64,000 nt of DNA from Candidatus Poribacteria bacterium (GTDB taxonomy: Bacteria; Poribacteria; WGA-4E; WGA-3G), in NCBI GenBank assembly GCA_965197475.1, contig CBDANF010000003.1, forward strand, positions 352,001 through 416,000, given 5' to 3'. The notes beneath the pieces are model-generated. The model saw only the letters and a program-made list of their open reading frames with translations. It ran no database searches and was not told where the DNA came from. Both the position numbers and the translations under genes were made by a program. The number at the start of each line of letters is the position of its first letter. Positions within the stretch are counted from its first letter, which is position 1. Below, piece after piece: positions 1-64,000 of the stretch.

Positions 1-1
1 G

Positions 2-478
2 TGGAACAGTTTGGGTAGCCTCTGTTTGCCGATTCCCTGCTGAACCCCACGGTCCTTGGTGACGTGCGATCAAACCTTCCTTTTGGTCAGGTATTGCAAT
101 AAAGGTCTGTTGCCCCCAACCCTGCGGAATGCTGCCGATCTCAAAACGTTCACGAATTGGCACTTTCATCGAATGACCGTTAGCGTAGTAGAAAACATAG
201 TCAGCGATGAGTTTTCCAATCGGTTCACCTTCATGGATGCGGGATTCAAGCAGCCGATGTGCGATGATAACCCGTTTTGGGGTTGCATTGACAGGAATTT
301 GGATCGGATTTGTATTTACATCTTCACCGAAACCTAAGAAACATTTTTCACCTTCGGAAATATTGAAAGGAAGTCCGTGAAATGTTTGCGGACCGGTGTT
401 TGGCGCAGCGTTCACACCGATAATTTCTGCGCCGACATTACACAACGTAGAAAGAGAAATAGGTTGATAGTCTTGCAT
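2..478 (-). CDS. N-terminal part of a hypothetical protein, running off the left edge (MQDYQPISLSTLCNVGAEIIG...)
   Basis: Manual translation: ATG at 478 with a GAGG RBS upstream, open to the window edge. Absent from the ORF track because its stop lies outside the window. Confidence 0.75.
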   Translation of the reverse strand, partial: MQDYQPISLSTLCNVGAEIIGVNAAPNTGPQTFHGLPFNISEGEKCFLGFGEDVNTNPIQIPVNATPKRVIIAHRLLESRIHEGEPIGKLIADYVFYYANGHSMKVPIRERFEIGSIPQGWGQQTFIAIPDQKEGLIARHQGPWGSAGNRQTEATQTVP

Positions 479-551
479 GATTTTCCTCAATTCGGATTAG
501 TGGCAGATAAAGTAAAATCTAAAACATATTTATAATTCTATGGTTAGCGGG

Positions 552-577
552 TTGTAGTCACGCAATTCATTGCACCT
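552..577 (+). repeat. GTAG-type REP-like palindrome (GTAGTCACGCAATTCATTGCAC)
   Basis: GTAG followed by a GCAAT-tc-ATTGC palindrome; the same core lies in reverse orientation inside the MITE at 54796-54920. Confidence 0.55.
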
Positions 578-766
578 CTTTTTGAATTTTACTCAGCGAG
601 TGTGTCTTCCAAATCTGCAATTTTTGATTCTTCTTTGTAAGTTTCTTTTCTGTAATTCGTAGTTTTAAGTGGTTATGTAAAAGTTCGCCTTCAACAAGCC
701 TATATTCGCCACGGTCTGGCTTTTCAAGTTCCCCACGATCTACTAAAGATGCTAACACCTTGTTTA

Positions 767-3700
767 CTATTTCACTGTAGTAAGTACCAACGAGCCAGCT
801 TTATCCGTTAACTCACCGCGTTCAATCATTTTATAAATTATGCCTTCAATTTCGTCTTGCATGTCCCAATTAACCTTTTTAAAACCAAATAACCTACAAG
901 TTGCGTGAGGTAAATCGTCTTGTTCAATGCCGCAAGATTCCGATACAATCAACTTGATTGCCTCTTGTATTTCTTCAGGTGCAATAAGTTTAAACTTGCG
1001 TGAAGTATTTGGAAGTTCACTACGATCTCGCACAGTGATTTGTTCCTGCCCAGTCCAATATAGAAATGTCTCATATAGAGATGTCTCTTTGATCTGAATA
1101 CTTTCAGAACGAGCTGCTTGTGTTGCAGCAAATTTAACTGCGTTTTGAATACGATTGCCGATCCTTTTGAACCCTGCAGCATTGGCAATACGTTTTGCTA
1201 CTTCATTAATGTGCACTGGACTCTCAATTTCAACAACACGTTGAATCCAGTCCATCATCGTGCGGCACGGGACCGCATGTAAATCAAGCCCATTGGTAGA
1301 AATAGATAGTTCGGCAAGTTTATATTTTTTTGCTAAGGAATTGGGTTTCGGTTCCGTTATTGGATTAGCATTTGTATCAGCTTTTGCTTCTGGTTCCTCC
1401 TCACCCTCGTTGGAACCGTGAGCATTGTTTTCAGGAGTATTGCCATGAATGAAAGGGATATGCGCCTTAGCTGCTTCAATCGCTTCAGCTGTCTTTTTGA
1501 GTTCACGGTCTGGAAATCTAAACCAGTCGGTACTCCAAATACGATGGATACGCCAACCTAAGTCTTCAAGATGATTCTGTCTTATTCGGTCGCGGTCACG
1601 CGCTGATTGTGCCCTGTGGTATGTTGCTCCATCACATTCAATCCCTAATAAATAATGCCCTGGACGTTCCGGGTCCTTAGCCCCGAGATCAATAAAATAG
1701 CCCTCAATACCAATCTGATGGTCAATTTCATAGCCGCATCCACGTAAGGCATCTGCCACCTCTACCTCAAAAGGAGAGTCTGGTGATCTACCGATTAATT
1801 CTGGGATGTCAAGTTCGTCTGTCTGTGCATATTTCAAGTAACGTTTAAGTGCCACAACGCCAGATGGGTTAGTTGGTCCAGGATCAATGTCATCAGCTGT
1901 CAAATTGGTAAACACTTCACTACGTTGTTTTGCACGTGTAATCAATACATTCAATCGTCTTTCTCCCCCTTTTTTGTTAAGGGGACCGAAGTTCATCGTA
2001 ATCTTTCCATTAATATCGCGTCCATAACCAACACTAATGAAAATGACATCGCGCTCATCTCCTTGAACGTTTTCTAAATTTTTGATAAAAAACGGCTCTT
2101 CGGGATGAGCATTAAAGAACGTTTGTTCGGTTGATGAGTCCTCTCGACGTAAAAGTTCAAGTTGATCTTGTACCGCTTGCATTTGAGCAGTGCTAAACGT
2201 TGCTACGCCAAGTGTCAAATCAGGACGTGAATGTGCATGTTCCATCACTTTTTCTGCAACTATTTGGGCTTCTTTTAGATTGGTTCTACTGCCTCCACGG
2301 TCATAAGCAGTATCAGGTAGGTAATGATAAACTAATCCAACTTTTTCCCTCGCAGCATCCGGACTTGGAAAGATTATAAGTCTATTTTTGTAAAATACAT
2401 AGTTTGATACCGCAATCAACGAAGGATGTCTGCTACGATAGTGCCAACGTAACATGCGTTCTGGCGCGTTTTGAGCACTGAACAATCCCAAAATGCTCTC
2501 TGTATCACCTGGTAAGTCTTCTTCTGTGTCTTCGGTATCAGTATTGTCCCCTATGTGCTTATCAAAGAAAGAAGTCGGTGGAAGTTGTTTGCTATCACCA
2601 ACGACAACAGTTTGTTTGCCTCGAACAATTGCTCCGAAAGCATCAACAGGTTTTACTTGGCTTGCTTCGTCAAAAACTACCAAGTCGAAGTCAACACTAT
2701 TCGGTGGTAGGAACGTCGCTACTGAGAGCGGACTCATCATAAATATTGGCTTAATTGCTTGTATTGCATTTCCTGTCCTGGTCATAAGCTGACGAATTGG
2801 TAGATGCCGCCGCTTTTTTTGAAATTCCCGCTTGAGCAATCCTAATTGTCCACTGGACGCTTCGTACTGAGGTAGGTGTTTCCAATGTTCGTACGCTACT
2901 TTTACCTTATTGTATTCAAGTGATCTGTGGTCTAACTCCTTGAACCGTTCGACAATATGCTGATGGGTATCGCTACTAAAACCTGCAAGGACCGAGCGTT
3001 CCTGCATTGCTGTCTCAATTTTTGCGCTATACCACGCATGTTTGAGTATATCCGACAAACATTCGCCAGCATCTTGCCAGACATTTGCAACCTTCACAAT
3101 TTCAACGAAACCACTATCTGTTAACGCCTCAGCCCGGTGGTTATACGAAACCATATCCTGGAGACTGTCTGATTCAGTTTCCCAGCATTTGAAGATTTTT
3201 GCCTGTTCAGAAAATGTGAGATGTTTTAATCCATTATCCTTTCCAAAACGAGCTTTTTCGTCAAGTTGAATTTTATCAATCACAACTTGGAGGAGATTAG
3301 GATAGTTACTCTGGTGTTCCTCAACGGTTGCAAGTAGCCCCTTAAGTGTCTCCAAATTCGGATTTGATGCAAGGTATGCAACTAACACTTCTGGTAATTT
3401 GTCGTTTGCTACCGATTCGTGCAGAGCTGAAAGGTACTTGACGATTACTCGGAGTTGGTCCCAATCCGATGATTGCCCCTGCCAGTTTGTACCAAATAAT
3501 TCTTGCCCAATCTCCTGTATCTTTTTGAGATGAGGTAGTTCACGTTGCGCTTCAAGAATTGCATCAACAATACGGAGTTGTGCATCGTGGACTTTGGGCA
3601 GTTGTTGTGAACATAAGCCCGTAAGTTCACTACGGGCACGTCGATATTTTAGTGAAATTATGCGCCTCCACCTTTTATCTCCATAAGCCGCTATCATTTG

Positions 3701-5515
3701 ACGAATTTCTAAAACGTTTTGCTCCCAAGCTTCAGGTATAAGAATATGATCATGTATATTATGCAGATCGCTCAACCTTTCTCCTGCGTTTAGTCCCAAT
3801 TCTAAATCACTTCTATGTGTTTTCCATTCCGTTGACTGCACGGTAACCCCTGATAAGTCTGGTGCATCTAACGCGTGACGAGCTGTGTGAATGAGATTTT
3901 CGACTGCTCCACAAGTGTTCGGGACAGGAAGTTTGAGGTGCTGTGCAAGTTGTTCGGATGAATCTTTGAGTCCCAAAACACTTTCTCTTGCTTCTGCCGC
4001 TGCTCGTTTAAGTGGCTCTCTGTCGGTAGGAGGAAAGACCTTACAAAGGCTTCCCCAAAACGGATGATTTATTGGTATGCCTATCCGCTTAAGGAGTGTC
4101 TGGAATTCTTCTGTTATCGCTAATCCTTTTCTAAATTCAGATGTTGAATGTTGAAATTTATTTGATTCTAAAGTTGGAAGTTCCTTTTCTGCAAGGGTCC
4201 GCTGCACTACTAAAAGTTCTCCATACACCTGATAAGGTGTAATACCACTTTCGCCAATTGGCTTGTTAACTGCCTCACAGTAACTGTTCAAACGCTCACG
4301 GTCACTGAGAAGAGACTCAAGTTCTTGTTTCATATCTGTTATCCGAGGTTCGCTGATATCAAGAATTCGCTTCAGTTCATCAACGACAGCTTTTTTGTTC
4401 ATCTTATGACTGTGCAGTTCCAGGCACGCGTCTCCGAGTCCTACCCCGTCTAGCTTGCGCTTGACCACTTCCAAAGCTGCCATTTTTTCTGCAACAAACA
4501 GCACCCGCTTTCCTTCTGCAATAGCTGCTGCAATCAAATTGGTGATGGTTTGGGACTTCCCAGTACCCGGTGGACCTTGAATAACGAGATTTCGTCCTTG
4601 ACTCACATCGTGGATAGCTAATGCCTGTGAACTGTCTGCATCAACTACGTGATGGGTATTGGTGGGAGTAAGGTGTTTGTCAATATTAGGTATGCCATCA
4701 TCAAGGGATGACTTTGGTTCTTGAAATCCGTTTTCGATCACTGACTGTAATACCGAATGCATAGTCAGGGCATTATCAGGCCAATTGTCAACGTCTAAAT
4801 CGTAGTGCATCAGAAACTTAGCAAATGAGAAAAAACCAAGCGCAATCACAGAATCATCAACCGACCACCGATTAAAGTTGCCAATTGCCTCGCTTACGTC
4901 TTCAAAATATTTTAGAATGTTGGACTGATTAAGGGCATCCGCTTCGGGAAGATCTGGTAATTGAATACCAAACTCGACTTTTAGTTTTTCTTGAAGAGAA
5001 AGATTCGTTCCAATCTCCTCCTCTGTGTATTGAACACGGAAATTAGCACGTACACTGGTACGACTAAGCTCTACTGGAATCAGTATTAATGGAGCACGGC
5101 GTAATGTCTCACTTGATTCAGATTCATACCACTCAAGCATACCGAGTGCAAGATAGAGTGTAGTCACTCCTTGTTCTTCAAGTGCGGTGCGCGCTGTATA
5201 ATAAGTATTCAACAAACGCTTTTGAAGTTCGTTAGATGAATGGTTTGTCTGAAGTTTGGTATCGGTATATCGATCAGGATCATATTCCTCTTCATCTTCA
5301 AACAGAAAAACGTTGTCTTCTTCAGATTCATGTCTTGGTAGGAAAGACATAGTTTTCTTATCTTGTACAAGAATCTGATAAATATCTGGTGGAGATTCAT
5401 CAACAATCTCTACGCCTCGCGCCTTAAGAAGTTTATAGTTGATCAATGGGTTACGGAAGCTTAAGTCAAGTAGTTCAGAACGTGCCTCATCTAATTTCGT
5501 TTGTACAGAATTCAT
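767..5515 (-). CDS. DUF4011 - SF1 (Upf1-like) helicase - Vsr/MTES_1575-like endonuclease - DUF3320 protein; Hhe-like anti-phage candidate
   Basis: 1582 aa. N-terminal LLDLSFRNPLIN, Walker A GPPGTGKS, DEASQ, VVVGDSKQLPP, ENVQGDERD, nuclease motif GIECDGATYH..ARDRDRIRQ..LEDLGWRIHRIWS, and a C-terminal VEIESPVH DUF3320-like region. Confidence 0.88.
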   Translation of the reverse strand: MNSVQTKLDEARSELLDLSFRNPLINYKLLKARGVEIVDESPPDIYQILVQDKKTMSFLPRHESEEDNVFLFEDEEEYDPDRYTDTKLQTNHSSNELQKRLLNTYYTARTALEEQGVTTLYLALGMLEWYESESSETLRRAPLILIPVELSRTSVRANFRVQYTEEEIGTNLSLQEKLKVEFGIQLPDLPEADALNQSNILKYFEDVSEAIGNFNRWSVDDSVIALGFFSFAKFLMHYDLDVDNWPDNALTMHSVLQSVIENGFQEPKSSLDDGIPNIDKHLTPTNTHHVVDADSSQALAIHDVSQGRNLVIQGPPGTGKSQTITNLIAAAIAEGKRVLFVAEKMAALEVVKRKLDGVGLGDACLELHSHKMNKKAVVDELKRILDISEPRITDMKQELESLLSDRERLNSYCEAVNKPIGESGITPYQVYGELLVVQRTLAEKELPTLESNKFQHSTSEFRKGLAITEEFQTLLKRIGIPINHPFWGSLCKVFPPTDREPLKRAAAEARESVLGLKDSSEQLAQHLKLPVPNTCGAVENLIHTARHALDAPDLSGVTVQSTEWKTHRSDLELGLNAGERLSDLHNIHDHILIPEAWEQNVLEIRQMIAAYGDKRWRRIISLKYRRARSELTGLCSQQLPKVHDAQLRIVDAILEAQRELPHLKKIQEIGQELFGTNWQGQSSDWDQLRVIVKYLSALHESVANDKLPEVLVAYLASNPNLETLKGLLATVEEHQSNYPNLLQVVIDKIQLDEKARFGKDNGLKHLTFSEQAKIFKCWETESDSLQDMVSYNHRAEALTDSGFVEIVKVANVWQDAGECLSDILKHAWYSAKIETAMQERSVLAGFSSDTHQHIVERFKELDHRSLEYNKVKVAYEHWKHLPQYEASSGQLGLLKREFQKKRRHLPIRQLMTRTGNAIQAIKPIFMMSPLSVATFLPPNSVDFDLVVFDEASQVKPVDAFGAIVRGKQTVVVGDSKQLPPTSFFDKHIGDNTDTEDTEEDLPGDTESILGLFSAQNAPERMLRWHYRSRHPSLIAVSNYVFYKNRLIIFPSPDAAREKVGLVYHYLPDTAYDRGGSRTNLKEAQIVAEKVMEHAHSRPDLTLGVATFSTAQMQAVQDQLELLRREDSSTEQTFFNAHPEEPFFIKNLENVQGDERDVIFISVGYGRDINGKITMNFGPLNKKGGERRLNVLITRAKQRSEVFTNLTADDIDPGPTNPSGVVALKRYLKYAQTDELDIPELIGRSPDSPFEVEVADALRGCGYEIDHQIGIEGYFIDLGAKDPERPGHYLLGIECDGATYHRAQSARDRDRIRQNHLEDLGWRIHRIWSTDWFRFPDRELKKTAEAIEAAKAHIPFIHGNTPENNAHGSNEGEEEPEAKADTNANPITEPKPNSLAKKYKLAELSISTNGLDLHAVPCRTMMDWIQRVVEIESPVHINEVAKRIANAAGFKRIGNRIQNAVKFAATQAARSESIQIKETSLYETFLYWTGQEQITVRDRSELPNTSRKFKLIAPEEIQEAIKLIVSESCGIEQDDLPHATCRLFGFKKVNWDMQDEIEGIIYKMIERGELTDKAGSLVLTTVK

Positions 5516-5728
5516 CTCATATACACCATAATTTAATTGTTGAGTTAACCGTTATATTTTTACTTATTGAGACGTTAAACGCATATAAGCATATCAAAAA
5601 AGAGGGTTTTGCTCCAATCAGACGTTCCTCTTGGCAGAAATCACATATCAGAGGACTTCTGAATAACATCGTTATGCAATCCATTAAATAGAATCGTATA
5701 ACTTATAGTTGTGCCAGGCAATTATCAC

Positions 5729-6004
5729 CTACGATGATTCGATCGCGTGGAGGCGTTCAGCTAACCACAAGTTAACCAAAGTTTCCGGTAAGATACCCTG
5801 TTCCAGTGCTTGTTTTTCAATTTTTTCATAGATCTCTGGGGTAAGCGTTACACGACACTTTCGCTGCATCCGAACCTCAAAATCGACTTCATGTGTTTCA
5901 TCCCAGTGGTCAGCCAAGCTATGCGTGTCCCAATAGTCGGCTATCTCCTCCAGAGTTCGTGCCTTAGATACACTGGTAACTTGTTCGTCTTTATTTTCTT
6001 TCAT
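5729..6004 (-). CDS. CopG/BrnA-like antitoxin (orphan)
   Basis: EEIADYWDTHSLADHWD followed by an RHH-like VTLTPEIYEKIEKQALEQGI..ETLVNLWL, typical of CopG-family antitoxins. Confidence 0.75.
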   Translation of the reverse strand: MKENKDEQVTSVSKARTLEEIADYWDTHSLADHWDETHEVDFEVRMQRKCRVTLTPEIYEKIEKQALEQGILPETLVNLWLAERLHAIESS

Positions 6005-6046
6005 ACTTTATTAGACACATCCTTTCGCACATCCAAGTATAACGAT

Positions 6047-7042
6047 TTAGAGCGGAAATTCTATTGCCTGTCCCTGTTCAGAAGACATATAGAACGCCTG
6101 CATCAATTCTGTTAGATTGCGTCCATCTTGAATAGTAATCGTCATCGGTTCATCGCGGACGATAGCATTGATCCACTGCTGCAGTGGTGACGGTGGTGCT
6201 GTAGGCGCATCAGCAATGTATTTTGCTTTTTCTTCATCAGACAGTTTGCGGGTCTGGAAATGCATCTCGCCATGTCCAGCGGCAAATGAACCTTCCGTGC
6301 CGTAAATCTCAAGCATATTCGGACCGGAGCGGTGCGTCCATGCAACATCAATCACGCCGAGTGCTTTGTTTGCAAATTCCACAACAGAAACACTGTTGTC
6401 ATCAATCGGAAAGTTACCAGTGAAATTGTTTATCTTAGCGATTGCACTTTTCGGTTCACCCATCAACCAACGTATCACATCAACACGGTGGCATCCTAAA
6501 TCAAAGAGTGCGCCACCACCAGCGCGGACTGGGTCTGCGAACCAAGCACTTGTGCCACTAAACCATTTATCAAGTGCAGCGGAGTGCGCAATTCGTCCTC
6601 TACCGAACGTTATGTCACCGAGAAGTCCATCATCTATCGCTTTTTTTGCGAACAGAATCTCAGAGTTAGCTCGGGAAGGAAGCGAAATCATAAACTGGAC
6701 ACCCGCTTTTTCTACTGCCTCAATAATCGGATCACATTCTGCTACGGTGATAGCGAGAGCTTTTTCGGTGAAAATATGTTTGCCAGCTTCAGCGGCAGCA
6801 ATCATAACACGCGGATGGTCAGATGTAATCGCGTCAACAGCAACAGCATCAACATCATCGCGAGTTAAAACTTCATCAAGGTTAGTATAGAACGGGACTT
6901 TGTATTGTTCTGCAGCTGCTTTTCCGCCATATTCCTCTTCGTCCCAAATAGCGACGAGTTCGGTTTCAGGGTTTTCGTGAATGCTTTGGGCATATCCACC
7001 TGCGTGAACATGCGCCATACTAATTTTTGCAACTCTTATCAT
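6047..7042 (-). CDS. Gfo/Idh/MocA family oxidoreductase
   Basis: AGKHIFTEKAL and GGGALFDLGCH motifs. Confidence 0.9.
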   Translation of the reverse strand: MIRVAKISMAHVHAGGYAQSIHENPETELVAIWDEEEYGGKAAAEQYKVPFYTNLDEVLTRDDVDAVAVDAITSDHPRVMIAAAEAGKHIFTEKALAITVAECDPIIEAVEKAGVQFMISLPSRANSEILFAKKAIDDGLLGDITFGRGRIAHSAALDKWFSGTSAWFADPVRAGGGALFDLGCHRVDVIRWLMGEPKSAIAKINNFTGNFPIDDNSVSVVEFANKALGVIDVAWTHRSGPNMLEIYGTEGSFAAGHGEMHFQTRKLSDEEKAKYIADAPTAPPSPLQQWINAIVRDEPMTITIQDGRNLTELMQAFYMSSEQGQAIEFPL

Positions 7043-7061
7043 TTAATTCTCCTTTAATAAA

Positions 7062-7835
7062 TTATTTTATTCCTCCGACAGAAGATCGTGTAGCGAAATG
7101 ATTCCAACCACGAAGGACCAATTGGACATTAGTGTGTCTATTTTCAGCATCAATCTGATCATCACCAGCATGCATTTGGACAAGCACACTCTTTCGCATC
7201 TTTTTTGAGCGGTTCGGCATTGAGCCGTGCAGCGTGAAGTAGCTAAAGAAAAGCACATCCCCCGGTTCCGCCTCCAATACATTAGCACCCGCAATCGGGT
7301 ACCGTTCAGTGATTTCAGCGTTCTGTCCACCACCCATCATGCCATCAGTCCGACCTAGTTCCTTATGGGAACCCGGATAAACACGTACACACCCCATCTC
7401 ATCAGTGGCATCCGACACATAGATTATCGCTGCTATCATCGAATCTTTGAAAGATGGGAAATACTGCCAATCCTGATGCATCGGAAAAGGTGAACCTTTC
7501 TCTGGCGGTTTGCAGAAAAGTTTGGAATGGTGCAGCATAATATCCGGTCCAAGGATTGCTTCGGCAGCGTTAAGGAAATTGTCTTGCTGGAACGCCTTCA
7601 TCCACACACCAGAAAAACTCTGGATATTATGTGTGTGAATAATGACAGATTCTCCGCCATCAAGTTCATCCATCAATTTACCGCCCCAACGGGCATTGAT
7701 GTTCTCATCGCTTTTAACCAACTGGTCTACCACGCGATCAAAGTCGTGTTCCATTAATTTGACCTCATCGGGTGAATAGACCCCTTTTGCGAAATAGTAT
7801 CCGTTTTCCTGAAAGAATTGTCCAATGTCTGACAT
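7062..7835 (-). CDS. Phytanoyl-CoA dioxygenase (PhyH) family 2OG-Fe(II) oxygenase
   Basis: FFQENGY, HQD..Y, PGSHK, GDVLFFS..TLHGSMPN motifs. Confidence 0.9.
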   Translation of the reverse strand: MSDIGQFFQENGYYFAKGVYSPDEVKLMEHDFDRVVDQLVKSDENINARWGGKLMDELDGGESVIIHTHNIQSFSGVWMKAFQQDNFLNAAEAILGPDIMLHHSKLFCKPPEKGSPFPMHQDWQYFPSFKDSMIAAIIYVSDATDEMGCVRVYPGSHKELGRTDGMMGGGQNAEITERYPIAGANVLEAEPGDVLFFSYFTLHGSMPNRSKKMRKSVLVQMHAGDDQIDAENRHTNVQLVLRGWNHFATRSSVGGIK

Positions 7836-8608
7836 TACGATTTTGTAACCTCCAAATAGAGTTCAACAAGCCAATTCGGCTTAAGATTTTCTGTGTTATT
7901 TTTCTCTTTAAGTTCTTGTTGCAATTGGTTGATTGTCCTGAATACATCAAACTTCCCATTGTTGAGAATACCGAGAAGATTTGTCTTTGGCAAAGTTTCA
8001 GAACCTATACCACAGAGTTTCGAAACATCTTCCAGGCGATTAGTAGCAATTACGAGAGTTTTTCTCATTGATTGAAGCTCGCCAAGTAATTCTACCATCT
8101 CAATTTGCCCGCGTGGGTCAAGTAGCACTAACGGTTCATCAAGCAACCACAACTGTGGATCATGTAGAAACGTTTTCGCAAACAGGAGACGTTGACGTTC
8201 TCCTGTTGATAGAACACCAATTTTGTTGTCACGTAGATGCTGAATGTCCATTAATTCAAGCACAGAATCAATTGAAGCGGTGCGCTCCTGCTTGTCTAAT
8301 TTGTATGCAGCAGCGAAAAAATTGAGGTATTGCACTACTGATAACTCTGGGTATCCTTCAAAAGCAACGGGTATATACCCGATGTGCGGACGCACCTGTT
8401 TCAAGTTTGAAAACGCATCTATCCCAGAAATAGAGACAGTGCCTGATGTCGGTTCAACTAAGGTTGCCAAAATGTTGAGTAGGAGTGTCTTTCCCGCGCC
8501 GTTTCCACCGAGCAGGACGAGGGATTCTCCAGCTGCCACCTGAAACGTGATTTCTGTGAGAAACGACTTCTTGTTGATGGATTTGCTGAGGTTTTGGACA
8601 TCAAGCAA
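7835..8608 (-). CDS. ABC transporter ATP-binding protein (ABC-2/CcmA-like)
   Basis: GGNGAGKT, LSTGERQR, LLDEP; the H-loop reads ATN. Confidence 0.85.
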   Translation of the reverse strand: MLDVQNLSKSINKKSFLTEITFQVAAGESLVLLGGNGAGKTLLLNILATLVEPTSGTVSISGIDAFSNLKQVRPHIGYIPVAFEGYPELSVVQYLNFFAAAYKLDKQERTASIDSVLELMDIQHLRDNKIGVLSTGERQRLLFAKTFLHDPQLWLLDEPLVLLDPRGQIEMVELLGELQSMRKTLVIATNRLEDVSKLCGIGSETLPKTNLLGILNNGKFDVFRTINQLQQELKEKNNTENLKPNWLVELYLEVTKS

Positions 8609-8633
8609 TTAGATTCTCCAGTGTTGCCCTTAT

Positions 8634-8996
8634 TCATCGGGTGTCAAGACTTGTGGTTTCTGCTAATTTCTGTGCCACAAGCGCGTAGAGACTCATTCCT
8701 GCTTTAGCAGCTTCATCTGTTAAGCGGTGATAAAGCTGAGGGTCAACAGGGACATTGAACGGCACGTCATTTAATTCTCGCGCAGGCACTTTTGGAACGG
8801 GGACATTGTCCTCTTGGTAACACTCTTTCATCAACTCCCACGCTGTTTTCAATTCGATCAATGCCTGGGCAGGCGTAGGTCCGAAAGCGGAAACATTTGG
8901 AAGTTCAATAAAATGGGCAAGATAATCACCGTCTTCGTCAAGAAAAATCTTGATGGTAAATCCATCAAAATCGTCATGGTTATTCTTCATCTTCAA
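8634..8996 (-). CDS. hicB: HicB family antitoxin
   Basis: DGDYLAHFIELPNVSAFGPTPAQAL plus a C-terminal RHH (FNVPVDPQLYHRL..EA); overlaps hicA. Confidence 0.85.
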   Translation of the reverse strand: MKMKNNHDDFDGFTIKIFLDEDGDYLAHFIELPNVSAFGPTPAQALIELKTAWELMKECYQEDNVPVPKVPARELNDVPFNVPVDPQLYHRLTDEAAKAGMSLYALVAQKLAETTSLDTR

Positions 8997-9225
8997 TTTC
9001 CTTATTGTATTGCGTTAAAAATTGCCTGACTTGGTAACCTTTAGCCATTGACTTGTTCGGTTGAATTGATAATCTATATCCTCTGGGTGAATACCAAATC
9101 CGATGGCTACCTCGCTGTCGGCGTTGCACCCATCCAAATTGGCGCATGAGTCGTTCAAATTCAGAAAATTTCAATCCGTTTGGGTTTTGCTGCGCTTTTT
9201 CAAATAAAGCCTCTCTTCGATTCAT
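8980..9225 (-). CDS. hicA: HicA family toxin (mRNA interferase)
   Basis: FGW..RQRGSHRIW and AKGYQVRQFL; directly upstream of hicB. Confidence 0.88.
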   Translation of the reverse strand: MNRREALFEKAQQNPNGLKFSEFERLMRQFGWVQRRQRGSHRIWYSPRGYRLSIQPNKSMAKGYQVRQFLTQYNKEIEDEE

Positions 9226-9287
9226 GTTGTACCTCTAATTCTGAGGCAGAAAATGAGCATTTATATTCATCTCATATAACCAGTATC

Positions 9288-10289
9288 TTAACTGAGATCA
9301 ACCTTGATAGGTCTTCCAAGTTCGGCAGACTGCCATGCGGCTTCGGTCAATTGAATTACGCGCAACCCGTTTTCAACACCGATCGGATTTTCTGTCCTTT
9401 CGCCTCGGATCAGTTCAATGAAGGCGACATCCTTGTTACCCCCTTCTGGCAGATCAGCTTCATCAACGGGAGTAGGTTTGCCACCCTTACCTTGCCGATA
9501 GAGTTGACCCGCGCGTAGAAAGAGTGCACCGTCCTCCATCCAAATGGAGAAATCTTCTTGCACACCGCCATACGCATGTCCAACGATGCTGATATTACAC
9601 AACGCACCCGTATCAAATTTGATTGACATTGCTGTGAGGACATCTACCTCAATGTCCAAATTATCTATTATCGCGAACACTGTATCAGGACTTGCTTCCA
9701 ATACCCATAGGAGAATATCAATCAGGTGGCTGCCAGAGTCATTCAGCTGTCCACCGCCGCCGAGGAACGGGTCTTGCCGCCATTTCCCCTGTTGATTCCG
9801 ATACCAATTCTGCGATTGATGAGCTGCGACAAAGTTAACGTGCCCAAGCTCGCCACTTTGGACAACTTTACGACAGTATTGATAGGTAGGACTCAAGTGG
9901 CGTTGATAACCAATCATTAAGTGCAAGCCTGTTTCTTCAACTTTTGCCATCACCTGTTTGGCGTGGTCTACCGTGCAAACCATCGGTTTTTCGGTATGAA
10001 CGTGGCAACCAGCATCAAGTGCTGACATGATATGCTCAAAGTGGAGTCCGTGTGGTGAACTAATGACGACTGCATCGGGTTTTGCATCAGATAGCATTTC
10101 AACGTAGTCAGCGTAGGTAGGGACCGAATCGTCTAAACCTACGGTCTCTTTGAACGCTTTAAGTGCGTTTTCGCTTGGGTCGGCAAGAGCGACAATCTCT
10201 AAATCTTCAACACCAGAAACGCTACGTCCGTGCCCACGTGAGTTGCCACCACACCCGATGAATCCAAAATTTAATTTCTGTTTAGCCAT
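9288..10289 (-). CDS. Gfo/Idh/MocA family oxidoreductase
   Basis: GFIGCGG, HVHTEKPM, GGGQLNDSGSH. Confidence 0.9.
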   Translation of the reverse strand: MAKQKLNFGFIGCGGNSRGHGRSVSGVEDLEIVALADPSENALKAFKETVGLDDSVPTYADYVEMLSDAKPDAVVISSPHGLHFEHIMSALDAGCHVHTEKPMVCTVDHAKQVMAKVEETGLHLMIGYQRHLSPTYQYCRKVVQSGELGHVNFVAAHQSQNWYRNQQGKWRQDPFLGGGGQLNDSGSHLIDILLWVLEASPDTVFAIIDNLDIEVDVLTAMSIKFDTGALCNISIVGHAYGGVQEDFSIWMEDGALFLRAGQLYRQGKGGKPTPVDEADLPEGGNKDVAFIELIRGERTENPIGVENGLRVIQLTEAAWQSAELGRPIKVDLS

Positions 10290-10615
10290 GCATGTTCCTC
10301 ATTCAATTCTTTTGCTTTAGGTTACCACGACCTATAAGAAAAATCAAGAAATTGTTCTGATATTTCTTACAATCGTGCAGAGCCTAATTACAATCAACAC
10401 AAAGCAGGCATAACGCCATGAAAATACGTTTTCGTTTTGAAGATTTGCTTGACATTTAGTGCGTAGGATACCATCCTAATTGATAAAAACTCATATCTAA
10501 TTATAAATTAGGGGGTTATCTCATGCAACAGCATCTTATCAGATTTACAACTATTTTTCAACTGCTTCTATTCAAACGGGTGTGTATAGTTTTGACATGA
10601 ATACGCCTTCTCTTT

Positions 10616-10670
10616 TGTTGGAGGGGTTTTCAACCCCGATAAATCGGGCTTACAAGGTTTCCCTCTAACA
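10616..10670 (+). repeat. REP-like composite palindrome (GGAGGGGTTTTCAACCCCGAT...CCCTCTAACA)
   Basis: GGGGTT-ttc-AACCCC hairpin; near copy GGGAGGGGTTTATAACCCCGAT at about 13020 inside a MITE. Confidence 0.55.
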
Positions 10671-10808
10671 AGAAAGATGACATGGTTAATGACAAAATAT
10701 TTACATACCCCAGGACAAATGGAAGCTTGACTTGTACTATCAATATATGTTAAAATACAATTAACATATATTAATTGTTGCACATCTGCAACAATTAAGG
10801 TTAAAAAT

Positions 10809-10837
10809 TTGATATACGATTTGAAATGTGTTATAAT
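10809..10837 (+). promoter_or_regulatory. Sigma-70 promoter of the rpsF operon
   Basis: TTGATA-N17-TATAAT with an extended TG, about 120 bp upstream of rpsF. Confidence 0.6.
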
Positions 10838-10898
10838 TACGTAACGTTATAGATTTTAGGAACATTCTATCCGAGAGATCGAACAATATAAAAACTAA

Positions 10899-10948
10899 TC
10901 TCTGCTCCCTGTGATTTATGCAGTGGAGCCGTGAGTCCATAGAGAGGA
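10899..10948 (+). ncRNA. S6:S18 ribosomal protein leader (autogenous regulatory RNA)
   Basis: TCTGCTCCCTG...GGAGCCG...TCCATAGAGAGG directly before rpsF, with a CCG motif and a pyrimidine stretch able to pair with the SD. Resembles known S6:S18-binding leaders. Confidence 0.6.
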
Positions 10949-10954
10949 TATAAA

Positions 10955-11371
10955 TTGAAACCGTACGAACTTATGCTTATCATCACCCCTGACCATGAGG
11001 AGAATCAAGCGGAAGCACTCATTGAAAACGTCAAGGGTATTATTGAAGGTGGCGGAAATCTTATCAATATTGATGTTTGGAGAAAGAGACGACTCGCCTA
11101 TCCGATACGGAAGCACAGTGAAGGTTATTACGTAGTTTATGTTTTTGAAAGCGAGTCAAGTTTCATTGCAGAGTTAAACCAAGCACTCCGTGTTATTGAA
11201 GCAATTCTACGACACATGATTGTGCTCTACGAAGATGACGTTGAGAAGTTGAAAGCAGCACAAGACGAAGCGGCAATGCCCGAAGTCTCGGATGCTGATA
11301 CTGCCGAAGACACAACTGAATCTGTAGAAGATTCGGCGGAATCTGTAGAAGATACTGCTGAATCTGTTTAA
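10955..11371 (+). CDS. rpsF: 30S ribosomal protein S6
   Basis: YELMLII, WRKRRLAYPI, EGYY; TTG start; acidic tail. Confidence 0.95.
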   Translation: MKPYELMLIITPDHEENQAEALIENVKGIIEGGGNLINIDVWRKRRLAYPIRKHSEGYYVVYVFESESSFIAELNQALRVIEAILRHMIVLYEDDVEKLKAAQDEAAMPEVSDADTAEDTTESVEDSAESVEDTAESV

Positions 11372-11443
11372 AAAGACATCATCCTAAAACCTGCGAAATG
11401 GAATATGTTTTATTCCGTTACGCGCTAAAATAAGGAGCATATC

Positions 11444-11917
11444 ATGGCAAGTTATAACAAGGTCATTCTGATGGGCAATCTCACCCGCGATCCTGAGATG
11501 AAGTATCTGCCAAGCGGAACCGCTGTTGCGAATTTTGGGCTCGCTATGAGTGAACGCTACACCGATCGGCAAACTGGTGAACAGAAAGAGAATGTCTGCT
11601 TTGTTGATGTAGAAGCGTGGGACAAACAAGCCGAACTTGTAAACGAGTATCTGAGTAAAGGTAGTCCTATTTTCATTGAAGGATCTCTCAAGTTTGAATC
11701 TTGGGAGGCAGAAGATGGAACTAAGCGTAACAAACTAAAAGTAAGACTTTTCCGGTTACAATTTATCGGTGGCAGGCGAGATGACGATGAAGGCGGCGGT
11801 GGTTACGCTGAAGCTCAAACCGCATCTCCAAGGACACAAGTTCATACCGATGTCGCACCCGAACCATCAGCAGGCAAGAGCAACACATCATCAACAGAGG
11901 ATGATATTCCGTTCTAA
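11444..11917 (+). CDS. ssb: Single-stranded DNA-binding protein
   Basis: NKVILMGNLTRDPE and a C-terminal DDIPF. Confidence 0.97.
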   Translation: MASYNKVILMGNLTRDPEMKYLPSGTAVANFGLAMSERYTDRQTGEQKENVCFVDVEAWDKQAELVNEYLSKGSPIFIEGSLKFESWEAEDGTKRNKLKVRLFRLQFIGGRRDDDEGGGGYAEAQTASPRTQVHTDVAPEPSAGKSNTSSTEDDIPF

Positions 11918-12021
11918 ATAAGTTAACAGGTCAATTTCATCCTAATTTAGCCTATGCGCGGCTAAATTTTGCTTCGTCACGCGGCTAAATTTCATTTTAA
12001 GTTTAAAGTTACACCATTGAT

Positions 12022-12048
12022 CAGAGCGCGGACAAAGTGCGCCTACCA
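12022..12048 (-). repeat. GTAG-type REP-like palindrome (GGTAGGCGCACTTTGTCCGCGC on the minus strand)
   Basis: Same family as GGTAGGCGCGCTTTGTAAGCGCGC at about 21217. Confidence 0.5.
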
Positions 12049-12188
12049 GGGTAGATGTATACTTATTTTATGTTTCTTCATAGATGATAGTAGCGTGATA
12101 CGGTATCATAACCTTTGGCATCTACCCGTATCGGTAATGTAATATAGTGTTGGAGCACCAATGTGCAGGTAGAAAGGAGTTAATTAAT

Positions 12189-12389
12189 ATGGCATATCGT
12201 CGGAGAAACCGTTTTAGTAAACTGGAATCCATAGATTACAAAGATGTGGATACGCTAAGGAAGTTTGTGAACGAACGTGGGAAGATTGTGAGTCGGCGAG
12301 TTTCTGGACTTTCGGCAAAACAACAACGAATGGTAACCCGGGCGGTTAAACGGGCGCGAAATATGGCACTCTTGCCTTTTACGCGGTAA
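12189..12389 (+). CDS. rpsR: 30S ribosomal protein S18 (Zn-free C- form)
   Basis: [24 protein letters not shown]....AVKRAR..ALLP; AAGGAG RBS before the ATG at 12189; no Cys ligands. Confidence 0.95.
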
Positions 12390-12515
12390 ACTTTGGAGAT
12401 ATAAATTATACTGTAGCGTGGAATCAACGCCGCATACGCTTAAGGCATTCGGTGAGTTTTCCCTGAGACGACTCTGAGTCGTCTCATTGATTCTTCTGCT
12501 ATTCGGATGGATATT

Positions 12516-12965
12516 ATGGAAGTCATACTCAAAAAAAGCATAGAGGGGCTGGGAGCCTCAGGTGATGTTCTTAAAGTCGCTGATGGTTATGCACGCAATT
12601 ATCTTCTGCCAATGCAGTTAGCAGTGCATGCAACGGAGCGGGATCAGCGTCACCTTGAACATCAGAAACGTGTTATTGATCAACAAGAAACTAAAGACAG
12701 AGAACAGGCGCGTGAAATTGCATCACAGATATCTGGTGTCACATGCCATCTAACCAGACGGGCAGGCGAAAACGACCGCCTTTTCGGTTCTGTAACGCCC
12801 ACAGATATTGTTGACTCGCTGCGGACAGCAGCAAGTCTTGAACTTGATCGACGTGTTATTGAACTCACAGAACCGATTCGAGAACTCGGTGCTTTTACAG
12901 TCTCTGTAAAATTACACGCAGATGTGACAGCAGAACTACGTGTCGTTGTGGAAAGGGAAGAATAG
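12516..12965 (+). CDS. rplI: 50S ribosomal protein L9
   Basis: MEVIL...LG..GD.LKVADGYARNYLLP and LFGSVT. Confidence 0.95.
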   Translation: MEVILKKSIEGLGASGDVLKVADGYARNYLLPMQLAVHATERDQRHLEHQKRVIDQQETKDREQAREIASQISGVTCHLTRRAGENDRLFGSVTPTDIVDSLRTAASLELDRRVIELTEPIRELGAFTVSVKLHADVTAELRVVVEREE

Positions 12966-12987
12966 CGATACCTTTACTATTAGTGTA

Positions 12988-13139
12988 ACCTAAGTTGCTA
13001 CCTTTTTTCGAACGCTCTTGTGGGAGGGGTTTATAACCCCGATTTAGTGCAGAAAACATCAGATTCAACCGAAAATACTGGTAATTTGAATAAAATACAG
13101 TGTGTGCCTGCTTGAAATTTTGTAAGTAGCAACTTAGGT
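12988..13139. mobile_element. MITE with 14-bp perfect TIRs (ACCTAAGTTGCTAC) and a 7-bp target duplication TAGTGTA; carries a REP-like palindrome
   Basis: TIRs at 12988-13001 and 13126-13139; TAGTGTA at 12981-12987 and 13140-13146. A lone related end ACCCAAGTTACTAC lies at 41139-41152. Confidence 0.75.
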
Positions 13140-13179
13140 TAGTGTATTTGACACTGTTTAACTCGGATGAGGCATAATC

Positions 13180-14517
13180 ATGCAAACGCAAGCATTTGAC
13201 TCCCTTATGGATAAAGAAGCTGAGCAAGCTGTGCTGGGGTCAATGATGACTGAGAAGTCAATTATTCCTCGCATAGAGTTAATGCTGGGTTCTACGTCCG
13301 ATGCGTTTTCTACTACCGATCATCAACTTATCTATACAGCGATCCTTGCTGTTTATAATCGCGCCAAAAACGCGGATCCGATCCTTGTTGCGAATGAGCT
13401 GAATCGGACAGAACAGCTGAACCGGGTTGGCGGAGCAGATTATCTTTATGAACTACAAGCCCCGATTGTTGAAACTGAAAGTACAGAGTTCTATGCAGAA
13501 ATACTATTAGAAAAGGCGACACGACGTCGGTTAATTCGAGCAGCTACGCAGATTCGTGATCTCGCGCATGATGAAAGTGTAGAGATTAGCGAAGTTCTTG
13601 ATCAATCACAAGAAGCCGTCTTTGAATTAGGTCAAGCTGGTAACAAACGTGGGTTTGAACATATTCGTTCATTGCTCAAACAGAGCATTGAGGTCATAGA
13701 AAAACTCTTTCAGAAGAAAGATCGGTATTTAGGTGTTCCTACAGGTTTTATAGATTTTGATAACTTGACCTCCGGATTACAACCTGGTAACTTTATTATC
13801 ATCGCCGCGCGCCCAAGCATGGGGAAAACCACCTTGGTGCTGAATATGGCGCAGAACATCGCGATTGAACAGAAACGACCTGTCGCAATTTTTAGTTTAG
13901 AGCAGCCCGCACAAGATATAGCTATGCGTATGCTTTCTGCTGAATCGCAAATTGATTTCGGACGGTTGCGCTTAGGAAACTTCAGCGAGGAATATTGGGC
14001 ACCTTTGGGTCAAAGCGTTGGCCGACTCAGCGAAGCACCTATCTTGATTAATGATAATCGATCGATAACAGTTCAAGGGCTTCGTGCGGAAGCGAGACGT
14101 TTGAAAGGTGAACACGAAGACCTCGCCTTGATTATCGTCGACTACATCCAAATCCTGCGAGGCTCCGGCCGCTATAATGTTCGTGAACAGGAAATCTCTG
14201 AGGTTTCACGTGCATTGAAAATTCTTGCGTGGGAATTGAATATTCCTGTCCTTGCCTGCGCGCAGCTCAGTAGAGAAGTTGAACGGCGTCCGAACAAGTT
14301 ACCACAACTCTCCGATTTGCGAGAATCTGGGGCAATTGAACAGGATGCGGACGTGGTCGCCTTTCTATACCGAGAAGACTATTACGACGATGAAGATGAC
14401 TACATAGACGAGACGGTCGAAGCAAATATATTGATAAAAAAGCAGCGGAACGGTCCCCAAGGAACTGTTGTTCTGCATTTCTGCAAAAAGCAGATGCGTT
14501 TCGAAAATGCAAGTTAA
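13180..14517 (+). CDS. dnaB: Replicative DNA helicase DnaB
   Basis: AEQAVLG, AARPSMGKT, IIVDYIQ, SDLRESGAIEQDAD, KQRNGP. Confidence 0.97.
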   Translation: MQTQAFDSLMDKEAEQAVLGSMMTEKSIIPRIELMLGSTSDAFSTTDHQLIYTAILAVYNRAKNADPILVANELNRTEQLNRVGGADYLYELQAPIVETESTEFYAEILLEKATRRRLIRAATQIRDLAHDESVEISEVLDQSQEAVFELGQAGNKRGFEHIRSLLKQSIEVIEKLFQKKDRYLGVPTGFIDFDNLTSGLQPGNFIIIAARPSMGKTTLVLNMAQNIAIEQKRPVAIFSLEQPAQDIAMRMLSAESQIDFGRLRLGNFSEEYWAPLGQSVGRLSEAPILINDNRSITVQGLRAEARRLKGEHEDLALIIVDYIQILRGSGRYNVREQEISEVSRALKILAWELNIPVLACAQLSREVERRPNKLPQLSDLRESGAIEQDADVVAFLYREDYYDDEDDYIDETVEANILIKKQRNGPQGTVVLHFCKKQMRFENAS

Positions 14518-14546
14518 TAAAAATTCTCTGTGTGGAAGATTTTTCT

Positions 14547-15353
14547 ATGCGCAATCCGCCTTCTGAGCCAACACCTTCAAATGGGTTGACGTTCTTAATA
14601 AAAAATCGGGTTTACCGTGCGCTTTCAGAAATCGGGGATGCATTCCGTCTAATTGCCGAAACCATTTTCCAAATTTTCAGGCCACCGTTTCAATTTGACC
14701 TGTTAATGAAGCAGCTGCTTCTAATCGGTTTTAACTCGTTATCAGTTGTTTTAGTATCCGGTTTCTTTACGGGAATGGTATTGGGTGTTCAAGGGTACGT
14801 TCAGTTGAAACCGTATGCAGTTGAAGGGTCGGTGGCTCAATTTGTCAGTGTCTCTGTCGTAACAGAACTGGGTCCGATGATAACAGCATTTGTGCTTTCT
14901 GGACGGATCGGTGCATCTATTACGGCTGAACTTTCAACAATGAAAGTTACTGAGCAAATTGATGCCCTGGAAGTTATGGGAACAAATCCGGTGAAATACT
15001 TAGTTGTTCCCCGTTTTCTCGCCTGTACGATTATGCTCCCAACCCTTACCATTTTTTCGACCTTTGCAGGTATTTTCGGCGGTTATGTCGCAGTGGTATC
15101 CTTATTTGATTTCAGCGGTGACTTTTTCATTTTGCAAGTCCAAAAACACATGCTTGTGAAGAATGTGCTAATTAGTTTGATCAAAGCAACTTCATTCGGG
15201 ATGGCAATTGCCTCTGTGGGATGCTACAAAGGTTTCAGCATTTCAACCGCTGGCGGGGCAGAAGGTGTAGGAACGGCAACAACCGGTTCTGCCGTTACTT
15301 CTCTCATAACTATCTTGGTATTAGATTTTGTTTTAGGAGCATTGCTCACATGA
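14547..15353 (+). CDS. mlaE: MlaE family ABC permease
   Basis: ELGPMITA...GRIGASITAELSTMKVTEQIDALEVMGTNP. Confidence 0.93.
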   Translation: MRNPPSEPTPSNGLTFLIKNRVYRALSEIGDAFRLIAETIFQIFRPPFQFDLLMKQLLLIGFNSLSVVLVSGFFTGMVLGVQGYVQLKPYAVEGSVAQFVSVSVVTELGPMITAFVLSGRIGASITAELSTMKVTEQIDALEVMGTNPVKYLVVPRFLACTIMLPTLTIFSTFAGIFGGYVAVVSLFDFSGDFFILQVQKHMLVKNVLISLIKATSFGMAIASVGCYKGFSISTAGGAEGVGTATTGSAVTSLITILVLDFVLGALLT

Positions 15354-15388
15354 TATTTCACAGAACTTAAGTACCGAAAACTATTGCT

Positions 15389-16174
15389 ATGATTTCGATT
15401 AAAAATGTCAGAAAAGCATTCGAGTTGAAAAATGTTTTAAACGGATTAGACCTTGAGATTCCGCGTGGTGAAACCCTTGTGATAATGGGACGAAGCGGTT
15501 GTGGGAAAAGTGTTTTGCTCAAGATTATCGCAGGTCTTCTCTCTGTAGATTCAGGTGAGGTTTGGGTTGACGGAACAGAGATATCTAAGCTTAAAAAGAG
15601 ATCACTAAACCAGATTCGCAGAAAAATCGGGATGCTCTTTCAGTCTGCAGCGTTATTTGATTCAATGTCCGTAGCGGAAAACGTTGCTTTTATGCTGGAG
15701 CAACATACGGATTTAAGCCAGCAAGAGATGCGGAAGGTCGTAGATGAGAAACTTAAATTAGTGGATTTGGATGGTGTTCAGGAACTACGACCCGCACAAC
15801 TGAGTGGCGGTATGCGAAAACGGGTGGGACTCGCACGTGCCCTCGCTTTCAACCCAGAAATCATTTTATACGATGAACCCACAACAGGGCTTGACCCTGT
15901 TACTTGCACCGAAATTAACGAGCTGATTCGTGACCTACATCAGCAACTGGAAGTTACCTCTGTGGTCGTAACACATGATATGCATAGTGCGTTCAGTGTG
16001 GGAACGCTCATGGTGATGCTCCACGAAGGCAGGCAGATCGCCTATGGAACACCAGAGGCACTGATTAATGAAGATGACCCAATTTTACAACAGTTCATCC
16101 TCTTTGGTGCACCAGATCAGATTCTCAACATTGACAATCCGACTCTGAAGCAATTTATAGGAAGGAGTACTTAA
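15389..16174 (+). CDS. mlaF: MlaF family ABC ATPase
   Basis: GRSGCGKS, LSGGMRKRVGLARAL, YDEPTTGLDP, VTHD. Confidence 0.93.
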   Translation: MISIKNVRKAFELKNVLNGLDLEIPRGETLVIMGRSGCGKSVLLKIIAGLLSVDSGEVWVDGTEISKLKKRSLNQIRRKIGMLFQSAALFDSMSVAENVAFMLEQHTDLSQQEMRKVVDEKLKLVDLDGVQELRPAQLSGGMRKRVGLARALAFNPEIILYDEPTTGLDPVTCTEINELIRDLHQQLEVTSVVVTHDMHSAFSVGTLMVMLHEGRQIAYGTPEALINEDDPILQQFILFGAPDQILNIDNPTLKQFIGRST

Positions 16175-17739
16175 TGAAGTTTTGGAGCCCGTCTGTAAAA
16201 GTCGGATTGATGGTTATTGTAGCTGTTGTTCTACTTGCAATTCTCCTTACAAATGCCGGGAACTGGCCGTGGGGAACACGCGGGGATGATTTATATTTTC
16301 AATTCCGTGCTGTCAATGGGCTCTATGTAGGTTCGGGAGTTTATCTATCCGGTGTTTCTATCGGCAAGGTAACGCACATTGAGCTCCAGCCGGACACAAA
16401 TACTGTCGAAATCCGGGCTCGCGTCAAAAATGCTTTTGAATGGTTAAGAAAAGGTTGTGATGCGCGCATCTCTATGAGCGGCTTTGTCGGTGAGACATAC
16501 ATCGCACTAAACAACGGGGATGTGGGAAATCCGCCGCTTCAACCTGCTGATCTCCCGATTATCGGAATTGACCCGGTGAATCCGCTTGAATTGCTTGAAC
16601 AAACCGGTTCCGGATTGAGTAAAGCTATCGAATTAACTTCGGCAGCAAACGAGGTCCTACAAGCGAGTCAGGAAGAAATTCAACAAGGCATCAAAGAAAC
16701 ACGGAAATTGGTCGAATTGACTGGTAAGACACTTACAAAGTTTAGTGAACATATAGACACAACAGTCGAGACTTTGCAGAACCTAACTTCAAAATACGAC
16801 GCACGTTTCGAATCAACTCTTTCGCAAGTGGACAAGTTGTTAGATCAGTTGGGTAATGATTCCTTATTGCTCAGTAGCCAAATTAGTGATGTGAGCCGTT
16901 CCGTGTTGAGAATGATTGACCAAAATTCGCCAAAAGTAAATTCTATGATAACGGACTTGCAGCGGAGCACATCTGATTTCCGACGGTTGGCAACACAATT
17001 TCGCCAAGATTCAAGTTCTTTGAAAACCGAAATTTCTGGTCTTATCACGCAAGGAAGTACGTTCATTGAAAAAGGGAGCACAGATATCGCACCAATTATA
17101 GAAAACCTTCAGACTGCAACAGCTTCGCTCACCACTTTAGAGAAAAATATCAGTGAACTGTTAAATTCAGTAAAACATGGTGAGGGAACAGTCGCACAAC
17201 TACTTAATAATCCTGAACCATTTGCAGAAGCAAAAGAAACCTTCAATAACCTGAATGAGATGCTAACAGGGTTGAAAAATTTTTATCAACAGACAGACAG
17301 ACAGTTAAAAGGCTTTAAACTTCCTAAATATTCATGGGATACTGAACTCCAATATCTAAGTCTTGAGGAAAATCTACATACCGAATTCGGGTTTTCGCTT
17401 TTACCACCTTCAAAGAGTCGTTACCGTTTCGGACTCGGTATTCGAGACGAAAAAATTGGAGTTGAATTTCAATATGCTTATGATTTTACAGATTATCTCC
17501 AAGGCAAATTCGGTTTCATGCGTTCCAAGGTTGGTGTTGGGTTTGACCTATGGTTGTTATCACGCCGACTGGGCATCGGAGTTGAAAGCATCAGTCTAAC
17601 AAGGGACAAACCTGAATTAAACGCTGAAATGAGTTTGCGTTTTTTCCGCGGTGCACATGTCCTCGTCGGTGTTGAAAATTGGTGGAGTGAAGATAGACGT
17701 TGGACAACAGGGCTTAAGTTAATCACAAGCGACTGGTAA
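16174..17739 (+). CDS. mlaD: MlaD/MCE protein with long helical stalk and predicted C-terminal beta-barrel
   Basis: N-terminal TM, MCE domain (GLYVGSGVYLSGVSIGKV), heptad-rich middle, GEGTVAQLL, amphipathic beta-strand C-terminus. Confidence 0.85.
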   Translation: MKFWSPSVKVGLMVIVAVVLLAILLTNAGNWPWGTRGDDLYFQFRAVNGLYVGSGVYLSGVSIGKVTHIELQPDTNTVEIRARVKNAFEWLRKGCDARISMSGFVGETYIALNNGDVGNPPLQPADLPIIGIDPVNPLELLEQTGSGLSKAIELTSAANEVLQASQEEIQQGIKETRKLVELTGKTLTKFSEHIDTTVETLQNLTSKYDARFESTLSQVDKLLDQLGNDSLLLSSQISDVSRSVLRMIDQNSPKVNSMITDLQRSTSDFRRLATQFRQDSSSLKTEISGLITQGSTFIEKGSTDIAPIIENLQTATASLTTLEKNISELLNSVKHGEGTVAQLLNNPEPFAEAKETFNNLNEMLTGLKNFYQQTDRQLKGFKLPKYSWDTELQYLSLEENLHTEFGFSLLPPSKSRYRFGLGIRDEKIGVEFQYAYDFTDYLQGKFGFMRSKVGVGFDLWLLSRRLGIGVESISLTRDKPELNAEMSLRFFRGAHVLVGVENWWSEDRRWTTGLKLITSDW

Positions 17740-17820
17740 AATAGTTTTCAGCTTTCTACATAAGAGATTAGAGGCGAGCGAGTTTTAAAAGGGAAAGTCA
17801 ATAGTCAAAAGCGGATTGTT

Positions 17821-19182
17821 ATGGCTCAAGCAAAGCACAAATTTGTTTGTCAAGAATGTGGGTATACAACGCCGAGAGGACTCGGAAAATGTCCGGGATG
17901 TCAAGCGTGGAACAGTTTTGCTGAAGAAACAGAAATTGTTACGACATCCCCTTTACATCTGAACATCGGTCAACGTTCTAACAAACCGGAGCCAATTTCT
18001 AACGTAACAGCAGCGGATGTAGAACGGCAACTCACAGGAATGCCTGAGTTTGATAGAGTGCTTGGTGGCGGCATTGTACCAGGTTCCGTAATTTTAATCG
18101 GGGGCGACCCGGGGATAGGCAAATCCACGCTTTTGTTACAAGCTAGCGATGCGTTAAGCCGCAAATATGGCAGCGTGCTTTATGTTTCTGGCGAAGAATC
18201 GGTCAGCCAGACAAAGATCCGTTCAACCCGACTCGGTGTGACTTCCAATACCCTCTATGTTTTGTGCGAAAATAACTTAGAACAGATCGAAAAACATATT
18301 GAGGAACTCCAACCGCAGGCAGTTGTAATTGACTCCATTCAGGCGGTCTATCTAACGGAATTCCAATCCGCACCAGGGAGTATCACACAAATCCGTGAAT
18401 GTGCAGCGCATCTTCTAATATGTGCCAAAAGTCGGAACATTCCAATTTTTCTTGTTGGACATGTGACAAAAGAGGGGACATTGGCTGGACCCCGTATTTT
18501 GGAACATATCGTGGATACAGTCCTCTATTTTGAAGGAGAACGGCATCATATTTATCGTGTTCTACGTGCGGTTAAGAATCGGTTTGGGTCAACAAATGAA
18601 CTCGGTATCTTTGAGATGCAGAACAAAGGTCTCGTAGATGTCAAAAATCCATCGCAACTCTTTTTGAGTGATAGAGAGGAGGAAATTTCTGGTTCCGTTG
18701 TCGTGTCAAGTATGGAAGGCACCCGTCCACTCTTATTGGAGGTGCAGGCACTAGTCGTTACGACTCACTACGGAACGCCTCGCAATACCGCGACTGGAAT
18801 TGACCGCAACCGTGTCGCACTGCTGATCGCAGTGCTGAACAAACGGATCGGTATGGACATTGGCGACTCAGATGTCTTCGTGAACATTACTGGCGGGTTA
18901 CGTGTTGATGAACCCGGAATTGACCTCGGCGTGTTGATGGCAATTATTTCTAACCATCGTAACGCGCCGATAGACCCGCGAACGGTCGTCATCGGTGAAG
19001 TCGGATTGGGTGGTGAGATTCGACCAGTGCCACATGTTGAAAAGCGGATCCGAGAAGCAGCAAAACTCGGATTTACTCAAGCAATTTTTCCGAATTACCA
19101 TCAGAAAGGATTAGAAATCAATGAAACAATAGAACTTATTGGTGTGAAAAATATCTATGACAGTCTAAATGTATTATTATAA
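17821..19182 (+). CDS. radA: DNA repair protein RadA/Sms
   Basis: C4 zinc finger, GDPGIGKSTLL, KNRFG, Lon-like C-terminus. Confidence 0.97.
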   Translation: MAQAKHKFVCQECGYTTPRGLGKCPGCQAWNSFAEETEIVTTSPLHLNIGQRSNKPEPISNVTAADVERQLTGMPEFDRVLGGGIVPGSVILIGGDPGIGKSTLLLQASDALSRKYGSVLYVSGEESVSQTKIRSTRLGVTSNTLYVLCENNLEQIEKHIEELQPQAVVIDSIQAVYLTEFQSAPGSITQIRECAAHLLICAKSRNIPIFLVGHVTKEGTLAGPRILEHIVDTVLYFEGERHHIYRVLRAVKNRFGSTNELGIFEMQNKGLVDVKNPSQLFLSDREEEISGSVVVSSMEGTRPLLLEVQALVVTTHYGTPRNTATGIDRNRVALLIAVLNKRIGMDIGDSDVFVNITGGLRVDEPGIDLGVLMAIISNHRNAPIDPRTVVIGEVGLGGEIRPVPHVEKRIREAAKLGFTQAIFPNYHQKGLEINETIELIGVKNIYDSLNVLL

Positions 19183-19456
19183 CTCTAATAGACAAACAAC
19201 AGAATATTCAATTTACGCACAATTCCTACGGTCTAACAAGTGCTTATAATCAAAACGGTCTATTGAGACAAGTACTGCAAGATTCTGTAGGCAGACGATA
19301 AAAAACCCGAAATAAAATTTTCCGTGGATTCAAGCATCTATCTAATATATGCTGTCTTTTCCGTAAGACAATGTAGCATGACCCGATCTGCGGGAACAAG
19401 GTTCAAAATAACGCTAAACGAGTTTCACCGCTTCCACCAGCGCGGAGAAAAGAACT

Positions 19457-20476
19457 ATGCAAATTTGGGGAATACGTCTATTTTTTATATTGGCAAGTGC
19501 TGTCGCCTGCTATTTTCCAGACACTAACTTTTCACACGCTTTTATTGGATTTGCTGTGGCATGTATCCTCGTAGCGGGTGAAATATCCCTTCATGTCCCC
19601 CCCACTCGTAGGATCGTTGCAAGTGGTGTAGGACTAGCACTCGGGTTGTTGATCTCTCAAGGGGTACTCCAATTCCTGAATCAATCCAACTCAATTTTTA
19701 ATCAATACATCGCTCTAAGTATTGTCGTGATCCTCGGATGTGGTTATATTGGAATGGTCTGTGGTTACTACATTTCTGAAAGTTTACCCGTCGTGAAATT
19801 ACTAAATTCGTATCACTATACGCAAACGGGATCACCATTTGCGACAAACGATTCTAATGGATTCAAAATTTTAGATACAAGTGTTATTATTGATGGGCGT
19901 ATCCTTGAAATCTGCGAGACACAATTTATTGACGGAACGTTGTTAATTCCAAGGTTTGTTTTAAATGAATTGCAACATATAGCGGATTCAACCGACTTAC
20001 TTCGTAGAAATAAGGGACGGCGCGGTTTTGATATTCTACGTTCGCTCCAAAATAGTCCGTCTATTGCCGTTGAAATTATAGAAGAAGATGTGACACACCT
20101 TACTGAGGTAGACGCTAAACTTGTACATCTCGCGAGAAAATATTTCGCAAAAATAATTACCAATGATTTGAATCTAAATAAAGTCGCAGAATTACAGGGT
20201 GTCAGGGTACTAAATATCAACGAATTAGCAAATGCTATCCGTCCAATTGTAGTTGCCGGAGAGATTATTCAGGTACATCTGCAGAAAGTCGGCAAAGAAC
20301 CGAATCAGGGCGTAGGTTATCTTGATGATGGAACAATGGTTATCGTTGAAGATGGCAAATCGCATATCGGGCAGACGCTTGACGTTGTTGTTACACAGAT
20401 GTTACGAACCAGTACTGGACAGATGATTTTTGCACGAAATGCGGATGAATCTCTACCTGAGAAAGGTTTTCGATGA
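19457..20476 (+). CDS. Membrane PIN/TRAM domain protein (YacL-like)
   Basis: TM helices, LDTSVIIDGRI, RGRRG-like motif, ITND.NLNKVA, GKEPNQGVGYLDDGTMV. Confidence 0.9.
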   Translation: MQIWGIRLFFILASAVACYFPDTNFSHAFIGFAVACILVAGEISLHVPPTRRIVASGVGLALGLLISQGVLQFLNQSNSIFNQYIALSIVVILGCGYIGMVCGYYISESLPVVKLLNSYHYTQTGSPFATNDSNGFKILDTSVIIDGRILEICETQFIDGTLLIPRFVLNELQHIADSTDLLRRNKGRRGFDILRSLQNSPSIAVEIIEEDVTHLTEVDAKLVHLARKYFAKIITNDLNLNKVAELQGVRVLNINELANAIRPIVVAGEIIQVHLQKVGKEPNQGVGYLDDGTMVIVEDGKSHIGQTLDVVVTQMLRTSTGQMIFARNADESLPEKGFR

Positions 20477-20495
20477 GATGGCCAGATGGTCGCAG

Positions 20496-21191
20496 ATGAA
20501 CAGCAAAATATCTGTCCTTATTCCTGCTGCTGGGCACGGCAGACGGATGGAAACATCAGTTAAAAAGCCGTATTTAGTGTTAGGCGATAAGCCAATTTTA
20601 TCGCATACAATAGATCGGTTTGAACAAAATAGTGTTATTGACGAAATTTTTGTGATTGTGGACGAATCAGATTTCATGGTGTGCCGCGAAAATGTTCTCA
20701 CACCTTTTCGCTTTCGGAAGGTGCGCGAATTGGTACCCGGCGGTGAAACACGGCAGATTTCTGTGTTCAACGGGCTCCGCGCTCTTACAGAAAATGTTGA
20801 TTTTGTCGTTGTCCATGATGGTGTGCGCCCGTTTATAGATGATAAAATTATTTTCGAATGTCTTGAAGCAGCAGCAGAATGCGGTGCTGCTGTCTCTGCT
20901 GTACCAGTGAAAGAGACTATTAAAGTGGCAAATGAAGAACTTTTCATTGATCATACGCCAAAACGGGATCGGTTATGGCGTGTCCAAACACCACAAGTCT
21001 TTCGTAAATCACTATTAGTAGCAGCACACAAAAAGGCAATGTCGGGTGGAATTGACGCACCGGATGACGCTGCATTGGTCGAAAAACTCGGTTCTCCTGT
21101 AAAATTGGTCATGGGTAGTTACAAAAATGTAAAACTAACAACTCCAGAGGATTTGCGAGTTGCTGAAACTTTGCTAAACGATGAGATGTAA
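20496..21191 (+). CDS. ispD: 2-C-methyl-D-erythritol 4-phosphate cytidylyltransferase
   Basis: IPAAGHGRRM, GGETRQ.SV, VHDGVRPF, VQTPQVF; the start could be 20478. Confidence 0.95.
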   Translation: MNSKISVLIPAAGHGRRMETSVKKPYLVLGDKPILSHTIDRFEQNSVIDEIFVIVDESDFMVCRENVLTPFRFRKVRELVPGGETRQISVFNGLRALTENVDFVVVHDGVRPFIDDKIIFECLEAAAECGAAVSAVPVKETIKVANEELFIDHTPKRDRLWRVQTPQVFRKSLLVAAHKKAMSGGIDAPDDAALVEKLGSPVKLVMGSYKNVKLTTPEDLRVAETLLNDEM

Positions 21192-21280
21192 TACCAAATT
21201 AACTTGATCCCACTCGGTAGGCGCGCTTTGTAAGCGCGCTGTCTGCCCAGAAAAATAAGACTAATCCTGTTAATTTGGTA
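21192..21280. mobile_element. MITE with 12-bp TIRs TACCAAATTAAC; carries a GTAG REP-like palindrome
   Basis: Perfect TIRs; internal GGTAGGCGCGCTTTGTAAGCGCGC; sister copy at 60560-60647. Confidence 0.7.
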
Positions 21281-21379
21281 TAAGTTATAATATCTGAAGC
21301 AAGACTCAGAAAGATTTTTCGGAGATAGCAGTTCTTGAGGATACGAGTTCTAATTTGAATCAAAGAATTCGGAGAAAAG

Positions 21380-21853
21380 ATGCGGATAGGGATCGGTTAC
21401 GACGTTCATAGACTTACTGAGAATCGAAAATTAATTTTGGGCGGAGTAGAAATCCCTTCCCATTTGGGATTGTTGGGACATTCAGATGCAGATGTGTTGA
21501 CCCACGCGATCTGTGATGCGATTTTAGGCGCAGCAGCACTGGGGGATATCGGCACACACTTTCCAGATACGGACGAAAGTTATGCCGGAATGGACAGTCA
21601 ATTTTTCCTTCGTACTATCGCAGCGAAGGTTAGAGAACAGGATTACGCAATTGAAAATGTTGACAGCACAGTTGTTGCCCAACAACCGAAATTGGCACCT
21701 TATATCTTACAGATGCGTAGCGTACTCGCAAAAACATTAGATATTTCAGAAACACAGGTGAGTGTTAAAGCCACAACCGCAGAGGGTTTAGGTATTATCG
21801 GCACAAGAAAGGCAATAGTCGCGCAAGCTATTGCGTGCCTCATCAAAACCTAA
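21380..21853 (+). CDS. ispF: 2-C-methyl-D-erythritol 2,4-cyclodiphosphate synthase
   Basis: RIGIGYDVH, GHSDADV..HA..DA.LGA, KATT.EGLG. Confidence 0.97.
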   Translation: MRIGIGYDVHRLTENRKLILGGVEIPSHLGLLGHSDADVLTHAICDAILGAAALGDIGTHFPDTDESYAGMDSQFFLRTIAAKVREQDYAIENVDSTVVAQQPKLAPYILQMRSVLAKTLDISETQVSVKATTAEGLGIIGTRKAIVAQAIACLIKT

Positions 21854-21937
21854 TTCCGTAGTGTTGTAAACATGAATCTCTGTGTATTCGTAGTAGGGCA
21901 TTTTATTGCGCGTTCACCAAAAAACAAAGGAATAGGA

Positions 21938-23392
21938 ATGGGGTTAAAGATATATAATTCCCTTAGTCGACAACTTGAGGAGTTTTTACCACTGAAGGAA
22001 GGGCATGTCTCAATGTACAGTTGTGGACCCACCGTCTACGACTATATTCACATCGGCAATGCCCGCACGGCACTCGTCACTGATATTATACGGCGGTATC
22101 TTGCATACAAAGGGTATGTCGTCAAATTAGTCCAAAATCTCACAGATATTGATGACAAAATTATCGCTCGTGCACAAATACTTGGAACCAGTCCGAATCA
22201 GCTTGCATATACGAATGGTGAGGCATACTTTGAGGACACACAACGACTCGGGATTCAACCGGCAGATGTGCATCCCAAGGCAACTGAACACATTCCAGAG
22301 ATGATTGATCTAATTCAAACACTCATTGATAAAGGTGCTGCTTACGTTGTTGATGGGAGTGTGTATTATCGCGTCAATTCCTTTAATGGATACGGTAAAT
22401 TGTCACGACGAAAGCCTGAAGATTTGTTAGCGGGCGCGCGCGTTGAAGTTGATGAACGCAAGGAAGACCCGCGCGATTTTGACATGTGGAAGGCGGCGAA
22501 ACCGGGTGAACCTTATTGGGATAGTCCTTGGGGACATGGGAGGCCTGGGTGGCACATTGAATGTTCATCTATGGCAATGAAACACCTCGGCGAAACGATT
22601 GATATTCATGCAGGTGGTGAAGACCTCCTGTTTCCACATCACGAAAACGAAATTGCACAGAGTGAGTTGGCAACAGGCAACCCCTTTGCCCGTTACTGGA
22701 TTCATGTTGCTTTTCTGAAAATAGATGGAAAGCGAATGGGAAAATCTGAACAAAACTTTATTTTTTTACGGGACGCATTAGATAGATATTCTGCAGAGGT
22801 AATCCGTCATTTCTTGATTTCTGCTCATTACCGACATCCGCTTGATTACAGTTTGGATAGTTTGCAAACATCCGAATCCGCACTCAAACGTTTAAAAAAC
22901 TGTTTAGAAGCATTGAAAAAATATGAAGATACACCCGAAATTATTGAGGGACAAAATTCAACATCATTGAACGTTTCCGATGGAGACACTACGCTACTGT
23001 CAGCCGTAGAAACCATGCAGTCGCAATTTTCCAATGCAATGGATACCGACTTCAATACAGCACAAGCAGTAGGCGCAATTTTCACATTTGTCAGTCAAGT
23101 CAATAGGTCTCTCGGAACTTCTGCTGATGTATCTAACCAAACTTTCGCGCGAGCCTACAAGGCTTTAATTGAAACCTGTCAAGTGCTTGGAATCTATACG
23201 ACAAACGAACAGGATTCTGGGGACACCTTTGAATATCTCAATCCACTGCTTGAACTTCTATTAGAGATAAGACAAGACGCTCGTAACCAGAAAGATTGGA
23301 ATACATCCGATAAGATTCGCGATCGACTAAAAGAACTTAACATTGAAATCCAGGACACCCATGAGGGATCTACTTGGAAATTTCTACAGTAA
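21938..23392 (+). CDS. cysS: Cysteine--tRNA ligase
   Basis: CGPTVYDYIHIGNAR, GRPGWHIECS, HHENEIAQ, RMGKS. Confidence 0.97.
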   Translation: MGLKIYNSLSRQLEEFLPLKEGHVSMYSCGPTVYDYIHIGNARTALVTDIIRRYLAYKGYVVKLVQNLTDIDDKIIARAQILGTSPNQLAYTNGEAYFEDTQRLGIQPADVHPKATEHIPEMIDLIQTLIDKGAAYVVDGSVYYRVNSFNGYGKLSRRKPEDLLAGARVEVDERKEDPRDFDMWKAAKPGEPYWDSPWGHGRPGWHIECSSMAMKHLGETIDIHAGGEDLLFPHHENEIAQSELATGNPFARYWIHVAFLKIDGKRMGKSEQNFIFLRDALDRYSAEVIRHFLISAHYRHPLDYSLDSLQTSESALKRLKNCLEALKKYEDTPEIIEGQNSTSLNVSDGDTTLLSAVETMQSQFSNAMDTDFNTAQAVGAIFTFVSQVNRSLGTSADVSNQTFARAYKALIETCQVLGIYTTNEQDSGDTFEYLNPLLELLLEIRQDARNQKDWNTSDKIRDRLKELNIEIQDTHEGSTWKFLQ

Positions 23393-23717
23393 CTATGAGA
23401 CCTGGCCATTTTATATTTATCTGTGTCGTTAAAAATTTTACGAAGGCTTTTGATTCGGTGAATTGCTTGGGAAATACGCATTGCAGCGGCACAAACAGGG
23501 AATTGGCAATCCTTCCTGAGGGCGAAATATGCTGTCAGGTGTTCAAAGCTAAAAAAAGTCGTCAATATTACAGAAAAGTGGTATAATAATTATGGAGGAT
23601 GCCTTTAAGTTTCGGTTTGCTTCATAGTAAGCATAAAAGTTCTCCTTTTGTCACACACTATTTCTTACATCAAATTCACGTTGTGTATGATAATGATACA
23701 TTAACAAATCAACTTAT

Positions 23718-24746
23718 GTGAGGGAACCTATGAAAACCAAAAAATACACTTTAAATGCCAATGGCGTGAAAACAGTCCCATTTTCACGGCTTATACCAGA
23801 ACTGCTTTTAATTCTCATCGTGGGTTGTTTGTTCTTCAGTAGTTGCACCGCCCTACAGGAAGCACAACAACGTAGAGAAAAGCGCATGTTAGAAAAAAGG
23901 GACGATAAGTATTTAACACTTGCTCCATCTAAGGGAGAGACCAAAGTTGACGAAGATGGACGAAAAGCAGAAAGCGACCACTACACGCTTACACTCAATG
24001 AGAAATTGAATAGTCACGAAGATTTTGACGAGACAACGGAACGGAATGAATTTTTGCAAGGTGCGCTTTCGTATATGGAAAGTCTCTACAATGAATTGCA
24101 TGAGCGTTTCGGCTTTGAACCCGAATATAAAATTCACGTGACGATATATAAGAACTATATGGGAAACACACAAGCAGATACTCAAAAGCAATACATTCAC
24201 TCAAATCAAGGGAAAACTCTTAAAAGTATTAAGATGAATTTTCCATTGTCAATGTATCAAAATGTCGGTGTTCGGGCACACGAGTTGACGCATGCTTTTA
24301 CGTCTCCCTATTTTCTCCCAACTTGGTTTGACGAAGGCATCGCTGTGATGATTCAAACTGAGTATGGAAAAAGCGGCTCACATCCCAAGTTTGATAGTCT
24401 TGAAAGAAATTTGAAACGTAATTTGGACGGTGTTAATAGTCTTGAAGACTGGGAATCAGGCGGGAGTCCACAATTGACTCGGTGGCGATACAGTTACGCT
24501 TACACGATTATCGCGGAGCTCCAAAAAATATATGGTGCGGATTTCTATATCAAAGCCTTCCGGCTGATGGAGGCAGATCAGTTGCACAACAAATTGCCCA
24601 GTAGGATGTCCACGAGTTTTCTGATCTATTATCTCGACCAAGCTACCGAATCAGACTTGGTGTCTTTTTTTCAAGGTCTCTACTTTAACGTTCGTAGACT
24701 GACAAAAGCGGATATCCTTCAGAATATCGAACAGACGAATCAATAA
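23718..24746 (+). CDS. Lipoprotein with zinc metallopeptidase (peptidase MA-like) motif
   Basis: Lipobox FFSSC; HELTH...PTWFDEGIA (HExxH plus downstream EG). Confidence 0.7.
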   Translation: MREPMKTKKYTLNANGVKTVPFSRLIPELLLILIVGCLFFSSCTALQEAQQRREKRMLEKRDDKYLTLAPSKGETKVDEDGRKAESDHYTLTLNEKLNSHEDFDETTERNEFLQGALSYMESLYNELHERFGFEPEYKIHVTIYKNYMGNTQADTQKQYIHSNQGKTLKSIKMNFPLSMYQNVGVRAHELTHAFTSPYFLPTWFDEGIAVMIQTEYGKSGSHPKFDSLERNLKRNLDGVNSLEDWESGGSPQLTRWRYSYAYTIIAELQKIYGADFYIKAFRLMEADQLHNKLPSRMSTSFLIYYLDQATESDLVSFFQGLYFNVRRLTKADILQNIEQTNQ

Positions 24747-24839
24747 AGCTTTGTAATTTGTGTGAAGATTATCTATAATTGTCTATACACTATTCTGCTT
24801 GAGAAGATTAGTATCACTTCCTAAAAAGGGGGTAAAATA

Positions 24840-25409
24840 ATGATTTATCGATTCACCACATTCTTTTCACTGCTCTGTCTTTCTGTCCTGCTGATAGGGT
24901 GTAGTACGTTCTTTTCTGTGCAGGAGTGGAGCGACAACTACGCACTTATGGATGGGGCACAATCGACGAGTCCGCAAATGATAGATGGGAAACTTGAGAC
25001 CATAGGTGAAACAACTTTCTCCGGGAAAACCAAGAGAAAACTCCTACACGGTGGGTCTGAAGTCGTTATTACGTTACCCGGAAAGAAAAGAATCCGTAGG
25101 ATTGTGCTTCACGCGAATAACTTAAAACAGTTTAACATCTATGCGGATAGAGAGGGAGAAAAAACAGCTGGATCGGATTGGCAATTGATTAAAGAGGTGC
25201 AAAGTGTCAAAACCGATCCGATTGATCTTACTGTTATGATTCCGTTTGCCACAGATCGGATCCAAATAAGGGTGTTAAAGACCACGGAAGATGCCCAAAT
25301 GGCGCGAGAAAAAAACCAAAGATTGGGCGGACTTACCTTTGTCGGGACAATCGGGGCACCAGGTAAAATCCGAGAACTTGAACTCTACGGCTACAAGACC
25401 TCTGAATAG
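24840..25409 (+). CDS. Lipoprotein with putative discoidin/F5-8-like beta-sandwich; C-terminally truncated duplicate
   Basis: Lipobox LIGC; close paralog of 25585-26220; TAG where the paralog has CAG. Confidence 0.7.
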   Translation: MIYRFTTFFSLLCLSVLLIGCSTFFSVQEWSDNYALMDGAQSTSPQMIDGKLETIGETTFSGKTKRKLLHGGSEVVITLPGKKRIRRIVLHANNLKQFNIYADREGEKTAGSDWQLIKEVQSVKTDPIDLTVMIPFATDRIQIRVLKTTEDAQMAREKNQRLGGLTFVGTIGAPGKIRELELYGYKTSE

Positions 25410-25584
25410 GAAAGGGAAGAAGGTACCGCGATCTCCGTAGACTGGCAAAAGCGGAGATACTTCAAAATATCAAACAGATAAACCAATAAAGTTTTGTAAT
25501 TTATGTCAAAATTATGTGTAATTGTCTATGCGCTATTCTTCTTGAGAAGATTAGCATCACTTCCTAAAATAAGGAGTAAAATAA

Positions 25585-26220
25585 ATGATTTATCGATTCA
25601 CCCCATTCTTTTCTCTACTCTGTCTTTCTGTCCTGTTTGTAGGGTGTAGCGCACTCTTTTCTGTGCAGGAGTGGAGCGACAACTACGCGCTTATGGATGG
25701 GGCACGAGCGACAAGCCCGCAAATGATTGATGGAAAACTTGAGACCATAGGAGAAACGATTTTCTCTGGGGAAGCCAATAGAAGACTCGTACGTGGCGGT
25801 TCTGAAGTTGTTGTTACGTTACCCGAAAAGAAAAAGATCCATAGGATTGTGCTTCATTCGGATAACTTAAAACATATTATTATCTATGCGGATAAAGGGG
25901 GAGGAATAATAGCGGGCTCAGATTGGCAATTTGTTAAAGAGTTGCAAAGTATCAAAACCAATCCGGTTGATCTAAAGTTTTCGATACCGCTCCACACAGA
26001 TCGCATACGAATACGGGTATTAAAAACCACGCAAGATGCCCAAATGGCGCGAGAAAAAAACCAAAGATTGGGCGGAATTACCTTCGTCGGCACCTCAGGT
26101 GCCCCTGGTAAAATTCGAGAACTTGAACTCTACGGTTACAAGACTTCTGAACAGATGGAGGAGGATGAAGTTATTGATGATCGTGAAAAAGAACTTGATG
26201 ATCTACTTGACTTAGAGTAA
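25585..26220 (+). CDS. Lipoprotein with putative discoidin/F5-8-like beta-sandwich
   Basis: Lipobox FVGC; WSDNYAL..MIDG..ET..IRELELYG pattern; acidic tail. Confidence 0.7.
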   Translation: MIYRFTPFFSLLCLSVLFVGCSALFSVQEWSDNYALMDGARATSPQMIDGKLETIGETIFSGEANRRLVRGGSEVVVTLPEKKKIHRIVLHSDNLKHIIIYADKGGGIIAGSDWQFVKELQSIKTNPVDLKFSIPLHTDRIRIRVLKTTQDAQMAREKNQRLGGITFVGTSGAPGKIRELELYGYKTSEQMEEDEVIDDREKELDDLLDLE

Positions 26221-26315
26221 CATAAATTTGGAGTTGAGGTGGTTGTTGCTAAAACGCCGCCTCAACTTTATACTTTCCGGGTTGACATCTGTTCCAAGCG
26301 ACAAGGAGGCAATAT

Positions 26316-26903
26316 ATGCGTTTTGGATTATTGGTCATAATTTTTTGTGGAGTGCTTGGTGTGTCAGGATGTTTTCTCTCATCAACCCCATCGCTCAACT
26401 GGAGTGAAAACATTGCTATTAAAGCTGCGAGCACTGATCCGAAGATTAATGATGACAATATATATACCGAAGGACAAACCTCTCCTCTGGTTGTAAAGAA
26501 AGCAGATATAACTTTAGAAGAGGAATCCGAGAAGTTTACCGAGGCGGTTTTAATCTGGAATGTCCCTCAGACAATCCAACACATCGTGGTTAAGGCAAAA
26601 GAAGGACAATTAGAATTCTTCCAGATGCAATATATGGATGAGGATGAGGAGTGGATCACAGTTAGAGAAGCGAGAGACAACATACGGCCTGTTTATAAAT
26701 TTACCCTCAGAGATCCAATCGTAACCACGAAATTTCGTTTGAAAGTTCCGCGCAGATGGGATTCGAAATACGTTGGAGGTCAAATGCGTGCAACACGAAG
26801 TGAAACTGGTGCCCCAACTTCCACAGAGTTCAGGAATATACAGGAGATAGAGATCTATTACGCACTTCCAACACCAGATGCCGAAGCCTCACCAATGCAG
26901 TGA
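26316..26903 (+). CDS. Lipoprotein, distant paralog of the two preceding genes
   Basis: Lipobox VSGC; WSENIA..INDDN..T..IQEIEIY; AGGAGG RBS. Confidence 0.65.
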   Translation: MRFGLLVIIFCGVLGVSGCFLSSTPSLNWSENIAIKAASTDPKINDDNIYTEGQTSPLVVKKADITLEEESEKFTEAVLIWNVPQTIQHIVVKAKEGQLEFFQMQYMDEDEEWITVREARDNIRPVYKFTLRDPIVTTKFRLKVPRRWDSKYVGGQMRATRSETGAPTSTEFRNIQEIEIYYALPTPDAEASPMQ

Positions 26904-26992
26904 ATACAGCAGACACTCGGTTCGCTCTGCTAAAGAAATGTGTTATTGCGCAAAACATATATACTGCGGTTTTCAGGAGAATTCTTTTTGCA

Positions 26993-28231
26993 ATGTTATC
27001 TCAGGAAACAACAAATCTTCTCCATCTCAGCCTAATCCAAGGCATAGGTCCGAAAACCGCTCAATTTTTGATCGAAATTTTTGGCAGTGCGGAAAAAGTG
27101 CTAAATGCCACCCCGCAAGAACTACAAAAAATCGAGGAACTTTCGCCATCGGCACACGAACGTTTGATCCAAAAACACCTCGGATGTCCGTTAGCGCGCG
27201 AACTGGAATTAATACATGAATATGGATGCCAGATTATAACGTTATACGACACTGCATACCCACCTTTGTTGAAGGAAATTGACACCCCTCCTCTTCTACT
27301 TTATATCAGAGGCGAGTTGAAACCGGAAGATGCGCTTAATGTTGCGCTCGTCGGTTCCCGACAAGCAAAAGATTATGGAAGACGGGTCAGTTACCAACTT
27401 AGCTACCAACTTGCACAACGCGGTCTGACAGTGACAAGCGGGTTCGCGAAGGGAATAGATACCTGCGCACATCGAGGTGCGCTTGAGGCGGGTGGCAGAA
27501 CAATTGCTGTAATGGGGAACGGTCTCAGTCTAATCTATCCGGCAGGGAATAGTGAATTGGCAGAAAAAATTGCAGAGTCCGGCGCGTTAATATCCGAGTT
27601 CCCAATGGGTATGAAACCGAGAGGTGAAAACTTCCCAAGACGTAATCGCATCATTAGTGGATTAACACTCGGAACCGTTGTGGTAGAGGCATCAAATCGG
27701 AGCGGGGCACTTATTACCGCCCGACTCGCAAGCGATCAAGGCAGAGAGGTGTTTGCTGTTCCTGGAGAAATTTTCTCTGAGTTATCAACTGGAACTCATA
27801 GATTGATTGATGACGGTGCTAAACTTATCAGCACCGTGGATGACTTGTTAGAAGCATTACCGCAACATGCCCTCCGTCAAATATCTGCTCTTACACCACC
27901 CACCGTGCAGGATAACGGCATAGAAATTCCTCAAATACCATCTGTTGCAAAAAGTGAAGATAAGCATATAAGTAAGCCTCTTTCCAAAACGTCTGCTGCG
28001 GTAGACATTGAAGCTGCCCCTATAATTCCGCCACCAGAACTAACAACTGATGAAAAAACGGTGTTCAATGCAATTGAAACACCCTCGTCACATATTGATA
28101 CTATCGTTCGGGCAACGCAGTTATCAATTAGTCAAGTTTCAAGTGTCCTCTTGATGCTGGAACTCAAAGGTGCAATTCAGCAGTTGCCCGGCAAACAGTT
28201 CACCAAACTATTTGAGAGGGTTATTTTGTGA
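26993..28231 (+). CDS. dprA: DNA-processing protein DprA
   Basis: YPPLLKEI..PP, ALVGSR, SGFAKGIDT.AH, FPRRNRIISG, C-terminal wHTH LLMLELKG. Confidence 0.95.
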   Translation: MLSQETTNLLHLSLIQGIGPKTAQFLIEIFGSAEKVLNATPQELQKIEELSPSAHERLIQKHLGCPLARELELIHEYGCQIITLYDTAYPPLLKEIDTPPLLLYIRGELKPEDALNVALVGSRQAKDYGRRVSYQLSYQLAQRGLTVTSGFAKGIDTCAHRGALEAGGRTIAVMGNGLSLIYPAGNSELAEKIAESGALISEFPMGMKPRGENFPRRNRIISGLTLGTVVVEASNRSGALITARLASDQGREVFAVPGEIFSELSTGTHRLIDDGAKLISTVDDLLEALPQHALRQISALTPPTVQDNGIEIPQIPSVAKSEDKHISKPLSKTSAAVDIEAAPIIPPPELTTDEKTVFNAIETPSSHIDTIVRATQLSISQVSSVLLMLELKGAIQQLPGKQFTKLFERVIL

Positions 28232-29199
28232 ATTCAACAGAATTAGATTTTGAAAAACCTCTAATTGAATTAGAACGCCATCTCACACAATTGGATACTT
28301 TCACGGAAGAACATCCAGACTTAGATCTCACAGAGGGTATTGCCGCACTGAAACAGAATGCCGACACGCTTACAAAGCAGACCTTCCAAAAACTGAGTCG
28401 ATGGGATAAAGTACGATTAGCCCGGCATCCGCAACGCCCACAATCCTCCCTATATATCAACGCACTTCTTGATGACTTTGTTGAGCTCCGCAGTGATAAG
28501 TTGTACGGCGACGACCGCGCACTTATCGGTGGCTTCGCATGGTTTGATGAACAACCCATCGTCTACCTTGCACAGCAGAAAGGCACAAATCTTGAAGAAC
28601 GACAGGAGATGAACTTTGGGTATACACACCCTGAAGGGTACCGAAAAGCAAGACGTTTGATGCAGTTAGCAAACAAATTCAACCGTCCTTTAGTCTGCTT
28701 TGTTGATACACCGGGGGCACATTTTGATCTCCGTTCTGAGGAATATGGACAAGCGACAGCAATCGCTGAGAATCTTGCTGAGATGATGCAGATGCGTGTT
28801 CCGATCCTCGTCATCATTATCGGCGAAGGTGGAAGCGGTGGCGCATTGGCAATAGCACTCGGAAATCGCGTATTGATGATGGAATATGCCATCTACTGTG
28901 TCGCACCTCCCGAAGCGTGTAGTGGTATCGTTTGGAAAGACAAAGGCGAACACGCTCCTGAAGCAACAGAAGGTTATAAACCCACTGCTCCAGACCTGCT
29001 TAAATTAGGCATCATTGATCAAATTATTCGAGAACCCCTCGGAGGTGCACACAGAGATGCGGAAGCTGCTGTTCGCAGCGTCAAACGCGCAATTCGAAAG
29101 CATCTCACTGAATTGCTGCAGATGACTGATAAACAACTAATTCAACAAAGATATGAACGCTATCGAAATCTCGGACTTTATGGAGAAGATGATATTTAA
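28228..29199 (+). CDS. accA: Acetyl-CoA carboxylase carboxyltransferase alpha subunit
   Basis: LDFEKP, ARHPQRP, PEGYRKA, DTPGA, GEGGSGGALA, EPLGGAHR. Confidence 0.96.
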   Translation: MNSTELDFEKPLIELERHLTQLDTFTEEHPDLDLTEGIAALKQNADTLTKQTFQKLSRWDKVRLARHPQRPQSSLYINALLDDFVELRSDKLYGDDRALIGGFAWFDEQPIVYLAQQKGTNLEERQEMNFGYTHPEGYRKARRLMQLANKFNRPLVCFVDTPGAHFDLRSEEYGQATAIAENLAEMMQMRVPILVIIIGEGGSGGALAIALGNRVLMMEYAIYCVAPPEACSGIVWKDKGEHAPEATEGYKPTAPDLLKLGIIDQIIREPLGGAHRDAEAAVRSVKRAIRKHLTELLQMTDKQLIQQRYERYRNLGLYGEDDI

Positions 29200-29262
29200 T
29201 TCCATTGAAATGAAACCGATACTACAAAAAATGAATAATCGTGTCCGTCTCCACAAACACAC

Positions 29263-30393
29263 ATGAAAATTCGAACAATTACCATAGGTATTCCGTTCCC
29301 TTTTTCCTCCTATCAACTTCAACGTGCTGCAAAATTTAACGCCGCTTGCCGATCCTGCTTTGAAGCGAACGGTTACGACGTACAAACAACACGTGTAAGC
29401 TGTCAAATTTGGAATGAGTCACGAGATGTAGATACAATCCTTGCGTTAGAGTCCGAAGCACAAGCATTAGGAATTGAGTTCCTTAGCTTAGGCACAATCC
29501 AGCCGGAGAAACGTTACACAGAAATGCATCTCACTCGTGTCGCCGATGTGATTGTCCAGAGTGAGATACTCTTCGCCACCGTCACCCTTACGACAGAATC
29601 TGGACATATAGACTTAAACACCGCTGAAAGCACTGCGGGTATCATTCAGCAGATAGCACACCAAACTGATGCTGGCTACGGAAACCTCCGCTTCGCAGCG
29701 TTGATGAACTGCCCACCAAATACACCCTTCTTCCCAGCTGCATTTTGGCACGACACCAGAACTAACTTCAGCATCGGATGGCAGGCGATTGACTTTGTAG
29801 AAGCCGCTTTCACGGATGCACCAAATTTAGAAACAGCCCTGCAAAATCTGAAAACCCTTATGGAAACAGAAGGACAGAAGATTGTTAAACTTGCAGAAAC
29901 GTTCGCAAAGGAATGGGGTATAAAGTTTATCGGCATAGACACATCTCTTGCACCGATGGGTGATGAAAGCATCGCTTACGCAATGGAAAAACAACTCCCC
30001 GGATACTTTGGCGAACGCGGTACTTTATCAGTCGCTGCCGGTTTAACGCAAACACTTCGTACACTTTCGCTCCCGTTGTGCGGGTATTCGGGATTAATGC
30101 TTCCTGTCCTTGAAGATGTTGGATTGGGTGAGCGCAGTGAAGCAGGTCTTTTCAATTTAGACAGTCTCCTACTCTATTCTACCGTTTGCGGAACCGGTCT
30201 GGACACAATTCCTATTCCAGGCGATGCTTCCATATCTCAGATCATCGCTATTTTGACTGATGTTGCTACACTCTCTGAACGGCTCAAAAAACCGCTATCG
30301 GTCCGCCTTTTTCCCGTTCCAGGATTGAAGGCAGGCGATATGACCCAGTTTCAATCCCCGTATCTGACAAATACTGCTGTGATACAGATATAG
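29263..30393 (+). CDS. DUF711 family protein
   Basis: KIRTIT, PFFPAA, GIDTSLAP, GYSGLMLPVLED, STVCGTGLDTIPIPGD. Confidence 0.8.
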   Translation: MKIRTITIGIPFPFSSYQLQRAAKFNAACRSCFEANGYDVQTTRVSCQIWNESRDVDTILALESEAQALGIEFLSLGTIQPEKRYTEMHLTRVADVIVQSEILFATVTLTTESGHIDLNTAESTAGIIQQIAHQTDAGYGNLRFAALMNCPPNTPFFPAAFWHDTRTNFSIGWQAIDFVEAAFTDAPNLETALQNLKTLMETEGQKIVKLAETFAKEWGIKFIGIDTSLAPMGDESIAYAMEKQLPGYFGERGTLSVAAGLTQTLRTLSLPLCGYSGLMLPVLEDVGLGERSEAGLFNLDSLLLYSTVCGTGLDTIPIPGDASISQIIAILTDVATLSERLKKPLSVRLFPVPGLKAGDMTQFQSPYLTNTAVIQI

Positions 30394-30591
30394 ACAGAAA
30401 TTCATGGCAAAGTATGAACTTTTCATTTTTCTGGCAAAAAATTTAACAAAAATCGGTTTTTGTATATAATAAACAGACTCATGTCAAGACTAAGTGCGGA
30501 GGTTTTTAGAGAATCCAAGTGTACAGTGAGTTTATTCAAATAAAACGCACATACTTTTTACATGATGCCGAGGTAGACAAATCGGATTCTG

Positions 30592-31065
30592 TCATGAAGG
30601 TCTATAACCTCCGAAAGTTGAGAATGTATCGGTTTCGCTGTCGTATCGACTCACACCTTCATCTGTAGCAAACCAAACCCATTTTCCATCAACCGCAACA
30701 GCGTTGACCATATCATTTGCCAATCCGTCTTCCATCGTGTAGTGAAGCCATCTGTCTTGTGTGCGTTTCCAGCGAGAAACTCCTCTTGCGGTTGCAATCC
30801 ATACATTCTCTGAATCGGCAGCGATACAGTTGACTTCATTGCTGATAAGCGTGCGTTTCACGGGCCATGTCTTGGTGGGTTTTGAATTTGGACAGGAATT
30901 CGCGTAAAGCGTATCGGATTGCGGGTCAGTTATTCCTAACGGCCCACACCCTACAACGAGAAATAAGGGTATCAGTAATAAGATATACGCTACTGTAGGT
31001 GCGGACAACCATTTGTGCTTGCAAGTAATTGAGGGAGGATCGCTGTCATCTAATCGGTTCATCAT
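30592..31065 (-). pseudogene. Truncated beta-propeller (two-component regulator propeller-like) lipoprotein
   Basis: Lipobox VVGC; only about 2 blades (VWIATARGVSR, GLANDMV..VWFATDEGVSRYD) followed by an abrupt end. Confidence 0.55.
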
Positions 31066-31084
31066 TTTTTCACACCTCTTAATT

Positions 31085-32939
31085 TTAGTTGCGCATTTTC
31101 AAATCTGCCCACGTAGTGGTAAACTTACCACTTGCGGACACGAGTCCTCTCAGACGAACTGTTGCTAATTGTTTCCGAACCCCCGCATGCGAAACATCCT
31201 CTATCCGATAATAGTAAACGGTATTCGGTTTGGCGGCGGTATCTGTCCATGTATACTCATTCCGTTCACCTGTGGTGCCTGCACCTTGTATCATTGTGGG
31301 ATTGACGATTTTGAATTCATCCTCCTTTGTTTCACTACGGTATATGAAAAATCCTGCGTTGTCCACTTCAGATTCGGTAGTCCATTTTAGGACAACGCCT
31401 GTATCGGCGTGTTCTGCCCGGAAATAGGATAAGGTGACGGGTAACGGTTCGCCACCCCACTTGAGATATATTTTTATATCTGGATTCTTTTCCAAGAGTT
31501 CAAAGAGTGGTTCTCTATCCTCAATTGGGTTCCCCTCAAGTCGTAATTCTTTAAGATTTACAAGTTCAGACAAAGGCCTCACATCACTAATTTGATTGCC
31601 CGTAAGGTTTAAAAAGCGTAACCTTGTTAAGCCTACAAGCGGACTTACATCACTAATTTGATTGGCCACTATCTCTAATCGGCTTAACTGTGTCAATCCT
31701 GCAAAAGGACTGACATCGTTAATTTTATTCCCAGAGATTAATAAGTTGCTCAATTGTGTTAATCCTACAAGTGGTGTAAGGTCAACAATTTGGTTCTGAC
31801 CGAGGTATATATACGTTAGATTGACTGCCTTTTGAAGCCCTGTAAGATCCGTTATACGCTTGCTTTCGACATGTAGTCTGTACAATGCCCGCATATCCAG
31901 TTGTGTGATGGCATCCCCAGGAGCTAAGCCAAGTCTATTCTTAATTAAAGATGCTAAATTCATATCTGGTATTGAAATAGTTTCGGGTGGTGGCAGCAAA
32001 TCATTGAAATCAAAGGAGAACCCTTTCGTTTTTTTGTTTCCATGTATATCATATAACTTAACTACTACATAGTTTTTTTCTCAGGTGGAAATTCAGTAGT
32101 CGTAAATTCAACTATCGTATTATATTTACCTTCTAAGAGTTTGCAACTCGCCAGGTTGAAGTCGCGAAAAGTCCCCAACACGGCTTGATAGAGTCCATCG
32201 GGATCAGATACCTGAAAGCGAAGGCGAATAGCATCTGATGATATAGTGAGGCTCGGGGGAAGCATTTGAACAGTTGTGTTGTCATTTACGGGGCCTTGGG
32301 TAGGGTTGAAGTAGGGATGTATATTTAACAATTCAGCAGCACATAATGAAATTTCACTTTGGAATGCCCAATCTCCGTAGGACATTATATATATATATCA
32401 TCTCGCCAATCGTGGTCTAACCCAAAGGTATGCCCAAGTTCGTGTGCAACAACATTAAGTACTCTGCACCCGCGAACGTTGATAAAAGCAAATCTTCCGG
32501 CTCCTATCCCACAGAACCCTTTTATATCTAGCTCAATGAAGATGAGGCAGATATTCTTTGATGTGTCAAAATATGCACCAATTTCTTTTTTAATTTTGCC
32601 AGTAAAGTCGTCACGCTGGTAATGGGCATTCTGGTAATGGGCATTATTAAACTTTCCTTCTACATGATGTACTACCTTTCCAGTTGTATCTGCTTCAAAC
32701 GTAAATGTTTTTCTGCCAAATCCATGCCGTGCCATCTCATCGGCGTAAAACTTTTGAGCATCTTTCACCAATGTATCCAGTTTTGTATCTATGTCAGGAT
32801 CAGGTTGACGGTCATTCGGGATAAAATAGATTACTCGTACAACATATTCGGGTGAGTCGTCTTGCGCGAAACTATTCGGCACAAATGTGAACGTTACAAA
32901 AGTAAGTAGTGTGAGTGTGAGACATAACATCGTTTTCAT
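31085..32939 (-). pseudogene. Secreted metzincin metalloprotease - LRR (internalin-like) - FN3-like protein, split into three ORFs by two frameshifts
   Basis: ORFs 32385-32939 (signal peptide, HELGHTFGLDH), 32065-32385 (MSYG Met-turn) and 31085-31999 (LRRs, PLPVTLS..., GKFTTTWADLK). Breaks fall at (TA)6T 32386-32398 and T7 32073-32079. Confidence 0.8.
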
Positions 32940-33006
32940 GCGTTAGTTCTCCTTTATTATAGATTGTTTATCATCTATAGCTGCTTGCCAGAGATTTTGT
33001 GTTTAT

Positions 33007-33041
33007 GTAGGGACAGGTAAGGCATAAAAACCTCGCCCTAC
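33007..33041. repeat. REP-like inverted repeat GTAGGG...CCCTAC
   Basis: GTAGGGACAGGT ... ACCTCGCCCTAC just downstream of the DUF5060 gene. Confidence 0.45.
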
Positions 33042-33054
33042 AGTGCTAAATATT

Positions 33055-35397
33055 TCATTCACCTTGAATAATCTTAAACTTATGTGCAGCCTCTTCCAAA
33101 CCGATAAAACGACTATAAATTGCTACGTGACTCAGTTTGCCTTTCCAGTTCCTGCCGCCACTTGCTTCATCGCCGAAAAGCAACGGATAGCGTTCCCAAT
33201 TACTGAAATCCCCTTGCGTTCCGTTGCTAACATGGACAAGTTCACCGTTAATGTAGCAGTAGACGTTCCCCTCAAAATAACTGACGATGACGTGCGTAGG
33301 TTTTCCCAGTTCAATCTTACCGAAAGCAAACTCGCCACCTAACGCATTCGTGCCGGTTCTCGGCGTGCGAATTCTCACAGCAAAACTGCTTCCATCCTGT
33401 CCGAAAGTGAAGTTACGATGGGTAGCGTCGTTTGAGAAGGAGATAATCCGCGCGGGACCACTCTGGTCAAGATTATCCGTCGTAACGAGACACTCAAGCG
33501 TTAATTGATTATTTTGTTGACATGCTGCGAGGAGTGTATCATTGACATTCTTGGCAAGGATTGCACCGCCTGTTAGATCCATCTGTCCGTTTTCAGTAAT
33601 TGATGCGTCGTCCCGCGGTTCAATTTCATTGCTACCATCAAGTGTGCCGTGCCAGAGAAACACAAGTTCATCGCTTGAACCGGGAAATTCTGTATGCGTC
33701 CCGACATCAGTGGGTGCTTCGGGGGATACATGGATTGCCAAGGATGTTGTAGATATTACGCCTTCAGCATCAGTCACAGTGAGCGTCACGATGTATTGTC
33801 CGAGGCTTTCGTAAACGTGTGTTGGATTCAATTCATCGGATATAGTGCCATCTCCGAAATCCCAATGTTGCATCAAATCGTCTGCTGCGGAGAAGTTAAC
33901 CGTGAACGGCGCACTCCCTTGCAGTGCATCAGCGGATGCTTTTGCCTCAGGACGGAGTTTCTCACCTGGCGAGTATAACGTAAAACGATACGCGAAACCA
34001 CTGTGGGGTGCAGCGAACCTATACGTTCCCGGTTGTGCTGTCCCGATAGGAATGATTTTCATGTTCCATGTATCCACACGATCGACTTTATAGGGTTGTT
34101 CTCCTTTCAGATCTAAGATTATCGTTTGTGGGGCAGTCATGTAAACAAGGTAGTATTCCCCATGTTTGGCGAGGATGTATCGACCTGCATCATCACCGAT
34201 CGGTTCAAGCGTATCAAACGGCGGTGCATCAGTCATGAAGTCTCTGAGAAATGCAATTCTCGGTGGACTTTCACCACGCAGCACACCTCCTTTTGCCCAC
34301 CAAAGAAGGTCTTCAGGATGTTTGTATGTTTCCCCGTGCCCGACGTAGCATCCTGAAACAGTTCCTGCCCAAAAGTGTTGTACCATTTCTTGTGGTGTTA
34401 GACTTCCCCATCCCTGTGGAACATCCCCTTCGTAGCGGCACTCATCATAGATAACAGGTTTTCCGTATCGGGTACGATAGTGGATTCCCTCTGCCATATT
34501 ATAAGTTTGGATACTGGTGTGTGTCACCCACGGTTTGTTGTGATCATACCAACCTCTGCAGTTGTGAATCCCACGTAACCGCTGATACGGGTCATGGTCG
34601 CGGATAATCTGGAAAAACCGATCCCAATCCGATTCCTCTTTCGCTGGCATGATGTCATATTCATTTGCCAGAGACCACCAGACGTTTCGGAAAGTCGCCA
34701 AGCGCGCAACTGTATACCGAAGGTAACGGTCATCACTTTCGGCATCCATGTTTTCAAAATCCCATCTGTCATAAGTGTGGAAAAGAATAATATCCGCTTC
34801 AATACCGAGCTTTAATAGGTCTTGAACGCGCTGCTCAAAATGCTGCCAGAATTCGGGATTGAATCTTGTGAAATCCCAATCTTTCAGTGGTTTTCCTTCA
34901 TACGGATAGTAGGCCGGTTCATTTTTGTTGTAGCTGTAATCCTTGGGAAAGACACACATCCGTATCTTGTTGAAGGGTGCCATGCTGAGGGTTTTGAGCG
35001 TCTGTTCCTCCATAGCATCCCCTTGATGCGCCCATGCGTAGCAAGTTGTACCAAACTGATGATACGGTGAATCATCGGCATAACGGAGATAGAAATTCTT
35101 ATGGACTTGCACAGGTCCATGGTTCCCCTCGGAAGGTTCAATGCATGTGAACTGACCCGTTTTACCGTCGAGCTCGGTGCTGTTACTTTTCGTAGTGTAG
35201 GTCCATTCCCCAACTTCGTCGGGCATGAATCGGATTTTGTATATTCCGTCTCCGTCGTAGAACCCGTGTGGTTCAAAAGTCCGACTCCCTTTTATATCAC
35301 GGCGTTTAAATTCTGCTGTCAATTCGACCTCAACGAACGGATTTCCCATTCCTGGTCCATTCAAAGTTAACTCATATATTCCCCAACGTTCAACCAT
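33055..35397 (-). CDS. DUF5060/DUF4038 (GH140-like TIM barrel) glycoside hydrolase with PKD and LamG-like domains
   Basis: GFYDGDGIYKIRFMP, GTTCYAW, WWSLANEYD, YDECRYEG; PKD WDFGDG; LamG SGPARIISFS..GKLSHVAIY; AAGGAG RBS before the ATG at 35397. Confidence 0.8.
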   Translation of the reverse strand: MVERWGIYELTLNGPGMGNPFVEVELTAEFKRRDIKGSRTFEPHGFYDGDGIYKIRFMPDEVGEWTYTTKSNSTELDGKTGQFTCIEPSEGNHGPVQVHKNFYLRYADDSPYHQFGTTCYAWAHQGDAMEEQTLKTLSMAPFNKIRMCVFPKDYSYNKNEPAYYPYEGKPLKDWDFTRFNPEFWQHFEQRVQDLLKLGIEADIILFHTYDRWDFENMDAESDDRYLRYTVARLATFRNVWWSLANEYDIMPAKEESDWDRFFQIIRDHDPYQRLRGIHNCRGWYDHNKPWVTHTSIQTYNMAEGIHYRTRYGKPVIYDECRYEGDVPQGWGSLTPQEMVQHFWAGTVSGCYVGHGETYKHPEDLLWWAKGGVLRGESPPRIAFLRDFMTDAPPFDTLEPIGDDAGRYILAKHGEYYLVYMTAPQTIILDLKGEQPYKVDRVDTWNMKIIPIGTAQPGTYRFAAPHSGFAYRFTLYSPGEKLRPEAKASADALQGSAPFTVNFSAADDLMQHWDFGDGTISDELNPTHVYESLGQYIVTLTVTDAEGVISTTSLAIHVSPEAPTDVGTHTEFPGSSDELVFLWHGTLDGSNEIEPRDDASITENGQMDLTGGAILAKNVNDTLLAACQQNNQLTLECLVTTDNLDQSGPARIISFSNDATHRNFTFGQDGSSFAVRIRTPRTGTNALGGEFAFGKIELGKPTHVIVSYFEGNVYCYINGELVHVSNGTQGDFSNWERYPLLFGDEASGGRNWKGKLSHVAIYSRFIGLEEAAHKFKIIQGE

Positions 35398-35624
35398 AGA
35401 TTTCTCCTTATCTTGTTTCAAATGTGCCTATGTATTTCCGAACGAAATGATTCCAATGAGAAAGATTATAGAAAAAATACGTCTCAATGTCCGACCTCCA
35501 CTAGTCAAACTATAGCAGCTTGACGATAATATAACGAGGTTTTCTGTTCCAAAAACGGTATGTCCTTACATTGCTCAAGTATACTTGAAAAATTGACGTG
35601 CGTCAAGAAATTCTGAGACATTCA

Positions 35625-36643
35625 CAAAGCCATTCAGTTTTCGAAAACATATCAATGTATGTGTAGGTAATAATCATGTGTGGCATGATATTTCACGCCA
35701 CACATGATGGACTTCACCGTAAAGATTACCCTAAAATCATTTGAGGTGAACAATGACAAAACCAAGGTCTCGCCATCTCCTTGAAATGTTAGCAGAAATT
35801 CCTGATTTTCGCGAGGCACAAGGCAAACGCGATCCGCTCTCTGCCATTTTAGGTCTTACGGTTTGGGCAATGCTGTGGGTTATCGTAGTTACAGCACTAT
35901 CGCACATGGGGCGAACTTATCACTCCGCGCTCGTCCGGGCACTTGGGTTCACACACAAAAAACACCTTGTGCCTCAACGCTACCCTATTTTCAAAAACAT
36001 AAACGTAGAAGCGTTACAAAAACATTGAGTGAGTAGGCATCCGGTGTGTTGGCGGCTTTGCCTGATGAAGTTGACACGACTGCCATGGCAATGGATGGCA
36101 AATCCTTATTATGTCATGCCTGTCAAGGCGAACCAGAAATCATTTTTAGATGATATTCGCACCTTATTTAAACCCTTAACCACAGGCGAGAGCAGCATCC
36201 AGGCAGACCAAAGCACTCAAAAATACACACGCTGCTCTCTGCGCACATCTGGAGGACTCTCACGAAACAGTTGAAAAAGGACGCTGTTGGACTGAAACAC
36301 ACACGCATACCCGCACAGGAAAAACAACACATTGGATACAATATAGCATAACGAGTTTGCCACCAGAAGACAGCTCCGCAGCACGATTTTTGACACTACG
36401 GCGTGGACATTGGGCAATAGAGAACCTTTCACATCGCACTCGGGATATGCTATTTGGTGAGGATGCGTCTCAAGTGCGGTGTGGTAGCATACCACAAGTA
36501 ATGTGCACATTACGCAATACGGTGATGAGCCTGTTGTGCACCTCTGGATACACAAAAATAGCATACGCACTCCGAAATTTCGCCGCACATCCAGACCAAG
36601 CACTTAAACTTATCTGAATAAATACCGAAAATTGAATGGTCTG
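35625..36643 (+). mobile_element. Degenerate ISAs1-family insertion sequence (transposase pseudogene)
   Basis: Fragments IPDFR..QGKR..L..IL, YVMPVKANQK, RGHWAIENLSH..RDMLFGEDASQVRCG. Imperfect TIRs CCATTCAGTTTTCG / CGAAAATTGAATGG; internal hairpin at 35673-35708. Confidence 0.85.
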
Positions 36644-36755
36644 ACTTGCAATTTTCAGTCAAGTATAGTATAATCTTTAAATATATTTTCCTCATAACAC
36701 GCTGATGATCTACCTAATGCAGACGTAGGAAATTTTACAACAAAATATACATAAA

Positions 36756-37940
36756 ATGAACATACACGAATACCAAGCTAAAGAGTTTTTAGAGTCCTTC
36801 GGTGTTAATACACTCCCCGGTAGAGTCGCTGAAACGCCGGAAGAAGCGGTAGACATTGCCAAAACAATTGGTTGTCCACGATATGTTGTGAAAGCGCAAA
36901 TTCATGCAGGTGGACGCGGAAAAGGTGGCGGCGTTAAACTCGCAAACTCCATCGCTGAAGTAAAACAACTCACCGCAAATATGCTCGGAATGCAACTGGT
37001 AACACCTCAGACGGGTCCCGAAGGCAAACTTGTTAGAAAAGTTCTTATTGTCCAAGCCGCTGAAATACAGAAAGAGTTCTATCTTGCCATTTTACTTGAT
37101 CGAGAGACATCACAAATCACCTTAATTGGAAGCGAAGAGGGGGGTGTCAATATTGAAGAAGTAGCGGCACGAACCCCCGAAAAGATTATTAAGACACAGA
37201 TTCATCCCGCCTTTGGGTTAACCGAATTTCAAGCACGAGAATTCGCATACAAACTGATCACTGACACAACCTATCGGCAAGTTATCCCAAACACCGCTGA
37301 GTTGATTATGTGTCTTTACAATGCGTTTGTTGAATGCGATTGTTCACTGATAGAGATTAATCCGTTAACAATTGTAGGTGAAGATGATGACTTAGAAATC
37401 GTCGCGCTTGACTCTAAAGTCAACTTTGACGACAATTCCCTCTGGCGGCATTCAGAAATTTCTGTGATGCGCGATCTACACGAAGAAGACCCCAGCGAAT
37501 TAGAGGCAAGTGAATCTGGACTTAGTTACATCCGCCTTGATGGTAATATCGGCTGTATGGTAAACGGAGCGGGTTTGGCTATGGCAACAATGGATATTAT
37601 CAAACAGAAAGGTGGCGAACCTGCGAACTTTCTTGATGTCGGCGGCGGTGCATCCGTAGAGGCAGTCGCACACGCTTTCCGTCTCATCCTTGCTGACGAA
37701 AACGTAAAAGCCGTTCTTGTTAATATCTTTGGCGGCATCATGAAATGCGACACTATAGCAACAGGGATTGTTGAGGCTGCAAAGCAGGTCAAACTCAACG
37801 TTCCGCTTGTGGTTCGATTAGAAGGGACAAATGTGGAACTCGGAAAACAAATTATTGCCGAATCTGATTTGAACCTTCAACTGGCAGAGGGGCTTTCTGA
37901 AGCAGCGGAACTTGCGGTGACTGCAGCAAACGCTGCATAG
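36756..37940 (+). CDS. sucC: Succinate--CoA ligase beta subunit
   Basis: [46 protein letters not shown]. Confidence 0.97.
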
Positions 37941-37971
37941 ATATGTTTTTCGGGTGGGCAGGAAAGAGAAA

Positions 37972-39162
37972 ATGGCAAAACTTGAATTAGCAGATATAGA
38001 CGTAGCCGGAAAACGGGTTCTCGTACGCGTGGACTTTAACGTCCCTCTTAAAGACGGAAAAATTACGGATAAAACCCGTATTACTGCTGCTTTGCCAACC
38101 CTTTTAGACCTTATCCATCGGAATGCAAAAATTATCCTTGTTACACACTTAGGCAGACCAACAGTAGGATCATCCACAGATCGCGAAGAACTTTCTACCG
38201 CCCCAATTGCTATTGCACTTAGTCAAAAACTGGGCAAACGTGTTGCACATGTTGGCGATTGTATTGGTGGAACAGTGCAAAATGCTGTTGATTCGTTAGA
38301 AAACGGTGAGATTCTACTCCTTGAGAACGTTCGGTTTTATACCGAGGAAACAGATAACGATCCAGAATTTTCGAAGCAACTTGCCTCTCTTGCAGATGTT
38401 TATGTCAACGATGCCTTTGGGACTGCCCATCGCGCTCATGCCTCAACTGAAGGGGTTACACACTACCTGACAACGTGTGCCGTAGGTTTACTCATGGCAC
38501 GCGAAATACATTACCTCAGCATGAGTCTTGAGAACCCCGCGCGACCTTATGTGGCAATTCTTGGTGGCGCGAAAATATCCGATAAAATTACGCTGATTGA
38601 GAATCTATTGGGAAAGGTTGATAGTCTATTAATCGGTGGTGGTATGACTTACACGTTTCTTGCTGCAATGGGAGTTTCTATCGGTAATTCGCTCGTTGAA
38701 ACGGAGAAACTTGACGTTGCAGCATCACTAATTAAAAAGGAAGGGTTTTCAGATTCCGTCCTCCTACCTGCTGATCACGTTGTAGGGCGCGCGTTTGATC
38801 CTGAAACCGAATCTCAGATTATAGATGAAGTGGCTATCCCTGATGGATGGCAAGGATTGGACATCGGTCCCAAAACTGTTGCTGCATTTGGTGAACGGAT
38901 CACTTCAGCGAAAACGGTAGTGTGGAACGGACCTTTAGGTGTCTATGAATTCAAAAAGTTTGCACAAGGCACAATTGCAGTTGCTAAACAGATTGCTGCC
39001 TCACAAGCAGTAAGTATCATAGGCGGTGGTGACTGTGTCGCTGCAATACAGCAAGCAGGAGTCGCTGATCGGATTACGCATGTTTCTACTGGTGGCGGAG
39101 CGTCATTAGAGTTTTTAGAGGGTAAACCCTTGCCCGGCATCACGGCATTAACTGACAAATAA
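37972..39162 (+). CDS. pgk: Phosphoglycerate kinase
   Basis: RVDFNVP, HLGRP, DAFGTAHRAHAS, WNGPLGV, STGGGASLEFLEG. Confidence 0.97.
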   Translation: MAKLELADIDVAGKRVLVRVDFNVPLKDGKITDKTRITAALPTLLDLIHRNAKIILVTHLGRPTVGSSTDREELSTAPIAIALSQKLGKRVAHVGDCIGGTVQNAVDSLENGEILLLENVRFYTEETDNDPEFSKQLASLADVYVNDAFGTAHRAHASTEGVTHYLTTCAVGLLMAREIHYLSMSLENPARPYVAILGGAKISDKITLIENLLGKVDSLLIGGGMTYTFLAAMGVSIGNSLVETEKLDVAASLIKKEGFSDSVLLPADHVVGRAFDPETESQIIDEVAIPDGWQGLDIGPKTVAAFGERITSAKTVVWNGPLGVYEFKKFAQGTIAVAKQIAASQAVSIIGGGDCVAAIQQAGVADRITHVSTGGGASLEFLEGKPLPGITALTDK

Positions 39163-39183
39163 CCAAAACAGAGAACTACTAAA

Positions 39184-40620
39184 ATGTTTGATAAAATTAC
39201 GCCTCGTAGCGAAGACTACGCAAAATGGTATACACAAGTCATCCGCCAAGCAGAGATGGCAGATTATGCCCCTGTCCGCGGGTGCATGGTGGTGCGTCCT
39301 TACGGCTATGCGCTCTGGGAAAACGTCAAGGAACAACTGGATATCCGCTTCAAAGCGACTGGTCATCAAAACGCTGCCTTTCCGCTTTTCATTCCGATGA
39401 GTTTTATTGAGAAAGAGGCTGAGCACGTCGAAGGTTTTAAACCTGAGCTCGCTGTCGTCACACACGGTGGTGGTAAAAAATTGGAAGAGCCGCTCGTCGT
39501 GCGACCAACATCTGAAACCATCATCGGCTATATGTATAGCCAGTGGATACAATCTTACCGAGACCTACCCGTGCTTATCAACCAGTGGGCAAACGTGGTG
39601 CGATGGGAGTTGCGTCCCCGCCTTTTCCTCCGAACGATGGAATTTTTCTGGCAAGAAGGGCATACTGCGCATGCAACGCATGAGGAAGCAGAAGAGGAGA
39701 CACTCCGCATCCTTGACATTTACACCGATTTTGCGGTTAACGAAGCTGCGATACCAGTCATTCCCGGTCGTAAAAGTGATAGTGAAAAGTTTCCCGGTGC
39801 CTTAACCTCCTACACAATTGAGGCAATGATGGGTGATAAGCGCGCACTTCAAGCAGGCACATCACACGATCTCGGACAAAACTTTGCTAAGGTCTTTGAT
39901 ATACAATATCTTGATGCAAACCAGAAACAACAGCACTGTTGGACAACCAGTTGGGGTGTTAGCACCCGGATGATTGGTGCGATTATCATGACACACGGAG
40001 ATGACCAAGGATTGGTGATGCCGCCAAGACTCGCACCCACGCAACTTGTTATCGTTCCGATTGTACCGAAAAATAACGATGATGCTAAACAGGCTGTCAC
40101 GCAAACCGTTAATGCAATCTGTGAAACCTTAGGCAGTATCCGCTACCATGTTGATGACCGGTACGAGTATTCCCCCGGTTGGCGATTCAACGAATGGGAA
40201 CTTAAAGGCGTGCCTTTGCGGATAGAGATTGGTCCTCGCGATATTGAAAATAAACAGGTCGTCTTTGCCAGACGAGATATTCCTGGTAAAGAAGGCAAAA
40301 CGTTCATCCCAATTGCCAATGTTGCTGAGACAGCAACGCAGATGCTTGACACAATTCAGGCGGATATGCTCAAACGTGCCACAGAATTCCGAGATGCAAA
40401 CACCTTTGAAGCAGAAAATTATGATTCATTTAAGGAGATTGTTGAAAACGGATTTGCACGTGCATGGTGGTGCGGAAACGCAGAATGCGAAGATAAGGTA
40501 AAAGAAGAGACACAAGCAACTATCCGATGTATCCCGATGGAGCAACCTGGTGGAGATGGTGCGTGTATTGTCTGCGGCACACAAGCAAAAGAGATCACAA
40601 TTTTTGCACGCGCATACTAA
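39184..40620 (+). CDS. proS: Proline--tRNA ligase (archaeal/eukaryote-type)
   Basis: RPTSET, QWANVVRWE, FFWQEGHT, HGDDQGL, C-terminal ARAY; no INS editing domain. Confidence 0.96.
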   Translation: MFDKITPRSEDYAKWYTQVIRQAEMADYAPVRGCMVVRPYGYALWENVKEQLDIRFKATGHQNAAFPLFIPMSFIEKEAEHVEGFKPELAVVTHGGGKKLEEPLVVRPTSETIIGYMYSQWIQSYRDLPVLINQWANVVRWELRPRLFLRTMEFFWQEGHTAHATHEEAEEETLRILDIYTDFAVNEAAIPVIPGRKSDSEKFPGALTSYTIEAMMGDKRALQAGTSHDLGQNFAKVFDIQYLDANQKQQHCWTTSWGVSTRMIGAIIMTHGDDQGLVMPPRLAPTQLVIVPIVPKNNDDAKQAVTQTVNAICETLGSIRYHVDDRYEYSPGWRFNEWELKGVPLRIEIGPRDIENKQVVFARRDIPGKEGKTFIPIANVAETATQMLDTIQADMLKRATEFRDANTFEAENYDSFKEIVENGFARAWWCGNAECEDKVKEETQATIRCIPMEQPGGDGACIVCGTQAKEITIFARAY

Positions 40621-40667
40621 CATAAACTATAGTTTGGGTTTACGATGTGTACTAAAGAAGGCATTAA

Positions 40668-41111
40668 ATGAAAAAGAAGGTTTTACTCCTTGCGATCTGT
40701 TTTCTAATCGTAAGTACTAACGCATTCGCAGAACTCACACAATCCGATCTTGATAATATAGACAAACTTATTAAGGCATCTGAAACTCGGATTAAGGAAT
40801 ATGTCGATTTAAAAATCAACGCTTTAGATGTCAAGTTAACCGGTCAAATCAAGGCTTTAGACGAAAGGTTAAGCGGTCAAATAGAGGCTGTAGGTGAACG
40901 GATCAATGGCGTAGGTGGACGATTGACACAAATATATGGGTTTGTGATTGCATTGGTTGCTTTGATTGCTGTGGCTGTAGCGTTGCCACAAATCCTTGTA
41001 GCAAGACAAGGAAAAGAGATGCTGCGCACACAAAACCAACGAATTGAGACGTTGCAACAAGAGATAGAAAAACTTAAACAGGAACGTATTGACAAAGATC
41101 TTAAAATGTAA
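40668..41111 (+). CDS. Hypothetical protein: signal peptide, coiled coil, TM helix, coiled coil
   Basis: N-terminal signal ending AFA; heptad repeats INALDVKLTGQIKALDERLSGQIEAV; hydrophobic FVIALVALIAVAVALP. Confidence 0.7.
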   Translation: MKKKVLLLAICFLIVSTNAFAELTQSDLDNIDKLIKASETRIKEYVDLKINALDVKLTGQIKALDERLSGQIEAVGERINGVGGRLTQIYGFVIALVALIAVAVALPQILVARQGKEMLRTQNQRIETLQQEIEKLKQERIDKDLKM

Positions 41112-41232
41112 AAACTTCCTATGAAATGGCATAACATAACCCAAGTTACTACCCGTAGAATACCACACGCAGAATTCAAAACGCGTATTCTACCCTTTCT
41201 GTTCAATTTGTGTAGGCACTAAAGAATTTAGG

Positions 41233-41427
41233 ATGTTTCTCATGAAAAATATAAAGTATTTAGGCAAAGTGGTACTGATTATTCTGGGCGTAGTTTGGTT
41301 GGGATGCTCTTTTAGTGGGTGTTCGCATAATACTCCTTTACTGTTTACCATTTTGATACTACTGTGTGTAAACACAGTGCTTTTGGTATTTTGTTTATAC
41401 TTACTTATCAAGATAATTTTGAGATAA
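41233..41427 (+). CDS. Small hydrophobic membrane protein (hypothetical)
   Basis: Two hydrophobic segments; no recognised family. Confidence 0.35.
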   Translation: MFLMKNIKYLGKVVLIILGVVWLGCSFSGCSHNTPLLFTILILLCVNTVLLVFCLYLLIKIILR

Positions 41428-41582
41428 CTGAAATAACGCTGTAGCGTGATTCTTATGTTAGGGAATCATATCTCTACAGAATGAACATTCAGAACTGAAC
41501 CGTATTTTTCACATGATAACCAAATTGAAAGAGCAAAGCGTGTTAGACTAAAAATCATAAACGAATAAATCGGAGGAATTAA

Positions 41583-42257
41583 ATGAATTTCAAACAGAAA
41601 ATCGCATATATGGCAATCGGGTGTCTATTCACATTAGCAGGTTATTTCCTTGCTACACTGGGATCAGGAGGGTTTAACCCACAAAATGCATCCGCACAAG
41701 CACCCACTCAACGAAGGTCACCTTTCACAACACCTGAGGTTAACCCACAAAATGCATCCGAACCAGCGAGTGACGGAAAGGCAATTAATGAAATTATTCT
41801 GTGTAGAAAATTGATGATAGTCAATGCTAAGGGTAAACCAGTTGCCGTTTTGGGCGATAGGGGTGAAGGAGGCGGCGCATTGTCTATCTATAACAAAGCG
41901 GGTAAAATGGTCGCTAAACTGGATAGTACTGATGGAAACGGTATGGTATCCATTTTAAACAAAGAAGGTCTACCTGTTGGATTCATGGGAGTAGATGATA
42001 GAGGACTCGGTATAATGGGCACCATGAATAAAGCAGGAAATATAGTTGCGAAATTGCAAGTAGGCAAAAATGGAAACGGCGGGTTGACCATTGCCAACAA
42101 AGAAGAGATACCAATTGCTATCATAATTGCAGACAGAAATGACAACGGTTCCCTAGTCATCACTAACAAAGAAGGGAAAGCCGTTGCTGGATTGGCCGTT
42201 ACCGACAAAGGCGGTAGACTGGGTAGTTTTTACGAAGGAAAGTGGAGATATTACTAA
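41583..42257 (+). CDS. Exported hypothetical protein with ~23-aa Gly-rich beta-hairpin repeats
   Basis: GGAGG RBS; N-terminal TM; six NKxG-type repeats. Confidence 0.75.
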   Translation: MNFKQKIAYMAIGCLFTLAGYFLATLGSGGFNPQNASAQAPTQRRSPFTTPEVNPQNASEPASDGKAINEIILCRKLMIVNAKGKPVAVLGDRGEGGGALSIYNKAGKMVAKLDSTDGNGMVSILNKEGLPVGFMGVDDRGLGIMGTMNKAGNIVAKLQVGKNGNGGLTIANKEEIPIAIIIADRNDNGSLVITNKEGKAVAGLAVTDKGGRLGSFYEGKWRYY

Positions 42258-42302
42258 CCAATTAAAAATGAATTCATAATTATGTATTAGAGGAGGAGAA
42301 AA

Positions 42303-42713
42303 ATGGCTGGATATATCAAAATCTATTGTATTGGAAATGAGACTTATGATGGCATTAACCCAATTTTTTATCAAATTTTAGTTGGAACTTCAGACCGAAT
42401 GTGGTTAGAACCGCATTATTTTGACAAGAGTTTTAGTCCCCTTGGAAAAGTTAAAGTTATTGTTCCTCCAAGCCCTAACCATCCAGATATTCTTCTTGAT
42501 GCATGTATTGCATTTAGTCCAAAGTTCTTTGAGTCATGTCCATCACTTGGTAAAGTCGCTCAAGTGCTTGCTGATGCAGAACGGATTGACTTTCACATGA
42601 AGGGTGAGCCAGTTGGTTGGGCGGAACTTCGAGAAGAATCACGCCCTTTATTCAAAGAAATGACAATTTTTGAAGCAGAACTCAGAAAAAATCAGGGACC
42701 CAGTGTATGGTAA
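42303..42713 (+). CDS. Hypothetical protein
   Basis: Strong AGGAGG RBS; 136 aa; no recognised motif. Confidence 0.7.
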   Translation: MAGYIKIYCIGNETYDGINPIFYQILVGTSDRMWLEPHYFDKSFSPLGKVKVIVPPSPNHPDILLDACIAFSPKFFESCPSLGKVAQVLADAERIDFHMKGEPVGWAELREESRPLFKEMTIFEAELRKNQGPSVW

Positions 42714-42877
42714 GATAGCTGGGTAGAATTAAAAACCACAATTTTTTGAAAAAGGATGCTCGTTGATTAACTAAATAGAATGTTTACGATGAATTGAGTT
42801 ACATGCCTACAGCTAGAAACATGTTAAGTATATTTCTACAACCGTTTTATGGGATGTATTATAGAAATGGAGGAATA

Positions 42878-43201
42878 ATGATTATTTGGGGTTCTGGAGG
42901 GAAGGTGGTTAACTGTGGTTCTGCAGGTTCACGTTACTGTGAAGTTTGTGAAAGAGAACGACAGTTCAACCTAATTTTACAATATAGGTATTGGGGTTTA
43001 TATTGGATATTTAACTTCATAACAGAAAAACAATACCTCCTGTTATGTGATATATGTAGCAGAGGTTGGGAGCTGAATAACGAAGAAGTCGAGTCAGATT
43101 TGGAAAGAGTCCCTATTCCTTTTATGCGGCGTTATGGGTGCCTCACCTTAATAGGTGGGATTGCTGCAATTGGGATTATTGGTTCTATTGGTGGATGTTG
43201 A
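42878..43201 (+). CDS. Zinc-ribbon domain membrane protein (zinc_ribbon_15-like)
   Basis: MIIWG, CEVC...CDIC, C-terminal TM; GGAGG RBS before 42878. Confidence 0.75.
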   Translation: MIIWGSGGKVVNCGSAGSRYCEVCERERQFNLILQYRYWGLYWIFNFITEKQYLLLCDICSRGWELNNEEVESDLERVPIPFMRRYGCLTLIGGIAAIGIIGSIGGC

Positions 43202-43319
43202 TTATAAATTTTATTGACAAGTAAAGTTAAGAATCTAACACCAAAGATTGCGAACTACCCAAAACCGATGCCCAACTATCAAAATATTCGCTTGTCATTA
43301 ATTACTGAGGGGTAAAATC

Positions 43320-44369
43320 ATGTATGAAATTAAGATTATTACTTTAGGCATATTTTTATTAAGTTGTGTGGTACTTCAGACTGCTATGGGTGATATCGTG
43401 ACAAAAACGCAAGTTACTACTTTTTTAGAGGCAAACTCAGAATATCCGCTAGCTGAAGAGATACATCCAAAAGCATTAGATAAACTTGTTGAACTCTATA
43501 GGGGGAGTTCAATTGAGTCTGGAGATATTGCAAGATATGGAAAGTATTTGAGTGGATTTCAAAATCTTAAATCTGTTTTCTATGAGATTGTAGGAATGGT
43601 AAAGCTTTCAGATTCTGCGATATTAGTAGGAGAGTATTTTATTTTATCTTACGGAACTGACCCGTTACAAAAGTACGGCAGGCATTTACACTCATTGGAT
43701 GTAGATCAGAGGTCAAAGATAGACACAATAGTCTGGAATAAGAAATTGACAGGTGCCAATCGTCGTAGCAATGTGAAGAAATACTTGCGAGAGTTACGAT
43801 TATTTAATAACGAATCTGATCTACAGACCTTTGTTGATAATCTTTTTATTGCTTATATTCATTCACATCTTTGGGTTGAGGAAAAGAAGGAGAGGTTAGG
43901 TAACTCTCTGATTACTAGCCACGACTATTTTCGAGGGAACCTTAGATTAACCAATACACTTTCTTTTTTTCCACATGAGAAAACCAAGTTTGTTTCTGCT
44001 TTTAGAGAATTAGAAAACCAGGGGTTTATTGAAATCATGGACGCTCAGGATCCTGCAGCGCGGAATGGTATTCAACATACTCTCGCTAGAATGCCTCTAA
44101 GGAATGGTGAGATCGTAATTATACCTGTTCTTACATTGCTTTCACCCATCAGACATGGTCTGAAAGCAAAGAAGGATCTCCAATTTTTACGCATTATTTA
44201 TCCACATTTCAAAGAAGGTGTCCGTACAAAGAATTGGAAAAATTTCGCAACCAAGATGGAACAACGCGGACATAGAGACCTTATCAATAAAGCGCAGCGA
44301 GTGGCATATATCAGATTTTTGCCCCCATGGCCGATTCCAGTTTCAAACAAAGTTAACCGAGGACATTAA
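43320..44369 (+). CDS. Exported hypothetical protein
   Basis: GAGGGG RBS, signal-peptide-like N-terminus, 349 aa. Confidence 0.7.
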   Translation: MYEIKIITLGIFLLSCVVLQTAMGDIVTKTQVTTFLEANSEYPLAEEIHPKALDKLVELYRGSSIESGDIARYGKYLSGFQNLKSVFYEIVGMVKLSDSAILVGEYFILSYGTDPLQKYGRHLHSLDVDQRSKIDTIVWNKKLTGANRRSNVKKYLRELRLFNNESDLQTFVDNLFIAYIHSHLWVEEKKERLGNSLITSHDYFRGNLRLTNTLSFFPHEKTKFVSAFRELENQGFIEIMDAQDPAARNGIQHTLARMPLRNGEIVIIPVLTLLSPIRHGLKAKKDLQFLRIIYPHFKEGVRTKNWKNFATKMEQRGHRDLINKAQRVAYIRFLPPWPIPVSNKVNRGH

Positions 44370-44444
44370 TCTGCAAGAGATTTTACTAAGTTTGAACAGT
44401 TTTTAGAATTGTTAGTTGCTTTGGAAATAAGGTAAGAACTTAAC

Positions 44445-46487
44445 ATGCACTACACATCACAACAAAATGATTGGTTAGTCCAACCCTATAGCCAACCCGC
44501 TACAGTAGAAGAAACGGACAATCAGCTTATTCTCGATAATGGACTCATTCAGCGAAGGTTCGTCACCGCACCGAATTTCGCAACAGTCGATTATACCAAT
44601 CTACTTACCGAGAAAAGTCTGCTGCGTGGCATCAAACCAGAGGCAGTCCTGACGATTGACGGACACGAATTTGAGATAGGCGGCTTGAAAGGACAGCCCG
44701 ACTACGCTTATCTTGATGAGGAGTGGATAGCAGACTTGACCAGTGACCAGAACGCGTTTCAATTTCGCGAATATCGTATCGGCAAACCCGAATGTCCCTA
44801 CCCGTGGGTAGACAGACGTTCTACGACATCATCAGTCCATCCGCCAGAGGGTGTGACACTGACGGTTGCGTTTTCACCGCCGCCATCCGTTGACTCCCTT
44901 CAGGTTTGTGTGCATTATGAACTATACCAAGGCATCCCGGTACTATCCAAGTGGGTCACTATTCGCAATGAGGGTCAAAAACCGATTCAGCTTGATGCCT
45001 TAAGCTGTGAAATCCTTGCGGTCAACGAGCAGGAAAAACATCGGCTACATGTTGAGAGTGATTATGCCTTCAGTGGAATGCAAACGACACAGTGGGGTCC
45101 AGATGAGGATTACAAGACGCAAGTCGATTATCGCTATCAGATGCCACTGTTGATGACAAGTAGTTATCCACTCGGTCCAGGGATACCGCTTCAACCGGGA
45201 GAGACTTTCAAGAGTTTTCGCACCTTTGAAATACTGCATGATAGTGATGTGCGTGAACGAAAGGGACTTGCACGCCGCAAGATGTATCGCACGGTCGCGC
45301 CACAGGTCACTGAGAATCCAATTTTTATGCATGTTCGGAGTGCCGATCCGGACGCGGTCTGTTTGGCGATTGATCAGTGTGAAGAAGTCGGTTTTGAAAT
45401 GGTGATTATGACCTTTGGCAGTGGATTCAATATTGAGAGCGAAGACCCGGAATACATCACCAAAATGAAGGGATTGGCAGATTATGCACATAGTAAAGGT
45501 ATTCGGATTGGTGGGTATACGCTGATGTGTGCTTCACGGGGTGTGGGAGAAGAGTTCAACTGTATTGACCCAGACACAGGAAAACCCGGTAGCAAGTTTG
45601 GACAGAGTGCTTGTCTTGCGAGCAAATGGGGAGATGGTTATGTCCAGCGAGTCCTGAATTTCATGGATGCAACCGGAATGGATATTATTGAGACTGATGG
45701 TCCTTATCATGGTGATGTCTGTGCTTCAACGACGCACGAGCACCATAGCAGCTTGGCAGATTCGCAGTTGCGTCAGTGGGAAGCGTGCGTGCATTTTTAC
45801 CACGAATGCCGAGCACGCGGTATCCATATCAATTCACCAGATTGGTATTACCTCAACGGTTCAAACAAATGCGGTATGGGCTATCGCGAAACGAATTTCA
45901 GTTTGCCCCGCGAACGGCAAATTCTAATTTCCCGACAGAATATCTACGATGGAACTTATGAAAAGACACCGAGTATGGGTTGGATGTTTGTACCGTTGGT
46001 AGAATATCACGGTGGCGGACAAGCCGCAACTTATGAGCCGCTTTGCGACCACCTTGATGACTACGAATCACATTTAGCACAGAACTTCGGCAGTGGTGTG
46101 ATTGCGTGCTATCGCGGTCCCCGGCTTTTTGATACTGAACAGACGAAAGCTGTCGTTAAGAAATGGGTTGACTTCTACAAAAAGTATCGCCAAATATTGG
46201 ATTCTGACCTGATTCATGTGCTACGCCCAGATGGACGTTCTATTGATTGTGTGCTCCACGCAAACGCCCAAATCAAACCATGTGGATTAGCAATGCTCTA
46301 TAATCCTACACGGACGGAGCAACAGATCACTTTGAAATTACCGCTCTATTATACTGGATTGTCTGAAACTGCCAAGATTCGTGAAAAAGAAAAAGAACCC
46401 AAACTGTTCAAAATCGACAGGAATTACAACGTTGAGATTCCAATTAAGATGGAGGCGAAAAGCATTAGCTATCTCGTTATTGAATAA
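44445..46487 (+). CDS. Alpha-galactosidase-like glycoside hydrolase (GH36/clan D)
   Basis: VGFEMVIMTFGSG, ADYAHSKGIRIGGY, CLAS.WGD, ETDGPYHG. Confidence 0.65.
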   Translation: MHYTSQQNDWLVQPYSQPATVEETDNQLILDNGLIQRRFVTAPNFATVDYTNLLTEKSLLRGIKPEAVLTIDGHEFEIGGLKGQPDYAYLDEEWIADLTSDQNAFQFREYRIGKPECPYPWVDRRSTTSSVHPPEGVTLTVAFSPPPSVDSLQVCVHYELYQGIPVLSKWVTIRNEGQKPIQLDALSCEILAVNEQEKHRLHVESDYAFSGMQTTQWGPDEDYKTQVDYRYQMPLLMTSSYPLGPGIPLQPGETFKSFRTFEILHDSDVRERKGLARRKMYRTVAPQVTENPIFMHVRSADPDAVCLAIDQCEEVGFEMVIMTFGSGFNIESEDPEYITKMKGLADYAHSKGIRIGGYTLMCASRGVGEEFNCIDPDTGKPGSKFGQSACLASKWGDGYVQRVLNFMDATGMDIIETDGPYHGDVCASTTHEHHSSLADSQLRQWEACVHFYHECRARGIHINSPDWYYLNGSNKCGMGYRETNFSLPRERQILISRQNIYDGTYEKTPSMGWMFVPLVEYHGGGQAATYEPLCDHLDDYESHLAQNFGSGVIACYRGPRLFDTEQTKAVVKKWVDFYKKYRQILDSDLIHVLRPDGRSIDCVLHANAQIKPCGLAMLYNPTRTEQQITLKLPLYYTGLSETAKIREKEKEPKLFKIDRNYNVEIPIKMEAKSISYLVIE

Positions 46488-46492
46488 GGAAT

Positions 46493-46590
46493 AGGACTTA
46501 CGCAGCTGGTTCATAAGTCCCCTTGATAAGGGGATTTAGGGGTTAAAAATCAAAAAACCTCACACTACGTGCTAAATTTGCGTAAGTCCT
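46493..46590. mobile_element. MITE with 12-bp TIRs AGGACTTACGCA; carries a TCCCC-TTGATAA-GGGGA palindrome
   Basis: AGGACTTACGCA ... TGCGTAAGTCCT; occupies nearly the whole spacer before sucD. Confidence 0.75.
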
Positions 46591-46597
46591 GAAGAAT

Positions 46598-47470
46598 ATG
46601 AGCATACTCGTAAACAAAAACACAAAAGTAATTGTTCAAGGTATAACAGGACGTTCTGGACGTTTTCACACAGAACATTGTGCGGATTACGGTACGCAAA
46701 TTGTTGCCGGTGCAGTTCCCGGTAGAGGCGGAACTGATGTGAACGGCATCCCTGTATTTGACACCGTGGCAGAGGGAGTTGCTGAGACAGGAGCAGATAC
46801 CTCTCTTATTTTCGTTCCTGCACGCTTCAACGCCGCCGACTCAATTATGGAAGCCGCTGATGCTGGTATTGAACTGATCATCTGCATTTCAGAACATATC
46901 CCTGTCCTTGATATGGTAAAGGCGAAAGCGTTCCTTCATGGCAAACAGACACGCTTAATCGGTCCGAACTGTCCGGGTATCATTACCCCCGGCGAATGTA
47001 AAATCGGAGTAATGCCTGCGTTTGCCTATTCTCCCGGTAATGTCGGTATCGTCTCACGAAGTGGTACGCTAACCTATGAAGCCGCGTATCAATTGAAGCA
47101 ACTCGGCATTGGACAATCCACCTGCGTAGGTATCGGTGGCGACCCAGTAATCGGGACAAGCTTCGTTGATGTTCTCAAACTGTTTGAGGAAGATAATGAA
47201 ACGCATGCAGTTGTCTTAATCGGAGAAATCGGTGGCACAGCTGAGGAAAAAGCTGCACAGTTCGTTAAGAACGAAATGACGAAACCCGTGGTCGGTTTTA
47301 TCGCCGGACAGACTGCGCCACCGGGCAAACGGATGGGACATGCAGGTGCAATTATCTCAGGTGGACAAGGCACAGCTGCAGATAAAATTAAATCACTCAA
47401 AGACGCTGGAATTGCTGTAGCAGACGACCTTACGACCATCGGAGAAACCGTGGCAGAGATCTTGGCTTAA
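46598..47470 (+). CDS. sucD: Succinate--CoA ligase alpha subunit
   Basis: [33 protein letters not shown]. Confidence 0.97.
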
Positions 47471-47497
47471 GCCGGATTTTTCATCTGGATTTAAACT

Positions 47498-48325
47498 ATG
47501 AAAAAAGACATCGTCTACCTCCACACTAAAAAACAGCAGCAACCCATCACCGTGCTGACATGCTACGATTACCCCACCGCTTGCATGCAGGACGAAGCAG
47601 GTATTGACATCGTGTTTGTTGGGGATAGTGTCGGCACAAATATTCTCGGCTATAAAAGCGAAATGGAAGTAACGATGGCAGATATGCTACATCACCTCAA
47701 GGCAGTCCGCCGCGGTGTAACAAATGCCTATCTCCTCGTTGATATGCCCTATGCCGCTGATCGGAATTTGAAGCAAGCCATTGCGAATGCAAATCTCTTT
47801 TTAGATGCTGGGGCTGATGGTGTTAAATTGGAAGGCGGAACAGAAAAAGTCCCCATTGTTACTGCACTTACTGAGCAGAGAATAGAGGTCTGTGCACACA
47901 TCGGACATAACCCACAAATTCACGGCACCAAAGCGGCGACGCACGGAAAAACATTCGCTAAAGCGAAGGAACTCATTGAAACAGCGTCAGCACTTGCAGA
48001 TGCGGGCGCAAAACTCATCGTTCTTGAGAAAATCACCGAAGAGGTAAGCCAAATCATAACGGATACGCTTGCCATTCCTACCATCGGCATCGGGGCAGGT
48101 AGGTTTTGCGATGGACAGGTGCTCGTTATCAACGATGTTTTAGGAATAGGCACCCCTTTCAAACACGCCAAACGTTATCAGGATTACAACCAACTTACCT
48201 TTGAAGCAATATCGCAATATAAACAAGAGGTAGAAAACGGCAGTTTTCCAACAGATGCCAACGTTGCCCACATCGCCGCTGATAAGTTGATACGCGTGCA
48301 GAAGTGGTTGGAGTCAGAACGTTAA
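47498..48325 (+). CDS. panB: 3-methyl-2-oxobutanoate hydroxymethyltransferase
   Basis: LTCYDY, VGDSVG, VDMPY, VKLEGG, PTIGIGAG..CDGQVLV. Confidence 0.93.
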   Translation: MKKDIVYLHTKKQQQPITVLTCYDYPTACMQDEAGIDIVFVGDSVGTNILGYKSEMEVTMADMLHHLKAVRRGVTNAYLLVDMPYAADRNLKQAIANANLFLDAGADGVKLEGGTEKVPIVTALTEQRIEVCAHIGHNPQIHGTKAATHGKTFAKAKELIETASALADAGAKLIVLEKITEEVSQIITDTLAIPTIGIGAGRFCDGQVLVINDVLGIGTPFKHAKRYQDYNQLTFEAISQYKQEVENGSFPTDANVAHIAADKLIRVQKWLESER

Positions 48326-51282
48326 TGTCCCTCTGCTTTTTCTCCTACATTGATACCTTTGAGGACTTCATCCCAATCCCACAAAAGAATTGTGCCGTCT
48401 TGTCCCGTACTCACAAGCGTTTTGCCATCGGGTGAGAACACCAACGTTTGCACTGGTGCTGTGTGTCCATCAAGTGTAGTGAGTTTGTCTCCTGTTTCCA
48501 TGTCCCATAACTCAATTCTATGATTATTAAGTCCAGCAACAAGGATGCGATTGTCTGGTGAAAACACAAACACTTCAACACCAAACGTTTTGGCACCCTG
48601 GGACACTTCCTTAAAAGCGATCTGTTCCTTAATCTCAATCAAACGGATTTGTTTATGAGTTGCGATAGCAAGCAAATTGCCATTTAGCGAGAATGCCAGT
48701 GTTTGAATAGATTCCTGATAATGGATGCCACTATTAGCTTTGCCTCTTAATACCGGTTCCTCTCCCGTAAAGAGAAGTGCTAACGGAACTCCAGTTTTCG
48801 CATCCCACATCTGCACTTTTCCGTCCATGGTTCCACTGACAAGTTTTTTGCCGTCTGGCGAAAAAACTAAAGCCCTGATTTTAGACTTAAACTTGCGATT
48901 ATTGTTCTGATATGAGAGGGATATTTTAGGGAGAGATATATCAGAAGTCTCACCTGTCTCTGTATTCCATAGACGAATCTTACCAGAAGCACCGAATGCC
49001 ACCGTTTTTCCATCAGGTGAAAAAGTCACGGATGAAAAAAATCCTTTTTTCGCAGCCAAAGTCTGCAATTCACGTCCCGTCCTAACATCACTCAGACGAA
49101 CCAGCGGCTCAGCCCACCTTATAGGGGCATGTGGAAAGGCTCTATTACCTTTTACACGAAAACTGACGAGCTTTGTCCCATCAGGCGAAAACGCTGAAAC
49201 CGATAAAAGTTGATATGTTTCTGGGTAGAAATCGGTTTTTTGTAATGCATTCGAACCTGTTTTTTGTGATGTTTTCACATCCCAAAGGCTAATTACCTCA
49301 TCATAAGCGATACTCGCAAGCGTGGTGTTATCTTTAAAGAAAGTTGCTGCTTCCACCTCCATTGTGTGTCCGGTGATGCGTGTGGGTAATAGATCCCCAT
49401 TTTTGATATTCCAAAATCGGACTGTGCCCATTGTAGTTCCACCGGCAAGTGTGCGATTATCTGGTGAAAACGTTAAAGCATTGATGCCGCCGGTATGACC
49501 TGTGAAAGTGGTGATAGACTCACCAGTGGCGATATCCCACAATTGCACTGTCTTATCTCTCCCTCCGCTTGCCAGCATTTTTCCATCCGATGAGAATGCT
49601 AACGCGTCGACCCACCTCGTGTGTTTGTCAAGGAGAATAGATTCCTTGCTGTTGATATCCCATAATTGTAATGGGACTATTTCATTATTATTTTTACCTG
49701 CACTCGCGAGACGGGTGCCATCAGGTGAAAATTCCAAGGCTAAAAGAGATATGTTTCCCTTGAGTGTAAACAGTATTTTTCTGGTTGTTGTGTCCCACAA
49801 CTCAATCCTGGTTCCTACGCCAATTGCAAATTTATCATGTGTGAGCGCATAGCATCCAGGATCATCGAACGTCCCTGTCTGTTCTTCAATACGCTTCCAC
49901 ATTCCTTTGCCGGTTTCAACATCCAGCAGGCTGAATGTGTCTCCCTCGTCACCCAAAGCAAAAAGTGTTTTGCCATCTGCAGAGAACCGCAATACTGAGG
50001 CATGCGGAAAAAAACGAGTGAGTTGCATTTTCTGACCGGTAGCTACTTCCCACAACTGGAGTCCCACTGCGTACAACCGGGGTCCCTTTCTGCGATAACT
50101 GCCAATACTGCCTGCAAGGAAGCGTCCGTCTGGAGAAAATGCGATGGATTCGTACTTACCGGGAAACATGGATACTTCTTTACCCGTTTTCGCATCATAA
50201 AGCCACAAACCGATATCGCTGCCTACTGCAAGCAGCTTCCCATTCGGTGAGAATTGTAGCACATTAATCCCGCCTTTTCCCAAGCGTGCCTTTGCCTCTT
50301 TTGGCAATTCCCATTTTGTCCAATCTTTCACAATTTCATCTCCTTGTGCCTCTGTAATTGCTTCAGGAGCATCATTAGGTTGCTGTTCTGGGTTATTAAG
50401 CTTACCCAGTGCACTCACGTTTCCTATTTGCATTCGTACATCTGGTTTAGATTCCAAATTCACGACTATAGGTGCATCAATAATATCAATCGTCATCTCC
50501 GAGTTAGCATCAAAATTATAGGGATCCTGAAAACGAGTCAAGTATTTGCTATTTCCAAAACCGAGCATGAGCAACACCACTGCTAATGTAGAAGCAGCAA
50601 TCGCCCACGGCACTAACGGTCTACTGCCAGATGGCGCGTCAGGTTTGATACGTGCAATCTCACGCATAATAGTATCAGTGAGATTCGGGGAAATTTGGAA
50701 ATTGTCTAATGCCTCTCTTATCATTGGTTCCTCCTTTTTCAAACGCTGCTGTGCGCGACGAAGCCGACTCTTAACCGTATTTGCAGATACACCTAAAAAC
50801 GTACCTATCTCTGTGCACGACATCTCTCCGAAGTAATGGAGTGTCATAACAGTGCGTTCACTCTCCTCAAGCTTCGCAAGCAGTTTTTTGACGACATCGC
50901 GTTGTGCTTGTCCAGATATGCGCTTGTTTTCTTCAACGACAAATTCGGAGTACGCGGCTTTTTCTAATTGCTCCTTGTCTGCCTGCTCCAGATGCTCCAA
51001 CGACTGTGTCCACAAACGCTTTTTACGCAGCCAGGAGCTGCAGCGGTTCGCTGCAATCACATAAAGCCAACCCACGAAACGCTGAGGTTCCTTCAGGGTT
51101 GTCAATCGCTTGTATGCTTTCAGGAATGTATCCTGCGTAATCTCTTCAGCGATATGAAAATCTCCGATTTTCCGCCACGCAAGCGCGTGAACCTGTTTTT
51201 GATACTTTTCCACAAGCTCCGCGAAAGCGGTATCATCACCTGAGAGAACGCGTTGAATAAGCTTAACATCGTCGTTTTTCAT
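48322..51282 (-). CDS. ECF sigma-70 factor with TM helix and C-terminal WD40 propellers (copy 1)
   Basis: Sigma2 AEEITQDTFLKAY..F.GWLY.IA.N; sigma4 EIGTFLGVSANTVKSRL; TM PWAIAASTLAVVLLMLGFG; many FSPDG..WD repeats; GGAGG RBS before the ATG at 51282. Confidence 0.9.
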   Translation of the reverse strand: MKNDDVKLIQRVLSGDDTAFAELVEKYQKQVHALAWRKIGDFHIAEEITQDTFLKAYKRLTTLKEPQRFVGWLYVIAANRCSSWLRKKRLWTQSLEHLEQADKEQLEKAAYSEFVVEENKRISGQAQRDVVKKLLAKLEESERTVMTLHYFGEMSCTEIGTFLGVSANTVKSRLRRAQQRLKKEEPMIREALDNFQISPNLTDTIMREIARIKPDAPSGSRPLVPWAIAASTLAVVLLMLGFGNSKYLTRFQDPYNFDANSEMTIDIIDAPIVVNLESKPDVRMQIGNVSALGKLNNPEQQPNDAPEAITEAQGDEIVKDWTKWELPKEAKARLGKGGINVLQFSPNGKLLAVGSDIGLWLYDAKTGKEVSMFPGKYESIAFSPDGRFLAGSIGSYRRKGPRLYAVGLQLWEVATGQKMQLTRFFPHASVLRFSADGKTLFALGDEGDTFSLLDVETGKGMWKRIEEQTGTFDDPGCYALTHDKFAIGVGTRIELWDTTTRKILFTLKGNISLLALEFSPDGTRLASAGKNNNEIVPLQLWDINSKESILLDKHTRWVDALAFSSDGKMLASGGRDKTVQLWDIATGESITTFTGHTGGINALTFSPDNRTLAGGTTMGTVRFWNIKNGDLLPTRITGHTMEVEAATFFKDNTTLASIAYDEVISLWDVKTSQKTGSNALQKTDFYPETYQLLSVSAFSPDGTKLVSFRVKGNRAFPHAPIRWAEPLVRLSDVRTGRELQTLAAKKGFFSSVTFSPDGKTVAFGASGKIRLWNTETGETSDISLPKISLSYQNNNRKFKSKIRALVFSPDGKKLVSGTMDGKVQMWDAKTGVPLALLFTGEEPVLRGKANSGIHYQESIQTLAFSLNGNLLAIATHKQIRLIEIKEQIAFKEVSQGAKTFGVEVFVFSPDNRILVAGLNNHRIELWDMETGDKLTTLDGHTAPVQTLVFSPDGKTLVSTGQDGTILLWDWDEVLKGINVGEKAEGH

Positions 51283-51332
51283 TTGTGCACCTCCGGAAGA
51301 AATGGTTGCATCACACTCTGGGCTTATAAATT

Positions 51333-51361
51333 GTGACGCTACTTTGGAGTGCAATGGGTGC
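51333..51361 (-). promoter_or_regulatory. Putative ECF promoter GCACCC-N17-CGTCAC (copy 1)
   Basis: Boxes and spacer length are conserved before all three sigma genes while the spacer sequence differs. Confidence 0.55.
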
Positions 51362-51735
51362 ATAATTCTGCAAATATAGAAGTGTGTTTAGATAAGAGAG
51401 TAAGAGATTTATTTTACAGATATGAAATCTAAGAGAAATTATAGCGGACTCTATCAAAATATCGTCCGTTAACTGATTATAATTCCTCTGTTAGTAGAAT
51501 TATACCATAAATCTGGTTTCTGGGAGGGATTTTCTAAAAAAATAGATTTCTTGGAAAGTTCGATCCGGATTTACGTAAAGTTTGGTTACACGTTATCCTT
51601 TTGAGATGCATAGCGCGCAAGGTGACATGACAAATTGTGCAAGCCTATTTCTTACACTGCCAGTTTTTATGTGAGGTAACAATATTCAAATGTTTAAACG
51701 GTGGGTCTTCTAACTGCCTAAATACCTTTATTCTC

Positions 51736-54714
51736 CTACCGGTCCAACCCCTTGAGGACTTCATCCCAATCCCACAGAAGGATGGTGCCATCTGCCCCAA
51801 CACTGACAAGCGTTTTGCCATCAGGTGAAAATACCAACTTTTCAATTGATACCGTGTGCCCATCAAGCGTAGCGAGTTCGTCTCCAGTGGCTATATCCAA
51901 TAACTGAATACTGCCTCCTATAAGTCCAGCAGCAAGCACGGTATTATCTGGTGAAAACACTAATGCCTCGTCATATTTATGTGCACGATGGACAATTTCG
52001 TCATTTACTACTACGACAATCTCGGACACTTCCTTAAAGTGAGGTTTTTTCTGACTTCCGAATAAACGTATCTGTTCCCTATTTCCTACTGCAAGTATAG
52101 CACCATCTGAAGAAAACGCCAACGCTGTAATTCGGATTCCTGAATACATAGCGTGAAGTCTTCTATCTACTAATGTATTGCCTATCCCATGTGCTATAAG
52201 GTAGGTGGCTAACACAACACCAGTTTCTGCATCCCACATCTGAACTTTTCCATACGTGGTTCCACTGACAAGTTTTTTTCCATCGGGTGAGAACAGTAAA
52301 GCACTAATCATAGGCACGGACTTATTGGACTTATCGTTCGGATCTGAGAGAGAAATATCAAAATTTTCACCTGTCTCCGTATTCCACATGCGAATTCTAC
52401 CGTGACCGCCGAGAGCTACCGTTTTCCCATCAGGCGAAAAAGCCATTCCTGAAATACTACTACCCTTTGGCTCCGTCAAGCTCGCTAGCTCACGTCCGGT
52501 ACTGACATCAGTCAAGCGGATCAGTTGATGATCTGTGTTGACAAGCTTTGTCCCATCAGGTGAAAACGCTGAAATCCATAACAACTCGCGATGCCCTTTA
52601 GTCTGGAAAGCAGATTCTTGTTGTGTCTTTAGATCCCAAAAGGTAATTATGCCGTTAAATGCTATACTTGCAAGCGTCTTACTATCTTTATAGAAAGCTG
52701 CCCCTTTCAGCCAATTTGTGTGTCCAGAGATGTTTGTCGGTAGGGGATTCCTTGTTTCTGTATCCCAAAACAGAACTTCGCCATCTGCACTTGCACTTGC
52801 AAGTGTGCTACCGTCTGGCGAAAAAGTTAGCGCAGTAATTCTGTTTATATGTCCATCAAGCGTCGCGAGTAGTTTACCTGTAACGGTATCCCACAAGCGA
52901 ACCATTTTTTCGTTACGCCCGATGATGTTACCTCCGCTGGCGAGCATCTTTCCATCAGGAGAGAATGCTAACATTTCTATCCAACCGGTAGGTTTTTGGA
53001 AGGTAATCGGCTTGTTGTTGTTAGCGGTGTCCCATAATTGCAGTGTTGTATGATCGCTCACAGTAGCGAGTCGCGTGCCATCAGGTGAAAACGCCATGGC
53101 TGATACACGGTTGTCCGACCACCTTATACCACCCAACAATTGATCAACCTTTAAATCAATTACATCTCTTAAATCACTTAAATCATTTTCTTCATTTTCT
53201 CTGAGTGTGGATAATTTCTCACCAGTTGTTGTGCTCCACACCTCAATTCCGCTACCACTTCTGCCAATAGCGATTTTATCCTGCGTGAGCGCGTAGACTT
53301 CGTCAACATAACCAGATCGTTTTTCCAATTTATTGACAGTCTGCTGCCCTGTCTCAACATCTAATCTGCTAATTGTGTCTCTTGATTTACGCAAACTGAC
53401 AAGTTTTTTTCCATCTTCAGAAAACCGCATTACTTCCGCAGCAGCCTGTGCATCGTGAGGTGTCACTTTACGAACAGTAACAATCTCCCACAACTCAAGA
53501 CCTCTTTCAAGGCGACTACCACCGCGCGAGGATAAGGGATCGTGACCACTATTTGCAAGGAAGCGACCATCGGGTGAAAAAGCGAGTGATCTGCATATTC
53601 CTGGAAATAGAGAAATTTCCTTACCTGTCTGTACATCATAGAGCCACACACCGATACTACCACCTACCGCGAGTAGCGTGCCATCGGGTGAAAACTGCAT
53701 CGCATTAATTCCGCCCTTTCCTAAACGCGCTTTCGCCTCTTTCTGCAATTCCCATTTTGTCCAATCTTCCGTTATTTCGTCCGCTTGTGCCTCTGCAATT
53801 GCTGCAGGAGCATCGTTAGGTTGCTGTTCAGGGTTGTTACGCTTATCAAGTGCATTAGCATTTCCAATTTGCGTCCGCACCTCAGGTTTGGACTCCAAGT
53901 TCGCGACTATAGGAGCGTCAATAATGTCAACCGTCATCTCTGCGGTAACATCTAAACTATAAGGTTTTTGAAAACACGCCAGGTATCGCTGGTTTCCAAA
54001 ACCGAGCATGAGCAATACCACTGCTAACGTGGAAGCAGCTACTGCCCACGGTATTAAAGGTCTACTGCCGGAAGGTGCAGCAGGTTTCATACGGGAAATC
54101 TCTTGCATGATGCTTTCAGTAAAATTCGGTGTAATTTTGAAATTGTCTAAAGCTTCTCTTATCATCGGTTCCTCCTTCTTTAAACGCTGCTGTGCGCGGT
54201 GAAGTCGACTCTTAACCGTATTTGCCGATACACCTAAAAACGCACCGATCTCTGTACACGACATCTCTCCAAAGTAATGTAGTGTCATGACAGTGCGTTC
54301 ACTTTCCCCAAGTTTCGCAAGCAGTTTTTTGACAACATTGCGTTGTGTTTCTATAGTGATCTGCTCATTTTCCACAACGACATGCTCGGAATAGGTCACT
54401 TTTTCAGGCTGGGCAACGTCCATGCCTTCCAACAACTGCCTCCGCAAATGCTTTTTACGTAACCATGTGCTGCAGCGGTTTGTAGCAATCACATAAAGCC
54501 AGCTTGCAAAACGCTGCGGTTTCTTCAACGTTCCGAGTTCCTGATACGCTTTCAGGAATGCATCCTGCGTAATCTCTTCGGCTATGTGAAAATCTCCGAT
54601 TTTCCGCCACACAAGCGCGTGAACCTGTTTCTGATATTTTTCCACAAGTTCCGCAAAGGCTGTCTCATCGCCATCAAGAATACGGTGGATTAATTGCACA
54701 TCATTGTTTTTCAT
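51736..54714 (-). CDS. ECF sigma-70 factor with TM helix and C-terminal WD40 propellers (copy 2)
   Basis: Same architecture as copy 1; 992 aa. Confidence 0.9.
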   Translation of the reverse strand: MKNNDVQLIHRILDGDETAFAELVEKYQKQVHALVWRKIGDFHIAEEITQDAFLKAYQELGTLKKPQRFASWLYVIATNRCSTWLRKKHLRRQLLEGMDVAQPEKVTYSEHVVVENEQITIETQRNVVKKLLAKLGESERTVMTLHYFGEMSCTEIGAFLGVSANTVKSRLHRAQQRLKKEEPMIREALDNFKITPNFTESIMQEISRMKPAAPSGSRPLIPWAVAASTLAVVLLMLGFGNQRYLACFQKPYSLDVTAEMTVDIIDAPIVANLESKPEVRTQIGNANALDKRNNPEQQPNDAPAAIAEAQADEITEDWTKWELQKEAKARLGKGGINAMQFSPDGTLLAVGGSIGVWLYDVQTGKEISLFPGICRSLAFSPDGRFLANSGHDPLSSRGGSRLERGLELWEIVTVRKVTPHDAQAAAEVMRFSEDGKKLVSLRKSRDTISRLDVETGQQTVNKLEKRSGYVDEVYALTQDKIAIGRSGSGIEVWSTTTGEKLSTLRENEENDLSDLRDVIDLKVDQLLGGIRWSDNRVSAMAFSPDGTRLATVSDHTTLQLWDTANNNKPITFQKPTGWIEMLAFSPDGKMLASGGNIIGRNEKMVRLWDTVTGKLLATLDGHINRITALTFSPDGSTLASASADGEVLFWDTETRNPLPTNISGHTNWLKGAAFYKDSKTLASIAFNGIITFWDLKTQQESAFQTKGHRELLWISAFSPDGTKLVNTDHQLIRLTDVSTGRELASLTEPKGSSISGMAFSPDGKTVALGGHGRIRMWNTETGENFDISLSDPNDKSNKSVPMISALLFSPDGKKLVSGTTYGKVQMWDAETGVVLATYLIAHGIGNTLVDRRLHAMYSGIRITALAFSSDGAILAVGNREQIRLFGSQKKPHFKEVSEIVVVVNDEIVHRAHKYDEALVFSPDNTVLAAGLIGGSIQLLDIATGDELATLDGHTVSIEKLVFSPDGKTLVSVGADGTILLWDWDEVLKGLDR

Positions 54715-54739
54715 AGATCACCTCCGATTTCACCCTATA

Positions 54740-54768
54740 GTGACGCCATGAAACGGTGAAACGGGTGC
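54740..54768 (-). promoter_or_regulatory. Putative ECF promoter GCACCC-N17-CGTCAC (copy 2)
   Basis: Same boxes and 17-bp spacer as copy 1. Confidence 0.55.
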
Positions 54769-54795
54769 ATAATTCTGCAAATAGGAGTGTGTTTA

Positions 54796-54920
54796 TACCA
54801 ATTCTGAAAAATAAAATACCATTACGGAAATTTATGACATTTTGAATGTCCGAGGCGCAATGAATTGCGCGAGGACAAACGCGTTTTTTGTTTATGAGAT
54901 GCTATCATTCAGAAATGGTA
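54796..54920. mobile_element. TA-flanked MITE with TIRs TACCAATTCTGAA / TTCAGAAATGGTA (IS630-like ends); carries a GCGCAATGAATTGCGC REP core
   Basis: TA on both flanks; it begins exactly where similarity to the upstream regions of copies 1 and 3 stops (GTGTGTTTA). Confidence 0.7.
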
Positions 54921-54938
54921 TAACTACACAAATTTATT

Positions 54939-57848
54939 TTATTTTTTTGTTCCGGACGATCCTTTAAGGACTTCATCCCAATCCCACAAAAGAATTGTGC
55001 CATCACCTCCTGCACTAACGAGTGTTTTACCGTCAGGTGAAAATGAGAACACATTCGGTGCGCCAGTGTGTCCACCAAGCGTTTTGAGAACCTTACCGGT
55101 GGTCACATCTCGTAATTGAATTCCACCACCAATCAGACTGAGAATAAGCAAGGTATTATCTGGTGAAAACACCAATCCATCCCAAAACAGATCAGGCTCA
55201 GAGGAAATTTCCTTAAAATGAGGTATTTTCGGACTCCCCAACAGATGAATCTGTCTCATATACACAACAGCAAGTAAGGAACCATCTGAAGAGAAGGTCA
55301 AATTCATAAGGGCTCCAGATTTCGGAGGCGGCTTATCAAAGAAGGATGTTAAGTGAACCCCAGTTTTAGCATCCCACATCTGAACTTTTCCGTCACTGGT
55401 TCCTGCTACAAGTTTGTTACCGTCCGGAGAGAAGGCAGCAGCACTGATCCATGCAGGTTGATCCGAAAAACGAATATCAAGAGTTTTATCTGTTTCTGTA
55501 TTCCACAAGCGAATTTTACCGTAGGTACCCCTGTGAGCACTGAACACTACCGTTTTGCCATCTGGAGAAAAAGTTAGATTTGGAGTAACATTTTCGTTAG
55601 AATACGTCAAGCTGGTCAACTCACGTCCGGTGGTGACATCAATCAAGCGAATCCGTGAAGTCGTTCCCAGAGGTTCAGTCGGGGTGTTTAGTATACCCTT
55701 GCTGGCAAGTTTTGTTCCATCGGGTGAAAACGCCAATGGGATGGCTTCTAAACAGTACCTCGTATTCTCAAAAGCAGTTTTAGTTCGGTGTGTGGTTCTT
55801 TGTGATGTCTCCAAATCCCATAAAGTGATTATTCCGCTATAAGCAACACTTGCGAGCGTGGAACTACCATTCATGAAACTTATTATTTCCAATTCATCGG
55901 TGTGTTCTGTAATTTTTGGCGGTAACTGATCTCCTGTTTTGATATTCCAATACAGGACAGTACCATCTTCACTTGCACTCGCGAGTATGCCGCCATCTGG
56001 TGAAAACGCTAAATAGTGAACGAGACCGATATGCCCTTTAAAGGTTGTGATCAATTCACCGGTGGTAGTATCCCACAATTTCACATTCTGACCTTCTCCA
56101 CAGGCAAGGATTTTTCCATCCGGAGAGAATAACAGGACATTTGGACCATCAACTAGCTCCTGAGTGGATCGCAACAGCACTCGACTTAGCGATTGTTTTT
56201 GGAGGAGGATAGGTTCATCGTTGCCTGTAGTATCCCATAAACGTACGGTTCTATCTTGTTTTCCACTGGCAAGGCGCGTGCCATCCGGTGAAAATGCCAA
56301 GGATATAACACGGTTAAAACCTATTCCTTTAACACCCTCTGCTTGAAGCCTTTCTGCTGGTCCTGTGAGTGTAGACACCTTTTTACCAGACTTTGAGTTC
56401 CACAACTCAAGTATTCCACTATCTTCAACTATCGCGACTTTGTCGTGTGTGAGCGCGTAGACTTCACGGGGATGTGAATCCAGTCGATTTTCAATCTTCT
56501 TAACATTACTCTTTCCGGTATCTGTATCTACCCAACAGATAGTATCTCCTGATTTATTCAGACTGACAAGTGTCTTGCTGTCTTTAGAGAACCAAAACGT
56601 AGATGCAGCAGGCAGCGAATCGTGTAGCGTTACTTTTTGACCTGTAGCTACCTCCCACAACGTAGTGGAGTCACCCCCACCATTGACAAGGAAACGACCA
56701 TCGGGTGAAAATGCCAAGGATCTGCATATTCCCGGGAATAGCGATATCTCCTTACCAGTGTTTACATCATACAACCATACACCTATACCACTACCAACAG
56801 CAAGTTGCTTACCATCTGGGGAAAACTGAATCCCTGTAATCCAACTTTTTCCCAAACGCGCTTTTGCCTTTTTCGGCAATTCCCATTGCGTATAATCTTT
56901 CACGGTTTCCTCCGTTTGTGTTTCTTCAGTTAATGTTGCGATGTTATCATTCGGCTGCTTTTCAGGATCATTTAGCTTTGCCAATGCGTTGGTATTTTTG
57001 ATTTGCGTCCGCACATCTGGTTTGAATTCCAAGTTCGCTACTATAGGTGCATCAATGATGTCAACCGTCATCTCTGCAGAGGCATCGAAACTATAAGGTT
57101 TCTGAAAACGTGCTAAAAATTTACTGTTTCCAAAACCCAACATTAGCAACATCACGACAACTGTTGAAGCAGAAATTAACCATGGCACGAACGGTTTGCT
57201 GCCAGACGGTGTGATAGGTTTTGTTTGTGAAATCTTACGCATGATGTTTTCTGTCAGATTTGGTGTGATTTTGAAATTGTCTAAAGCTTCTCTTATCATC
57301 GGTTCCTCCTTCTTTAAACGCTGCTGTGCGCGGTGAAGTCGACTCTTAACCGTATTTGCCGATACACCTAAAAACGCACCGATCTCTGTACACGACATCT
57401 CTCCGAAGTAATGTAGTGTCATGACAGTGCGTTCACTTTCCCCAAGTTTCGCAAGCAGTTTTTTGACAACATCGCGTTGGGTTTCTATAGTGATCTGCTC
57501 ATTTTCCACAACTATATGCTCGGAATAGGTCACTTTTTCAGGCTGGGCAACGTCCATGCCCTCTAACAACTGTCTCCGCAAATGCTTTTTACGCAACCAT
57601 GTGCTGCAGCGGTTTGTAGCAATCACATAAAGCCAGCTTGCAAAACGCTGCGGTTTTTTCAACGTTCCGAGTTTCTGATACGCTTTCAGGAATGTATCCT
57701 GCGTAATCTCTTCGGCTATGTGAAAATCTCCGATTTTCCGCCACACAAGCGCGTGAACCTGCTTCTGATATTTCTCTACAAGTTCCGCGAAAGCTGCCTC
57801 ATCGCCATCAAGAATACTTTGGATTAATTGAGAATCACTGTTTTTCAT
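54939..57848 (-). CDS. ECF sigma-70 factor with TM helix and C-terminal WD40 propellers (copy 3)
   Basis: Same architecture as copy 1; 969 aa; sigma domain nearly identical to copy 2. Confidence 0.9.
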   Translation of the reverse strand: MKNSDSQLIQSILDGDEAAFAELVEKYQKQVHALVWRKIGDFHIAEEITQDTFLKAYQKLGTLKKPQRFASWLYVIATNRCSTWLRKKHLRRQLLEGMDVAQPEKVTYSEHIVVENEQITIETQRDVVKKLLAKLGESERTVMTLHYFGEMSCTEIGAFLGVSANTVKSRLHRAQQRLKKEEPMIREALDNFKITPNLTENIMRKISQTKPITPSGSKPFVPWLISASTVVVMLLMLGFGNSKFLARFQKPYSFDASAEMTVDIIDAPIVANLEFKPDVRTQIKNTNALAKLNDPEKQPNDNIATLTEETQTEETVKDYTQWELPKKAKARLGKSWITGIQFSPDGKQLAVGSGIGVWLYDVNTGKEISLFPGICRSLAFSPDGRFLVNGGGDSTTLWEVATGQKVTLHDSLPAASTFWFSKDSKTLVSLNKSGDTICWVDTDTGKSNVKKIENRLDSHPREVYALTHDKVAIVEDSGILELWNSKSGKKVSTLTGPAERLQAEGVKGIGFNRVISLAFSPDGTRLASGKQDRTVRLWDTTGNDEPILLQKQSLSRVLLRSTQELVDGPNVLLFSPDGKILACGEGQNVKLWDTTTGELITTFKGHIGLVHYLAFSPDGGILASASEDGTVLYWNIKTGDQLPPKITEHTDELEIISFMNGSSTLASVAYSGIITLWDLETSQRTTHRTKTAFENTRYCLEAIPLAFSPDGTKLASKGILNTPTEPLGTTSRIRLIDVTTGRELTSLTYSNENVTPNLTFSPDGKTVVFSAHRGTYGKIRLWNTETDKTLDIRFSDQPAWISAAAFSPDGNKLVAGTSDGKVQMWDAKTGVHLTSFFDKPPPKSGALMNLTFSSDGSLLAVVYMRQIHLLGSPKIPHFKEISSEPDLFWDGLVFSPDNTLLILSLIGGGIQLRDVTTGKVLKTLGGHTGAPNVFSFSPDGKTLVSAGGDGTILLWDWDEVLKGSSGTKK

Positions 57849-57873
57849 GGATCACCTCCGATTTCACCCTATA

Positions 57874-57902
57874 GTGACACCATGAAACGGTGAAATGGGT
57901 GC
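57874..57902 (-). promoter_or_regulatory. Putative ECF promoter GCACCC-N17-TGTCAC (copy 3)
   Basis: Same -35 box and 17-bp spacer as copies 1 and 2, with TGTCAC in place of CGTCAC. Confidence 0.5.
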
Positions 57903-58102
57903 ATAATTCTGCAAATAGGAGTGTGTTTAGATAAGAGAGTAAGAGATTTATTTTACAAATATGAAATCTAAAGGGAAATTATAGCGGACTCTATCAAAAG
58001 TATCGTCCGTTAGCGAATTATATTTCTTCTGTTAGTAGAATTATACCATAAATCTGGTTTTTGGATGGATTTTCTAAAAGAATTAGGTTTCATGGAAAGT
58101 TC
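57903..58102 (-). repeat. ~200-bp upstream region duplicated at 51362-51561, containing an extended -10 (TGGTATAAT)
   Basis: Long near-identical blocks (GATAAGAGAGTAAGAGATTT, AGCGGACTCTATCAAAA, GTTAGTAGAATTATACCATAAATCTGG). Confidence 0.85.
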
Positions 58103-58105
58103 TTA

Positions 58106-58600
58106 TACCAATTCTTGTATATTTATCCTTTTAAAAATTTTCAATTTCTGCTACACTTTTTCAATTTTACAAATCATAGGATTGACACCAATGAACATAA
58201 AGCCTCCACAGATTACAGAAAGTATTTCAGGGTTGAAATGTCATGGCTCAATAGTGTCCGTTTCCAAATATTCATTGATAAGTTCGCAAAAACCTTTCCA
58301 GAGACGCTAAATATCCTTGTGCTTGATAATGGTCGTTTTCATCAGGCGAAATCCCTACAACTTCCTGACAATATTGCTTTGCTTTTTCTACCCCGTTATA
58401 GTCCAGAGTTGAACCCGATCGAAAGGTTCTGGCAAGACTTTAAAGCCAAGTTGTTTCAGCACGCGTGGGAGTCAATAGAGTAAATGCAGGAAAAATCACA
58501 CAAGTTTTGAAAAATTATACTCAGGCAGCTATTGCCCAAATCACAAATTTTAGTTATTTCACGAAAGTCGAAAATGAGATATAATTATTAAGAAATGGAA
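58106..58600 (+). mobile_element. Internally deleted IS630-family element (transposase pseudogene)
   Basis: DDE_3 motifs LVLDNGRFH and FLPRYSPELNPIERFW; in-frame stop at 58481; N-terminal remnant MNIKPPQITES at 58191; ends TACCAATTCTT / AAGAAATGGAA. Confidence 0.8.
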
Positions 58601-58607
58601 CTACCCA

Positions 58608-59630
58608 ATGAGCAAACCTACAAAAATCGGTATCGGTGTAATCGGTACTGGACGCATCGGTAAACTCCATATTGAACACCTCTCCCAAAATATACCCGAA
58701 GCAGAACTCGCCGCGATTTGTAGTTTGGACACCAAAACAGCAGAAAACCTCGCCGAACAGTTCAATATCCCTAAAGTAACCTCAGATTATCCCACTCTTT
58801 TAACTGATTCACAGATTGATGCTGTTGTTGTCGCCTCTTCAACGGATAGCCACGTCGAAATATGTCAAGCTGCAGCTGAGGCAGGCAAGCATATCTTTTG
58901 CGAAAAACCGATCGCCTTAGATTTGGAACAGATTGACGAAATCTTAGCGGTTGTTGAAAAAGCAGGAATGAAGTTTCAGGTCGGTTTTAATCGTAGGTTT
59001 GATGCAAGTTTCAGATGGGTGCGCGAGGCAGTCGCCTCTGGTGAGATTGGCGAACCGCACATTCTGCATATTACAAGTCGAGACCCGGCACCCCCACCGA
59101 TAGAATATGTCAAAGTATCTGGTGGGATTTTCCTTGATATGACCATCCATGATTTCGATATGGCGCGGTATCTAATTGGCAACGAGGTGGTCGAGATATT
59201 TGCTGTAGGTTGTGTGCGCGTTGATCCGAAAATCGGTGAGGCAGGAGACATTGACACCGCACTAATAACACTGCGCTTCCAAAACGGAGTTCTCGCAACC
59301 ATTGATAATAGCAGAGAGGCTGTCTACGGCTATGATCAGCGTGTAGAGGTTTTCGGTTCAAAGGGAATGATTACGGCAGGGAATCCATTGACAGATACTG
59401 TAACTTTCAGCGGGAGTGCGGGGAGTCGCACGGCATCGCCGCCATACTTTTTTGTGGAACGCTACAAGGAGACATATTTGTCTGAATTGCGTGCGTTCAT
59501 ACGATGTATTCAAGAGGATACGCAACCGCCAGTTACGGGTGCAGATGGTCGCGCACCTATTGTGATGGGTTATGCCGCTTTAAAATCGCTGCGTGAAAAT
59601 CGTCCAGTCCTATTGTCGGAAATCTTGTAG
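58608..59630 (+). CDS. iolG: Inositol 2-dehydrogenase
   Basis: GVIGTGRIG, FCEKPI, GFNRRFD, SRDP, GGIFLDMTIHDFD, YGYDQRVEVFG. Confidence 0.9.
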   Translation: MSKPTKIGIGVIGTGRIGKLHIEHLSQNIPEAELAAICSLDTKTAENLAEQFNIPKVTSDYPTLLTDSQIDAVVVASSTDSHVEICQAAAEAGKHIFCEKPIALDLEQIDEILAVVEKAGMKFQVGFNRRFDASFRWVREAVASGEIGEPHILHITSRDPAPPPIEYVKVSGGIFLDMTIHDFDMARYLIGNEVVEIFAVGCVRVDPKIGEAGDIDTALITLRFQNGVLATIDNSREAVYGYDQRVEVFGSKGMITAGNPLTDTVTFSGSAGSRTASPPYFFVERYKETYLSELRAFIRCIQEDTQPPVTGADGRAPIVMGYAALKSLRENRPVLLSEIL

Positions 59631-59644
59631 TAACACAAAAAGGG

Positions 59645-60376
59645 CTACTCGTGACCACCAACTTCCCCAACCTCAATTTCAATCTCATCACGGTTTCGAA
59701 TCCGCTCCACAAGTCCGTCCCGAATATCCACAATGCGGTCAGAGACATCAAGCATTTTCAGGTCGTGTGTTGCTGAAATCACGGTAACCCCTTGTTCCGT
59801 GTTCAACTGTTTGATGAGATCAATAATCTCGCGCCCCGTAATCGTATCAAGGTTAGCCGTGGGTTCGTCAGCAAGGATAATGCTGGGGTCATTGGCAAGT
59901 GCTCTGGCAATCGCAACACGTTGACGTTGACCGCCTGAGAGTTCATCGGGCAGGTGATACATCCTGTCTCCTAACCCCACTCTATCAAGCAGTTTTTCTG
60001 CCTTTTCATTTCGTTGTTTTTCTGGGATACCAGCAAAAATCATCGGTAATGTAACATTACCGTGTGCGGTGCGTACATTCAACAAGTTGTAACTCTGAAA
60101 GATATAGCCGACGCGGTGGCACCGAAACGCTGCAATCTGCCTTTGTGATAGGTGTGACATATTTTGCCCATCAATGAAAACCTGTCCTTCAGTTGGTCGG
60201 TCAAGCGCGCCAATCATGTTAAAGAGGGTAGATTTGCCGGAGCCAGAGGGTCCCATCAATGAGATATATTCTCCGCGTTGGATTTCGATATTGATACCGT
60301 CCAAAGCGCGAAGGACGTTTGAACCCATTCGGTACTCTTTGACGACATCCTCAGTTTTTACAACGATATCCGGCAT
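59645..60376 (-). CDS. ABC ATPase (LolD/MacB-like)
   Basis: GPSGSGKST, LSGGQRQRVAIARAL, ADEPTANLD, ATHD. Confidence 0.92.
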   Translation of the reverse strand: MPDIVVKTEDVVKEYRMGSNVLRALDGINIEIQRGEYISLMGPSGSGKSTLFNMIGALDRPTEGQVFIDGQNMSHLSQRQIAAFRCHRVGYIFQSYNLLNVRTAHGNVTLPMIFAGIPEKQRNEKAEKLLDRVGLGDRMYHLPDELSGGQRQRVAIARALANDPSIILADEPTANLDTITGREIIDLIKQLNTEQGVTVISATHDLKMLDVSDRIVDIRDGLVERIRNRDEIEIEVGEVGGHE

Positions 60377-60559
60377 AATAAGTCCTTTTTGCTATTCCCT
60401 AAACGATAATTAGTAAGCGCGCTATCAATGGTGTTCAATAATTTAGAGGCTGTAAAGTTTTTGGCAAATATTGCCATTTTCTTTTATTGTAGAGCGGATT
60501 CTCAAAATTATATATAATCTGAAAAGGTAGGCAGCCCCAACGGGGCGAAATGTGTATAA

Positions 60560-60647
60560 TACCAAATTAACCCGATTTGTAGCGCGAGGTCTCTGTGCCT
60601 CGCAATGCTAACTTTATCAGAAAAATACTATTCAAGTTAATTTGGTA
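60560..60647. mobile_element. MITE with TIRs TACCAAATTAAC carrying a GTAGCGCGAGG..CCTCGC REP-like palindrome; preceded by a GCCCCAACGGGGC hairpin (60527-60558)
   Basis: Same TIRs, near-identical length (88 vs 89 bp) and the same internal CAGAAAAATA as 21192-21280. Confidence 0.7.
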
Positions 60648-60701
60648 TAACATTTGAAAACCAAGCCTATCATGTCTTAATAATTTTGAGTCAACTATAG
60701 A

Positions 60702-61394
60702 TTAAACTTCAGTCCGCATCGCTTCAGCAGGTGGAAGTTTCGCAGCACGCCATGCTGGGAACGATGAGCCGATAATAGCCAAAATCATACCGAGCACGCA
60801 TCCGAATAGGATAAGCAACAGCACACCGATTCGCATTGGTCCGTCCTCAGGTGTAGCAGGCAACAACGGAAAATAAAAGAATAGGTCAAGCCCATAGTCT
60901 TTCAGTCCTAAACCGACAGCACCCAATGTACCGATAAGCGCGCCGATAAGCGCGCCAGCGAATCCTTGAAAGCCGGACTCAAGCAGGAACAGTCGCACCA
61001 CAAATCCGTCCAGAGCACCGAGACATTTCATCGTTCCGATTTCACGGAACCGCTCGGTCACTGCCATCAGCATAGAGTTGGCAATCCCGACAACACAGAC
61101 AATAAGGGACATGATAATAAGCCACACATCCTTAGTTGAAATCCCTTGCTCAATAGTTTCATCGAGATTGGTAATAGTAGAACTTCGTCCGCTTTCTTGT
61201 AGGGCAAGGTCAATTTCATTGTTTGTCCAGACGGAAACGAGGAAAGCGATGCCAAGCGTAATTCCGGCGGTAGTGATGACAGAACGACCGAAGCGGATCT
61301 TTAGGCTTTGAAAACTTATCCGTAACGATTCTAAAAATGGGAGATCAATCTGTTCCTCAATCGGTGCTTTCTGATCCAAATTTTTGCTCCTCAA
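60702..61394 (-). CDS. FtsX-like ABC permease
   Basis: GIANSMLMAVTERFREIGTMKCLGA and PAWRAAKLPPAEAMR. Confidence 0.88.
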   Translation of the reverse strand: MRSKNLDQKAPIEEQIDLPFLESLRISFQSLKIRFGRSVITTAGITLGIAFLVSVWTNNEIDLALQESGRSSTITNLDETIEQGISTKDVWLIIMSLIVCVVGIANSMLMAVTERFREIGTMKCLGALDGFVVRLFLLESGFQGFAGALIGALIGTLGAVGLGLKDYGLDLFFYFPLLPATPEDGPMRIGVLLLILFGCVLGMILAIIGSSFPAWRAAKLPPAEAMRTEV

Positions 61395-61483
61395 TAATAT
61401 TTATTCAAATTATTATATCAAATTTTCAGTTTAAGGTCAAGTTTTGTTGAATGTCGGCAGGCCTATTTAGTTTTCCGAATATT

Positions 61484-61625
61484 GTAGGAACGATCTCTGA
61501 ATCGCGACCTGTTACAGGTTGTAGGAGCGATCTCCGCATCGCGACCTTCAACCTCCGAATACGCTTTGTCTGGAATCGGAGTTCCCACCTACCGCGATAA
61601 GTCGGGAATTAGACTTTCCTCCTAC
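61484..61625. repeat. Cluster of four GTAGG REP-like palindromes (two direct, two inverted)
   Basis: GTAGGAACGATCTCTGAATCGCGAC (61484) and GTAGGAGCGATCTCCGCATCGCGAC (61521); inverted ...CCCACCTAC (61592) and ...TTCCTCCTAC (61625). Confidence 0.65.
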
Positions 61626-61729
61626 TCTTGACAAACACGGATAAAAACCGAAAACTAAATAGCTCTGGAATGTCGTATAGGGTCATTTATTGGGCGAGGT
61701 CAACAGTTAACAATACCCAATGCAGCTTA

Positions 61730-62383
61730 TTAAACACGCCGCTCAATAGACCAATGCCGATCCGTGCTTTGCACCACAACAGCACCCGGCATATCCATCT
61801 GTGTCAGCATCTGATTAACTTCGGTCAGTGTAAACGAGGCAAGGAAGGAATCGTAATAGAGTTTCTGTTGGTAGGGAGTGTCATCAGCAGCATAGCGGTC
61901 AACAAACGCTTGCGCATCTGTCATCGTTTCAGGACGGATAAGGTCACGAATTAAAACCATGCCGTTTCCTTTGACAACTCTGCCCATCTCTTGAAGTGCT
62001 TTCATAGCATCATGGATATGATGCACAATGCTGTTGGAGATAAGTCCATCAAAAGTGTTGTCGGGATAGGGTAAGGTTTTGGCATCAACGTGTTCAAGTG
62101 TAATACGGTCAGTGAGACCGGCATCTGCGACGTGCCGTTTCGCTATCTTTAACATCTCTTCGGATAGGTCAATACCGGTGATGTGAATATCCGGACATTT
62201 TTGCGCAAGTAGAATCGGAATTTGTGCGGGACCTGTGCCGACATCAAGGAAATGTCCGGTTGACGCACCGAGTGCCATAACGCGATCAACAAAAGCATGG
62301 TCAACTTCACCGTGCCCCATCGCATCGTAAGCCTCGGCGGCTTCTGCTGTATCCATCACTTCTGGTTCTACAATTCGGTTCAT
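61730..62383 (-). CDS. Class I SAM-dependent methyltransferase
   Basis: LDVGTGPA, GIDLSEEML, LPYPDNTFD, SNSIVHH. Confidence 0.9.
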   Translation of the reverse strand: MNRIVEPEVMDTAEAAEAYDAMGHGEVDHAFVDRVMALGASTGHFLDVGTGPAQIPILLAQKCPDIHITGIDLSEEMLKIAKRHVADAGLTDRITLEHVDAKTLPYPDNTFDGLISNSIVHHIHDAMKALQEMGRVVKGNGMVLIRDLIRPETMTDAQAFVDRYAADDTPYQQKLYYDSFLASFTLTEVNQMLTQMDMPGAVVVQSTDRHWSIERRV

Positions 62384-63164
62384 TCCCCAATTCCTTGATG
62401 AGTTTAGCGACAGTCAGCGCGTTTTGCCGAATCTGGTCAGGTTGAAATTGGGTATACATCCCAACCGCCATCGCATCTGTCGGTTTGATGTTTTCAAGGG
62501 CAAACTGAAAAGCGTCATTTGGTTCGTTTCTGCCAGCCGCCAACACCTTTATGGCAATCACAGGCACTGACATCGCTTTGATGGTCGCAACTGCAGTATC
62601 ACGGTCACTCGGCAGATAGAGTTCTCTATGCTGTGTATGATTATACAACGCACAAACATAAAAGTCAACGTCATATTCTTCTGTGTAGCAATGTTTAAGG
62701 ATTTGCGGGTCATGTGTGCCGATACCAGCTGCACATCCGAGATCTCGAATACGGTTGAGGCTATCTTGAAGCAAATTGAGTCGTCCTTCAGCATACAACT
62801 TATCTGTGGTGCCTCCGTGATGGTAGATTGCAATCGGATGATAACGCGAAATAATTTTAAGATAAGCATTGAGGTCACTGTACTCTGTCGCCTTTGGTGT
62901 CTGTGCAATCCACTGAATAGTGCCACCCGCATTCCAATATTCGTTAAGCGTGCGCATGATGTGTTTGTCTGCACGAGCAAGCACGGTGTTGATCCCGTTC
63001 TGTTCCGCTTGTGCAAGGTCCGCCATAATTTGGCGTGTCGTATAGTAATCCTCCATCGCTTTTGAGGCAGCGAGGGAATAGTGCGAAATGCCACTATACG
63101 GATTACCACCGATTATGAGGCGCGTGACGCGATGCAATGCAATGGAAATTGTCGGTAATTTCAC
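62307..63164 (-). CDS. Hypothetical protein, aldo/keto-reductase-like TIM barrel
   Basis: VTRLIIGGNP, AGIGTH, IAIKVLAAGR; the 3' end overlaps the methyltransferase by 77 bp. Confidence 0.65.
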   Translation of the reverse strand: MKLPTISIALHRVTRLIIGGNPYSGISHYSLAASKAMEDYYTTRQIMADLAQAEQNGINTVLARADKHIMRTLNEYWNAGGTIQWIAQTPKATEYSDLNAYLKIISRYHPIAIYHHGGTTDKLYAEGRLNLLQDSLNRIRDLGCAAGIGTHDPQILKHCYTEEYDVDFYVCALYNHTQHRELYLPSDRDTAVATIKAMSVPVIAIKVLAAGRNEPNDAFQFALENIKPTDAMAVGMYTQFQPDQIRQNALTVAKLIKELGNEPNCRTRSDGYSRSRRGLRCDGAR

Positions 63165-63349
63165 AGGACCAGTTCCTCAAATATTTAAAAAAGTCTGTTG
63201 GAAATTAAGCAGCCATGCTAAACTTAATAGTATAATAGCAATTTGTGTGCCAATTTTTCTCATATATCAAAATCATTCGCATATACACCAAAACAAGCCA
63301 TCAGACAAGGAAAAAGAAATGCGAATGGGTTTTTGAAGATACTTCTAAC

Positions 63350-63395
63350 TGCACAAAATGGGGCGTAGTAACACACAAATGCACAAATTTGTGCA
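63350..63395. promoter_or_regulatory. Two enhancer-like (bEBP, NtrC-type) sites
   Basis: TGCACAAAATGGGGCG (63350-63365) and the perfect palindrome TGCACAAATTTGTGCA (63380-63395), 30 bp apart. Confidence 0.5.
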
Positions 63396-63455
63396 GAAGC
63401 AATGAATATTACCAAGTCATGCAATTCACTAAAGTGTTTGTGATTCTTTCAATTC

Positions 63456-63470
63456 TGGCACGAAAATTGC
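63456..63470 (+). promoter_or_regulatory. Sigma-54 promoter (-24/-12)
   Basis: TGGCACGAAAATTGC, an exact match to TGGCACG-N4-TTGC. Confidence 0.75.
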
Positions 63471-63566
63471 GCCAAATTCTTGCAACAAATGCTTTTTGAC
63501 ACAACCCAGTCACATAGGTAAAATTTTGTAAGTTCGACTCTCTCACTAACATAGGAGGCATTCCTC

Positions 63567-64000
63567 ATGAAATCCGACATTTCCAAAAAAATCATAATAG
63601 GTTTAATAGCGGTTATATCCTTTACTGCTTTTTACTGCTCAATACGGATTGTTAATGCCAAAGAGGTAGATGAATCGGAATTCACTGTAAAATCGTTCGT
63701 ACACGGTTCTGAGGTTGATGGAGCGGCTGATTTTTTGATAACACTCTCTAAACCCATAATTGATGAAAATCTACTTTTCACTGAATTGCCGAGTAATGCA
63801 ATTCAGATCACACCGGAACTTCAAGGAAAAGCAAGATGGGTGGCACGCAATAAAATCGGTTTCTATTTAGAAAGTGCTTTGGCACCATCTGTTAATTACA
63901 CTTTTGAACTTTCAACAAAACTGAATCCAACTGCTGATTTTGTTCTCACGGGGAAGCAAAAGTTTACCTATTCAACAGAACCATTTAAGGTGGAACGCGC
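63567..64000 (+). CDS. N-terminus of a probable bacterial alpha-2-macroglobulin family (Ig-like/MG domain) protein, truncated by the window edge
   Basis: AGGAGG RBS; signal-like N-terminus; ITPELQGKARWV..IGF...LAPSVNYTF..STEPFKV resembles N-terminal Ig-like domains of bacterial A2Ms. Confidence 0.6.
   Translation, partial: MKSDISKKIIIGLIAVISFTAFYCSIRIVNAKEVDESEFTVKSFVHGSEVDGAADFLITLSKPIIDENLLFTELPSNAIQITPELQGKARWVARNKIGFYLESALAPSVNYTFELSTKLNPTADFVLTGKQKFTYSTEPFKVER

Follow-up and report, generated by a model that had tools for sequence, protein, structure and literature searches.

Membrane-anchored ECF sigma factors with candidate fused anti-sigma segments and diverse ectodomains, predicted to converge on one promoter in Poribacteria

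The union of an ECF sigma head, a transmembrane (TM) helix and an ectodomain in one polypeptide is the defining feature of three neighbouring genes in a genome of Candidatus Poribacteria, a phylum of sponge symbionts, and this architecture is almost beyond doubt. The genes lie in the window, the whole 64,000-nucleotide stretch of contig CBDANF010000003.1 that was analysed, and belong to a family of 26 loci in the genome that have the same type of head. It is reasonably likely that the family as a whole consists of membrane-anchored sigma/anti-sigma/sensor hybrids whose heads are pooled and act on one promoter.

The genes are adjacent and co-oriented (Table 1), at the length of about 1000 aa given in the first-pass annotation, and all three ORFs are intact. 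The start of gene A is most likely at 51282 (MKNDD, 986 aa) rather than at the first ATG, 51363, because the predicted promoter occupies 51334-51362. The proposed sigma2/sigma4 head and single TM helix are both recovered: the heads score 98-100 bits against TIGR02937 (cut-off 42.9), gene A combines Sigma70_r2 (23-89) with r4_2 (131-180), the sigma2 and sigma4 pair with no sigma3 that defines an ECF, and each protein has one hydrophobic segment (2.09-2.15, 19-aa Kyte-Doolittle), placed by hydropathy only at residues ~223-243 in A and ~220-240 in B and C. The WD40 regions (PF00400, 176-220 bits) comprise 14 blades per protein by a locally built blade HMM, some of them weak, which corresponds to two 7-bladed propellers, in keeping with the roughly two described previously. 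In gene A this region opens with a motif that also starts the signal-peptide-bearing WD40 proteins of the genome. Heads are 78-95% identical among A, B and C and propellers 51-55%, with 91-104 gap columns, in agreement with the conserved heads and divergent, indel-bearing propellers first noticed. The juxtamembrane motif is real, but its conserved length is ~45 aa (244-290), followed by ~30 variable residues, and not the ~90 aa originally attributed to it.

Table 1. Features of the three-gene array (positions in the window)
Feature	Coordinates	Strand	Description
Gene A	48322..51282	-	986 aa: ECF sigma 1-186, two-helix anti-sigma-like segment 187-220, TM 223-243, conserved linker 244-290, 14-blade WD40 double propeller ~319-975
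Gene A WD40 region	48358..50328	-	14 blades
Gene A TM helix	50554..50616	-	residues 223-243; cytoplasmic half Ala/Ser-rich
Gene A candidate clamp	50623..50724	-	residues 187-220; helices 185-193 and 201-212, predicted with closed sigma2/sigma4 head
Gene A internal SD + ATG	50722..50736	-	Met187, in frame, sigma4/anti-sigma junction; predicted 88 kDa headless product
Gene A promoter	51334..51362	-	predicted autoregulatory ECF promoter, TGCACC-N18-CGTCA, 49 nt from start codon
Gene B	51736..54714	-	992 aa, architecture as gene A
Gene B internal SD + ATG	54163..54177	-	
Gene B promoter	54741..54769	-	predicted autoregulatory ECF promoter, TGCACC-N18-CGTCA
Gene C	54939..57848	-	969 aa, architecture as gene A; head and promoter homogenised with gene B
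Gene C internal SD + ATG	57297..57311	-	
Gene C promoter	57875..57903	-	predicted autoregulatory ECF promoter, TGCACC-N18-TGTCA

The array is bordered by a converging panB at one end and by an IS630 fragment and a Gfo/Idh/MocA oxidoreductase at the other. The locus beside panB is found again in 20 of the 69 related loci, where the 11 kb compared show one or two family genes. The claim that no anti-sigma gene is nearby stands for a separate gene, none of which flanks the array, but not for the anti-sigma-like two-helix segment fused after sigma4. A generic sigma70 promoter and terminator scan remained at chance level (22 versus 21.4; 8 versus 10.5).

A TM helix and linker are found in 22 of the 26 loci, with ectodomains of WD40 (10), BNR/Vps10 (10) or CarboxypepD_reg/C-lectin (2) type. 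The postulated receptor repertoire is supported and is wider than WD40. Among 150 distant representatives, 51 have BNR, 39 WD40, 51 other and nine short ectodomains; the other types (42 of the 51 scanned) include LRR, Kelch, TPR+trypsin, LamG, transglutaminase, AhpC, PD40 and Reg_prop. A Poribacteria genome is supported by the titles of the related loci, 66 of 69 of which are named Ca. Poribacteria and the remaining three ‘uncultured bacterium’; most genomes of two Poribacteria genera have at least 15 copies. Heads are ~54-95% identical across paralogs and are nearest to the envelope-stress sigmas SigW (32% identity) and AlgU/RpoE. A plasmid tblastn search returned generic ECFs only, at up to 36% identity, with no ECF57 reference among the matches.

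Sequence evidence makes one shared promoter for the family heads highly probable. An ECF-type promoter, TGCA(A/C)C-N17/18-CGTCA, lies upstream of 24 of the 26 head-bearing loci, as the shared regulon first proposed would predict, with a variant -35 box in a minority of paralogs. Under leave-one-out scoring, 22 of the 24 own upstream regions reach at least 14.4 bits, and the promoter is kept in 90 of 94 upstream regions of related genomes. It has the -35-proximal T-tract known for ECF promoters (PMC5758882). Sites above 20 bits number 35 in the genome versus 0-1 with shuffled matrices; 24 of them are the receptors' own, mostly from the matrix training set, none precedes the 18 other ECFs, and further sites lie ahead of genes for exported repeat proteins and ABC exporters. 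The residue at the RpoE-Ser172 position, which determines base -34 (PMC7776599), covaries accordingly with the promoter: the base is C in 93 of 94 genes with Ser and in none of five without, a pattern that represents about two independent changes. The matrix finds no scoring site ahead of relatives from other families of Poribacteria, whose -35 boxes seem to be different. In a related genome (G050), 43 matches were found versus 9 in the control, and of 30 loci examined 7 lie ahead of family genes and 19 ahead of other genes, of which 16 encode signal/TM N-termini. No regulon was drawn for two further genomes (G080 and G109) because a simple promoter pattern barely exceeds the control there (28 versus 20; 13 versus 11). 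Substitution patterns indicate that heads and promoters are exchanged by gene conversion: between genes B and C, dS is 0.13 in the head versus ~1 in the body, and the tract runs from the promoter to about codon 195.

Structural modelling supports the view that the segment after sigma4 likely acts as a clamp in cis, residues 187-220 of gene A being a candidate class II (CnrY/NepR-type) or RsiW alpha3'-alpha4'-like anti-sigma segment. In the AlphaFold2 model of residues 1-220 (pLDDT 82.5, pTM 0.78), the two helices have pLDDT 81-89; an earlier model from a shallow 19-row alignment (pLDDT 50.5) was set aside. The whole head resembles closed SigW-RsiW (Z 15.3, rmsd 4.4, 157 aligned), CnrH-CnrY (Z 14.2, rmsd 3.4, 151 aligned) and RpoE-NepR (Z 12.4, rmsd 4.0, 151 aligned), while RNAP-bound sigma forms do not superpose (rmsd ~28). 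In these complexes, as described for 5WUQ/5WUR, 4CXF and 5UXX, a closed sigma2/sigma4 is held by two helices, as is proposed here; the closed form in the model may nevertheless reflect the likeness to SigW rather than the clamp. Head 1-184 and residues 187-220, predicted as a complex, scored 0.23 (mark 0.32), a value counted neither for nor against. The clamp has a weak likeness to ZAS helix 4 (score 12.9, while 60 shuffles gave no more than 9.4; probability 1.4%), and between sigma4 and the TM there is neither an HxxxCxxC or other His/Cys motif nor a zf-HC2 match. A profile of clamp and TM matched no anti-sigma chain in the PDB, no convincing Pfam family and no Atlas cluster; its match to a Notch3 TM peptide (E 0.0014) was taken as hydrophobic-helix likeness. 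One related locus (L059), considered as an ancestral unfused pair, has a junction stop with no start codon after it and was classed as a broken gene.

At the junction between sigma4 and the clamp, a Shine-Dalgarno (SD) sequence with an in-frame start codon occurs in 17 of 24 own genes, 51 of 94 same-family genes and 22 of 30 divergent genes, and in ~1% of control windows. From these sequences, it is fairly probable that the internal start yields a second, headless product. G is the third base of both SD codons in 52 of the 80 genes that have the start codon and in 1 of the 16 that lack it (genome background 10-12%); the internal SD thus decays where the start codon is lost, which at the sequence level demonstrates selection on the signal. 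The start codon is missing in 25 of 116 genes and the SD is weak in 34 of the 91 that have it, so the second product would be dispensable per gene. It is possible, though doubtful, that this start is only a relic of an ancestral sigma/anti-sigma gene fusion giving no useful second protein, since three other kinds of fused ECF in this genome carry SD and ATG at the junction, the signal is lost in many lineages and per-gene synonymous tests on the internal SD are mostly non-significant (p 0.02-0.26). Against a relic stand the persistence of the start in other families and between paralogs 50-60% identical, its retention as GTG in one paralog, and the decay of synonymous SD bases where the start codon is lost. 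A quick tree, which served only to display the scatter of these losses, places them at about ten or more separate points. In the literature searched, no sigma gene was found that uses an internal start to make an anti-sigma of its own. Two metatranscriptome runs touch 28 and 26 of 30 bins (5% of words, contigs only) and carry no expression, start or strand information.

We infer a topology with the propeller outside and the sigma head inside. In 19 of 33 headless ORFs, the motif that opens the propeller comes directly behind a signal-peptide-like N-terminus. Domains of the C-lectin, LamG and Vps10 types occupy the same position as the propeller, and a small positive-inside bias exists across the TM (net +1 to +3 inside versus -2 to 0). 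Propellers of this type are also cytoplasmic, since the other 14 of the 33 have no signal peptide and in one family member the head is fused to WD40 without a TM. Divergence of the propellers is neither neutral nor uniform, in line with the initial reading: dN/dS is 0.12 in the head and 0.31 in the propeller, with a few loops near 1 and no propeller window above 1.01 that would mark positive selection. Whether different receptors have specific ligands is an evenly balanced question. The ectodomains could instead be damage tripwires, bulky swappable folds whose unfolding or clipping by envelope stress or host proteases frees the head, in effect one input. This unlikely reading accommodates the very mixed ectodomains, enzymes and thioredoxin folds included, the relaxed appearance of propeller change, the kinship of the head with envelope-stress sigmas and the activation of IutY, for which ectodomain truncation suffices (PMC5411451). 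It is opposed by purifying selection on blade cores and most loops (dN/dS 0.07-0.7), by the recurrence of lectin-type domains (C-lectin, LamG, Vps10/BNR) and by the copy number per genome, which is hard to square with one input.

Alternatively, surface display may be the primary function: the main product would be a membrane-anchored, eukaryote-like repeat protein translated from the internal start, with the promoter and head as a portable self-amplifying cassette spread by duplication and conversion. This is quite improbable, although the conversion tract spans promoter, head and internal start, the internal SD equals or exceeds the 5' SD in strength, regulon targets and ectodomains share domain types, many loci are broken or IS-hit, and one paralog with a stop at codon 58 keeps SD, ATG and body intact. 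Against it, the strongest constraint falls on the heads (dN/dS 0.07-0.10 in sigma4 and sigma2), head and clamp are fused in frame across several families, the internal start has been lost in 25 of 116 genes, and no stand-alone clamp-TM protein occurs among the 120 of 555 matches listed, all of which are fused or fragments.

Proteolytic release of the sigma head, by analogy with known hybrids, is rather probable. The genome encodes M50 (RseP-like site-2), S41 and ClpX proteases; PrsW was not found in the genome (92.7% complete). The TM begins with small-residue pairs in 83 of 105 representatives, which would fit a site-2 protease substrate and speaks against activation without cleavage. Its Ala-rich start may resemble ClpXP degrons, and the juxtamembrane strand may resemble TonB-type segments. 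Signalling without proteolysis, in which a TM-borne conformational change opens the clamp, as reported for CnrH-CnrY (PMC6851896), and the head works tethered or under Cys81/Cys156 control, fits the closed CnrH-CnrY-like model and the cysteines (Cys81 in 75 and Cys156 in 51 of 77 aligned heads, both in all three array genes) but is very improbable, as a fused head stays membrane-bound unless cut, with ~35 residues between sigma4 and TM, both cysteines occur in just 41 of 102 distant representatives, and IutY, the one hybrid described as tested, requires RseP (PMC5411451).

In the favoured model of membrane-anchored hybrids, the two helices after sigma4 would hold the head closed in cis at rest, and the TM would keep it away from DNA. 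An outside event at the propeller, either ligand binding or damage, would lead to a site-1 protease cut, followed by one from an RseP-like site-2 protease, as in IutY and RsiW, and trimming of the clamp would free a head of ~22-27 kDa. Freed heads would be nearly interchangeable, all reading the shared promoter apart from a minority of paralogs with the variant -35, and this promoter would drive the receptor genes in a positive feedback loop, along with genes for exported repeat proteins and ABC exporters. The internal start in most genes would supply a headless clamp-TM-propeller, which may serve in trans as an anti-sigma buffer for the common pool of heads, or as a decoy. Many outside cues thus probably converge on one cell-surface response. 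More tentatively, and with the odds against it, the family could form a genome-wide many-inputs/one-output network of two-product genes, each giving a sigma-receptor and a headless anti-sigma receptor, with pooled heads kept interchangeable by conversion, a shared threshold set by the headless forms, positive feedback by which any sufficient input leads to one surface-remodelling programme, and new sensors gained when the chassis fuses with exported repeat proteins that belong to its regulon.

Known systems share parts of this plan. IutY of Pseudomonas putida is described as a sigma/anti-sigma hybrid of ECF243 that has a cytoplasmic ECF head, TM and periplasmic domain in one polypeptide, as in the family, and a ~23 kDa head freed by Prc and RseP (PMC5411451); S41 and M50 proteases are also encoded here. 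It is one gene of the FecI/FecR type, with its signal relayed through a TonB-dependent receptor, in contrast to 26 paralogs with unrelated ectodomains and one promoter, and the array has WD40 ectodomains with no FecR-type periplasmic domain and no linked TonB-dependent receptor among its neighbours (panB, IS630, oxidoreductase). The family differs further in its two-helix segment between sigma4 and TM and its internal start, the available part of the IutY report mentioning neither a start codon nor an SD. A placement in ECF57 (ECF01-Gob), the group named in the first-pass annotation, is not supported by the sequences. That group is summarised as 100% Planctomycetes, with ~2 TM, a Cys pair conserved throughout, a promoter that is not conserved and a WD40 propeller in the extension of 21% of ECF57s2 (PMC7826278, PMC8999054), and as forming expanded paralog sets (PMC8567305). 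An ECF head with a TM, WD40 in some members, sigma2/sigma4 cysteines and a proposed membrane release are common to both, whereas the family has Poribacteria relatives, one TM by hydropathy, a conserved promoter and a variable sigma4 Cys at a position that may correspond to the one in ECF57. The group description therefore sets it apart, though it would work like the IutY, ECF52 and ECF57 hybrids.

In Actinobacteria, ECF52/48/53 proteins such as SCO4117, single-copy in S. coelicolor, are reported with a ZAS, a Pro-rich stalk and a carbohydrate-binding module (PMC5826349). They similarly combine sigma, fused anti-sigma part, TM and extracytoplasmic binding module with autoregulation and proposed proteolytic release; the family lies outside Actinobacteria and lacks HxxxCxxC after sigma4. 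CnrY is described as a single-pass protein whose cytoplasmic domain, 45 aa long, has two helices that equal RsiW alpha3'-alpha4' (PMC6851896, PMC6101532, PMC5358783), the same plan as the predicted headless product. CnrY, NepR and RsiW are separate genes and CnrY needs the sensor CnrX, while the family clamp is fused and its sequence likeness to them is weak or undetected. The genome of Clostridium thermocellum likewise encodes many SigI/RsgI paralogs, sigma/anti-sigma systems whose extracytoplasmic sensor modules are diverse; as outlined in PMC6056542, these are separate genes for a non-ECF sigma I with heads 36-45% identical and mostly promoter-specific, in contrast to the fused, closer and conversion-exchanged heads that converge here on one promoter.

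Paralogous sigma systems usually evolve away from cross-talk, which this family appears to keep. If true, this would be an unusual convergent (OR-gate) design, with at least 15 receptors per genome in most genomes of the two genera. Because the head, the promoter and the clamp are all short and portable, the main claims are open to standard ECF reporters though the organism is uncultured. The family offers a testable role for part of the WD40, LRR, TPR and lectin proteins that are listed among sponge-microbe symbiosis factors and, should the network reading be true, many of the ‘eukaryote-like’ repeat proteins that Poribacteria encode would act as receptors of cues from the host or from microbes.

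The three open reading frames that head the table lie where the first-pass annotation had placed them, and each combines an ECF sigma head (residues 1-186 in gene A), a putative two-helix clamp (187-220), a transmembrane helix (TM), a linker and a WD40 double propeller. The start of gene A is placed at 51282 (986 aa), because the promoter sits upstream of that codon but downstream of the first ATG. TIGR02937 is passed by each of the heads, hydropathy gives one hydrophobic helix in each protein, and the roughly two propellers proposed for each correspond to 14 WD40 blades (local HMM). As described earlier, heads are conserved (78-95% identity) and propellers divergent (51-55%, with about 90-100 gap columns), and no anti-sigma gene adjoins the array, which is flanked by panB, by an IS630 fragment and by an oxidoreductase gene. 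A five-gene array in locus L002 also ends in a fragment similar to this IS630 piece. The repeat between genes B and C has 47 blastn matches in the genome and is REP- or MITE-like; its depth is very high in each of four sequencing runs. The antisense sigma70 sites are probably one chance site duplicated by conversion. Window positions 40668-44369 have low GC (37-41%) and small ORFs, without Pfam match in those scanned (three at E 0.001, two at 1e-5).

Features in the window and in the source genome (G000; C2 and C3 are its contigs; L-numbers are loci; SD, Shine-Dalgarno)
Feature	Location	Strand	Remark
Gene A	window 48322-51282	-	
Gene B	window 51736-54714	-	
Gene C	window 54939-57848	-	
IS630-family transposase fragment	window 58061-58483	+	just upstream of gene C promoter
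Dispersed intergenic repeat, inverted ends	window 54791-54925 (core 54841-54889)		between genes B and C
Near-consensus sigma70 promoter (11 of 12)	window 54329-54357 and 57463-57491	+	antisense within heads of genes B and C
Promoter-led ABC ATPase, unknown exported protein, TolC-type efflux gene	L132:2702-8225 (G000 C3:1378701-1384224)	-	transposase interrupts
Tandem units behind family-promoter variant	L134 (G000 C3:1747000-1766999) and L135:4128-5463		
Paralog with in-frame stop at codon 58	L002:9336-12347 (G000 C3:2774335-2777346)	-	promoter, internal SD, ATG and BNR body intact
Second group of fused ECFs with junction SD and ATG	G000 C2:686917-691224, C3:3153169-3154875, C3:3778809-3780518		

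A receptor repertoire had been proposed, and 26 loci with the family head were counted in the source genome, which measures 5.7 Mb at 92.7% completeness: 22 have both TM and linker, two lack the TM and two are truncated. Their ectodomains comprise ten WD40 (seven assigned by motif counts), ten BNR/Vps10-type propellers and two CarboxypepD_reg, one of which also has a C-type lectin. Stops, frameshifts or IS insertions are present in several family loci, part of which may be assembly errors. By title, 66 of the 69 related loci belong to Ca. Poribacteria and three to uncultured bacterium, and 130 of 151 genomes of the phylum match the family at E 1e-60. At the same threshold, the majority of genomes in the two genera sampled best have at least 15 matches and those of two sister families 1-4; fully scored, the latter hold fused ECFs of greater distance, up to 14-16 of them. 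Motif counts on the best 150 representatives (50% clustering) give 51 BNR, 39 WD40, 51 other and nine short proteins; Pfam, applied to 42 of the 51 others, detects LRR, Kelch, TPR with trypsin, LamG, transglutaminase, AhpC/redoxin, PD40, Reg_prop, GHL15 and further domains, while about half have no hit past the head. In two representatives the head is joined to the N-terminal domain of DNA polymerase III beta (P0144) and to a beta/gamma-crystallin domain (P0147). The ectodomain of a further member, P0077, ends in ..DDESC, which may reflect truncation at a selenocysteine codon. The putative sponge-symbiont status of the source genome follows from its phylum (PMC3909097); the word 'sigma' does not occur in the main text of that source, as far as available.

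Nearly all the loci share a predicted promoter. TGCA(A/C)C-N17/18-CGTCA lies upstream of 22 of the 24 own genes inspected (14.4 bits or more by leave-one-out) and of 90/94 related genes, and conservation is higher in its boxes than at most positions of the spacer; behind the -35 box comes a T-tract, a feature described for ECF promoters in the accessible part of PMC5758882. With a threshold of 20 bits, an extended matrix built from 30 upstream regions of the family yields 35 sites in the genome vs 0-1 in four shuffles: 24 ahead of family loci (24/26, mostly training sites), 11 ahead of other genes and none ahead of the genome's 18 other ECFs. According to the available text of PMC7776599, the position of RpoE Ser172 determines base -34. 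When this base was left free, Ser occurred with C in 93/94 genes and Asn or Leu with C in 0/5, nine further genes having no site. That the heads would read the family promoter is thus supported by the published code, and a minority sub-channel exists because the five non-Ser genes represent about two independent changes. The common promoter and the Ser172/-34 agreement lend sequence support to the single shared output proposed in the first-pass annotation.

The predicted regulon extends beyond the receptors. In another genome, G050, the simple promoter pattern has 43 matches vs 9 in controls; the 30 examined divide into seven ahead of family genes, 19 above 20 bits ahead of others and four chance matches. 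Sixteen of the 19 non-family targets have hydrophobic N-termini, and the targets include Kelch, PD40, FG-GAP, LamG, PA14, C-lectin, DUF4097 and AhpC proteins and ABC/MacB exporters. In genomes G080 and G109 the simple pattern barely exceeds its control. The operon of an ABC ATPase is a target in the source genome and in G074, where the same ATPase stands behind the promoter. The tandem units of L134 and L135 encode an exported peptide (~54 aa, two Cys), a single-pass protein with a PPPG..GHWH motif, secreted proteins and a terminal STT3-like oligosaccharyltransferase, and may form a surface system based on peptides or glycoproteins.

Heads and bodies have had different histories. Genes B and C have promoter and head in common (dS 0.13) on bodies at dS about 1, the shared tract stopping near codon 195; genes A and C share a stretch further upstream. 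Across 15 disjoint close pairs, dS is higher in heads (0.61) than in propellers (0.34), a pattern that transfer of heads from one body to another would produce, and head exchange in the family is established at the level of sequence. Pooled dN/dS is 0.07 for sigma4, 0.10 for sigma2, about 0.2 for clamp, TM and linker and 0.31 for propellers. In the comparison proposed earlier, the propellers thus diverge neither neutrally nor uniformly. Positive selection was not found in the windows scanned, three 10-residue propeller windows reaching 0.94-1.01 and none clearly exceeding 1.

An AlphaFold2 model of residues 1-220 (77-row alignment, pLDDT 82.5, pTM 0.78) places two helices after sigma4. The modelled head matches closed SigW-RsiW (Z 15.3, rmsd 4.4, 157 aligned), CnrH-CnrY (Z 14.2, rmsd 3.4, 151 aligned) and RpoE-NepR (Z 12.4, rmsd 4.0, 151 aligned), and as a whole does not superpose on RNAP-bound sigma forms. 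In CnrY, an anti-sigma that crosses the membrane once, the cytoplasmic part has 45 residues and consists of two helices equivalent to RsiW alpha3'-alpha4', as stated in the parts available of PMC6851896, PMC6101532 and PMC5358783. The clamp sequence has no match among solved anti-sigmas; its second helix shows a weak alignment to helix 4 in a set of 12 ZAS anti-sigmas encoded by these genomes (12.9 vs at most 9.4 in 60 shuffles). The model suggests a head held closed by the clamp, and may itself copy SigW.

In genes A, B and C (3/3) the clamp starts at Met187, five bases past AAGGAGG. An SD with an in-frame start occurs at this junction in 17/24 own, 51/94 same-family and 22/30 divergent genes vs about 1% of control windows. 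Across the genome, 10-12% of Lys/Glu-Glu pairs have G at the end of both codons; at the junction SD this holds for 52/80 genes with the start codon vs 1/16 without (Fisher 1e-5, among non-independent kin). The internal start is evidently under selection. Losses of the start codon are scattered over about ten or more places in a quick tree. The signal would also fit a relic of the fusion, and three unrelated fused ECFs of the genome, bearing FtsZ plus DNA polymerase III alpha, WD40 and another domain, carry it at their own junction. Counted against a second start are the per-gene tests, mostly non-significant, and a weak SD in 34/91 genes with a junction start. If the internal start is used, the predicted product from Met187 would be an 88 kDa clamp-TM-propeller protein on the plan of an ordinary anti-sigma; in the stop-codon paralog of L002, this headless form could be the sole product.

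The propeller opening motif begins 33 headless WD40 ORFs in the genome, of which 19 carry an N-terminus resembling a signal peptide and 14 lack one; the former favour, without proving, a propeller located outside. An outside-facing ectodomain would then sense a cue, and the head would be freed by a site-1 protease followed by RseP, by analogy with IutY (PMC5411451, with PMC10202637, in the portions available). The genome encodes one protease of family M50, three of family S41, and ClpX; PrsW was not found in its 92.7% complete assembly.

To judge from the accessible parts of PMC8999054, PMC5826349 and PMC7826278, the family would operate in the manner of IutY and of the hybrids in ECF52 and ECF57. 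An assignment to ECF57 itself fails on phylum, TM number and promoter conservation (PMC7826278), and the family differs from ECF52 in the absence of a zinc finger. The nearest repertoire is the SigI/RsgI set, mostly promoter-specific in what PMC6056542 makes available. Literature searches, thin on subscription papers, gave no description of this fused family, or of an internal start in a sigma/anti-sigma fusion, among the entries listed. Architecture, repertoire and shared promoter are established from the genes themselves, and the family is a variant of known sigma/anti-sigma/sensor hybrids. In more distant Poribacteria, the same post-sigma4 helix pair and junction Met precede soluble domains at seven loci (L118, L119, L121, L122, L104, L099, L129), presumably HEAT-like, DUF151-like, cyclase-like and ankyrin-like. 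Given such soluble domains behind it, the clamp may serve more generally as a module for coupling.
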